A stretch of 36,492 nucleotides of DNA from assembly GCA_964508365.1 (NCBI GenBank), contig CAZDTP010000041.1, positions 1 to 36,492 of the forward strand, read 5' to 3'. Below, piece after piece: positions 1-36,492 of this stretch (positions within the stretch are counted from its first letter, which is position 1; the number at the start of each line of letters is the position of its first letter). The DNA comes from an uncultured archaeon. Lineage in GTDB: Archaea; Asgardarchaeota; Lokiarchaeia; Sigyniarchaeales; SOKP01. The notes beneath the pieces are model-generated. The model searched no databases, was not told the origin of the DNA, and worked only from the letters and a program-made list of their open reading frames with translations. A program made the position numbers and the translations under genes.

Positions 1-1214
1 TTTCCTAATGAAGCATATCCAAATCGACCTGTTCTTATTTTAACTCCACGATCTTCGAGATATTTTGATTTGTATCCAACAGATCCGATTTCAAATGCAG
101 TAAAGATTGAAGCCGGGATTATCGTATAATCTGTAACTACGGGAAAAGTATCAAACCCTCCAATACTGCTAAGGGCATTAAATACTGCGATATTTCCCTC
201 ATAACTTGCCACATGCGCTAACAAAATTCCTCCAGTAACATCCCCTACAGCATAAATTCCATTCTCATTAGTTTCTAAGGTATTTGGGTTCACGACTATT
301 TTTCCTTCATTAAGTTCAATTTTAGTATTTTCTAGCCCTAACCCTTCAATACATGGTTTTCGTCCTATTGACACAAGACAAAGATCCGCTTCATGAAAAG
401 ATTTCTCAGCAGAATCAATTTGGTCTTTAGGAACCTTTGAATCACAAGTTGTTGCGATAACTTTTGAATTTACCTTTTCTATTTTTAGTATATTACGATT
501 TTCATAGATTTCAATACCCATGATATTAAATTTCTTTTTTAATTCCCGAACGACCAATTGTTCTTCATTGGCGATGATTGAGGGTAGATAGTCAAATATT
601 TTTACGTTCGACCCAAATCTACTGAAGATATTTGCGAATTCACAACCAATCACTCCACCACCTACAATCAATATAGATTCTGGGACTTTATTGAAATCTT
701 TAGCTAAGATGTCATCACTTGTAAGTATAAATTTATGATCAATATTAAATGAGGGGACTAAAGTTGGTTTTGCTCCAGTTGCAATTATTAAACGTTTTCC
801 TTTTATCTGGTTTGTATTCTTACCTTCAATATTAATTGTTATTCCATAATCCAAGGACGCTTCAAGAATCCTGGCAGCTCCATAATATAAATCAATTTTT
901 CTTTGTTTAATTAAAGTCTCAATGCCACTTATTAATTCATTCACAATTAAGTTCTTACGATTTACGGCATTCTTAAAGTTAGGTCTTACTTCTCCAATTA
1001 TATCCACTCCAAAGTCCTTTGCATTCTTTTCAATTTTTTCAATTAATTTTGCTGAGCTAAAAAGTGCTTTTGTTGGAATACATCCAATATTTAAACAAGT
1101 TCCCCCAACATTACCTTTTTCAATAAGAGCAACTTTTGCGTCATATTGCGCAGCCCTAACAGCTGCATGATAACCTCCTGGTCCTGCACCAATTATTATA
1201 AGATCATAGTTCAT
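1..1214 (-). CDS. lpdA: Dihydrolipoamide dehydrogenase (E3), 3' end runs off the window
   Basis: Manual translation from ATG at 1214: MNYDLIIIGAGPGGYHAAVRAAQYDAKVALIEKGNVGGTCLNIGCIPTKAL (FAD-binding GxGxxG and redox-active CxxxxC). NAD-binding GGGVIGCEFA is further in, and the frame is still open at base 1. Not in the ORF track because it is edge-truncated. Confidence 0.93.
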   Translation of the reverse strand, partial: MNYDLIIIGAGPGGYHAAVRAAQYDAKVALIEKGNVGGTCLNIGCIPTKALFSSAKLIEKIEKNAKDFGVDIIGEVRPNFKNAVNRKNLIVNELISGIETLIKQRKIDLYYGAARILEASLDYGITINIEGKNTNQIKGKRLIIATGAKPTLVPSFNIDHKFILTSDDILAKDFNKVPESILIVGGGVIGCEFANIFSRFGSNVKIFDYLPSIIANEEQLVVRELKKKFNIMGIEIYENRNILKIEKVNSKVIATTCDSKVPKDQIDSAEKSFHEADLCLVSIGRKPCIEGLGLENTKIELNEGKIVVNPNTLETNENGIYAVGDVTGGILLAHVASYEGNIAVFNALSSIGGFDTFPVVTDYTIIPASIFTAFEIGSVGYKSKYLEDRGVKIRTGRFGYASLG

Positions 1215-1390
1215 TTCAAATTTCACCTAAATTTTTTTTATAATTTATTTAATCAAATATTTTATTTCCATAAATTTCATAGGAAGAAGTATAGTTATCA
1301 TCTTCATCATCTTTAACTCTTCTATCCGTCTTAAATTTTTCTTTTTAATAATTTCCATTTCATAATCTCCATCATTCTCATCTCCTTAAG

Positions 1391-1585
1391 CTATCTTGAA
1401 AGATTCACCATCAAAGCCATTCTCACACCCGTATCGAGTAAAAGGGCAGTATGAGTTCCTAAAAGCAGATATATGTTAAGCGGATCATTAGTATAAACGG
1501 GATGAACGAGTGAAATATTTTCCTTAATAACATATAAGTAGGGCTTATGTTTTGAAATTAGAAAATGGTTAGATCCTTTACTCAT
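1391..1585 (-). pseudogene. N-terminal fragment of an MBL-fold metallo-hydrolase (copy B), truncated after LLDTG
   Basis: About 83% identical over 53 aa to the adjacent 1631-1891 fragment. It stops before the HxHxDH metal motif. Confidence 0.6.
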
Positions 1586-1630
1586 AATTCAAAAGAAGCA
1601 TGCTAACCATTTAACTATAACTAAATATGT

Positions 1631-1891
1631 CTAAATTGGGACATGATCCCAATGGAAATGAGTGTTAAAGACTAGAAGTTCCCTATTCTCAACTAATTCA
1701 TTTACTATTGGTTTTATAGGGAATAATCCACACTCTGTATCAAGTAGCAAGGCGGTATGAGGCCCTAAAAGTAAATACATATTAAGAGGATCATTTGTAA
1801 ATACAGGATTAACAAGAGATATGTTTTCTTTTATAACATATAAATACTCTTTGTGTTTTGAAATTTTAAAGTGTTGACTGCCTTTTATCAT
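1631..1891 (-). pseudogene. N-terminal fragment of an MBL-fold metallo-hydrolase (copy A), truncated just after THFHWDH
   Basis: Contains YLLLG..TALLLDT and NTHFHWDH (HxHxDH) motifs, then a stop three codons later. The rest of the MBL fold is missing. Confidence 0.7.
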
Positions 1892-1978
1892 AATTCTTAT
1901 TATGTAAAAATATAATTTAACGCTACACCGAAAATTGACCTATAGAAATTTTATATACATCAAAGATAGATATTATTT

Positions 1979-2791
1979 ATGAAATTTGTAGAATTTATAA
2001 AAAAGTATTCACTTACTGTCTTTTTTGTATTAACTTATCTGATAATGATTACTACTGTTGTTCTTAGATTATTTTGCGATTTATCCTTTATTGTTTATTG
2101 GTTTTTGTCAGTTTGGAATCCAACCATATCAGCTATAGTTGTTTCTTGGCTAATTGGAGGTTGGAAAGAAGTTAAAAATTTATTGAAAGGATTTTTAAAG
2201 TGGAAGGTAGGTTTTAAATGGTATTTAGCCGGATTTTTGTTGATGATAGTTCCACTAATTTTTGCCGGGATATATCTTTTACTTGGAGGGACCGCCCCTG
2301 GTGTAGTATTAGGATTAAATTTTCCCTTATTTTTATTTTATCTGTTAACTACACTATTATCTGGTCCTTTAAGTGAGGAAGCAGGATGGAGAGGCTTTGC
2401 TTTACCTAGACTTGAATCAAAGTTTAATGCTTTATATTCTAGTTTGATTTTAGGAGTTATTTGGGCTTGTTGGCATATCCCTTTACACTTTGTTGAAACT
2501 CGGTTACCATTTTATATATTTATTTTCCTCAATCTTGTAATTTCAATATTAATAACATGGGCTTATAATAATACAAAAGGTAGCTTGATCATCACTGTAA
2601 TTTTCCATTTTAGCTTTAATTTTAACGGCGCATTTATTACTGGATATCTTGGATTATTACCTCAAATGGTATTCTATATTGGTGGCGGAATATTAATTGG
2701 AATATATTTAATCATTGTTATAATATACTCTGGCCCAAAAAAATTGTCTAGAAAACCAGATTCAGAGATGCCGTTTGAAATTCTCAATTAA
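1979..2791 (+). CDS. CPBP (CAAX/Abi) family intramembrane glutamic endopeptidase
   Basis: Multi-TM protein with SEEAGWRGFALPRL, IWACWHIP and HFSFN motifs. Confidence 0.9.
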   Translation: MKFVEFIKKYSLTVFFVLTYLIMITTVVLRLFCDLSFIVYWFLSVWNPTISAIVVSWLIGGWKEVKNLLKGFLKWKVGFKWYLAGFLLMIVPLIFAGIYLLLGGTAPGVVLGLNFPLFLFYLLTTLLSGPLSEEAGWRGFALPRLESKFNALYSSLILGVIWACWHIPLHFVETRLPFYIFIFLNLVISILITWAYNNTKGSLIITVIFHFSFNFNGAFITGYLGLLPQMVFYIGGGILIGIYLIIVIIYSGPKKLSRKPDSEMPFEILN

Positions 2792-2887
2792 ATTCTTATA
2801 CTAATACAAGTTCAGTTCGATTATTATTGGAATCTTAAAGGATATTAGCCAAAAGATATTAAATTACGAAAAAATATAATATTAATC

Positions 2888-3649
2888 ATGGTAGATTTTA
2901 AATTCTGGCTTACTAAAGTAGAGGATCACATCTTTTGGCTATACCTTAATAATCCTGATAAAAAAAACGCTTTTGATACTGATGTTGTTAGTGAATTAGA
3001 ACAAATCTTAGATAATGAGATTAAGCAAAAAAGCGAAATCCGAGTTTTGGTCTTCTCCACTGCTTTAGATGATATTTTTACTGTCGGACTTGATATTAAA
3101 TGGCTAGTGACATTGGAAAATTCTAAAGCAAAAGATATGACGAGATACTTACAGAAGGTATTTGCTAAAATTGAAAATTTTCCAATTCCAGTTATTGCAG
3201 CTATTAAGGGATTAAACTTTACTGCAGGTTTTGAGCTTATGTTGTGTGCTGATTTTATCATTGCTGCCGATAATGCGAAATTTGGACAAGTCGAAACGAA
3301 ATGGGGGATGGTCCCTGCTGGCGGATCGACTCAAAGACTTATTCGTTTAGTAGGTCCAATGAAAGCAAAAGAGTTAATTTACACTTCAAGGATCATTACT
3401 GCTTCAGAAGCTCTCAAGATTGGTTTAATAAATGAACTCGTACCATTGGCAGAACTTGAAACAAGAGTAAAAGAATTAGCTGGCGAAATAGTAAAGTGTT
3501 CAGGTAGAGCTATTGCATTAAGCAAGAAATTGATACAAATGGGAATCTACAACAACGAGGAGGGATTTCAAATGGAAGGAAAAGCGTTTCAAGAGCTGTT
3601 TTCTTCTGGAGAACCAAAAAGAAAATTAAAGGAATTTTTAGAAAAATAG
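2888..3649 (+). CDS. Enoyl-CoA hydratase/isomerase (crotonase family) with both catalytic Glu
   Basis: PVIAAIKG..TAGFELMLCAD and FGQVETKWGMVPAGG motifs. Confidence 0.92.
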   Translation: MVDFKFWLTKVEDHIFWLYLNNPDKKNAFDTDVVSELEQILDNEIKQKSEIRVLVFSTALDDIFTVGLDIKWLVTLENSKAKDMTRYLQKVFAKIENFPIPVIAAIKGLNFTAGFELMLCADFIIAADNAKFGQVETKWGMVPAGGSTQRLIRLVGPMKAKELIYTSRIITASEALKIGLINELVPLAELETRVKELAGEIVKCSGRAIALSKKLIQMGIYNNEEGFQMEGKAFQELFSSGEPKRKLKEFLEK

Positions 3650-3767
3650 TAAATGTTAGTGTTAGAATTTGAAATTCTCTATAACACGGATGAATTTATC
3701 TTATAGGATAATTTAAATTATAGTATATATTTAAAAAATAAAAAGAAAAAGACTTAGTAGTGATTTT

Positions 3768-4922
3768 ATGGAATTTTCGCTAACTGAAAAACAACAAATG
3801 TTAAAAAAAATTACCAGACAGTTTGCTGAAGAGTACATTGTCCCTGTTGCTCGAGAGAGCGATGAAAAGCAAGAAATGGATGATAGGGTCTTTCAAAAAA
3901 TGAAAGAAATGAATTTCTTTGGTAGTTGCATTCCAGAAGAATATGGAGGAGCAGGACTTCATAACGATACAATAGGTTTTAGCATCATTATAGAGGAAAT
4001 ATCGCGCGCGGATGCTGCTTGGGGAATTATAACAGCGGTGCACAACGGCGTTGCTGCGTATCCTATCTATAAATACGGTACAGAAGAACAAAAACAAAAA
4101 TTTTTAATTGATCTCGCAAAAGGTAATAAAGTGGGAGCTTTCTGTCTTACCGAGGCTAATGCTGGTAGCGATGCTGGAGGAGTCCAATTAAATGCAGTTA
4201 AAGATGGAGACGAGTACATACTCAATGGAACCAAGATATTCGCGACATCTGGTGGTATTGCAGGGACCTTACTTGTAGTAGCTAAAACTGGCGAAAAAGA
4301 AAGTAGGAAACAATTGACTGTTTTTATTGTGGATTCTAATACGCCGGGTTATTCCGTGGGAGTTAAAGAAGACAAGATGGGAGTTCGAGCGTCAAATACC
4401 TCAGAACTCGTGTTCCAAGATGTGAGAGTACCTCAGGAGTATATTTTAGGGAATCCCGGAGAAGGGTTTAAAATGGCGATGAAAATTTTGGATTTCGGTA
4501 GGATAGGTATAGCCGCTCAGTGTGTCGGCTTAGGACAAGCAGCGTTAGAGGCCTCAATTAAATATGCAAATGAGAGGGTCCAGTTTAACAAACCTATCGG
4601 AAGATTCCAAGCTATTCAATGGAAAATTGCTGATATGGCGTGCGCTATTGAATCGGGGAGATTATTTACTTTTAAAGCAGCCTATTTACATGATAAAGGA
4701 ATGGAATTTGGAATGGCTAGTTCTATGGCGAAATTAATAGCATCCGAAGCCGCAATGCAAGCAGCTCATAGTGCTGTTCAAATACACGGAGGTTACGGAT
4801 TGATGAAAGCATACCCAGTAGAACGATATTTTAGAGATGCAAAGATGGGTGAAATTTACGAAGGGACAAGTGAAATTCAAAGATTAGTAATTGCAGCTAA
4901 TTTACTTAGAAAAGGAGCGTAG
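3768..4922 (+). CDS. Acyl-CoA dehydrogenase (short-chain/Bcd-like)
   Basis: GAFCLTEANAGSDA, LNGTKIFAT, LDFGRIGIAAQ, QIHGGYG and IYEGTSEIQR (catalytic Glu). Confidence 0.95.
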   Translation: MEFSLTEKQQMLKKITRQFAEEYIVPVARESDEKQEMDDRVFQKMKEMNFFGSCIPEEYGGAGLHNDTIGFSIIIEEISRADAAWGIITAVHNGVAAYPIYKYGTEEQKQKFLIDLAKGNKVGAFCLTEANAGSDAGGVQLNAVKDGDEYILNGTKIFATSGGIAGTLLVVAKTGEKESRKQLTVFIVDSNTPGYSVGVKEDKMGVRASNTSELVFQDVRVPQEYILGNPGEGFKMAMKILDFGRIGIAAQCVGLGQAALEASIKYANERVQFNKPIGRFQAIQWKIADMACAIESGRLFTFKAAYLHDKGMEFGMASSMAKLIASEAAMQAAHSAVQIHGGYGLMKAYPVERYFRDAKMGEIYEGTSEIQRLVIAANLLRKGA

Positions 4923-5080
4923 CTGATTTAAATGAGATTTATTATTATTAAATAGCTAATTTTTCTTTCATATTTTTGTTTTAATATCGGAAAATTTATT
5001 TTTCTTGAATAAATTATTCGTTTTAACAAAAAATTGATAATTTTTAATCTAAAGAGAGTTAAATAAATAGGGATTTCGAT

Positions 5081-5887
5081 TTGAAAATATTTGTTTGCGT
5101 AAAACAAGTACCAGGCGTAGCAGAGGTAAAAATAGACCCAAAAACCAATACGCTTGTAAGAGAGGGGGTATTATCTGTAATCAACCCTAACGATCGAAAT
5201 GCTATTGAATTGGCTTTAACTTTAAAAGAAAAACATGGTGCTGAAGTTTTAGTTCTCAGTATGGGACCTCCTCAGGCGGAAGAAATACTGCGTGAAGCGT
5301 TAGCGATGGGGGCAGATAAAGGATTTTTATTAACAGATAGAGCTTTCGCTGGAGCAGATACGCTTGCTACATCGTATACTTTATCATTAGCAATCAAAAA
5401 AATTTTGAATGAATCCAACTCCGAAGAAAAGTATCTTGTTATTTGTGGTGCTCAAGCAATAGATGGGGATACTGGACAGGTTCCCCCAGAATTAGCAGAA
5501 GAGTTAGGAATTCCACAAATTGCGTATGTTTTAAGTATAGAATTAAATGGGGATAAAATTGTTGCTGAAAGAAAATTTAGAGCTGTTGAGATAGTAGTAA
5601 TTGAAACGAAATTACCTGCATTAATATCTGTTTTAACCGATATCAATAAACCCAGGTATCCAAGTATGATTGGAATTATGAAGGCACACGATGATTCCAA
5701 AATTATATGTTTTGATGCCGACGCTTTAAATGCTGATAAATCGAAAATAGGATTAAATGGTTCTAGTACTGAGGTGTGGAAAATTTTTGCTCCCGAAAGA
5801 AAGGGTAATCGCGTTATATTAAGAGGAACACTTGAAGAAATTGTTCAGCAATTATGTCAAAATTTAAGGGACGATAAAATCATTTAG
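5081..5887 (+). CDS. etfB: Electron transfer flavoprotein beta subunit
   Basis: MKIFVCVKQVP, NPND..AIE, AFAGADTLATS, AIDGDTGQV, PRYPS. TTG start. Confidence 0.95.
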   Translation: MKIFVCVKQVPGVAEVKIDPKTNTLVREGVLSVINPNDRNAIELALTLKEKHGAEVLVLSMGPPQAEEILREALAMGADKGFLLTDRAFAGADTLATSYTLSLAIKKILNESNSEEKYLVICGAQAIDGDTGQVPPELAEELGIPQIAYVLSIELNGDKIVAERKFRAVEIVVIETKLPALISVLTDINKPRYPSMIGIMKAHDDSKIICFDADALNADKSKIGLNGSSTEVWKIFAPERKGNRVILRGTLEEIVQQLCQNLRDDKII

Positions 5888-5900
5888 GAGGATGCTTTAA

Positions 5901-7103
5901 TTGAGTATTATCATTGACGATGAACTATGTACTGGGTGTGGAAGTTGTGTAGACAGTTGTCCCTTTGGAGCAATTGAATTAGAGAACGATAAAGCAAAAA
6001 TATTACCAGCTTGTAATTTATGCGGAGCTTGTGTAGAGATTTGTCCTGTAGAGGCAATAAAGTTAGAACGCGATGGAAATAAATCAAAAAAAATTGACTT
6101 TTCTCAGTTTAAAGGCGTTTGGGTTATTGCTGAACATTATAAAAGTAAGATTCTTAATGTAGCGTTCCAATTATTAGGAAAAGGACGAGAATTATCAGAT
6201 TCATTAGGCGTGAATCTAACACTCGTTATTTTAGGAGCTAACTTCGACGAGAAATTAGGAGATTTTAGTCAATATGGGATGGATGAGATAATTTATGTGG
6301 AATCACCGGTATTGAAAGATTACTATTCAGATTTATATGTTAAGGTAATTTCAGAGCTAATTGTTGAGCATAAACCAGAAATAATATTAATCGGAGCCAC
6401 TCCTACAGGAAGAGATTTCGCTCCAAGAATAGCTAAAAGACTTAATGCTGGTTTAACTGCAGACTGTACCGGTTTAGATATAAATCCTGAGACGAAAAAT
6501 TTACTTCAAACACGCCCAACTTTTGGCGGAAATATTATGGCTACCATTAGAACTCCTTCGAGTAGACCTCAAATGGCTACAGTAAGACCTGGGATTTTTA
6601 AAGCGCCTATACCAGTAGAAAAAGAAGTATCCATTAGGAAAATTGAATATTCATTTAAAGAGAAAGATACTGTTTCAAAAATAGTAAAAATTATCAATAC
6701 AAGTAAAATAAAAGTAAACCTCGAGGACGCAAAAATCATAGTAGCAGGTGGACGAGGAGTTGGTTCAAAAGATAACTTTAAACTTCTTGAGGATTTGGCA
6801 AATGTATTAGGGGCAGAGCTAGGTGGGTCAAGAATAACCGTTGAGTTAAATTGGCTTGATCCAGAGAGACAAATTGGTCAAACAGGTGTAACAGTTTCTC
6901 CAAAGTTATATATTGCTTGTGGTATTTCCGGAGCGATCCAACATATTGTTGGTATGGAAAATTCACATATTATCGTAGCAATTAATAAGGATCCAGATGC
7001 TCCTATCTTTAATTTTGCTCACTATGGGATTATAGGGAATCTCCATGAAATTATTCCTATATTGATTGAAGAAATAAAGAGAATTAACCTAAATAAAGAA
7101 TAA
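5901..7103 (+). CDS. etfA: Electron transfer flavoprotein alpha subunit with N-terminal 2x[4Fe-4S] ferredoxin domain
   Basis: CTGCGSCVDSCP and CNLCGACVEICP, then RPTFGGN, VAGGRGVG, QIGQTG, YIACGISGAIQH. AGGAGG SD 9 nt before the TTG start. Confidence 0.95.
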   Translation: MSIIIDDELCTGCGSCVDSCPFGAIELENDKAKILPACNLCGACVEICPVEAIKLERDGNKSKKIDFSQFKGVWVIAEHYKSKILNVAFQLLGKGRELSDSLGVNLTLVILGANFDEKLGDFSQYGMDEIIYVESPVLKDYYSDLYVKVISELIVEHKPEIILIGATPTGRDFAPRIAKRLNAGLTADCTGLDINPETKNLLQTRPTFGGNIMATIRTPSSRPQMATVRPGIFKAPIPVEKEVSIRKIEYSFKEKDTVSKIVKIINTSKIKVNLEDAKIIVAGGRGVGSKDNFKLLEDLANVLGAELGGSRITVELNWLDPERQIGQTGVTVSPKLYIACGISGAIQHIVGMENSHIIVAINKDPDAPIFNFAHYGIIGNLHEIIPILIEEIKRINLNKE

Positions 7104-8098
7104 AAAAAAATAAAAAAAATTTTTAAAACTCGGTTGCCATTTAAAAATATTTGATTTCTTTATCCGATGTTGAATACTTTCTTCTATAAATACTATAAAA
7201 ATATTATTAACAAACATTTTTTCAAAAAATGCAGTCTAAAATTGAATAGAAGATAGTCGAAATAAAAAAAAAAGTAATGGAATGCAAATTCTTTTAGCAG
7301 GAAAAACTCATTCGTGGAGGAATAAATTACGGGCCAAAATCGAAACATTCCACTACAAATTTTGGACAAATAGAAAATCGAAATTTTCTAACATAATATA
7401 GATCTTTTGCATTTTTAAATTTAACGAAAAATTCGTTAATTTTACAAACGCTCTATTTGAATATTCGATAAAATTACATGATAGTAGCATATTTGAAATA
7501 ACATATTTCTTATTTTAATTATATAATCTTAAATTTAAAAATAACTGCTACTATAATTCATAATTTTAATTTAAAAAAAAAAAAATTCTCGTATTTCTTC
7601 AGTTAAAAATCGTTTTATTTGAAAAATATTGCTCAAATTGATGTGTAAAATTTTAAATTGATATGCAAAAACAAGTTCAAAATCTATTTTTATTAAAAAC
7701 TTAATAAGCAAAAAGTCTACATCTAATGACATGTACAACTCTAATCTTCACTAAATAGAACTCAATTTAAAATGTTATAGCCTTTCTTAAATATTACTAC
7801 ATAAATCTAAATAGGTTTTCGAAGATTTTAGTAATACCCTTTTTTCATTGCTTCTCTACTCCAATCATAATTTTAATAGTGATAAATTACACATTTTTGA
7901 ATGGGTTTCACTTAGAAGTAATCCTAAGCTCAGAAAATTTTCTTATTCTAATGATATTAACCCATCCTTAAATTCGAAAGGTTTACCCATTCATTTCCCA
8001 TTATCCAACTTAATGAATAATTTAATTAAATTGAAGTTACTAATTAAAACTAAAGAGAATAGAAAACGCTTTATTTTTAATGCGAGCTAATTATTGAA

Positions 8099-8713
8099 GT
8101 GAAGAGTTATAGTTTATTGAATGTAGGAGTAGGAGGTCAAGGTGTAATTCGAACCGCCCAAATTCTCTCTTATGCAGCATTATTAGAAGATTATAAAGTT
8201 AGAACCGCTGAAACTCATGGTATGGCTCAGAGAGGTGGTTCAGTTGCATCATTTCTTCGTTTTGGAACAGAAGTAGAAGGTCCATTAATTCCTCGGGGAA
8301 AAACAAACACTATCTTGGCTTTTGAAGTAAGTGAGGCTGTTAGGATTTTCAATTATGCTGGACCAGAAACCGTGTTTCTGATAAATGAGAACATACAAAT
8401 TCCACCAATGATTCATCAAATGGGAATGGATTATCCAAAGTTAACAGAGATACGCACTTTTTTAAAAGAAGTGTCAGAACACATATATTTTATTGAAGGT
8501 ATAGAGATTGCTACAAGTTTGGGGAATGCTCGAACTATGAATGTTATAATGTTGGGAGCCTTAATAGGATTAGATGTAATACCGCTTAAAAAAGGAACTC
8601 TTGAGAAAGCTATCTTTAGTTATCTACCTTCAAATTTACATGATATAAACAAGAAAGCATTTGAAACTGGAATTGAAAAAGGTATAGAACTAAGAGGGAG
8701 TTCCAATGATTAG
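8099..8713 (+). CDS. iorB: Indolepyruvate:ferredoxin oxidoreductase beta subunit
   Basis: GVGGQGV, AETHGMAQRGGSV, NVIMLGAL. Overlaps iorA by 8 nt. Confidence 0.92.
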   Translation: MKSYSLLNVGVGGQGVIRTAQILSYAALLEDYKVRTAETHGMAQRGGSVASFLRFGTEVEGPLIPRGKTNTILAFEVSEAVRIFNYAGPETVFLINENIQIPPMIHQMGMDYPKLTEIRTFLKEVSEHIYFIEGIEIATSLGNARTMNVIMLGALIGLDVIPLKKGTLEKAIFSYLPSNLHDINKKAFETGIEKGIELRGSSND

Positions 8714-10610
8714 ACCAGAATTTGCTGAGGAGAATCCAGGAAAAAAAATAATAATGTTGGGGAATGAGGCAATTGCCAGAGGAATTCTAGAAGCGGGAGT
8801 TGTAATTGGTGCGGGTTACCCAGGCACACCTTCTTCAGAAATATTACTGACTTTAGCAGAAATGCAAAAATTTTATCCCTATCTCAAATTAGAATGGAGT
8901 GTAAATGAAAAAGTAGGCTTTGAGGTAGCGTACGGTGGTTCGATGTCGAACGTACGTTCAGTTGCAGTTATGAAGCATGTTGGGGTCAATGTTGCGTCAG
9001 ATGCTTTCATGACAGCATGTTATGCAGGTGCGAGAGGTGGAATGGTTTTGATCTCGGCAGACGATCCTAATTGTTACTCCTCTCAAAATGAACAAGATAA
9101 CAGATACTTTGGATTACATGCTCTTGTGCCTGTGTTTGAACCTTCAACTCCACAGGAAGCAAAAGACATGATAAAGTATGCATTTGATTTTTCAGAAGAA
9201 TATCAATCCTTAGTGTTGTTCCGCACTACAACTAGGTTAAATCACGGGAGAGCAGATGTAATACTTGGAGAAGTGAAGGTAATAGACCGTGATTATGGGT
9301 TTGATTGGGACCGCTCCAGATGGGTTTGTTTACCTTCTCACTCCCGAATATTGCGTCTGAGGCTGTTGGAAAGATTAGAAGAAATTTCCAACGATGCCGA
9401 TGAGTTTCCGTTTAATTCACTAAAATTATCGGGAGAAAAGATTAACGGTATAAGATATGGATTTGTTGCAGCGGGAGTTCCATATTCTCAATTGTTAGAT
9501 GCCCTTAATTACTACGGTATTATTGATAAAGTTACAATTTTAAAGCTTGGATTAGTTTATCCTCCACCTAAAGAGTTAATAAAGAAATTATTTGCTTCCT
9601 CCGATGAAATCATAGTAGTTGAAGAACTCGAACCTTTCCTTGAAAATATCATGAAACAAATTGCGTTTGAAGAAGGTTACTCAAAAGAGTTAACTATTCA
9701 TGGTAAAGATATTTTTCCTCAAAATGGAGAATTTTCTGGAGAAATCTATCTAGAAAATATTGCTCGGTTGATTGGGTTATCTTATAAGAAAGTTCCTGTT
9801 CCTGAAAACATGTTAATCATCCCTCCAAGGCTTCCCATTTTATGTCCGGGTTGCGGGCATCGATCAACATTCTATGCGATTAAACAAGTAGAAAATAGGA
9901 TGAAGACTAAATTTGTGAACTCATCTGACATTGGTTGTTATACTCTCGCAGTGTACAAACCGTTAGAGGGAATAGACACAGAAGTGTGTATGGGAGGCTC
10001 AATTGGCTTAGCAAACGGAATTGCAAAAGTTCAAAGTTCAGATAATCCAGTTCTGGCAATTTTAGGTGATTCTACATTTTTCCATTCAGGGATTCCGGCT
10101 TTGATCAATGCAGTATTTAACAAAAATAATATACTAGTCGTTATTTTGGATAATAGATCAACCAGTATGACGGGTTTTCAAGATAACCCAGGTACAGGCA
10201 TTACCATCACTAATGAACCAGGTACGCGGGTTGTCCTAGAGGAGCTTGTGAAAGGGTGTGGCGTCTCTCCCGAAAAGATATGGGTTGTAGATGCTTATAA
10301 ATTGAATGAGACAATTGAAAAGTTTGAAGAAGCAGTCAAGGCAGAGGGAGTTCGAGTTTTCATTTCTCGACATTTATGTTCCTTAGTAGAGTCTAAACAA
10401 TTTCGAGCTCAACAAAAAATACCTCCCTCCATAATGGTAGATCAAGAAAAATGCATTGGGTGTATGATATGTGTTAATAATTTTGGGTGTCAAGCGTTAA
10501 ATTTTAATAAGGCTGAAAAAAAAGTTTCAATTGAGAGTTCTGTTTGTAGGGGGTGCAAGGTTTGTATAGACGTTTGTCCTCAAGATGCGATATATGAGGA
10601 GATGGAATAA
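8706..10610 (+). CDS. iorA: Indolepyruvate:ferredoxin oxidoreductase alpha subunit
   Basis: LGNEAIARG, GYPGTPSSE, WSVNEKV, MKHVGVNVASD, LCPGCGHR, DIGCY, GDSTFFHSG (TPP motif) and a C-terminal 2x[4Fe-4S] ferredoxin. Confidence 0.95.
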   Translation: MIRPEFAEENPGKKIIMLGNEAIARGILEAGVVIGAGYPGTPSSEILLTLAEMQKFYPYLKLEWSVNEKVGFEVAYGGSMSNVRSVAVMKHVGVNVASDAFMTACYAGARGGMVLISADDPNCYSSQNEQDNRYFGLHALVPVFEPSTPQEAKDMIKYAFDFSEEYQSLVLFRTTTRLNHGRADVILGEVKVIDRDYGFDWDRSRWVCLPSHSRILRLRLLERLEEISNDADEFPFNSLKLSGEKINGIRYGFVAAGVPYSQLLDALNYYGIIDKVTILKLGLVYPPPKELIKKLFASSDEIIVVEELEPFLENIMKQIAFEEGYSKELTIHGKDIFPQNGEFSGEIYLENIARLIGLSYKKVPVPENMLIIPPRLPILCPGCGHRSTFYAIKQVENRMKTKFVNSSDIGCYTLAVYKPLEGIDTEVCMGGSIGLANGIAKVQSSDNPVLAILGDSTFFHSGIPALINAVFNKNNILVVILDNRSTSMTGFQDNPGTGITITNEPGTRVVLEELVKGCGVSPEKIWVVDAYKLNETIEKFEEAVKAEGVRVFISRHLCSLVESKQFRAQQKIPPSIMVDQEKCIGCMICVNNFGCQALNFNKAEKKVSIESSVCRGCKVCIDVCPQDAIYEEME

Positions 10611-10614
10611 AAAC

Positions 10615-11982
10615 ATGATTTCTCTTTTTTTTTTCCCCAAAACTATTGCAGTCATCGGAGCGACTGCTAATTCAAAGAAGTTTGGAAATGCTGTTACCAT
10701 AAATATCCTTCGCAACAAAGACCTTGCTAGTGAATTATATCTTGTAACTCAAAATAATAAGGAAATTCTTGGAATTAAATGTTATAAAAGCATATTAGAT
10801 ATTCCTAAAGAGATCGATCTTGCGATAATTTTAGTTCCTGCTAAAGCAGTAGACGTTGTAATTGATGAGTGTATTGAAAAACGTGTAAAATGTATAATAA
10901 TAATAACTGCAGGGTTTGGAGAAATTAATCAAGAAGGGAAAAGAGCTGAAGAATTAATTGCACAAAAGTGCAAAAAAGCGGGAATTCGAGTTATGGGCCC
11001 AAATTGCGTTGGAATACAAAATCTTGATATAGGACTCAACGCTTCTTTTATACAAGCAGCACCATATGGAAATATTAGCATGATTAGTCAATCAGGTTCA
11101 TTTAGCTGTGCCAGTTTTTACGCTATGGATCGAGAAAATATTGGTTGCTCTAAATTTGCGAATATTGGAAATAACATTGACGTTTCATTTGATGAAATTC
11201 TTGAGTTTTATAAAGAGGATGTGAACACAAAAATTATATGTATCTACATGGAAACCGTTGAGGGAGGAAGGAGACTATTAAATACACTGAAAACAATTGT
11301 TCCTATCAAACCAGTTATTGTTTTAAAGGGAGGGAGAACTTCTTCTGGAATGAAAGCTGCAAGTAGTCACACAGGTTCAATAGCCACAAACTATAAAATG
11401 TTGAAAACTTCTATACAACAAGCAGGAGCAACATTGTGTGAAAATGCCACTGATTTTATTACCGCATTAAAAGCGTTTTCATTTTTACCCAATGTTAAGG
11501 GTGAAAGAATAGGAGTTTTGACGAATAGTGGTGGAAGCTCGGTTTTGTTCAGTGATAAGGTAGAAGAGTTTAATTTGACATTGGCTAAGTTTTCCGCTGC
11601 TCTCATAGAAAAAATTCAACCCTTTTTGATTTCGCTTGTTAAAATTCAGAATCCTCTTGACATGATAGGAGTAGCTGCTGAGAAACAGTATTACGAGATA
11701 ACCAAAGCCATGTTGGAAGATGCAGGTATTGATATAGTTGTCCCATGTTTGGTTATTCCCCCATTCTTAGAAATGAAATCTGATGAACACTTTAGGGGAA
11801 TGATTAGAGCTTGGAATGAAACGGGAAGGTTAAAACCATTGGTGCCTTTAGTTTTTTTTGGAGAAAACTTTAAAGATCTAAAGGAAATTGCCAAAAAAGA
11901 GGAAGCACCCGTGTTTTATACTCCAACGGAGGCTGCTTATGCGATAAAAGTGTTATTAGATCGCAAGAAGTTAATAATATAG
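10615..11982 (+). CDS. acdA: ADP-forming acyl-CoA synthetase (acetate-CoA ligase) alpha subunit
   Basis: FFPKTIAVIGA, RVMGPNCVG, SQSG, AASSHTGSIA (phospho-His), LTNSGG, NPLDM. Start placed at ATG 10615, 4 nt after the iorA stop, rather than 10585. Confidence 0.88.
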   Translation: MISLFFFPKTIAVIGATANSKKFGNAVTINILRNKDLASELYLVTQNNKEILGIKCYKSILDIPKEIDLAIILVPAKAVDVVIDECIEKRVKCIIIITAGFGEINQEGKRAEELIAQKCKKAGIRVMGPNCVGIQNLDIGLNASFIQAAPYGNISMISQSGSFSCASFYAMDRENIGCSKFANIGNNIDVSFDEILEFYKEDVNTKIICIYMETVEGGRRLLNTLKTIVPIKPVIVLKGGRTSSGMKAASSHTGSIATNYKMLKTSIQQAGATLCENATDFITALKAFSFLPNVKGERIGVLTNSGGSSVLFSDKVEEFNLTLAKFSAALIEKIQPFLISLVKIQNPLDMIGVAAEKQYYEITKAMLEDAGIDIVVPCLVIPPFLEMKSDEHFRGMIRAWNETGRLKPLVPLVFFGENFKDLKEIAKKEEAPVFYTPTEAAYAIKVLLDRKKLII

Positions 11983-12020
11983 GATTTAAATTTAAAAAAG
12001 GGTAATTTAAGCATTAAAAG

Positions 12021-12443
12021 TTATTTTAAATCTTCCAACACTTCAAAACCATGCTCTTTTAAAACATTTATCCCTTTTTCGTTATCATCTAGTCTAAGAA
12101 CGGTCATTGTACTTATTTCTGACGACTTTTCTGCAAAAGTATACATATATTCGATATTTACATCGTGATTTCCAAGAATTTTAGCAATATTATACAATTG
12201 AGTGATATTATCTGATAACTTTACAGCGATAACTTCCGTTACTGAATGTAAATAATCTTTATCTTCTAATAATTCAATACATTTCTTATAGGGGTTAACT
12301 AATAGTAATAATAATCCATAATCTTCTGTTTCAGCAACAGTTAATGATCTTATGAATATTTTATTACTCATTAGAAATTCAAAGAAATTCGCTAGTTGCC
12401 CGGGTTTATTTGGGAGAAACACAGATATTTGTTTTAACAGCAT
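12021..12443 (-). CDS. Tandem ACT-domain protein (amino-acid-binding; the family usually found beside iorAB/paaK)
   Basis: KQISVFLPNKPGQL...IRSLTVAETEDYGLLLLLV and a second ACT repeat NIEYMYTF. Confidence 0.85.
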   Translation of the reverse strand: MLLKQISVFLPNKPGQLANFFEFLMSNKIFIRSLTVAETEDYGLLLLLVNPYKKCIELLEDKDYLHSVTEVIAVKLSDNITQLYNIAKILGNHDVNIEYMYTFAEKSSEISTMTVLRLDDNEKGINVLKEHGFEVLEDLK

Positions 12444-12576
12444 TTTTTGTTCGCGTGGATTGTATTTTGTTTAGTATTTCTATCTTACAATGATATTTTT
12501 ACTTAAATTATTTGAAATTTAGATTGTTTAAAAATGATTCTGAATGAAATTATAAAAAAGAGGAACATATTGCTAA

Positions 12577-12972
12577 TTATTTATCTGCATAGTCTTTTTT
12601 CATTTCTTCAAATAACTTCTTATATTCTTCGATATACTTTTCATCATTAGTTTCTTCAATCTTCTTGAGGAGTTCGACAGATTTATTTAATGTGGTAGAA
12701 GTTTTCTTAATCTTATCGAAATATATTTGTTTAATTTGTTGAGATTTAGCATCTCTCAAAGAATTTTTGTATCCCTTAATAGAACTTTCAATTTCTTTTT
12801 GAGATTCCTTAACAGAATCTGCAAGTTGCTTTTTTCGCTGTTCTAACCTAATACAGTTATCACATACCAAATTATCGGATTTTTTTTGTCCCTTTTTTAT
12901 CATAAAAGCATTTCCACACCGAGAACATACAACGAGGGCAACAATCAGCTTATCTTCGTTAGAGTCGGGCAT
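12577..12972 (-). CDS. Hypothetical protein: CxxC...CxxC zinc ribbon plus coiled coil
   Basis: CSRC and CDNC followed by a K/E-rich heptad-like helix. Confidence 0.72.
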   Translation of the reverse strand: MPDSNEDKLIVALVVCSRCGNAFMIKKGQKKSDNLVCDNCIRLEQRKKQLADSVKESQKEIESSIKGYKNSLRDAKSQQIKQIYFDKIKKTSTTLNKSVELLKKIEETNDEKYIEEYKKLFEEMKKDYADK

Positions 12973-13122
12973 AAATGATAACTATTTTATTTTAAAATAA
13001 TATATTTACTAATCTAATAACTTTTTTATAATTTAATAATTGATTTTTCTTTTAATTTTGTGATAAAGATTCTCTTTCTTATTATTAAAAATATTTATGA
13101 TGAATGTGTAATTTACTTGCCT

Positions 13123-13926
13123 ATGGAATTGTCTTTCTTACTAATTTCTTTGTTACTTATACTGGGATTATTATTTGGTGCTATTTCTGCTATTGCGGGT
13201 ATCGGAGGAGGAGTATTCTTTGTATCAATAATGACTCTTCTTTTTTTTATCCCTATTAACATCGCGATCGATACGAGTACTTTTATAATTCTTTTTTCTT
13301 CTTTAGCAGGCTTTATAACCTATTTACGACAAAAGAGAACAACTTTTAAACTTTCTTTAATTTTTAGTAGTTTCTCCATACTGGGCAGTATATTAGCCTC
13401 TGTTATCTTTTCTATTATAGTTATCGATAATTCCATCTTAAAACTATTATTTGCAGCAACAATACTTATTGCTGGATTAAACATGATATACAAGGCTAGA
13501 AAATCAAAGAATCAAAATAATATACAGGAAATTAACCATGCCGAGTTTTCCTTGAATAATCAAGATGATAAATTAAATTTTAAGAAATCCATACCGCTAT
13601 TCATCTTAGCGGGATTTATAGCAAATTTATTAGGTATTGGTGGCGGAATCATAAACACGCCTTCGCTCAATATAGTTCTAGGTTTTCCTATTCATAATTC
13701 TACAGCTATCTCGACATCTATAATATTTTTTACTGCAATTTATAATACCGTGATAAAAAGCTTCTTTGGTCAGATTGATTACTTAATTGGGTTAATTATT
13801 GCTATCGGCTCTATACTTGGTTCAATCCTAGGAGCCAAAATTTCCAAAAAAATACCTAAAGTTTTACTACAATACTTCGTGGCTGTTGTGCTGATAGCTT
13901 TAGCTTTAAGAATGTTCTTTTCTTAG
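13123..13926 (+). CDS. Sulfite exporter TauE/SafE family membrane protein
   Basis: GIGGG repeated in both halves, AIDTS/AISTS and about 8 TM helices. ATG at 13123 preferred over the upstream GTG. Confidence 0.88.
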   Translation: MELSFLLISLLLILGLLFGAISAIAGIGGGVFFVSIMTLLFFIPINIAIDTSTFIILFSSLAGFITYLRQKRTTFKLSLIFSSFSILGSILASVIFSIIVIDNSILKLLFAATILIAGLNMIYKARKSKNQNNIQEINHAEFSLNNQDDKLNFKKSIPLFILAGFIANLLGIGGGIINTPSLNIVLGFPIHNSTAISTSIIFFTAIYNTVIKSFFGQIDYLIGLIIAIGSILGSILGAKISKKIPKVLLQYFVAVVLIALALRMFFS

Positions 13927-14014
13927 AATTTAATAATTTTTTAGTGTTTTACAAAATTGATATAATATTGAGAAATTTATTTATTAATTAAAGAAGAAAA
14001 ATAATTGGAGATTT

Positions 14015-14809
14015 ATGATGGAAAGTACAGTTTTGTTAGATATAAAAGATAATATCGCAATCGTAACTCTAAGTAATCCTGAGAATTTTAACCCTTTAAA
14101 TAAATCGACAGGAGAAAAGTTATTAGAAACTATTGAATCTTTAAAGGATAATAAGGATGTCAGATGTTTGATAATAACGGGATCTGGAGAAGCTTTTTCT
14201 GCGGGAGGTGATATAAAACAGTTTAAATCTAGCATTGAAAACGGAACCTCAGGTCAAGTTATGGACGATTTAACGAAGGATCTTTATAAAATCGCGCTAA
14301 TATTACGCGTTTATCCTAAACCGGTGATAGCGGCTGTAAATGGATGGGCAGTAGGGGCAGGAATGAACCTCGCTCTTTCCTGTGATTTGATAATTGCTTC
14401 AAAAAAAGCGAGATTTAGACAATCGTTTAGTAAGCTTGCGTTAATTCCTGGGTTTGCTGGAACTATTTTGCTTAGTCGTCAACTCACCTGGCAGCAAGCC
14501 TGTCAAATGGCGTTTTTTGGAGATACATATACAGCAGAAGAGATGAAAAAGCTTGGTTTTGTTAATGAAATCGTGTCTCCTGAAAAATTGGAGGAAGTTT
14601 CTATAGATTGGGCTCAAAAAATTGCTAGAGGTCCGACATTAACATATGCAAGAACCAAGAAACTATTCTTTGACGCTCTTAGTACTCCGTTAGAAGAACA
14701 TTTAGAGAATGAGCGACAAATGCAAATTAAATCGGCAGAATCCGAAGATTATAAAGTAGGGGTATTTGCTCTAAACGAAAAAAAGGAACCGAAATTTGTT
14801 GGGAATTAG
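14015..14809 (+). CDS. Crotonase-family protein (PaaG-like sequence, lacking canonical catalytic acids)
   Basis: AFSAGGD oxyanion segment, PVIAAVNGWAVGAGMNLALSCD, EKKEPKFVG C-terminus. Confidence 0.9.
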   Translation: MMESTVLLDIKDNIAIVTLSNPENFNPLNKSTGEKLLETIESLKDNKDVRCLIITGSGEAFSAGGDIKQFKSSIENGTSGQVMDDLTKDLYKIALILRVYPKPVIAAVNGWAVGAGMNLALSCDLIIASKKARFRQSFSKLALIPGFAGTILLSRQLTWQQACQMAFFGDTYTAEEMKKLGFVNEIVSPEKLEEVSIDWAQKIARGPTLTYARTKKLFFDALSTPLEEHLENERQMQIKSAESEDYKVGVFALNEKKEPKFVGN

Positions 14810-14878
14810 TAAAATCCTAAATTTTTTTACTTTATTAATTATTAATTCATTATAATATATCTTAATGTGATACTTTCT

Positions 14879-15694
14879 ATGAGTAATGGATTAAAATTAT
14901 TGCGAATTGAATATATCTTTAGCGTTTTAGTACCTTGTTTACTAAGCATTTATTTAAATAATTACGAGGTCATTACTCACATTTGGATATTGGCGGGATT
15001 TGCCTTTTATGCTATTACTGGGAATACTCTGAACGATGTTATAGATATGAAGGATCCAGACGAAAAAGAAACGCTCAAAAGAGTCCAAGGTTATAGTCGC
15101 AAAGAAATTTTAACAATTTCGTTAGCAACTTTCTTAATAGGGACCCTTTGTTTTATGAATAGTATTATAATATATCCAATTTTAGGCATTTATTTAGTAA
15201 TTATAGTTATTATGGTAATTTTTTATTGTCTGTTCAAATCACTCGTTATTGTTAACCATATTATATTAGGTATTTCACACATCTTTTTACCATGGTGGAT
15301 GATTAAAATTAATGCTGGTGATGTAATCTTAGGTATCTTCCCCGATCTATCTGTTTTTGAGTTATTAATACTACTTTCAGTGGCATCCGTAGGTTATACG
15401 GGTCAAATGCTACATGAGTTAATTGATGGAGATTCCTTATCAAAATTATCTCCAAAGGTTTCTCAATTGGTAATTTGGATCGCTTCCGTAGTATCGTTAA
15501 CAATAGCGATAATCTCGCTGATCATTACGCAATTCATTATATTTCTACCCATAGTTTTCTTTCCTTTTGGAATCATGTATATATTCAGGAAACCACGTAA
15601 AGATTTATTAGGCCGAACCTCGCTAAAGGATGTAGGAATTATACTAGGAAATCTGATACTTGTCTATATAGTCGTCTTAATTATAGCACCATAG
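14879..15694 (+). CDS. UbiA prenyltransferase-like membrane protein
   Basis: About 8 TM helices, Asp-rich NDVIDMKDPD and a degenerate second motif HELIDGD. Confidence 0.62.
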   Translation: MSNGLKLLRIEYIFSVLVPCLLSIYLNNYEVITHIWILAGFAFYAITGNTLNDVIDMKDPDEKETLKRVQGYSRKEILTISLATFLIGTLCFMNSIIIYPILGIYLVIIVIMVIFYCLFKSLVIVNHIILGISHIFLPWWMIKINAGDVILGIFPDLSVFELLILLSVASVGYTGQMLHELIDGDSLSKLSPKVSQLVIWIASVVSLTIAIISLIITQFIIFLPIVFFPFGIMYIFRKPRKDLLGRTSLKDVGIILGNLILVYIVVLIIAP

Positions 15695-15842
15695 TATTAA
15701 TCTAAGCTGTAAAAGTAACATTGATTTGTTAAAGGCTTAAACCAAGTTTAAATAGATGAATTTCCAATATTATCTTAATCAAATTTTTTTAACTAAAACA
15801 TTTGATATACTTTATATAAAAAAGTAATCGAAAAAAGAAAGG

Positions 15843-18800
15843 GTGAAAATAATAAAAATTAAAAAAAAAATAACACCATTAATAGTAATTAGTTTATTCA
15901 TATTGCTTAGCGCATTTAATATAAGTTCTGGTATTGCGATTCATATGCAAGGAGACGGAGCAACATTTAACCTTGATAAAGCGGATCCGGTAGGATACGG
16001 AGTTTATATTCCAGCACCAAATATGTATACTACTATGTCGATAAGTGGGTCAAATCAAGGAGAATTTGTTGCAATGGATTGGCTTGGAGGAACATTACAC
16101 ACAGAAACCGTAAATCATCCAGGAAATGATGTGAGCAATGTATATCCGTGGTACTTTGAAAATTATTTAATTGATAGTACGACTAATAATAACTATATTA
16201 ACCCTTGGTCAGTTGAATGGCTGAATGTAAGTGCAAATAATGCAGAAAGTGATACTTTATCACCTTTTACTTTGAATAGTGTGTATAACTACTATGTTAT
16301 GGCTGAAGGAGGCGAATTAATTGCGCCTATAAATAATTCAGTACCGATGCAAATTGATTTACTTATTGATAGTGGAGGACCTAAAATTTTAAAATTTGAT
16401 TGGCTAACTGATAATCCCGCGGGAGTAGCGTTTAATTATCAATTAGTATCCCCTTCAGGAAAGATAGTGATGACAGATTATCAAATTGCTCAGAATGCAT
16501 TCTTTGGAGCAGTAAATATATTTAATTATATTGCCTTTGTTGCAAATAATGTTGGTACATATCGATTGTTGGTATATGCGACATATACCGTGCCTGGTTA
16601 TTTAAATCTGAAATTTTTACCTACCCATGTGTCTACCTTACCTTTAAACCAAGTAACTTTTGGAGGAGTTGGTGATGAGAATCCTAGTTCACAAGAGATG
16701 TGGGATCTAGAGTGGCAATCTAACTGGTTTAAAATTACGGGACAAAAAGGAGATTTATTTAGATTAGATCTAGGAGTAGATTATGTTGGTGCATTTCCTG
16801 TGATGCATGTGTGGTTACCTTGTGAAAATCGTTATATTATAGATCCTAGTATTGCACCGGGAGTTTACGAACTTTACTTACCTAGCAGTGGTGACGCATA
16901 TGTTTCTTTCAATGACGCCCAATATGGTATGTGGTATAGATTTTCGTTAGTTTTGAGTGAAATTGAAGTTGTGGATTACGATATAGGCGATCCCTTAACC
17001 AATGTGGGAATTTCTATGCACGATAGGAAAGCAATAGAATTTACATTAGCTGAGGATTCGTTTATAAGATTCAATTATACTGAATGGGGCGACGGAAATG
17101 CCCTAGTATCTTCAATGGGAATAAATAACGGTTTTATTTTTCAAGACGCAAAAAAACTTAATTGTTTTGAGGTTATAACTCCTCTTGAAACTAAAACAGC
17201 GGGTAATATGATTTTCTATTACTACTATTTCCCTGCGGGGGTGTACAAAGGTTTAATAAAAAATGGTGCTCCTCTTGAATACAGTGTCTTACAAGTTAGT
17301 TCTAAATATGTAGATTACGCAAACGCAACAATTCCAATAACCAGTTTATCATATCCTTTAACTGATCCAACATCATCTGTAACTGCTCAATTTGAACCTG
17401 ACGTATTTTATTCAAGTCTCAAACAGGGTCAATGGTTAGATATTAATGTCGCAGAAACGGGTCAATATAGGTTAAATTGGTCAATATATGCTACTGATAA
17501 TTTAGCACAAATTCCTACTGCAGTTAACCCATCGGTTGTTCTGTTGTATAATGATACTTCAGGAGAATATATTGACTATACAACAAAATCAGTAACTTAT
17601 CTTCAGTCTTTCGATTCTCTTGAAAATCCTGGTGATTTTCTATATATAGCATTCCCTTCTAAATGGCATGATATAGAATTTAATCTTACAACCGGAGGTT
17701 CTGGGGGAGCTATTAATTTACAAATCCTTAGATCTGGTTTTCCTTGGGGCAATAAAGGTCATGCTGACAATACGGGGGAATTAAATAATAATGGCTCATT
17801 AGTAATGACATTATCCTCATGGTGGGAAGATTGGATTAAGGGTGTTGATAGTGAATTTGACATTGAAGGTATTGATGAAGATGATTATTATTGGGTAAGA
17901 CTTGAATGTTCGGATGATTATCAGATTACAATACCAGAAATCGATCTTATTAGTCTTTCGAATGTAACCATTCGCGGAGATGTAAACTTTGCTCTGGTAA
18001 GGGATAGTGGATATGAATATTGTGATTTCTGGACGCTAACTGCTCCATCTAGTGAAACGGGTATTATTATAAACCAAGAATCAGCCTATGATTCAGAATC
18101 TTATGAAGAATGGCTTTTTGGTGCTACAAGTGATCCCTACATTATAGGATTAGAAGAAGGCAACTATAAGTTATTGGTAATTCCTGAGCAATGGTCACAT
18201 CCAGGATCGTTAGGTATTAGATTTTCTATTGAGGACTATTGGGGATATCATGTTGAGCAATCCTACACAATCGATCAGAATCCTGTTGCCCATTCATGGC
18301 AAATTGGAAATATGGTAAATGTAGGGGATTCAATTTTATATAACTACTCGACTTATCCTTATGATTTCAGTATTACTTATAACGACACTGAAGTAAGCTG
18401 GGCAGTGGGAGGAAACGAAGCATATGTTGCAATTCAATGCTCTGGAAAACCATATAGTTGGACACAATTAACTGTTGGGAGTGTAAATGTCTCTGACTAT
18501 AACCTTTATATATTGCAGGATCTTCCATGGCTTAGTAATAGTGGTCCATACCAAGAAAAAATGTTGATAGATAATAACATTGGTGATAATAATACTATTG
18601 AATTTGGAGTAATAAGAGACAACTTTACTTTACTATTTGAAATTAATGGCAATGTAAGTCCAAACGAAATGGTTACATTAAATATTGGGATAAGACAATA
18701 TAACACAACAGCATTATATGCCAGTGAAATCACCGCAACATACACTCCTCCTGGACCAGATCTAGGTCCACTTATTTTAACTTTATTGATTACAATACCC

Positions 18801-18875
18801 GCAGGTGTAGGAGCCGTCGTTGTTGTTTATGTCTTGAAGAAGAAGGGAAAAATTTTAACAAAACATCCAACTTAA
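15843..18875 (+). CDS. Large secreted, C-terminally anchored surface (glyco)protein of unknown function
   Basis: Basic plus hydrophobic N-terminal signal, acidic and aromatic beta-rich body, about 16 N-x-S/T sequons (manual count), then a C-terminal TM helix followed by KKKGK. Confidence 0.8.
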   Translation: MKIIKIKKKITPLIVISLFILLSAFNISSGIAIHMQGDGATFNLDKADPVGYGVYIPAPNMYTTMSISGSNQGEFVAMDWLGGTLHTETVNHPGNDVSNVYPWYFENYLIDSTTNNNYINPWSVEWLNVSANNAESDTLSPFTLNSVYNYYVMAEGGELIAPINNSVPMQIDLLIDSGGPKILKFDWLTDNPAGVAFNYQLVSPSGKIVMTDYQIAQNAFFGAVNIFNYIAFVANNVGTYRLLVYATYTVPGYLNLKFLPTHVSTLPLNQVTFGGVGDENPSSQEMWDLEWQSNWFKITGQKGDLFRLDLGVDYVGAFPVMHVWLPCENRYIIDPSIAPGVYELYLPSSGDAYVSFNDAQYGMWYRFSLVLSEIEVVDYDIGDPLTNVGISMHDRKAIEFTLAEDSFIRFNYTEWGDGNALVSSMGINNGFIFQDAKKLNCFEVITPLETKTAGNMIFYYYYFPAGVYKGLIKNGAPLEYSVLQVSSKYVDYANATIPITSLSYPLTDPTSSVTAQFEPDVFYSSLKQGQWLDINVAETGQYRLNWSIYATDNLAQIPTAVNPSVVLLYNDTSGEYIDYTTKSVTYLQSFDSLENPGDFLYIAFPSKWHDIEFNLTTGGSGGAINLQILRSGFPWGNKGHADNTGELNNNGSLVMTLSSWWEDWIKGVDSEFDIEGIDEDDYYWVRLECSDDYQITIPEIDLISLSNVTIRGDVNFALVRDSGYEYCDFWTLTAPSSETGIIINQESAYDSESYEEWLFGATSDPYIIGLEEGNYKLLVIPEQWSHPGSLGIRFSIEDYWGYHVEQSYTIDQNPVAHSWQIGNMVNVGDSILYNYSTYPYDFSITYNDTEVSWAVGGNEAYVAIQCSGKPYSWTQLTVGSVNVSDYNLYILQDLPWLSNSGPYQEKMLIDNNIGDNNTIEFGVIRDNFTLLFEINGNVSPNEMVTLNIGIRQYNTTALYASEITATYTPPGPDLGPLILTLLITIPAGVGAVVVVYVLKKKGKILTKHPT

Positions 18876-18888
18876 ATTAATTAAGTAA

Positions 18889-18899
18889 TTTTTTTTTTT
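18889..18899 (+). terminator. Oligo-T archaeal intrinsic terminator
   Basis: T11 run 13 nt after the surface-protein stop codon. Confidence 0.5.
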
Positions 18900-19111
18900 G
18901 TTTTATATTGATAAACGCACATTCTTTTATGTACTCACTGTCTTTTTAAATAATAAAGAATGATTTCAGCACACACGAAACAAAAAAGCATATAAAATAA
19001 AAAGTAATAAGATATCTATTTGATTTTAAATTAAGCAAAATAATCTGTGCTATACTGTTTCAGTTAATGATATCTATAATGTAAACACTATAAAAGATTG
19101 AGGGAGAAATT

Positions 19112-19336
19112 ATGAGTGAAAAAATTTCAAAAAGAATTACACTAAGTGTAATAATGATAACTCTTGCAGGTCAGCTTGCTTGGGGAGTTGAGAATCAATT
19201 TTTTAACGTATTTATGTACAATGTAATAGCTCCTATACCAATATTCATTTCTATTATGGTAGTGGCAAGTGCTATCACTGCAACTATCACTAGTATAGTT
19301 ATGGGGGCATTAAGCGATATCAAAGGAAAAGTGTAA
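19112..19336 (+). pseudogene. Truncated MFS transporter (first two TM helices only)
   Basis: GQLAWGVENQFFN and GALSDIKGK (start of MFS motif A, G-x-L-S-D-x-x-G-R) followed immediately by a stop. No continuation was seen in the downstream frames. Confidence 0.7.
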
Positions 19337-19524
19337 TTTATCATAAGTTCTTATTATGATGTAGACGCAAATTAACTGAGTTTCTATCCCTCAGAATAAT
19401 ATTATACAATTCACTTTTTCTTTATTCTCTGGATTTATATATAGATTTTCAAATGTAATAATACTGATGTTTATTACTAAACATCTGACATAAATTCAAA
19501 AATCTAACTTTAAAGGTTTTCTAT

Positions 19525-20655
19525 ATGGCAAAGAAACCCGTAACTAGAAATAATCAAATTAATAAAGATCAAAAAGAAACGAAAATAGCTCAAACTAAAA
19601 CGACAACCAATAAAACCACGACTCAAAAGCCTACTCCTAAAAAACTAGCGCCACAAAAAGCTAAAGTAAAAGTACTAGACAATCTTGAAATTTTGAAAAG
19701 TTCTCCTTATATTAAGCAAAAAAATGAATCTAAAACAACTCAGAAGCAATCATCTCTAAAAGATTTATTTGAAAAGAATTTGTTTTCTCAGCAAGAAGAA
19801 AAATTAGAGATAGTTTTAACTGGACAGTACGAACAAGCTCTTGATTTAATGTTCGAAGCTGATGCTTCTAACTTATATCCAATTCTCGTAGGGCCTCCAG
19901 GAATAGGTAAAACTACGCTATGTAGATATTATGCTCAGTCACGGGCAGAAATCACCGGAAATGACTCGTTTGAATGGATTACTTTTGACGAATCAACAAA
20001 ACCAGCTCACCTGATCGGATCTTTTAATCCCGCAACTACAATTCAGAAGGGATTTTCTTTCGAAGCGTTTAATCCCGGACCACTAATCAAAGCAATGTTA
20101 AACGGTGGCTTGTTTTTAGCAAACGAAGTGAATCGTGCTACGGAATACACGCAAAACTCACTATTGGAACCATTAGAAGAAAAAACAATTTCAGTCCCGC
20201 ATATAGGACGTGTGAAAGCATCGTCCGGATTTTTCTTTATTGGTGCAATGAATCCATCTGAATTAGTAGGAACACACCGACTCGGTGAAGCTTTAAAAGA
20301 TCGGTTTAATGTCTGGATTGAACTCGATTATCCAGATAAGAAAACGGAAATGAAGATAATCGAGCATAACAATCCTTATTATAAAGTGGATGAAAGCATC
20401 TTAGAAAAGATATATTTGATTATCAATAGAACACGCACCCATCATCAAATACAGACACCTGCGAGTTTACGAAGTGGAATCGCGTTAGCTCGACTGACAG
20501 GTGTAGCACAAAAAAGAAATAAAGCGGAGGAACCAAATAAGATACTTCGAAATCTTGCGAGCAACGTACTATTTGGAGCAATACAAACTAAACCTGGTGT
20601 TAAAGCTACAGATGTTATTAGCAATATTATTTCTCAGGTATTAGGATCTGCGTAA
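19525..20655 (+). CDS. MoxR-family AAA+ ATPase with long basic disordered N-terminus
   Basis: Walker A GPPGIGKT, variant Walker B LFLANEVNRA, QNSLLEPLEE, GAMNP, ALKDRF (Arg finger), ELDYP. Confidence 0.9.
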   Translation: MAKKPVTRNNQINKDQKETKIAQTKTTTNKTTTQKPTPKKLAPQKAKVKVLDNLEILKSSPYIKQKNESKTTQKQSSLKDLFEKNLFSQQEEKLEIVLTGQYEQALDLMFEADASNLYPILVGPPGIGKTTLCRYYAQSRAEITGNDSFEWITFDESTKPAHLIGSFNPATTIQKGFSFEAFNPGPLIKAMLNGGLFLANEVNRATEYTQNSLLEPLEEKTISVPHIGRVKASSGFFFIGAMNPSELVGTHRLGEALKDRFNVWIELDYPDKKTEMKIIEHNNPYYKVDESILEKIYLIINRTRTHHQIQTPASLRSGIALARLTGVAQKRNKAEEPNKILRNLASNVLFGAIQTKPGVKATDVISNIISQVLGSA

Positions 20656-20684
20656 TTTAGCATAATTAATATTAATCTTAGGTA

Positions 20685-23267
20685 TTGATTTGGATGATAA
20701 TTTTCCCCCAAAGCCCGGTTTGGTTTTCTCTTAAGTTCATAAATGCTTTAAGGAACCATGAGAAATGTATGTATAAGCCATCGGTTCGTCAAGCGATCGC
20801 TATATGCAAATTAATTCTAGCGAGGTTTATGAATAAAGGGGTTTGTGAAACCAACGACTTTATTGAAATTGCTGTTGTTACCAGTCCTCTTGAAAACCAA
20901 GCTTTAGCCCGTAAAATTGCTACAGATCTACTAACTTATAATGATCCCACAAAAAATCGTATGTCTTCTGATGCGATAAAATCTGATATGTTTGGGAGTG
21001 AGACTGCCCAAGATTTAATCGACGATTTAGGATTGGATCTAAGCGAATTAGACGATATTTTTGACGATTTTGAATTATTAGATAATTTTTTTAATGAATT
21101 AGAAGATATTGATTTAGATCAGTTAATGGACGAGAGTTTAACCGATTTTTTTGATAAATTTAGCGAAGAGCTGGAAGAAGATCCATATAAGACAGCTTTA
21201 GATGTCATTGACAAAAATGCTATTGCTAATTTCAATCAATTTAAAGATTTAGAAGCTTTACTCGATTACGCAAGAGATTTATTAAAAAAGAAAATAAACC
21301 ATTTAGAGTCCGAGGATATAGATGCAGCTGAGAAATTAGATTTGTTAGATGATATAATTTCGAAATCTGATTCGTTAAAAGAAACGATAATGTCGCAACT
21401 CGCAAAAGACCAAAATTTGGACAATTTTAAGGAAAGTCTTTCTAAAGCTTTAAGCGATAATTCTTTTGAAGGATTGAACATTGCTGAATTTGCCTTGAAA
21501 TCTAATAAGTTAAACCAACAAGGTCAAAACATAGTAAAAAATCTTTTGAAACAAAATCTTTCTAAATCTAACAAAAATCTAAACGATATTTTTAACACAT
21601 CAAAAGTCTTAGGATCAAATCCTAATATAGCGAAAAAAAAAAGGAACAATATTTTAAATACCAGTTTGAACCTCCCATTTAAAGACGCATATAATAATGC
21701 AAAGAATTTTGATCAATATTTTGGAGACAATTTGAGCGAGCAATATCTCGATGAGATTAATGAAAATTTTGATAATTTTAGTAAAGGAAAAGACTCAACT
21801 GACATTAAAAAAGAATTAATCAACAACCCTATAAAGTCTCCTGCGTGGCGAAAATTAATGACAAATATTATTGATAAAGATATCCAATCAATAAACGATG
21901 AAAATAGCGATAAACAAATGGTTGATGCCCAGATGAGGAATTATATTGATAGATTAGTTGATTCTAAAAAAAATTGTAGTGATCTTTCCTGCCAATCGCA
22001 ACTGAACAATAAAGTTTCTGAATTAGTTGATAATGCGGTCGAAAATGCGGCAAGTAAAGGTTCGTTAAGTAATATGGTTAAGGATTTTAACAAGATGGGC
22101 TTTTCTCCAAATATTAACTCGATTAAAAACGCAGGCGAAAGGCTCAATATGACAGAAACAGAAATTCTTAACTTAATTGAAAAAAGCTATAAAATTTTTA
22201 AACAATTAGTCAAGGAGAATCAATCGAATTACCAAATATATAAAGATTATCTCGAGCAATTGGAATTATCTCCCGAGCAGATTGACGAGATTGTTAAGTT
22301 AGCGTTGGGAGGAGTTCCCCAAAAACAACCGAATTTAGAAGTTCTGAGCGCATTAAGCGAGAAATATTTATCTCAAGTATTAAACTCTGCTGAACAAATG
22401 GGAGACGATGCTCTTGATATGGCTTTTTCCTCTCTGGGTGCTGGCAGTGGTTTGGATTTATTGGAGCAATGGTTTTATTCAAGGCATAATGTCTCAGCCA
22501 AAATCAAGAAGAAGTTGAAAGAGATCATTAAACAAATTATGATTGATTTAGGAATTAATGCAGCAAATTCTTTAATTGGTACTGCCAAATCCGGACCTCT
22601 TGTAGAAAACATTGTAATCCCTTACACTTTAGGGGACGATTTTGAATTAATTGATCTAGAAGAGACCATAAGTAATTTACTAGAGGGCGGGAAAACCGTA
22701 GAGACGATTACTAACGACGATTTTTTAGTATCAAAAACTACCGATGGTCTTCGATGTTTGGTTCTTGAATTGGACATAAGCGGAAGTATGACAGGAAACA
22801 AGTTAGCTCAAATGGCGTTATGCACGACAATGTTAGTATATGCTTTTAAACCAGAAGAAATCGCTCTCACTTTTTTTGAGTCTAACACGCATAAATTAAA
22901 AAATCTTGATGAAGATGTTGAATTAGAAAAAGTTGTCGACGAACTACTCGAAATTTCCGCGAGAGGCGGCACATGTATAAAACACGCCCTTAAATGGGCA
23001 AACCTTCAGTTTGAAAAAAAAACGCGTTCGAAATACAAACTAAACATATTATTCACAGACGCAGATGTTTTTGATTTCAACAATAGCTTAAGGGAATTAA
23101 AAATAATGAAGGAAAAAGACATTAGATTCGTTATGGTCGTTCCGAAATTTGGATTTTCTCCGGTAATGGCAAAAAAAATGGTAAAAGAAGCTAATGGAGT
23201 TCTTTTAACTTTAAATCAGTGGAGAGATTTTCCAAAATTAATATCTGACATAATTACCAATCAATAA
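20685..23267 (+). CDS. Large helical protein with C-terminal VWA (MIDAS) domain
   Basis: MIDAS residues LDISGSM, RGGT and FTDAD. Start is TTG 20685 or ATG 20694. Confidence 0.88.
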   Translation: MIWMIIFPQSPVWFSLKFINALRNHEKCMYKPSVRQAIAICKLILARFMNKGVCETNDFIEIAVVTSPLENQALARKIATDLLTYNDPTKNRMSSDAIKSDMFGSETAQDLIDDLGLDLSELDDIFDDFELLDNFFNELEDIDLDQLMDESLTDFFDKFSEELEEDPYKTALDVIDKNAIANFNQFKDLEALLDYARDLLKKKINHLESEDIDAAEKLDLLDDIISKSDSLKETIMSQLAKDQNLDNFKESLSKALSDNSFEGLNIAEFALKSNKLNQQGQNIVKNLLKQNLSKSNKNLNDIFNTSKVLGSNPNIAKKKRNNILNTSLNLPFKDAYNNAKNFDQYFGDNLSEQYLDEINENFDNFSKGKDSTDIKKELINNPIKSPAWRKLMTNIIDKDIQSINDENSDKQMVDAQMRNYIDRLVDSKKNCSDLSCQSQLNNKVSELVDNAVENAASKGSLSNMVKDFNKMGFSPNINSIKNAGERLNMTETEILNLIEKSYKIFKQLVKENQSNYQIYKDYLEQLELSPEQIDEIVKLALGGVPQKQPNLEVLSALSEKYLSQVLNSAEQMGDDALDMAFSSLGAGSGLDLLEQWFYSRHNVSAKIKKKLKEIIKQIMIDLGINAANSLIGTAKSGPLVENIVIPYTLGDDFELIDLEETISNLLEGGKTVETITNDDFLVSKTTDGLRCLVLELDISGSMTGNKLAQMALCTTMLVYAFKPEEIALTFFESNTHKLKNLDEDVELEKVVDELLEISARGGTCIKHALKWANLQFEKKTRSKYKLNILFTDADVFDFNNSLRELKIMKEKDIRFVMVVPKFGFSPVMAKKMVKEANGVLLTLNQWRDFPKLISDIITNQ

Positions 23268-23291
23268 ATTAATTCCACTTACCTAATAAAG

Positions 23292-25652
23292 GTGAACAGT
23301 ATAGATCTTATAAATTATTTTCAAAATGGTGATTTATTCAAAAAACACGTAATGGGAGCTAGATTCAATCGAGGAAAGAGCATTCCAAATAAAAACATAA
23401 TTAATTTCAGTGTGGAAAAGAGTCCAAAAATAAAAATTCTAGCTAACATTCAAGGTTCTGGAAACTCAAAATATGTAGTAAATATATTTCAAGACGATCA
23501 ACGGGTAAATATCGTCCACGATTGTCCTGATTTTAAAAAAAATACTAAATTCTGTAAACATATCGTTAAGGTTTTACTTCTCCTTGAACCGGATATATGC
23601 AAAAATGTGTGTCAAGATATAAGAACTATAAATTTTTCTGCAAATTTTAACCTAGTGAAGCAAAGTAAAACTGAGAACTATATATTTAAGGCAGAAGAGT
23701 TAATTAAAGAATCGAAATATTATGAGGCAATAAATTTTTTAGAACAAGCTCATAATGAATCTAACAATTTAGATTACATTAAGAAGATCGCAGATATTTC
23801 TCTTAAATACGAGTTATACGACCAATTCGTAAAATACGCGGTAAGATTTAAGGAGTTAAGAGATTATATTACCGATTATCCTAAGTTTATAAGCTCGACT
23901 TTTAATAGCATTGTGGAATATGAATTATACAGAAAAATTGATACATTTCTCAACTTACAAAGTCTTTTACTCAATTTTCCTAAACATATTGTTTTTGAAA
24001 CTATTAAAAAAATGAATGTAACTGCTGTGGAAAATCCAATTCTTAGATATCTATTACTTCATAAGTTTGCGCAAGGAATATATTTAGACGATTTTTTTAA
24101 AGAACTTCCCAAGAGTTCAAAATTAGATTTAACGGGGCAAATTGCAGAATTAATTTTAGAAAGCGTTAACGAAGCAATTTTGAACATGGAATCAGAAGAT
24201 AACATAAATGGTTATTTAGCTATTGCAAGTAATTGCAATTTCAAAAATAATAGCGCAATCTATTCTCAGATCGGTGTTTACAAGGAAAAATTGAAAGATC
24301 TTTATTTAGAGGGGCTTAAGCAGAAACACGCGTTTCTTAGATCTTTAGTAATTGCGAACACACAGTCTGATAAACTTAAACAATTGAAATTTAATTATAA
24401 ATACAACTATCCTATGCTAATCTGGGCCTCTTCTTCTCGATCTGAAACACCGTTGTATTATTACATTTTAGAAAAGTGTGGCCTCGAAAGACACCACTTA
24501 GAATATCTTGAACAAAGTTATTTTATCGAAAACTACCCTATATTTAACGAAATTTTCAACGGAAATAATCCAGTCAGAAATTTAATTAAAGATTTCTGGG
24601 GCGGAGAGAATCCAAAAATAAAAAATACAGTATATATCGACAAAGTTATTGACTTAGATTTTGAAGTAAACCTTAAGGAACTTGAAAATTTTACTTTAAT
24701 TGAGTGGGATTTAGCCCAAAAACCTATATTAGGGAGTTATGTATGTCAATTTTCCGATGGCTTCTTGATACCTGATGGTAATCATCCCTTAACGCATGAA
24801 ATTAAACCATTTGATTTGATTTTGTGTATGACAACTCCAATCGCAATAAAAGCGGGGAATATTAAAATTATAAGACCTATAAGAAGAATTAACATAAAAA
24901 CAGCAATAGAACTTATATGGAAAGGAATAGAATTCGTCTCAACATACATCCCTTTCGAAATTATAACCGAACTAAAAGAATATCAAATTGACGAGTTAGA
25001 CGCATACGACAAAATCGATGAGAGGTTTAGAAACAGTTTTTTACCAAAAAAAGAAAGCGTCCGGAAATATTTTAGTAATTTTATTCAAAGTAAAATTCTA
25101 AAAGAACTAAATAACACTTACTTAAAGATAATACAGAAACCAAATTATAAAAATAAAGTCATGAGAATAATAGGTTTTGAGCGATATTCAAAGATTTTCA
25201 CAAATCCATCTTATCTAAACGGATTTAAAAGTAATTCCTTAAAAAAGCAATCATTACAAGAATTAAAGTTAGATTTTAAGAAGTTCGTATCGTTAAAGCT
25301 AAGCGAACTCATTAAAAACAATCAATTTGATTCTATTAACATTAAAATTCTGAAAAAATTTCCCTCCTTTAAAAAATGGACCATTAAGGTGATTTATAAC
25401 TTAAAACAACAATTATCAAACTGTCAAATATATCAAAATGATAATCAAACTTATGATGTTTGCGAACTTTCTGAAAATTATTATGGAAAGAAGATTCTAA
25501 GTTATATCGAAAAAAGCTCAAAAACTCCTTTGCAATCCAATTTACCGATTAAAAAAACAATTTCTTCTGAGGATTTTAATAACTTATTAGAAAGTTATAA
25601 AATGCTAAAATTAGATGCTCCGAAGATAATTAGAGCAGAAGCTAAGAGTTAA
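23292..25652 (+). CDS. SWIM-type zinc-finger protein with TPR-like helices and unknown C-terminal domains
   Basis: IQGSGNSKYVV...HDCPDF...FCKHIVKVLL, followed by a TPR-like segment (KAEELIKESKYYEAINFLEQA). Confidence 0.75.
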   Translation: MNSIDLINYFQNGDLFKKHVMGARFNRGKSIPNKNIINFSVEKSPKIKILANIQGSGNSKYVVNIFQDDQRVNIVHDCPDFKKNTKFCKHIVKVLLLLEPDICKNVCQDIRTINFSANFNLVKQSKTENYIFKAEELIKESKYYEAINFLEQAHNESNNLDYIKKIADISLKYELYDQFVKYAVRFKELRDYITDYPKFISSTFNSIVEYELYRKIDTFLNLQSLLLNFPKHIVFETIKKMNVTAVENPILRYLLLHKFAQGIYLDDFFKELPKSSKLDLTGQIAELILESVNEAILNMESEDNINGYLAIASNCNFKNNSAIYSQIGVYKEKLKDLYLEGLKQKHAFLRSLVIANTQSDKLKQLKFNYKYNYPMLIWASSSRSETPLYYYILEKCGLERHHLEYLEQSYFIENYPIFNEIFNGNNPVRNLIKDFWGGENPKIKNTVYIDKVIDLDFEVNLKELENFTLIEWDLAQKPILGSYVCQFSDGFLIPDGNHPLTHEIKPFDLILCMTTPIAIKAGNIKIIRPIRRINIKTAIELIWKGIEFVSTYIPFEIITELKEYQIDELDAYDKIDERFRNSFLPKKESVRKYFSNFIQSKILKELNNTYLKIIQKPNYKNKVMRIIGFERYSKIFTNPSYLNGFKSNSLKKQSLQELKLDFKKFVSLKLSELIKNNQFDSINIKILKKFPSFKKWTIKVIYNLKQQLSNCQIYQNDNQTYDVCELSENYYGKKILSYIEKSSKTPLQSNLPIKKTISSEDFNNLLESYKMLKLDAPKIIRAEAKS

Positions 25653-25661
25653 CTTGTTTTT

Positions 25662-26432
25662 TCAAAAATATTTTTTCAGCCAATTTATAGTTTCTCTAAT
25701 AAAAATCTCAAGATGTTCCTCTACAAAATCATGAGTTGCGTCTTGAACTTCCACTAATTTATGGTTTTCATCCTGGGGCATCATACTGAATGCTTTCTTT
25801 GTTAATTCTAAAGGAACTTTATCATCCATAGTTCCTTGGACTATAAGAGTCGGGGGATACAATTTCTTCAAAGCAGGTCTCACTTGAAATTTAGCAATGT
25901 CCATAACAAAACTCATATCAATAATAACAGGACCACCTTCTCCAGATGTCGGAATTTCTACGGGTCCCTTATCTATATCCTTAAACCAGTCAGCTTGGTC
26001 TCCTGTTGTGTGAAGCAAGGTAAGGGGAGCCCAAAATACATAAGATATAATTCCAGGTAATTTTGCCTTTAATACAGTCTGACCGCCAAAAGAAAGACCC
26101 AATACAGCAATTTTTGAATATCCTTGATTTTTGACCCAATCATAGACATTTTCTAGATCACTAGCTTGTTTAGTTAAATTTATCGGTTCCCTCTTATTTT
26201 CTCCCGAACCAGAAAAATCAAAAATAAGCACATCATAGCCTTCTTTATTTAAAGCTTTCGCTGTTTCAGGAAAGCGCCCCCACTCGTACTTGTCACCACT
26301 AAAACCATGACACATTATTAGAATGGGTGATCTGTCTAAAGCACTTTCTTCTAAAGCAAAATATAATACTCCATGAAGTTTATTATCATTCACAGAAGGG
26401 AGTAAAACTCTTTTTTCTTCTATTTTTCTCAC
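25662..26432 (-). CDS. Alpha/beta hydrolase
   Basis: HGFSG, FDFSGSGE, GLSFGG nucleophile, GTMDDKVP (Asp), ATHDF (His). Confidence 0.9.
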   Translation of the reverse strand: MRKIEEKRVLLPSVNDNKLHGVLYFALEESALDRSPILIMCHGFSGDKYEWGRFPETAKALNKEGYDVLIFDFSGSGENKREPINLTKQASDLENVYDWVKNQGYSKIAVLGLSFGGQTVLKAKLPGIISYVFWAPLTLLHTTGDQADWFKDIDKGPVEIPTSGEGGPVIIDMSFVMDIAKFQVRPALKKLYPPTLIVQGTMDDKVPLELTKKAFSMMPQDENHKLVEVQDATHDFVEEHLEIFIRETINWLKKYF

Positions 26433-26591
26433 TTCCTTTAGTATTTAACAAATTAGAAGTAAAGTTTCTAAAGTAGAATTGTTTTTAAAATTTTTTCATC
26501 AAGACTAATTAAATTACCTTTCCGATTTTTACTGAAGAAGAAATCTTAAATAAAACTGAATCCTAGTTAAACTAAATATATAATAAGTATA

Positions 26592-27440
26592 ATGTGTTTA
26601 GAAATGACAGAACAATATGCTGATGTTAATGGAGTTAAGTTATGCTATGAAGTCTTTGGAGAGGGCTACCCCCTATTTTTGATTCATGGATTTGGAGCGA
26701 AAAAAGAATCGTGGATTGCTCAAACACCCGAGTTATCAAAGCATTTTAAAGTAATAAGCTTAGATAATCGCGGAGCAGGAAAATCTGAGAGGCCTCAAAC
26801 AGATTATACAATGGAGATTTTTGCAGATGACATTAACGCTCTTATGGAACATCTAGGTATCGATAAAGCAAATATCGCGGGTTGGAGTCTTGGAGGAATG
26901 ATCGTTCAAAATTTCATTCTTAAATACCCAGAAAGGGTAAATAAACTCATATTGATTAACACTAACTATGGCTTCCCAGACGAAGGGGGCCCAGAAGTCT
27001 ATAAAAATATGCGATTAGACGAAATAAGGATGAAAAAAGAGGATCCTGTTAAAGCATGGTGGTCCGGTGCTCGTTCTAGTTTCTACATTAAGTTTAGGAA
27101 GGAGTTAGAAGCTGATCCTTCTAAAAAATGGTATGGCCTTTGGTCTGCAGAGGAACTGATAGAATTAAGTACTATTGACCCTCCAACAGAAAAAGATATT
27201 AATTTACAAGCTGGAGCGTTAAAAACTCACGACACTTTTGAGAGATTAAACACAATAAAAAGCCCAACTCTTTTAATTACTGCCTCTAACGACAAGTTAA
27301 CACCAAAGATCGCTATGGAAGGAATTCACGAAAAAATACCTAATAGTAAGCTTGTAGTAATAGATAAAGCCGGTCACAGCAGTCCTCTCGAGAAAGCCCC
27401 AGAAGTAAATCAGACAATCATTGATTTCTTAAACGAGTAA
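26592..27440 (+). CDS. Alpha/beta hydrolase (enol-lactonase/lipase-like)
   Basis: LIHGFG, DNRGAGKS, GWSLGG, NDKLTP, AGHSSPLE. Confidence 0.9.
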   Translation: MCLEMTEQYADVNGVKLCYEVFGEGYPLFLIHGFGAKKESWIAQTPELSKHFKVISLDNRGAGKSERPQTDYTMEIFADDINALMEHLGIDKANIAGWSLGGMIVQNFILKYPERVNKLILINTNYGFPDEGGPEVYKNMRLDEIRMKKEDPVKAWWSGARSSFYIKFRKELEADPSKKWYGLWSAEELIELSTIDPPTEKDINLQAGALKTHDTFERLNTIKSPTLLITASNDKLTPKIAMEGIHEKIPNSKLVVIDKAGHSSPLEKAPEVNQTIIDFLNE

Positions 27441-27464
27441 AACTCATACTTTTTTTTATTTCTT

Positions 27465-28685
27465 TTAAGAATGATTTAATGCATTCTTTGAATGATTATA
27501 TTTCTTTTTCTCTATTTTCCTCGTAGACATAAGAAGTGCTGGTAATGCGATTAATGAAACTACTATCCCTAACCAGTACGGTGGAAGCGTATCAAGTATA
27601 AAGGGTCCAATAAGGGGTCCTAATATTTGAGCTACGCTATCCAAAGCGGAAGAAAGTCCATTAATTTTGCCTTGTTCCTGAGGAGATGCTGTTTGGCTAA
27701 TTTTGCTATTCATAGGACCCCGAGTTAAGGAAGCTGCAAAGCTAATAAACATAAAAAGTATTATGACAGTGACTACATCTGTAGAAAACCCTATTAGAAA
27801 AAAGCTTACGAAAAAAATAGCTAATCCTAATCGTATAGCATTACTCTCCCCAATCTTTCTTATTGTGGGCTTAAAAAGTGTAAATCTCACTCCAGCCCTA
27901 AAGATGCCAGATATCATAAATAAAAAGGACATTTCAAGTGGTTGGAGATGCAGAACGCTAGCACTAAAAAAGGATATAGAAGTCATAACAATTGTGAATG
28001 AAATTGTATGAAAAGCCCAGAGAACTAACATGAAAAGAGCATTTTTATTCTGTCTTATTTTAAGTGAAACTTCAGGTTTATTTTTGTGGTTTTGAGCTCT
28101 ATCTTCTTTAGTCCATGTTTCCTCCAACATAATAAAAGTAACTATAATTGTAATAACTGTTAATCCCGCTGCAAATAAACCAGGTCCTGCAATCCCGAAC
28201 CATGTAAAGAAAAATCCACCGATAGCTGGGCCGATTAATGAAGCTAAAACATGTGCAATTCCTACATTAGCCATTTGAATACCCCTATCCTTTGGTGGAA
28301 CTTTATCGCTAATAATCGCTTTAGCAATAGGGAAATTACCTCCAAACATACCGTCAATCATACGCGCAATAAGCAACATCCATAAATTACCTGAAAAAGC
28401 GGTTAAAATAAAAGCAAAAAGTGTTCCAAATTGAGAAATTAATAACAATGGCCTTCTTCCATATTTATCACTGAGTTTTGCTAAAATAGGCCCAAAAACA
28501 AAACCAAACATAGCATTTACAGAAAAAATAAAACCAATCATCGTTTGCGAAGTGTTGAAGGTCACGCTAAAATATCCTACCATTGGAAAAAGAATTGTAA
28601 AACCTAAAACATCTATAAAAATCGCAATCCATAAAGGTGCTAACATTCGGTATTTGAATACTTTTCTATTGTTGTTCTCATTCAT
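27465..28685 (-). CDS. MFS drug/H+ antiporter (TetA/DHA1-like)
   Basis: 12 TM helices, LSDKYGRRP motif A, ARMIDG, IGPAIGG motif C. Confidence 0.92.
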   Translation of the reverse strand: MNENNNRKVFKYRMLAPLWIAIFIDVLGFTILFPMVGYFSVTFNTSQTMIGFIFSVNAMFGFVFGPILAKLSDKYGRRPLLLISQFGTLFAFILTAFSGNLWMLLIARMIDGMFGGNFPIAKAIISDKVPPKDRGIQMANVGIAHVLASLIGPAIGGFFFTWFGIAGPGLFAAGLTVITIIVTFIMLEETWTKEDRAQNHKNKPEVSLKIRQNKNALFMLVLWAFHTISFTIVMTSISFFSASVLHLQPLEMSFLFMISGIFRAGVRFTLFKPTIRKIGESNAIRLGLAIFFVSFFLIGFSTDVVTVIILFMFISFAASLTRGPMNSKISQTASPQEQGKINGLSSALDSVAQILGPLIGPFILDTLPPYWLGIVVSLIALPALLMSTRKIEKKKYNHSKNALNHS

Positions 28686-29052
28686 AAAATAATAACCCTA
28701 AACAATCTACAAGAAGAATAAGCTAAATATAAACTAAAAATCCCTAAACTTAACGAATAAAATAGATTATGACTATTAAACTATACTAAAAACCATAACA
28801 AGCATTACTTACATAGTGATAGATCACCTATTCTTTGGAATTGTTTTGTAAAATACCTATTAAATAAAGCATCAATTTACCAAACAACTAATTCAAAAAT
28901 TGCATACCTAAAGGTTCTTATACTAAGCTCGGTATGGAATTAAAATTCATCGATAGGATATTATTTAAGTTAATAATGTTTAATATTTATTGTAGAAACC
29001 TCAAAACTGTATTTTATGTATTGTAGATAATACTTATTTATATTGAGTTTAA

Positions 29053-29505
29053 ATGAAAAAATTAAAAATATTTCTTGATACATCTGTATATAGCGCAATT
29101 TTTGATCAAAGAGATCCAAATCGCCAAAAATTAACACAAGATTTTTGGAATAATATTGGAGATTATGATTTGTATTATTCCGATATAACCACAGAAGAAA
29201 TAAGTGCCGTTTTAGATGAAAAATTGAGAAACAAAATGAAAAAGCTATTAGAAAAGGGTAAATATATTGAAATAACAACAGAAGTGAATGAATTAGCTAA
29301 AGTTTATGTTAAAGAAGATCTTATCCCCGAAAGGTATGAAAACGATGCTTTATTAATTGCTTTAACATCTGTCTATTCATTGGATATTTTAGTTAGTTGG
29401 AACTTTAAGCATTTAGTTAAAAGAAAAACTCGCATAGGAGTTAATTTAAGTAATCTTAAAAAGGGTTATAAGTCAATTGAAATTTTAGCTCCACCAGAGT
29501 TATAG
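29053..29505 (+). CDS. PIN-domain (VapC-like) ribonuclease, putative toxin
   Basis: IFLDTSVY, TEEI, NDALLIA, LVSWNFKHL. Confidence 0.88.
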   Translation: MKKLKIFLDTSVYSAIFDQRDPNRQKLTQDFWNNIGDYDLYYSDITTEEISAVLDEKLRNKMKKLLEKGKYIEITTEVNELAKVYVKEDLIPERYENDALLIALTSVYSLDILVSWNFKHLVKRKTRIGVNLSNLKKGYKSIEILAPPEL

Positions 29506-29515
29506 AGGTATTAAT

Positions 29516-29680
29516 ATGTTATATGACATTGAAGAATTATTAAAAGAAGTGAATCTATCAGATAAAGAAAAGGAAGAAATTATTAAAGATATAAGAGATG
29601 AATTTCCTCAAGACGAAATGCTTTTTGAATTACATTTATTCCGTGCTATCCAGTTTTTAAAAAAGCAGAAAAATAGGTAA
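29516..29680 (+). CDS. 54-aa acidic helical protein, putative antitoxin (not in ORF track)
   Basis: GAGGT SD directly after the PIN stop. Translates to MLYDIEELLKEVNLSDKEKEEIIKDIRDEFPQDEMLFELHLFRAIQFLKKQKNR. Confidence 0.7.
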   Translation: MLYDIEELLKEVNLSDKEKEEIIKDIRDEFPQDEMLFELHLFRAIQFLKKQKNR

Positions 29681-29767
29681 TCCTTTAAAATCTATTGAAA
29701 AAAATTTGTAAATATGTAATTCATTAGAGTTTTCTCATTTTTAAATTAAAAATATAAATCGTAATTA

Positions 29768-30898
29768 ATGATGTCTGAAACTTTTGAGAACTTTATGATC
29801 TTCGGACTAGAAAGTACCGGAGAAAAAGTAAGGTTAGATATTTCTGAAGATACCTTTCGGTTGAATAACGGTCAAAATATATTAGACCCTAACCAAGTGT
29901 TAATTATTGTCAAGGAGGGTATAAGGAGAATCTACATCTGGAAAGGTATCAATTCACACGTCAGGAAAAAATTTATAGCATCTCGGATTGCTGCTGAATT
30001 ACAAAACGATTTGGTTGTTGCTGGGCATTTTCATCGGTGTAAAATTATCTCAGTAGACCAAGGAGACGAACCTAACGATTTTCTAAGAGCATTTGGTTTT
30101 ACGACAGTAGACTTACCAGAATTTATTGATCGTAATTCAAAAGAGTTCAAGCAAATTCATTCCACATCTGAAATAACGGCGCCAGAATTAGACGGAAAGA
30201 ATGTTCACAGTTGGAATGGCCCTCCTCCTTCTTTAAAAGGAGATATAGCGTCTCCAACCATTACTCAAACTTCGATGAAAAGAACAAAAGAAGAACTTAA
30301 AAAGACAATTAAGCCCTTTAAAACTGACCAAATGGAAATAATTGAGAAAATAGTTAAAAATAATGTCCCCGCTGATCTAAAAAGACAAAACCTAATCTTA
30401 GGTAATTTTCAGATTTTTGGTGCTGCGATTAAAAAAGCTAAAATATTTGGCAAAGAACTAGAAGAAGTCAAATGGGAACCAGTAAACTCGCTACCAGAAG
30501 GAATCATTGAACTAACTGATCGCACTCTAAGAATTTATGTAGATGCTATATATAAGACTATTGAAGGAATAGAAATTCTCCAAAAACTCGATATGTCTAA
30601 AGCCGTAGAACCGATGATTGAAAAGGACGAATTTGTGGACTACAGTACTTGGACTGTTAAACAATTAAAAACTTATTGTCAAGAGTACAAAATAAAAGTG
30701 CCTGTATCTTATAGAAAAGCACAAATTATCAGCCTCATCAAAAAAGATTCCCCCCAAGAATCCATTAAACAAGAATCAAATTATAAGACTTGGACTGTAA
30801 GGCAACTGAAAGAATACTGTAAAAAAAACGATATCCAAGTGATATCTACATACAGAAAAGCAGATTTACTTAAACTTGTAGAAGAACATCAAAAATAG
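29768..30898 (+). CDS. Asgard gelsolin-domain protein with middle domain and two C-terminal HeH/Rho-N-like repeats
   Basis: LDPNQVLII...IYIWKGINS...IASRIAAEL...VDQGDEPNDFLRAFG matches the gelsolin repeat pattern. The C-terminus has two WTVxQLKxYC...I.V...YRKA repeats. Confidence 0.8.
   Translation: MMSETFENFMIFGLESTGEKVRLDISEDTFRLNNGQNILDPNQVLIIVKEGIRRIYIWKGINSHVRKKFIASRIAAELQNDLVVAGHFHRCKIISVDQGDEPNDFLRAFGFTTVDLPEFIDRNSKEFKQIHSTSEITAPELDGKNVHSWNGPPPSLKGDIASPTITQTSMKRTKEELKKTIKPFKTDQMEIIEKIVKNNVPADLKRQNLILGNFQIFGAAIKKAKIFGKELEEVKWEPVNSLPEGIIELTDRTLRIYVDAIYKTIEGIEILQKLDMSKAVEPMIEKDEFVDYSTWTVKQLKTYCQEYKIKVPVSYRKAQIISLIKKDSPQESIKQESNYKTWTVRQLKEYCKKNDIQVISTYRKADLLKLVEEHQK
30638..30880 (+). repeat. 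Two 34-aa intragenic repeats (30638-30739 and 30779-30880)
   Basis: DYSTWTVKQLKTYCQEYKIKVPVSYRKAQIISLI versus NYKTWTVRQLKEYCKKNDIQVISTYRKADLLKLV. Confidence 0.9.
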
Positions 30899-30937
30899 AA
30901 AGAATTAATAAATAAAAAAATAATAAATAAAATTTAC

Positions 30938-33904
30938 TTAATCCTGAGAAACATAGAAATCGTCGAAATTTTCTTCTAATTGATCAAAGTATAGCTTTCT
31001 CTTTCCAGGTATAACTTTTTCTGTCAGTATTTTTGCTTTCTCGTAGCAGGTAGATGCTTCTATACGCATTCCTAAGTGTTTATAGGACTTGGCTAATTTT
31101 AGAAAAGTGTGAAATGCGAACCAACCTCGTGGGTTGGCTTCTAAAGCTTGCGTAAATTTCTCGATCGCACTTCTATAATTTTTTGAATTCATCAATACTT
31201 CTCCGTATGTATCATACAGATTTGCGTCGAGAGGATCGAGTTCGATGGCTTTTTCAATTGTCTCAAAGGCTTCATCGTATTTTCCGAGATTACTCAAAGA
31301 AATGGATTTATTGTTTAATAACCCTGGTGAATCCGGATAAAGTTCTAAGGCTTCGTCAAGAGTCTTGATCACTTCCAAATCTTTACCCATTGTATAATAG
31401 GTAAATCCTCTCAGTTGATACAATGCCTTACACTCCTGTGGAAATTTTTTCATCATTTCATCGATTAAAGCCATTATCTTATCTCTCATATTATCGTTCG
31501 TGAGAAACAAGTGAATTTTTGCCTCGTAGATATCGTAGTGGTCAGGGCTTAATTCGATTGCTTTTTCAATTTCAACTAAAGCTGCTTCAGTTCCATCTGT
31601 CTCATTTAAAATATAACTATACAATTGATAATACCTAGACAATTGTTTTTTATTCGACCCCAATGATATCGCCTTCTCAAATTCTTCAATAAAGAGCTCT
31701 TTATCTGCTTTACTCGCATTAAAATTGTGCACAATATTAAATCCATGAACTAGTCCAGTAATAATATGAGAAAGTGGGTGATTTGCGTAATGAAATTTCA
31801 CCTTATTGACGATATCTAAGGCTTTTTCAAATTTTCCTCTTGCTAAATACGAGAAAGATAGTATCAAATATGCTGCCGTATCAACGCGGGGATTATGTTT
31901 GAGTAAATTGAATCCTACTACATGTTTAATCCAATTTTTACCCTCTTTATAATTATTTGTAATCGTATATAATAGAGCTTTCATTACAGAGATTTCCAAG
32001 TCCTTAGGATTTGTTTCAATTAAAGAATTAATAAGCTCCAAAGGTTTGTCAATTGCTTTTGCACAGCATTCTTTATCTGTTAGGGCGCACAGGAATTTAG
32101 TTCGTTGGAGAAAATAGTTATCAGGGTATTCAGTTAATGCCTCTTCAACAATGCTTAAAGCTTTATCGTGGTCATAATTAATCAATATCTGTGCTTTTTG
32201 AGCAATAAGCGAGGCATCATAAGTTCTGCTTAACCCAGATTCGATGACTTCTAACGCTCTATTGAATTTACCCATAAAGAAATAGGTTATTGATTTAAAC
32301 AAATAACCTATGTATTCGTCAGGGTGTTTTTTGATGATTTCTTCTGTTTGTCCTAGCGAATCTTCCAACTCTCCATTGTAAGTGTAAAATAAATCTTTCA
32401 GAAGCAATATCTCGATATCGCTTAAATTCTTAAGATTCTCTGTAAGCAAGTCGTTTACTTTAGATAGTTTTCCCTTCGATAATTCACTTTCAATGTCCGT
32501 TAAGAATTCCGAATTCTTAGGAAAGTATGTCTTTTTGAACTGAGATGTTCTAATAAAGTTAATTTTCGTCAAATAAAAAATGTCCAAGGTATCGAAAATT
32601 CTGTTGTGTAAGAAATAATACGCTTCACTATCGGCTGATTTGTTCATCGTACTCGCCGTTTCGGAGGTACTGAAATTTTGAATTACTTCGAATACATTTT
32701 GGAAAGCGATACCCTTTATTTTATCTGTATGGTTGATCAAACTCTTCTCGCTCTCAAATTTATATGCTAAATGCTCGATATACTCAGGAATGAATTTCCT
32801 GAGAGCCGGTTTCAAATCGTCGTGGAACAAATTACTACGCATTTCGCTTGTTATATCTTCAAGTAACTCATTGATATCGGGTATTCGATATTGAAGTCCA
32901 CTTGCTTTCTGAAATTTACTCAAATACGTAAACTTCCTAATGTAATCCTCGATAATTACATTGAGCATTTTCTCTAACCGCTCTTCTGCCTGAATGTAGT
33001 AGGTGCAATCATTGCTTACATTTAATTTAAAGAAACGTATCGGATAGTTGTTATCTTCAACGATCTTCTCGATAAAGAAGTTCAGTGTCGTTAGCTTTAT
33101 ATCGTATTCTATTGCAAAATCTTTAGTTGTGATGAATTTAGGGTACTGATCCGGGTGATTAATAGCGAGATAAAGCAAAATTTTATCAAAATCCGCCTCG
33201 TCAGACAAAGTGCTTTCAAATTTAGTATAATCCAACCTAAGCACTATGTTCAAAAATCTATATTTTATCCCATCATCAGCGATATCGTAATCGTTAAAAA
33301 ACTCAGTTACCTTGTCTGTTATTACATCAACTCTCTTGCTCTCTTCGTCTAATATTGATTGGCGATCTAAATCGTATTTTTTTAACATATTGAAATATTC
33401 GAGTTCACCTGAACTAGTAATCTGATAGTCGCGGTTATCTTTTTCAATAAGATTACTTTCTAGTAAAATATTTAAATTCTTTGACAATGAAGATTGATTA
33501 ATTGAAAGAGGATCCTCAAGGAAGTCTGACCATTTACAATGGTGGTTATTGTACAGCATCCATAGAATCCAATCATCGTAATTTCTCTTATTTGTTATAA
33601 TCTCAGGTGGATAATTCAATGTTTTTTCAAGCCCATCTTTAACTTGAAGTTCAGCATACTGTTTTCGACCTTCAGGTGTAATTTTATATTCTCCCTTCTT
33701 CTCCTTCTCAATATAACCGCTACTAATTAGGATTGTAAGATATTTCGACAAAGTTGCTTGGCTTATATTTACGGGTTCTGATTTAAAATCAGACCATGAA
33801 CACTGGTCGTTATTATAGAGCATCCAGAGGATAATATGCTCAAAATCTTTGTTGATCTTCATAGGCATAATTATTCCTTCAGGTGGAAATTTTACTATAC
33901 TCAT
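30938..33904 (-). CDS. Tandem winged-HTH plus TPR-array protein, putative transcriptional regulator
   Basis: Two N-terminal repeats ILWMLYNN..C.WSDF...P..I.Q..LSK.L..L...IEK...Y.IT..G (MarR/ArsR-like wHTH). The C-terminal half is TPRs, e.g. NNKSISLSNLGKYDEAFETIEKAIELDP and YDTYGEVLMNSKNYRSAIEKFTQALEANP. Confidence 0.85.
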   Translation of the reverse strand: MSIVKFPPEGIIMPMKINKDFEHIILWMLYNNDQCSWSDFKSEPVNISQATLSKYLTILISSGYIEKEKKGEYKITPEGRKQYAELQVKDGLEKTLNYPPEIITNKRNYDDWILWMLYNNHHCKWSDFLEDPLSINQSSLSKNLNILLESNLIEKDNRDYQITSSGELEYFNMLKKYDLDRQSILDEESKRVDVITDKVTEFFNDYDIADDGIKYRFLNIVLRLDYTKFESTLSDEADFDKILLYLAINHPDQYPKFITTKDFAIEYDIKLTTLNFFIEKIVEDNNYPIRFFKLNVSNDCTYYIQAEERLEKMLNVIIEDYIRKFTYLSKFQKASGLQYRIPDINELLEDITSEMRSNLFHDDLKPALRKFIPEYIEHLAYKFESEKSLINHTDKIKGIAFQNVFEVIQNFSTSETASTMNKSADSEAYYFLHNRIFDTLDIFYLTKINFIRTSQFKKTYFPKNSEFLTDIESELSKGKLSKVNDLLTENLKNLSDIEILLLKDLFYTYNGELEDSLGQTEEIIKKHPDEYIGYLFKSITYFFMGKFNRALEVIESGLSRTYDASLIAQKAQILINYDHDKALSIVEEALTEYPDNYFLQRTKFLCALTDKECCAKAIDKPLELINSLIETNPKDLEISVMKALLYTITNNYKEGKNWIKHVVGFNLLKHNPRVDTAAYLILSFSYLARGKFEKALDIVNKVKFHYANHPLSHIITGLVHGFNIVHNFNASKADKELFIEEFEKAISLGSNKKQLSRYYQLYSYILNETDGTEAALVEIEKAIELSPDHYDIYEAKIHLFLTNDNMRDKIMALIDEMMKKFPQECKALYQLRGFTYYTMGKDLEVIKTLDEALELYPDSPGLLNNKSISLSNLGKYDEAFETIEKAIELDPLDANLYDTYGEVLMNSKNYRSAIEKFTQALEANPRGWFAFHTFLKLAKSYKHLGMRIEASTCYEKAKILTEKVIPGKRKLYFDQLEENFDDFYVSQD
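33395..33892 (-). repeat. Duplicated wHTH module (residues ~5-83 and ~97-170)
   Basis: Both copies share PPE-II, ILWMLYNN, WSDF, LSK, IEK and IT motifs. Confidence 0.85.
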
Positions 33905-33926
33905 ATTTAAATCATATTCGAGTAAC

Positions 33927-33934
33927 TTTATAAA
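33927..33934 (-). promoter_or_regulatory. TATA box for leaderless transcription of the wHTH-TPR gene
   Basis: TTTATAAA at -30 to -23 relative to the A of ATG at 33904, preceded on the minus strand by BRE-like CATAAAA. Confidence 0.6.
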
Positions 33935-33951
33935 TTTTATGTTCGCGCTAT

Positions 33952-33982
33952 ACTTCGAAGTTCGTTCGAACTTCTTAAAGTT
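33952..33982. promoter_or_regulatory. Cluster of overlapping palindromes (putative operator) between divergent promoters
   Basis: ACTTCGAAGT (33952-61), GAAGTTCG-TT-CGAACTTC (33957-74) and AACTT-CTTA-AAGTT (33969-82). Confidence 0.6.
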
Positions 33983-33994
33983 AAACTATATAAG
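33978..33994 (+). promoter_or_regulatory. BRE plus TATA promoter for the micro-ORF transcript
   Basis: AAGTTAAA-CTATATAAG. Predicted start is near 34016, giving an A-rich leader that contains the SD. Confidence 0.55.
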
Positions 33995-34055
33995 AACCGC
34001 GAAGTTAATAAAATTAAAACAAAAAAAAGAACTAAAAAAAACGAGGTAAAAAAAG

Positions 34056-34127
34056 ATGGAAGAAAGTGAGAAAAGAACGATAATAATCAAAAACGATGGG
34101 TATATTCCTGACCTTTTTGGTATGTAA
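34056..34127 (+). CDS. Micro-ORF 1, 23 aa: MEESEKRTIIIKNDGYIPDLFGM
   Basis: GAGGT SD 8 nt upstream, T7 tract downstream, paralogous to micro-ORF 2. Confidence 0.65.
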   Translation: MEESEKRTIIIKNDGYIPDLFGM

Positions 34128-34141
34128 ATGAAATTAATACA

Positions 34142-34148
34142 TTTTTTT
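34142..34148 (+). terminator. T7 tract after micro-ORF 1
   Basis: Oligo-T 14 nt after the stop, mirrored 200 nt later. Confidence 0.45.
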
Positions 34149-34254
34149 AATGATTGTAATAATTAAAAATTCGCAATTTAACCACAAACAATAAATTAAC
34201 ATAAAATAAAACTAAAAAAAATCAAAACAAAATAAAAAAAACGAGGTAAATAAT

Positions 34255-34329
34255 ATGAGACGAAAAGAGAAGGAAGCCCAAAATATCCTAAACCCGACGG
34301 GATATCATATTACCACATTCAGATTTTAA
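34255..34329 (+). CDS. Micro-ORF 2, 24 aa: MRRKEKEAQNILNPTGYHITTFRF
   Basis: GAGGT SD 7 nt upstream, T7 tract downstream, paralogous to micro-ORF 1. Confidence 0.65.
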   Translation: MRRKEKEAQNILNPTGYHITTFRF

Positions 34330-34341
34330 ATTAAATTAAAC

Positions 34342-34348
34342 TTTTTTT
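34342..34348 (+). terminator. T7 tract after micro-ORF 2
   Basis: Oligo-T 12 nt after the stop. Confidence 0.45.
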
Positions 34349-34441
34349 ACTCTTTATTTTTAGAGCAATTGCTGATTTTGTAAACTCTTTATTTTCTAAT
34401 GCTGATTTTAAATTTCTCGTTTAAGGTTTTGAAAATTCGTT

Positions 34442-34690
34442 TTATTTGAGTGATCTTAAAGCGTATACGATTGCTCCACCTGTGATAGAAATTGATCCTA
34501 TAATAAGAAGTCCTAAGCTCCATATGTTCGAAATGAGAAAATCGTTAAATTCTAATTCCTCAACTGATATTACAATCAAAATTATTATTCCTATGGTGAT
34601 AAATACGAGTCCTAGAAGGAAGAACCACTCCGATATACTTTTTATATCTTCCATTTCTTCGTTATTTTTCTTAGCGGGATAATTTACCAT
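34442..34690 (-). CDS. Small two-TM membrane protein, unknown function
   Basis: Two hydrophobic helices separated by an acidic loop. AGGAG SD upstream on the minus strand. Confidence 0.65.
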   Translation of the reverse strand: MVNYPAKKNNEEMEDIKSISEWFFLLGLVFITIGIIILIVISVEELEFNDFLISNIWSLGLLIIGSISITGGAIVYALRSLK

Positions 34691-34896
34691 ATATTACACC
34701 AATCTCCTTAAATCCAAACTATAAAGTAAAAAGCTTATTTTATATATATATTTTAAATTTTTCCACATTCGTCAAGCAGATTTCATTATTATATAGTAAA
34801 TCTTAAAGTATTAATTTTTTGAGAATTATTTGAGTTAATCAGAAAAAATAAAATGAAATGAATAATTTAAATAAAAAAACCTAAAGGTGTTTAAAA

Positions 34897-35469
34897 ATAC
34901 CAGCCACACCGTTGCATTACCCCATCGCATGGGGGCTCTCAAAATTAGACAAACGATTGAATCTACCAGGTTTGATTGTTGGTTCATTTATACCTGATAT
35001 TGAGGTGCCAATTTTAATCATCTTTTTTAATGGAGTACTCCCAGATCATTTCATCTTGCACAGCTTGATTGGTGCGCTTACTATAGGAACTATTATCTCA
35101 ACTTTGGTTACCGTTATGCTGTATCCGATTTTGACTTCGTGGTTCTTTCGCCTCGATAAAGTTAAAATAAAGGAATTATGTAGGTTAACCCCGATTCTTG
35201 TGTTATCCTGTATGCTCGGAAATGTGTTCCACATTCTGTTAGACATTCCAATGCATCCATTTAATCCTGTCCTGTGGCCTTTTGTAGATCCATATAGTAT
35301 TGTTGGAATTCTAGTCCTTGTCTTTGCCGTAGATGGGAATATAAGTTTGGGATTTTTAATTGCGAATATTCTGATTAATGCGATAATGGGATTATTTACG
35401 CTTGCCATATTAATTAAAAGTAGGAGAAATCTGTGGGAGCAAACTTTAATAGGAAAAAAAAGTTCGTAA
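34897..35469 (+). CDS. DUF4184-like membrane metal-dependent hydrolase; homology start falls on ATA 34897 (first canonical start TTG 34912)
   Basis: (I)PATPLHYPIAW, IVGSFIPDIE, HSLIGA, HILLD motifs. AAGGTG SD 7 nt before the ATA. Confidence 0.72.
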   Translation: MPATPLHYPIAWGLSKLDKRLNLPGLIVGSFIPDIEVPILIIFFNGVLPDHFILHSLIGALTIGTIISTLVTVMLYPILTSWFFRLDKVKIKELCRLTPILVLSCMLGNVFHILLDIPMHPFNPVLWPFVDPYSIVGILVLVFAVDGNISLGFLIANILINAIMGLFTLAILIKSRRNLWEQTLIGKKSS

Positions 35470-35503
35470 TCAGCTTTTGGGAAGGAAAATTTACACTTTT
35501 AAC

Positions 35504-35980
35504 TTACCAGCCGCTTGGATCGAAAAAGCTGTTATACTTTTTCAGCCAATTAAAAATCGTGTATTTGGAGTAATCTTCAGTTATTTCTTCTCCAATTTGG
35601 ATATCTCGTAGAGCTACTGAGCAAATACCAGGTTCATCTTCAGGTTGTCCCGAGTTAGGATTAAACGAATGGTTAACATATCTATTATTATCCAAAATGA
35701 AAATTAAAGCGTCGATATCACGCTCGCAATATGAGTAGTTGAGTAATATAGTCATAAAGTTTTCAATTTGCGGCGATTTAATAGAAGAATCAAACATAAT
35801 GAATTGTTCTTTGGTAATAATCATCACATCTTGCTCACGAGCATGCCACCAAACTGTTCCCTTAGGAATTAATTTCTTTGCAAATAATCCCAATCCATGA
35901 ATTTTACTTGGTCTTACTACGGCATATTCTTCAATAGGATTAATTGAACTACGATTGTATCGTATTACTATATCGGTCAT
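35504..35980 (-). CDS. SET-domain protein-lysine methyltransferase
   Basis: SKIHGLGLFA, RYVNHSFNPN and ALRDIQIGEEITEDY correspond to the SET signature motifs GxG, NHS and EELxxDY. Confidence 0.85.
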   Translation of the reverse strand: MTDIVIRYNRSSINPIEEYAVVRPSKIHGLGLFAKKLIPKGTVWWHAREQDVMIITKEQFIMFDSSIKSPQIENFMTILLNYSYCERDIDALIFILDNNRYVNHSFNPNSGQPEDEPGICSVALRDIQIGEEITEDYSKYTIFNWLKKYNSFFDPSGW

Positions 35981-36112
35981 TAAATTGTGTTAAGTTAAAA
36001 AGCTATTAATATTTTGTATTTTACTTCTATATCTAGACTTTATATATTCATAACGTTTATATAATCTATTTAGTTAGTATAAAGTGAATAACGGATTATA
36101 GGGTGAATTAAA

Positions 36113-36285
36113 ATGGATTTCATTAAAATATATACAATGTTTCTTACAATCGTAGGTTTTGCGGCTCTATTTGCGGTAGGGTACGTATTAGTAAGTTTTG
36201 GAAGTCTATTTTTTTAGCTCTTGGTATTGCACTCTTGATTCCCGGGATTGTCGGAATAGTTAAATCCCGAGCAAATAAGGAATAG
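36113..36285 (+). pseudogene. Small two-TM membrane protein split by a frameshift in a T7 run
   Basis: MDFIKIYTMFLTIVGFAALFAVGYVLVSFGSLFF stops at 36215-17. The shifted frame continues LALGIALLIPGIVGIVKSRANKE to a stop at 36283-85. GGGTGA SD upstream. Confidence 0.5.
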
Positions 36286-36492
36286 TTATTCTTTCTTCTG
36301 AATTATTCGCTCTCCAAGCTTATAGAAGTTATAATCGCCACCTGTGACCCAAAGAATTGGATGTATTTTCCTCCAGTCAAGTTTGCCCTCAGTTAGGTAT
36401 TGTGAGTCTGCATACGATTTTACAACCCGACCTATTATTCCTTCGTTAGGATTGTAATCAAGGATTTCGGCTACTTCACACTCAATATTGAT
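36286..36492 (-). CDS. C-terminal part of a flavin reductase-like (flavoredoxin) protein, 5' end outside the window
   Basis: Open frame INIECEVAEIL...IIGRVVKSYADSQYLTEGKLDWRKIHPILW...YKLGERI followed by a stop. Confidence 0.65.
   Translation of the reverse strand: MNIECEVAEILDYNPNEGIIGRVVKSYADSQYLTEGKLDWRKIHPILWVTGGDYNFYKLGERIIQKKE

What the first reader, a model, noticed from the sequence alone, without database searches (positions are those of the whole stretch)
29768..30898. Gelsolin domain fused to two HeH/Rho-N-like repeats: possible actin-to-nucleic-acid linker
Seen in sequence: an N-terminal gelsolin-type repeat (~residues 1-110), a P/S/T-rich linker, a beta-rich middle domain, and two 34-aa repeats resembling the helix-extended-helix pattern (T-V-x-E/Q-L-K...I...RKA-x-L/I). 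Established knowledge: Asgard gelsolins regulate actin, and HeH-fold domains (Rho-N, SAP, LEM) bind nucleic acids or chromatin partners. Inference: the protein might tether actin filaments to DNA or RNA, for example for nucleoid positioning or segregation. I do not know this fusion to be described.
Basis: partly seen in the sequence, partly recalled or inferred. Interest (0 to 1): 0.75.

Follow-up and report, generated by a model that had tools for sequence, protein, structure and literature searches.

The report
Asgard gelsolin with tandem HeH tail
This Lokiarchaeon-type gene encodes a member of the known Asgard "gelsolin plus domain X" family of actin regulators that also carries two small HeH/SAP motifs of the DNA-binding type, so it is a plausible but untested link between the archaeal actin skeleton and the chromosome.

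Summary
ORF 29768-30898(+) encodes a 376-aa protein with four parts. Residues 7-112 form a gelsolin-fold domain whose best structural match is Thorarchaeota ProGel bound to actin. A disordered linker follows. Residues 186-275 form a confidently modelled alpha+beta domain with no Pfam family and no convincing match among solved structures. Two HeH/SAP/Rho_N-type repeats at 289-328 and 336-376 pass Pfam's cut-offs.

The protein belongs to the Asgard Gel-Mid family. That architecture matches the published 1DGelX/GelX class, whose Thorarchaeota member severs and nucleates actin in vitro. I could not obtain the characterised sequence to confirm that its domain X is homologous to Mid.

- The middle domain is predicted to form a homodimer (score 0.52, best control 0.00).
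- Gel-Mid-Mid paralogues exist in other Asgard genomes.
- The two-HeH form is one clade with its own conserved gene neighbourhood.
- The same HeH subtype sits on this lineage's topoisomerase VI B subunit.

That the HeH tail binds nucleic acid, and that the protein tethers actin to DNA or RNA, remain inference. No paper I could search mentions HeH/SAP on Asgard gelsolins. This scan has already flagged and followed up the same family on other genomes, with the same reading. Verdict: a new variant of a known kind, of moderate to high interest.

The parts
29768..30898 (+). Whole gene, 376 aa plus stop. It stands alone between opposite-strand neighbours in relatives.
   Evidence: There are 410 homologues. 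The arrangement MFS(-) | gene(+) | wHTH-TPR(-) is kept in L009-L011 and L012-L022. In L023 only the MFS gene was matched.
29786..30103 (+). Gelsolin-homology (GH) domain, residues 7-112. The long helix 65-84 carries the invariant V-R-K-K-F-I stretch, and W58-x-G60 is invariant.
   Evidence: phmmer hit to Thor ProGel 7c2f_B at E 4.2e-5. Foldseek top hit 7c2f_B, TM by target 0.79. Invariant columns. Several orthologues, and the own-genome paralogue on C75, have a Pfam Gelsolin hit; the C75 score of 24.9 bits is above the cut-off.
30104..30322 (+). Disordered linker, residues 113-185, with two conserved islands: E126-F127 and W149-x-G151-P-P-P154.
   Evidence: pLDDT below 50. Conservation. The W-x-GPPP profile hits only members of the two-HeH family.
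30323..30592 (+). Mid domain, residues 186-275: one helix plus five long antiparallel strands. I take it to be the 'domain X' of the GelX class. It is predicted to form a homodimer through residues 241-260.
   Evidence: Model at pLDDT 90.9. No Pfam family. Foldseek against PDB gives best E 0.33. VIA wide search gives best Z 3.5. In the ESM Atlas only Promethearchaeota relatives match. Homodimer score 0.52 against best control 0.00.
30632..30751 (+). HeH/SAP-type repeat 1, residues 289-328.
   Evidence: Pfam Ish1, HeH, Rho_N and SAP are all above their cut-offs. Helix, loop, helix in the model.
30773..30895 (+). HeH/SAP-type repeat 2, residues 336-376.
   Evidence: Repeat-to-repeat BLASTP E 9e-13. 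A profile of the repeats hits FluMu gp35 (E 0.0023), the Ku70 SAP domain (0.031) and the Tho1 SAP domain (0.62).

Best explanation
The gene encodes a GelX-type (single gelsolin domain plus domain X) actin regulator of a Loki-type Asgard archaeon. It carries an added nucleic-acid-targeting tail.

Proposed working:
1. The N-terminal gelsolin domain binds the barbed face of Lokiactin through its invariant long helix, as Thor ProGel does on actin. This is inferred from homology.
2. The Mid/X domain pairs two chains through strand 241-260. This is predicted, not measured. The particle would then have two actin-binding heads. That fits the nucleating, capping, severing and short-bundle behaviour published for Thor 1DGelX.
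3. A flexible linker leads to two basic HeH/SAP motifs per chain, four per dimer. These bind nucleic acid, most likely double-stranded DNA of the nucleoid. This is inferred from family membership and from the same motif on Topo VI B.

Net effect: actin capping, severing or nucleation is concentrated at, or filament ends are tied to, the chromosome.

My odds for the separate steps: GelX-family actin binder 0.85; Mid homodimer 0.55; HeH binds nucleic acid 0.5; the whole chain as stated 0.35.
For: Gelsolin domain:
- Sequence and fold match solved Asgard gelsolin-actin complexes.
- The most conserved stretch of the protein is the helix that contacts actin in those complexes.

Actin context:
- The genome encodes at least six actin-family genes and seven GH-domain proteins.
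- The published Thor 1DGelX binds rabbit actin (Kd 7.7 uM), nucleates and severs it, and does so without calcium (PMC7444086).
- Five gelsolin homologues co-immunoprecipitate with Lokiactin in L. ossiferum (PMC13716822).

Mid domain:
- The core Gel-Mid architecture is widespread. It is seen in 126 of 201 Asgard genomes at E<=1e-10 and in 50 Gel-Mid representative clusters.
- Homodimer prediction: score 0.52 against best control 0.00. That mark was reached by 20 of 30 proteins solved as pairs of one chain and by 1 of 23 solved as single chains. The runs agree in at least 97% of contacts, and partner pLDDT is at least 79. My own alignment was used, so these counts hold only roughly.
- No similar solved structure exists, so the pass is not from memory.
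- The predicted interface holds the invariant residues L249, R252, T253 and R255.
- Tandem Gel-Mid-Mid paralogues exist. This is what one expects if Mid pairs with Mid.

HeH tail:
- Four Pfam HeH-type families are above their cut-offs.
- The tail has pI 9.5.
- The Lys at the start of helix 2 is invariant.
- The same subtype sits on the 1115-aa Topo VI B of this genome. That Topo VI B tail is found in 21 of 21 sampled genomes of the family.
- The same subtype lies in-frame upstream of the gene that follows smc.
Against: - No binding was measured for any part.
- I could not obtain the Thor 1DGelX or L. ossiferum B35_GelX sequences. Transfer of their biochemistry therefore rests on shared architecture, not on a tested alignment.
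- Those papers describe X as a coiled coil or as disordered. That differs from the beta-rich Mid domain modelled here.
- HeH-fold domains are not all nucleic-acid binders. LEM binds the protein BAF. The Rho N-terminal helical part is not Rho's main RNA site (my own knowledge).
- The same motif also occurs on a GIFT-domain protein and on a protein with a weak mu-homology match. Neither is obviously DNA-related.
- Many Gel-Mid paralogues lack HeH, so the tail is an accessory and not part of the core mechanism.
- The homodimer pass is a model's confidence only. Up to about 19 in 100 single chains may reach the mark.
Confidence: 0.35

Rival explanations
1. A purely cytoskeletal protein. The HeH repeats, small basic helical modules at the C-terminus, serve as filament-side or protein-protein binding sites. 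They would play the part that the headpiece plays in villin, so the protein would sever, cap or bundle Lokiactin with no link to nucleic acid.
For: [quoted passage not shown] They saw short bundles (PMC7444086). F-actin is acidic and the tail is basic. Gelsolin repeats followed by a small C-terminal helical module is the villin layout (my own knowledge). LEM, a HeH-fold domain, binds a protein (my own knowledge).
Against: Pfam gave no villin-headpiece match, while four HeH-type models were above their cut-offs. HeH has two helices and the headpiece has three. The closest relatives of this HeH outside the family sit on Topo VI B. The many Gel-Mid paralogues that lack HeH would then have no side-binding element.
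Confidence: 0.22
2. An RNA-directed adaptor. The HeH repeats bind RNA or ribonucleoprotein, as SAP does in Tho1 and as in the Rho_N context. The protein would couple mRNA or ribosomes to actin, or regulate actin near sites of translation.
For: The Rho_N model is above its cut-off. The Tho1 SAP domain is among the weak profile hits (E 0.62). One relative of this HeH subtype is fused to ribosomal protein L21 (P0302, Pfam PF00829).
Against: The strongest in-genome parallel is a DNA enzyme, Topo VI B. The profile hits to the Ku70 SAP domain and to FluMu gp35 are at least as good as the Tho1 hit. No RNA-binding domain accompanies the repeats.
Confidence: 0.13
3. An actin-sensing, DNA-bound regulator. 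It would be functionally analogous to MRTF (RPEL actin sensors plus a SAP domain). The protein sits on DNA through HeH, and its activity or residence there is switched by free G-actin bound to the gelsolin head.
For: An actin-monomer-binding module combined with a SAP-type module is the MRTF logic (my own knowledge). A single gelsolin domain binds G-actin, as in the ProGel-actin crystal complex whose chain 7c2f_B is the best match here.
Against: There is no RPEL motif and no activation or other regulatory domain. No homology to MRTF was seen in any search. The conserved wHTH-TPR neighbour is only convergent synteny among close relatives.
Confidence: 0.07

Closest known systems
Thorarchaeota 1DGelX (Akil et al. 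2020, PNAS; PMC7444086) and L. ossiferum B35_GelX (bioRxiv 10.1101/2025.11.30.690169; Nature 2026, PMC13716822)
   Same: One N-terminal gelsolin-homology domain, a long linker and a non-gelsolin C-terminal 'X' part. It is restricted to Asgard archaea. Its size is about that of actin (43.5 kDa here; Thor 1DGelX co-migrates with actin).
   Different: Those papers call X a predicted coiled coil or a disordered domain of unknown function. They mention no HeH or SAP. Here X resolves into a compact beta-rich Mid domain plus two HeH motifs. I could not align the characterised sequences, so I did not test whether their X is homologous to Mid.
Thor ProGel and Asgard 2DGels bound to actin (PDB 7c2f, 7c2g, 7c2h, 7whf, 7whg)
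   Same: The gelsolin fold and the W-x-G motif. They are the best sequence and structure matches for residues 37-111.
   Different: ProGel is the GH domain alone. The 2DGels have a second GH domain, a WH2-like motif and calcium control. Loki2DGel ends in a possible zinc-binding domain rather than HeH (PMC9433394).
One-HeH Gel-Mid-HeH proteins of other Asgard archaea (about 310 aa; MAGs titled Thor-, Hod-, Odin- and Hermodarchaeota, and LCGC14_1765580 from the Loki's Castle metagenome)
   Same: The same Gel, Mid and HeH domains at 40-50% identity. Together with the two-HeH form they make a strongly supported clade (100/99).
   Different: They carry one HeH, not two. They lack the W-x-GPPP linker motif. 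Their genomic neighbourhood is different.
SAP/HeH/LEM-like DNA-binding modules (Ku70 SAP, Tho1 SAP, HeH of inner-nuclear-membrane proteins, Rho N-terminal subdomain)
   Same: A motif of about 35 residues: helix, extended loop, helix, with a conserved Leu in helix 1 and a conserved Lys at the start of helix 2. The Pfam models are above their cut-offs.
   Different: It is attached to an actin-binding domain in a prokaryote. The ligand is untested.
Villin (gelsolin repeats plus C-terminal headpiece)
   Same: The layout: gelsolin-type head or heads with a small helical C-terminal add-on.
   Different: There is no headpiece homology in Pfam. There is one GH domain rather than six. This is an analogy only.
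MRTF/myocardin family (RPEL actin sensors plus SAP)
   Same: An actin-binding element and a SAP-type element in one chain.
   Different: No RPEL motifs and no homology. This is an analogy only.

Membership tests
Gelsolin-homology domain (Pfam PF00626) | Sequence match to the family model above the curated cut-off | tested here: inconclusive
   This protein scores 16.1 bits against a cut-off of 21. Several orthologues have a precomputed PF00626 hit. The own-genome paralogue on C75 scores 24.9 bits. phmmer to the solved Thor ProGel gives E 4.2e-5.
Gelsolin-homology domain (Pfam PF00626) | Gelsolin fold: a central sheet packed between one long and one short helix | tested here: met
   The AF2 model's top Foldseek hits are 7c2f_B (TM by target 0.79), then fragmin, adseverin, villin and gelsolin domains. 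Nine hits have E<=1e-3 and all are gelsolin-type.
Gelsolin-homology domain (Pfam PF00626) | W-x-G signature, part of the D-W-G motif | tested here: met
   W58 and G60 are invariant in 35 sequences. In the ProGel alignment the Asp column holds K49, next to the invariant E50. The Asp part of the motif is therefore uncertain.
Gelsolin-homology domain (Pfam PF00626) | Binds actin | not testable with these tools
   Needs pyrene or TIRF assays, or co-sedimentation.
Asgard 1DGelX / GelX class | A single GH domain followed by a non-GH C-terminal extension, in an Asgard archaeon | tested here: met
   Architecture Gel-linker-Mid-HeH-HeH. All named relatives are Promethearchaeota. The genome encodes actin-family genes.
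Asgard 1DGelX / GelX class | Domain X homologous to that of the characterised Thor 1DGelX | not tested
   No accession or sequence could be had from the papers. No hit named SMTZ1-83 appeared.
Asgard 1DGelX / GelX class | Calcium-independent actin severing and nucleation | not testable with these tools
   A biochemical property reported for the Thor protein only.
HeH / SAP / Rho_N / Ish1 group of Pfam families | Sequence match above the curated cut-offs | tested here: met
   Ish1 44.9 bits (cut-off 26.6), HeH 38.6 (28.9), Rho_N 36.3 (24.9), SAP 35.4 (23.9). Each model matches two stretches.
HeH / SAP / Rho_N / Ish1 group of Pfam families | Helix, extended loop, helix of about 35 residues | tested here: met
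   H297-306 with H317-325, and H344-353 with H364-375. Block pLDDT is 79-88.
HeH / SAP / Rho_N / Ish1 group of Pfam families | Binds DNA or RNA | not testable with these tools
   Only context is available: a basic tail and the same motif on Topo VI B.
Villin-type (gelsolin repeats plus headpiece) | C-terminal villin headpiece domain | tested here: not met
   The Pfam scan at E<=10 lists no headpiece family for the tail. HeH-type models explain it.

The most novel reading that the evidence does not exclude
A dimeric gelsolin-type capper that is anchored on the chromosome by four HeH motifs. Lokiactin filament ends would be physically coupled to DNA. This would be an archaeal actin-based device for positioning or segregating the nucleoid, and a prokaryotic forerunner of the use of HeH/SAP modules to tie chromatin to cellular scaffolds in eukaryotes.
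Probability: 0.12. Interest if true: 0.85.

Novelty: new variant of a known kind. Interest (0 to 1): 0.58.

Why it matters

The published GelX/1DGelX class has an unexplained 'domain X'. This gene family gives that class a concrete anatomy: a compact, probably dimerising, Asgard-only domain. In several clades there are also one or two HeH/SAP motifs of the kind that eukaryotes use on chromatin and nuclear-envelope proteins.

If the tail binds DNA, this would be, as far as I know, the first candidate for a direct actin-to-chromosome link in an archaeon. It is directly testable with recombinant protein and in the cultured Asgard strains. If the tail does not bind DNA, the family still offers a simple explanation, dimerisation, for the nucleating and bundling behaviour of 1DGelX.

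Tried and rejected
- Middle domain, known fold: the Pfam scan of 71 Mid domains found nothing consistent. Foldseek against PDB gave best E 0.33. The VIA-align wide search gave best Z 3.5, with PAS, GAF, hot-dog and roadblock-like rows all tied at Z about 3. The ESM Atlas returned only the family itself. I name no fold. These misses do not show that the fold is new.
- NCBIfam gave nothing useful.
- Tying the family to the characterised Thor 1DGelX: there are no held supplements and no accession in the text. A search seeded with a Thorarchaeota Gel-Mid-HeH protein returned no hit named SMTZ1-83. The link therefore rests on architecture only.
- 'LKKT' at residues 177-180 looks like a WH2 core. 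It is not conserved among orthologues (PKKT, PKQS and others). I rejected it as chance.
- The ~360-aa 'Rho termination factor N-terminal domain-containing' Asgard proteins: I considered that they might be HeH-kleisins. They are another GelX-HeH clade.
- Operon or neighbour-based function: the gene is flanked by opposite-strand genes (an MFS transporter and a wHTH-TPR protein). That synteny holds only among close relatives, so I drew no functional inference from it.
- Calcium sites: from the ProGel alignment alone I could not decide whether a type II site exists.

Full report
**Observation.** The window has about 32% G+C. It carries an ORF at 29768-30898(+) of 376 aa.

Pfam places two stretches, 292-325 and 338-374, in four related families: Ish1, HeH, Rho_N and SAP. 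All four are above their curated cut-offs. The Gelsolin model reaches only 16.1 bits against a cut-off of 21. The two repeats are 47% identical to each other (E 9e-13).

The gelsolin assignment is nevertheless sound:
- phmmer against PDB sequences gives Thorarchaeota ProGel (7c2f_B) as the best hit, E 4.2e-5, over residues 37-111. Asgard 2DGels, villin and adseverin follow.
- An AF2 model built on 35 orthologues has 7c2f_B as its top Foldseek match (TM by target 0.79). All nine hits at E<=1e-3 are gelsolin-type domains.
- W58-x-G60 and the long helix V65-R-K-K-F-I70...A75..L78-Q79 are invariant.

The linker 113-185 is modelled as disordered.

**The middle domain.** Residues 182-278 were folded alone with 71 diverse relatives. 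They give a confident model (pLDDT 90.9) of one helix followed by five long antiparallel strands. The domain has no Pfam family and no convincing solved relative: Foldseek best E is 0.33, and the VIA wide search gives best Z 3.5. In the ESM Atlas it matches only Promethearchaeota proteins of the same family.

A homodimer prediction passed. The score was 0.52 against a best control of 0.00. That mark was reached by 20 of 30 proteins solved as pairs of one chain and by 1 of 23 solved as single chains. The runs agreed in at least 97% of contacts, and partner pLDDT was at least 79. My own alignment was used, so these counts hold only roughly. The predicted interface is a symmetric strand pairing of residues 241-260. 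It contains the invariant L249, R252, T253 and R255. No similar complex is solved, so the pass is not from memory. It remains a model's confidence, not a measurement. Paralogues with two Mid domains in tandem exist in other Asgard genomes (11 loci). That fits a Mid-Mid pairing.

**Family and distribution.** The large protein database holds 410 homologues. The 120 best listed are almost all about 376 aa. All are unnamed or 'hypothetical', and they come from Lokiarchaeota, Promethearchaeota or Hermodarchaeota MAGs.

An exhaustive search of cluster representatives, read with profiles I built for each part, gave these architectures: Gel-Mid 50, Gel-Mid-HeH 17, Gel-Mid-Mid 3, and Gel-Mid-HeH-HeH 2. 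In species-level genomes I found 32 Gel-Mid-HeH loci, including MAGs titled Hod-, Odin- and Thorarchaeota. There were also 11 two-HeH loci and 11 Gel-Mid-Mid loci. In a sample of 201 Asgard genomes, 126 had a match at E<=1e-10, including 45 of 45 in the window's own family.

A maximum-likelihood tree of the Gel-Mid part puts all two-HeH proteins in one clade (100/100). That clade lies inside a strongly supported group (100/99) with one-HeH forms. All 12 two-HeH loci have the MFS gene upstream, and 11 of them (not L023) the wHTH-TPR gene downstream. None of the one-HeH loci has either. No genome I saw had both forms. The two-HeH gene is therefore a lineage-specific derivative, at its own locus, of a widespread HeH-bearing GelX.

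**Own genome.** The assembly (4.07 Mb, 149 contigs) encodes at least six actin-family genes and seven GH-domain proteins. These include two Gel-Mid paralogues without HeH, on C75 and C15. The C75 paralogue passes Pfam Gelsolin at 24.9 bits.

The same HeH subtype occurs on three other proteins in this genome:
- A 1115-aa topoisomerase VI B subunit (Topo-VIb_trans at 3.5e-29, with HeH at 950-976). Its 255-aa tail is found in 21 of 21 sampled genomes of the family, and full-length matches occur in eight of them.
- A GIFT-domain protein of 425 aa.
- The gene that follows smc, where the motif lies in-frame upstream of the start.

**Literature.** Akil et al. (PMC7444086) defined ProGel, 1DGelX and 2DGel. 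Their Thor 1DGelX binds rabbit actin (Kd 7.7 uM). It nucleates at low ratios, inhibits assembly at 1:1, severs without calcium, and makes short bundles. Its domain X was 'predicted coiled coil with no homology', and the authors guessed that it holds a side-binding element.

PMC9433394 counts two 1DGelXs in MK-D1 and three in Loki GC14_75. A one-HeH homologue carries a Loki's Castle metagenome name, LCGC14_1765580. The L. ossiferum work reports nine GH proteins, five of which co-immunoprecipitate with Lokiactin, and a 'B35_GelX' whose X is of unknown function. None of these papers, nor any other paper I could search, mentions HeH, SAP or LEM on an Asgard gelsolin. I could not obtain the characterised sequences. 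Homology of their X to Mid is therefore untested here.

**Mechanism.** What the tools support is a gelsolin head, a flexible linker, a compact domain predicted to form a homodimer, and a basic tandem HeH tail (pI 9.5). Three things are inferred:
- The head binds the barbed face of Lokiactin.
- The dimer supplies two heads, which would explain nucleation and bundling.
- The four HeH motifs bind nucleic acid, most likely DNA, given the parallel with Topo VI B.

I put the full chain at 0.35. Rivals:
- The tail is a filament-side or protein-binding module (0.22).
- The tail binds RNA (0.13).
- The protein is an MRTF-like actin-sensing DNA factor (0.07).

I put it at about 0.12.

**Earlier findings of this scan.** The same family was flagged on at least a dozen other genomes, and several of those were followed up. 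Their reading matches mine: the GelX family, an HeH add-on, and the same motif on chromosome enzymes. I reached the domain assignment, the literature link and the Topo VI B parallel independently before reading them.

**Verdict.** A real, conserved gene. It is a new variant of a known kind (GelX with a tandem HeH tail). Its anatomy is well supported and its function is untested.

Noticed in passing
window 29053-29680 (+): A PIN-domain ORF of 150 aa (Pfam PIN 29.5 bits) is followed 11 nt later by a 54-aa ORF. It looks like a small toxin-antitoxin-type cassette. It sits between the MFS gene and the gelsolin gene, and tblastn with the PIN protein found no match in any of the 12 syntenic loci of relatives.
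   Followed up: partly
L005:1513-2556 (+) (own genome, contig C34, just after a 1432-aa SMC gene): The 272-aa gene that follows smc has an HeH motif (Pfam Ish1 27.7 bits) in-frame upstream of its GTG start. That frame has no ATG, GTG or TTG. An ATG at L005:1559 lies in the +1 frame just before an A-run (aga aaa aat). This could be a frameshift site, an unusual start codon or an assembly error.
   Followed up: partly
L080 (own genome C34:20932-24279, +): The topoisomerase VI B subunit is extended to 1115 aa by a tail that carries the same HeH subtype. The tail is conserved in all 21 sampled genomes of the family.
   Followed up: partly
L081 (own genome C36:2083-3363, -): A 425-aa protein with an IFT52-type GIFT / ABC_transp_aux domain ends in the same HeH motif.
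   Followed up: no
window 30200-30229 (residues 145-154): A linker motif, V-H-x-W-x-G-P-P-P, is conserved in all 35 two-HeH orthologues aligned. My profile of it did not hit any one-HeH form. It may be a docking peptide for an unknown partner.
   Followed up: partly
L054, L056-L062, L067, L069, L070: Asgard paralogues with one gelsolin domain and two tandem Mid domains (393-446 aa).
   Followed up: partly
P0298, P0307 and about 20 similar proteins: Asgard proteins of about 360 aa are named by NCBI 'Rho termination factor N-terminal domain-containing protein'. P0298 shows a sub-threshold Gelsolin match and a 'DEPxEF' motif, so at least that one is another gelsolin-plus-HeH protein.
   Followed up: partly
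P0247 (347 aa, source EukProt transcriptome): The best non-family hit of the HeH profile is a eukaryotic transcriptome protein with three nearly identical HeH repeats. Whether it is truly eukaryotic or a contaminant is unknown.
   Followed up: no
P0293 (618 aa, Promethearchaeota): An N-terminal HeH motif is followed by a weak match to the adaptor-complex medium-subunit (mu-homology) family.
   Followed up: no
own genome C15:17837-18967 (-) and C15:25638-26360 (-): An actin-family gene lies about 7 kb from one of the Gel-Mid paralogues.
   Followed up: no

Follow-up and report, generated by a model that had tools for sequence, protein, structure and literature searches.

RRNPP(A) receptors have an N-terminal HTH of the XRE/Cro-C1 type, which is absent only in Rap. 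Their peptides start out as pro-peptides with a secretion signal; after export and processing, an oligopeptide permease brings them back into the cell. TPRs are well known to bind peptides and C-terminal tails. Genes of 22-29 codons generally fall below the length that annotation pipelines call, and to our knowledge, dedicated micro-proteins in archaeal gene regulation are barely charted. All RRNPPA receptor-peptide systems described so far are from Bacillota or from their mobile elements (PMC12700828).

Here we describe a regulator with adjacent micro-genes from an Asgard archaeon. (Our literature searches found no published account of such a pairing in Archaea.) The locus lies in a window of 36,492 nt, by which we mean the whole stretch of DNA that was analyzed, and its features are listed in Table 1. 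The closest relatives are Promethearchaeota/Promethearchaeia MAGs (Lokiarchaeia), in agreement with the Asgard host proposed in a first-pass annotation of this DNA. That annotation had also described two unannotated micro-ORFs with identical 18-nt leaders, a 200-nt period, T7 tracts, and similar 3' flanks, beside a gene for a 988-aa regulator, and all of these features are present.

Table 1. Features of the regulator-peptide locus (positions in the window, except where residues are given)
Feature	Position	Strand	Description
Regulator, 988 aa	30938-33904	-	ORF list; Pfam wHTH and TPR matches
Regulator domains (residues)	wHTH1 21-75; wHTH2 109-162; wHTH3 236-305		Pfam, AF2 model
Regulator remainder (residues)	long helices 309-411; flexible linker 409-427; TPR solenoid 447-985		Pfam, AF2 model
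TATA-like box, regulator side	33926-33938	-	AAAATTTATAAAG on minus strand, ~27 nt before regulator ATG; putative promoter
Perfect palindrome	33957-33974	.	GAAGTTCG-TT-CGAACTTC; candidate operator or upstream activating site
TATA-like box, rightward transcript	33986-33997	+	CTATATAAGAAC; conserved in seven loci
Leader copy 1, 18-mer	34033-34050	+	TAAAAAAAACGAGGTAAA; SD GAGGT 34043-34047, 8 nt 5' of ATG A
Micro-gene A	34056-34127	+	23 aa, MEESEKRTIIIKNDGYIPDLFGM; ORF list; subfamily A
T7 tract A	34142-34148	+	15 nt past stop codon A; putative archaeal-type oligo-T terminator
Conserved element	34169-34184	+	ATTCGCAATTTAACCA; ~75 nt before ATG B; candidate separate B promoter
Leader copy 2, identical 18-mer	34233-34250	+	TAAAAAAAACGAGGTAAA; SD GAGGT 34243-34247, 7 nt 5' of ATG B
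Micro-gene B	34255-34329	+	24 aa, MRRKEKEAQNILNPTGYHITTFRF; ORF list; subfamily B
T7 tract B	34342-34348	+	13 nt past stop codon B

The two copies of the leader are spaced by exactly 200 nt, and the 3' flanks of both micro-genes read TAAAT[G/T]AAATTAA...T7. The 13-nt core of the leader (AAAACGAGGTAAA) occurs twice in the whole 4.07-Mb genome, both times at the leaders of A and B. GAGGT is found in the SD window of 3.4% of this genome's long ORFs, as compared to 0.7% of random positions, and an SD core precedes only 8.6% of the long ORFs. (From stop to stop, the frame of peptide A is 25 aa and that of peptide B is 37 aa.) In DNA with 32% GC, we estimate that the chance of a 23-codon open frame is about 16% per start. 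Such a frame is not rare, so the case for these genes rests on conservation among relatives.

We found that A and B are members of a single peptide family, which divides into subfamilies A, B, and C. We aligned 44 members from 17 of the 42 genomes of the genus, and there were none in 111 genomes from 23 other genera of the order. Subfamily A has 15 members in 13 genomes (with the pattern EK-R-x-IIIKN-AG-Y-x-P-x-R-h-x-F), and subfamily B has 8 members in 7 genomes (MKRKEK..ILNPTGY.....R[FY], in which ILNPT, Y, and R are invariant). The products are 22-29 aa long with charged N-termini. They have conserved G-Y/F-N-P residues and a terminal aromatic; nearly all end in an aromatic or hydrophobic residue. 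We did not find a signal peptide, a hydrophobic signal segment, or a pro-region in any of the family's peptides. Copy number and subfamily content vary between species by loss of C, B, or a partner ORF of 70-99 aa, and one genome (G008) has a triplet duplication among its peptide genes. The "two peptide variants" of the earlier account are therefore too few: the genus has three subfamilies plus the partner ORF, which was lost here. Neither the micro-peptides nor the partner ORF match any Pfam family.

If the ORFs are not coding, then they might be chance frames in repeated promoter or terminator DNA, small RNAs, or attenuation leader peptides. Frames of 23 codons are not rare in AT-rich DNA. 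Also, as had been claimed, copies A and B are more alike in their expression signals than in the peptides they encode. And in subfamily A, the arginine codon near the C-terminus is CGT in 14 of the 14 members that have arginine there, which hints at constraint at the nucleotide level. Nevertheless, we consider a non-coding origin extremely unlikely. First, the start, frame, and stop are kept in all 44 members, and indels within the ORFs are multiples of 3. (Indels in the spacers are irregular.) Second, the conserved core varies synonymously. Within subfamily A, there are 949 differences at the third codon position and 594 and 471 at the other positions. The pooled dN/dS is below 1 in each subfamily (0.42 in A, 0.44 in B, and 0.52 in C), although values near 0.45 indicate moderate constraint only. 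Third, the predicted RNA folding energies are no better than those of shuffled sequences (MFE z-scores of 0.54 and -0.22), and nothing in the whole window matches Rfam at the gathering threshold. Fourth, each ORF is followed by a T-tract of its own, and the downstream genes are not the same in different species, which makes attenuation of one particular operon unlikely. As for expression, nearly every start in the family has an SD core 7-9 nt ahead of it (GAGGT in most members; AGTGA, AAGG, or GGAGG in several), and most members have a run of 5-12 T within 30 nt past the stop (absent in five members of subfamily A).

The peptides are also linked to the regulator by their location. In the 42 congeneric genomes, all of the family matches fall into 20 clusters, and 17 of these lie immediately upstream of a homolog of the 988-aa regulator, in divergent orientation. 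Six of the 17 adjoin paralogs whose best-matching segment is 40-51% identical to the query (L059, L067, L068, L069, L072, and L073). An ortholog with its adjoining upstream region was found in 12 genomes, and the peptides were there in 12 of 12. One genome (G052) has peptide clusters apart from any regulator, and many paralogs of the regulator do not have such peptides (such as C56 in this genome). Conservation does not extend to the genes downstream of the clusters, and the clusters have different neighbors in different genomes (GNAT, RNase-H-like, a 12-TM protein, LRR-wHTH, ferredoxin, YdjM, and SET). Upstream of orthologs and paralogs alike, SD-led micro-ORFs with a G[YF]...F-type motif are conserved, as the first-pass annotation anticipated. 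Because homologous regulators carry these adjacent micro-ORFs, the regulator-peptide pairing is well founded. Our comparison of genome sequences shows a peptide family that appears to be specific to the genus and genomically tied to regulators with three wHTH domains and TPRs. We conclude that the locus is a real, new regulator-peptide cassette, and we are confident that its micro-genes are coding and functionally coupled to the regulator.

The regulator itself matches the Pfam families HTH_45, HTH_34, MarR, and HTH_5 and many TPR families, and Pfam did not find an XRE-type HTH. In the AF2 model (mean pLDDT 83.7), each of the three winged helices is arranged as helix-helix-helix-strand-strand, and the TPR solenoid is about 540 aa long. 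Orthologs are 59-88% identical, and the genus has many paralogs. Among the top 50 Foldseek matches and the best 60 of 191 PDB profile matches, the best hits for residues ~460-985 are OGT, APC, TTC7, Tom70, and designed TPRs, with no RRNPP receptors. In VIA-align, RapI (Z 15.8, rmsd 8.5, 316 aligned) and phi3T Rap (Z 15.6, rmsd 8.1, 272 aligned) share their Z band with dozens of other, unrelated TPR proteins; OGT, APC, and LGN reach up to Z 18.8. We do not place the regulator in the RRNPP family: its three winged helices are not XRE-type HTHs, and TPRs of the OGT/APC/TTC7 type match its solenoid no worse than Rap does. The proposal of an RRNPP-like pair in an Asgard archaeon thus stands as to the conserved pairing of regulator and peptide, but not as to the regulator, which has three winged helices and appears not to be of the RRNPP family. 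PADLOC gave only weak wHTH/TPR matches. No relatives of the regulator were found in viral contigs, so an arbitrium-like viral origin is without support.

We then considered the control region. The palindrome is between two back-to-back TATA-like boxes and upstream of both. It is the sole site in the genome at up to 2 mismatches, and it is invariant in 7 of 7 aligned orthologous loci. One paralogous locus (L069) has a related pair of half-sites, GAAGTT..AACTTC. We infer that the regulator binds this candidate operator. A TATA-like element is at the regulator-side position in all seven orthologous loci, and its short distance to the regulator's ATG implies that the regulator's mRNA is leaderless. 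In relatives, the rightward TATA-like box precedes the partner ORF; in this genome, a deletion, with its junction visible in the seven-locus alignment, puts peptide A under this box. The element upstream of B (ATTC[AG]NNATTTAACC) is also kept in the alignment, within a spacer with many indels.

In this genome, tblastn for the partner ORF found nothing better than E 0.15. Like the micro-peptides, nearly all partner ORFs have a conserved C-terminal residue that is aromatic or hydrophobic. The C-terminus of the partner ORF is not demonstrably homologous to the micro-peptides (HMM scores of ~0 and an hhalign probability of 0.08%). There is a likeness by eye only, in EE-x-I-x-I-N and Y-N-P/A-R-Y.

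How might the cassette work? A closed peptide-regulator feedback module, analogous to RRNPP/LCP circuits, has in our view just short of an even chance of being correct. In such a module, the tandem winged helices would bind the palindrome, and the bound regulator would control its own leaderless mRNA and the rightward transcripts of the peptides. The peptides would be made as products of 22-29 residues, with neither a signal peptide nor a conserved maturation enzyme. The most likely, if unproven, next step is that they act back on the regulator via its TPR solenoid, which would close the loop. Each paralog of the regulator would be paired with its own variant of the peptide. An RRNPP-like ligand model is plausible, although we put the chance that the peptides are ligands of the regulator somewhat below even. 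A complex prediction for residues 428-988 of the regulator with peptide B gave a score of 0.12 (mark 0.32), and B carried 13 non-native N-terminal residues in it (the 37-aa frame); this score does not bear on binding either way. Because the palindrome is the sole such site in the genome, a closed loop without another target would need a further output. And the true ligand might be the partner ORF, in which case the peptides would be mere outputs.

If the peptides are the regulated output, then the regulator's TPRs might sense the partner protein or another cellular protein. The regulator would switch on small effector peptides, short and beta-hairpin-like, that act on other targets. Divergent gene pairs commonly consist of a regulator and its target, and the partner ORF is a more widespread neighbor of the regulator family than the micro-peptides are. 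Since the palindrome is unique, there are no obvious regulated products besides the peptides, and the free variation of their copy number and subfamilies across species fits as well. But the peptide clusters have no conserved target, transporter, or immunity gene nearby. Furthermore, peptide variants are strictly co-inherited with the diverged regulator paralogs, as in cognate receptor-ligand pairs. A caveat is that co-descent of the cassette gives the same pattern. Overall, we consider it rather unlikely that the peptides are outputs only.

Returning to the ligand model, signaling from cell to cell by the peptides is speculative. As extracellular quorum-sensing signals, they would leave the cell by leaderless export and, once re-imported, bind to the TPR receptor, as in RRNPP and LCP systems. 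The logic of the cassette is RRNPP-like, with a receptor, adjacent micro-ORFs, and paralog-specific "dialects" of the peptide. The missing signal sequence had been raised as a problem; it is truly absent, but this is less serious than it seemed, as leaderless communication peptides (LCPs) exist in Firmicutes and dispense with it (PMC10518010). Still, the N-termini are charged, and no exporter, protease, oligopeptide permease, or maturation enzyme is conserved near the 20 peptide clusters. The regulator appears to be related to RRNPP receptors by the generic TPR fold only, and the known RRNPPA systems are confined as described above (PMC12700828). We think that quorum sensing is improbable, and we doubt to a similar degree that receptor-ligand communication by peptides, which would be a first for Archaea, evolved here convergently in an Asgard lineage. 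If it did, then the cells would release leaderless peptides of 22-29 aa (dialects A, B, and C, and paralog-specific variants), and cognate receptors with three wHTH domains and TPRs would sense them. The receptors would autoregulate the cassette via the unique palindrome, and Lokiarchaeia would have kin-specific or density-dependent signaling.

The peptides might instead be RiPP precursors whose modifying enzyme has its gene at another locus. Their size is within the range of short precursors, and the conserved G-Y/F-N-P and terminal aromatic would suit this role. A B12-binding radical SAM gene is present in the cassettes of two distant paralogs of the regulator (G020 and G018a), but we did not detect family peptides at these two loci. 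Moreover, the peptides lack a leader/core organization, and none of the 20 clusters adjoins a conserved maturase, RRE-type protein, or transporter. This makes RiPP precursors very unlikely.

Whichever role the peptides have, comparative genomics alone revealed a coding micro-gene family that travels with a lineage-specific family of Asgard regulators. The system is small enough for direct testing with two synthetic peptides, a single recombinant protein, and an 18-bp palindrome. It bears on whether the archaeal relatives of eukaryotes independently evolved transcription factors that sense peptides, here with a eukaryote-like long TPR solenoid as the putative sensor. It also suggests that searching for micro-ORFs beside expanded regulator families can pay off in uncultured lineages.

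Among known systems, RRNPP(A) pairs (PlcR-PapR, NprR-NprX, Rgg-SHP, PrgX-cCF10, and AimR-AimP) similarly have a cytoplasmic regulator that binds DNA and carries a TPR-type domain at its C-terminus, at least one micro-ORF immediately beside it, paralogs with their own peptide variants, and an operator in the shared intergenic region (here, the candidate palindrome). In contrast to these systems, our regulator has three winged helices instead of an XRE/Cro-type HTH and a canonical TPR solenoid of ~540 aa to which Rap is no better a match than OGT, APC, or LGN. Also, our peptides have no signal sequence or pro-region, and the host is an archaeon. The LCPs of RopB/Rgg are likewise short, leaderless, and encoded beside the receptor gene, and their receptor-specific "codes" resemble our paralog-specific variants (PMC10518010). 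But our peptides are longer, at 22-29 aa, with charged N-termini, and the LCP receptors are of the Firmicutes RRNPP family, with export and re-import of the peptides shown experimentally (PMC10518010).

Canonical TPR solenoids (the TPRs of OGT, APC3/6/7, Tom70/71 with the Hsp70 tail, and LGN) bind extended peptides or C-terminal tails in a concave groove. Their similarity to our regulator is at the level of the fold only, and none is known to carry DNA-binding domains in the same chain or to have dedicated micro-genes as partners. Finally, archaeal regulators of the MarR/ArsR/HTH_45 type that have C-terminal sensor domains share with ours an N-terminal winged helix for DNA binding, a palindrome between divergent promoters that is probably the operator, and likely control of their own expression. 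Unlike them, our regulator combines three wHTH domains and a TPR solenoid in one chain and has a dedicated family of micro-genes beside it.

Two micro-genes in the window, ORF A and ORF B, lie head-to-head with the gene for the 988-aa regulator. The first-pass annotation had described these ORFs, this layout, a shared leader, T7 tracts, and a 200-nt periodicity, and we found all of them in the sequence from 33500 to 34700 and in the ORF listing. The GAGGT of the leader lies 8 nt ahead of the ATG of ORF A and 7 nt ahead of the ATG of ORF B. Strong SD cores are rare in the host genome (8.6% of long ORFs versus 2.2% of random positions). GAGGT is in the SD position for 3.4% of long ORFs (versus 0.7% of random positions), with a favoured spacing of 6-11 nt. 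The core of the leader, AAAACGAGGTAAA, occurs at only two sites in this 4.07-Mb, 32% GC genome, both in the window.

Features of the regulator and micro-gene locus in the window, and patterns of the peptide subfamilies
Feature	Position	Strand	Details
Regulator gene	30938-33904	-	988 aa
TATA-like box, regulator	33926-33938	-	about 27 nt ahead of regulator ATG
Perfect palindrome	33957-33974		GAAGTTCG-TT-CGAACTTC; between the two TATA-like boxes
TATA-like box, rightward transcript	33986-33997	+	
Identical 18-mer leaders	start 34033 and 34233	+	TAAAAAAAACGAGGTAAA; spacing exactly 200 nt
ORF A	34056-34127	+	23 aa, MEESEKRTIIIKNDGYIPDLFGM; from ORF listing
CTT codon in ORF A	34113-34115	+	exception at the CGT site
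T7 runs	start 34142 and 34342	+	one 3' of each ORF
ORF B	34255-34329	+	24 aa, MRRKEKEAQNILNPTGYHITTFRF; from ORF listing
YdjM-like and SET-domain genes	34912-35980		follow the peptides
Hydrophobic micro-ORF	36113-36217	+	34 aa, MDFIKIYTMFLTIVGFAALFAVGYVLVSFGSLFF
Subfamily A pattern			..EK-R-x-IIIKN-AG-Y-x-P-x-R-h-x-F
Subfamily B pattern			MKRKEK..ILNPTGY.....R-F/Y
Subfamily C pattern			..V-R/K-h-x-E-G-F-N-P-x-x-L-h-x-R-F/Y

We then compared the locus across relatives. The window is one contig of a 149-contig genome. Related MAGs carry the labels Promethearchaeota or Promethearchaeia (among them Loki_b31, ABR02, ABR04, and ABR11), which confirms an Asgard, Loki-type origin; all of the genomes compared are MAGs. 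Eleven other genomes of the genus have a full-length regulator orthologue (59-88% identity) with the adjoining upstream region. In all eleven (congeners, whose counts are not independent observations), the strand opposite the regulator carries SD-led ORFs of 22-29 codons upstream of it. The first-pass annotation had proposed two peptide variants. Both are in the window, but the genus holds three subfamilies (A, B, and C). The usual gene order is the regulator (-), an ORF of 70-99 aa (+; the partner ORF), C, A, and B. Pfam has no family for either the peptides or the partner ORF.

Several kinds of evidence bear on whether the micro-ORFs are coding. The start, frame, and stop position are kept in all 35 of the subfamily members examined. 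Indels within the ORFs are multiples of three, while spacer indels are irregular. Pooled pairwise dN/dS is 0.42 for A, 0.44 for B, and 0.52 for C, and within subfamily A, third codon positions differ most often (949 differences, versus 594 at first and 471 at second positions). The conserved core also varies synonymously (ATA/ATC/ATT, GCA/GCG/GCT, GGA/GGG/GGT/GGC, and TAT/TAC). From these patterns in the sequences, we conclude that the micro-ORFs are most likely translated genes under moderate purifying selection; the same patterns make a non-coding explanation unlikely. A tRNA search found none, Rfam gave no family match in the window, and the folding energies of the micro-genes are not beyond those of shuffles (z of 0.54 and -0.22). 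The micro-genes carry strong translation signals, and most members also carry a putative termination signal, 5-12 T in a row no more than 30 nt past the stop (five subfamily-A members lack it). Separately, 14 subfamily-A members have an arginine four residues from the C-terminus, and all 14 use CGT for it (the window has CTT there); other arginine codons in these ORFs are AGA or AGG. This is an invariance at the nucleotide level.

To see where the peptides occur, we searched all 42 genomes of the genus in six frames with a peptide profile, and every new match was fetched and searched with the regulator. Significant matches in 17 genomes form 20 clusters, 17 of which lie directly upstream of a regulator homologue in divergent orientation. 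Another is a second triplet in genome G008, 2.5 kb off. The other two have no regulator nearby; both are in a fragmented genome, G052, whose regulator orthologue is truncated at a contig edge. Six of the 17 clusters (L059, L067, L068, L069, L072, and L073) adjoin paralogues that are only 40-51% identical to the query even in their best-matching segment, and the peptides there are distinct variants (such as ..IIIIEHAGYNPVYPRY, ..IIMIKNAGYNTQYFRF, and ..IMIWNFGFNPALNELIK). So, as the first-pass annotation anticipated, SD-led micro-ORFs adjoin the regulators of relatives, both orthologues and paralogues, and the micro-genes are strictly coupled to the regulator family in genomic position. The profile matched nothing in 23 further genera of the order (111 genomes), but it could miss distant relatives because it is short.

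On the far side of the peptides, the neighbours vary (YdjM/SET, GNAT, RNase-H-like, a 12-TM protein, LRR-wHTH, or ferredoxin), so the conserved unit is the regulator plus the small genes. If the peptides were RiPP precursors, an enzyme or transporter might accompany them; none is conserved among these neighbours, and we consider this reading unlikely. YdjM-like and SET genes follow the peptides in the window and in G014, and in G052 (L065:2325-4009) they flank a C+A pair with no adjoining regulator. The window also has a 34-aa hydrophobic micro-ORF with a congener counterpart (L055:3176-3280). It has no Pfam family and probably encodes a small membrane protein.

The cassette has lost genes in particular lineages. 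In an alignment of intergenic DNA from seven genomes, the window's genome lost both the partner ORF and C by a deletion that brings the SD of A up against the conserved promoter and 5' leader of the rightward transcript. In G005 the partner ORF alone is gone, G021 lost C, and G048 lost B. G008 has two full copies of the C-A-B triplet. (An RNase_H_2 (PF13482) gene separates the copies in L053, G008:C22:125000-130200, so the duplication may have involved a mobile element.)

No other non-coding DNA of the locus is as well conserved as the ~120 nt nearest the regulator start, which include both TATA-like boxes and the palindrome. The regulator's TATA-like box is so near its ATG that the mRNA is implied to be leaderless. 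The palindrome sits between the putative back-to-back promoters, upstream of both TATA-like boxes. The seven aligned loci all have it unchanged, and no other site in the genome matches it at up to 2 mismatches. In archaeal promoters, activator sites are usually upstream of the TATA box. We infer that the palindrome is a candidate site for the regulator.

Pfam places winged-helix families at about residues 25-87 and 129-168 of the regulator and TPR families in its C-terminal third. An AF2 model (from a 26-sequence alignment; mean pLDDT 83.7) has three winged helices (21-75, 109-162, and 236-305), long helices (309-411), a low-confidence linker (409-427), and a TPR solenoid (447-985). The best Foldseek and PDB profile matches are canonical long TPR proteins (OGT, APC3/6/7, TTC7B, Tom70/71, and LbcA). 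In VIA-align, RapI (Z 15.8) and the Rap of phage phi3T (Z 15.6) score within the range of dozens of unrelated TPR proteins (top Z 18.8). With its winged helices and these TPR matches, among which Rap does not stand out, the regulator is most likely not a member of the RRNPP family; what the two have in common is just an overall plan, a DNA-binding head joined to a TPR sensor. The regulator family forms dozens of 50%-identity clusters in metagenomes, and genomes of the genus have from several to over twenty matches, an expansion of the 3xwHTH module. Viral contigs had no relatives. The sole paralogue in the window's own genome (C56:14745-16505 (-), locus L004; 640 aa) is 47% identical over the N-terminal 410 residues and is paired divergently with the gene for a small Ras/Rab-like GTPase instead of with micro-ORFs.

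How might the circuit work? The regulator would bind the palindrome and control the peptide genes as well as its own. We tentatively suggest, at somewhat less than even confidence, that the TPR solenoid binds the peptides as ligands, that they in this way act back on the regulator, and that every paralogue keeps variants of its own. The main alternative, to which we give slightly less weight, is that the peptides are simply products under the regulator's control, with the TPR sensing something other than them. The partner ORF is a candidate for what is sensed: it accompanies the regulator family more widely than the peptides do, and it is absent from the window's genome. In most cassettes, orthologous and paralogous, its place is between the regulator gene and the micro-ORFs (L049:533-820 (+), L050:477-764 (+), L071:4649-4936 (+), and 17 others). 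Its motif is MAQA..APEVL.PQVLV..K.L..VF..IKYNARISEE..IN......., with an R-containing tail that mostly ends in NF or NY, and a relative (..KKMKYNPRYL..) occurs in another family of the order (L032:1026-1301). In L057 (1089-2540; G020) and the equivalent in L058 (G018), the partner ORF is followed at a distance of ~1.3 kb by a gene for a B12-binding radical SAM protein. These cassettes belong to distant regulator paralogues (42-44% identity) and have no A/B/C-type peptides; the gene may hint at modified peptides in this clade. The existence of leaderless communication peptides in Firmicutes (PMC10518010) makes extracellular signalling by the peptides possible in principle, but no observation here favours export and we consider it improbable.

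In function, the cassette comes closest to the RRNPP(A) systems and to the RopB-LCP pairs with their leaderless peptides, both known only from Bacillota and their mobile elements (PMC12700828). Our literature searches gave no description of such a regulator-peptide pairing in Archaea. The RRNPP-like pair proposed in the first-pass annotation holds as far as adjacency goes: as in RRNPP(A), a small peptide ORF adjoins the regulator gene. It probably does not extend to family membership, and unlike RRNPP(A), the cassette has another HTH type and another taxonomic range and lacks the pro-peptide architecture. The cassette would put new protein families into a circuit of a known kind, so far in one genus of Lokiarchaeia only.
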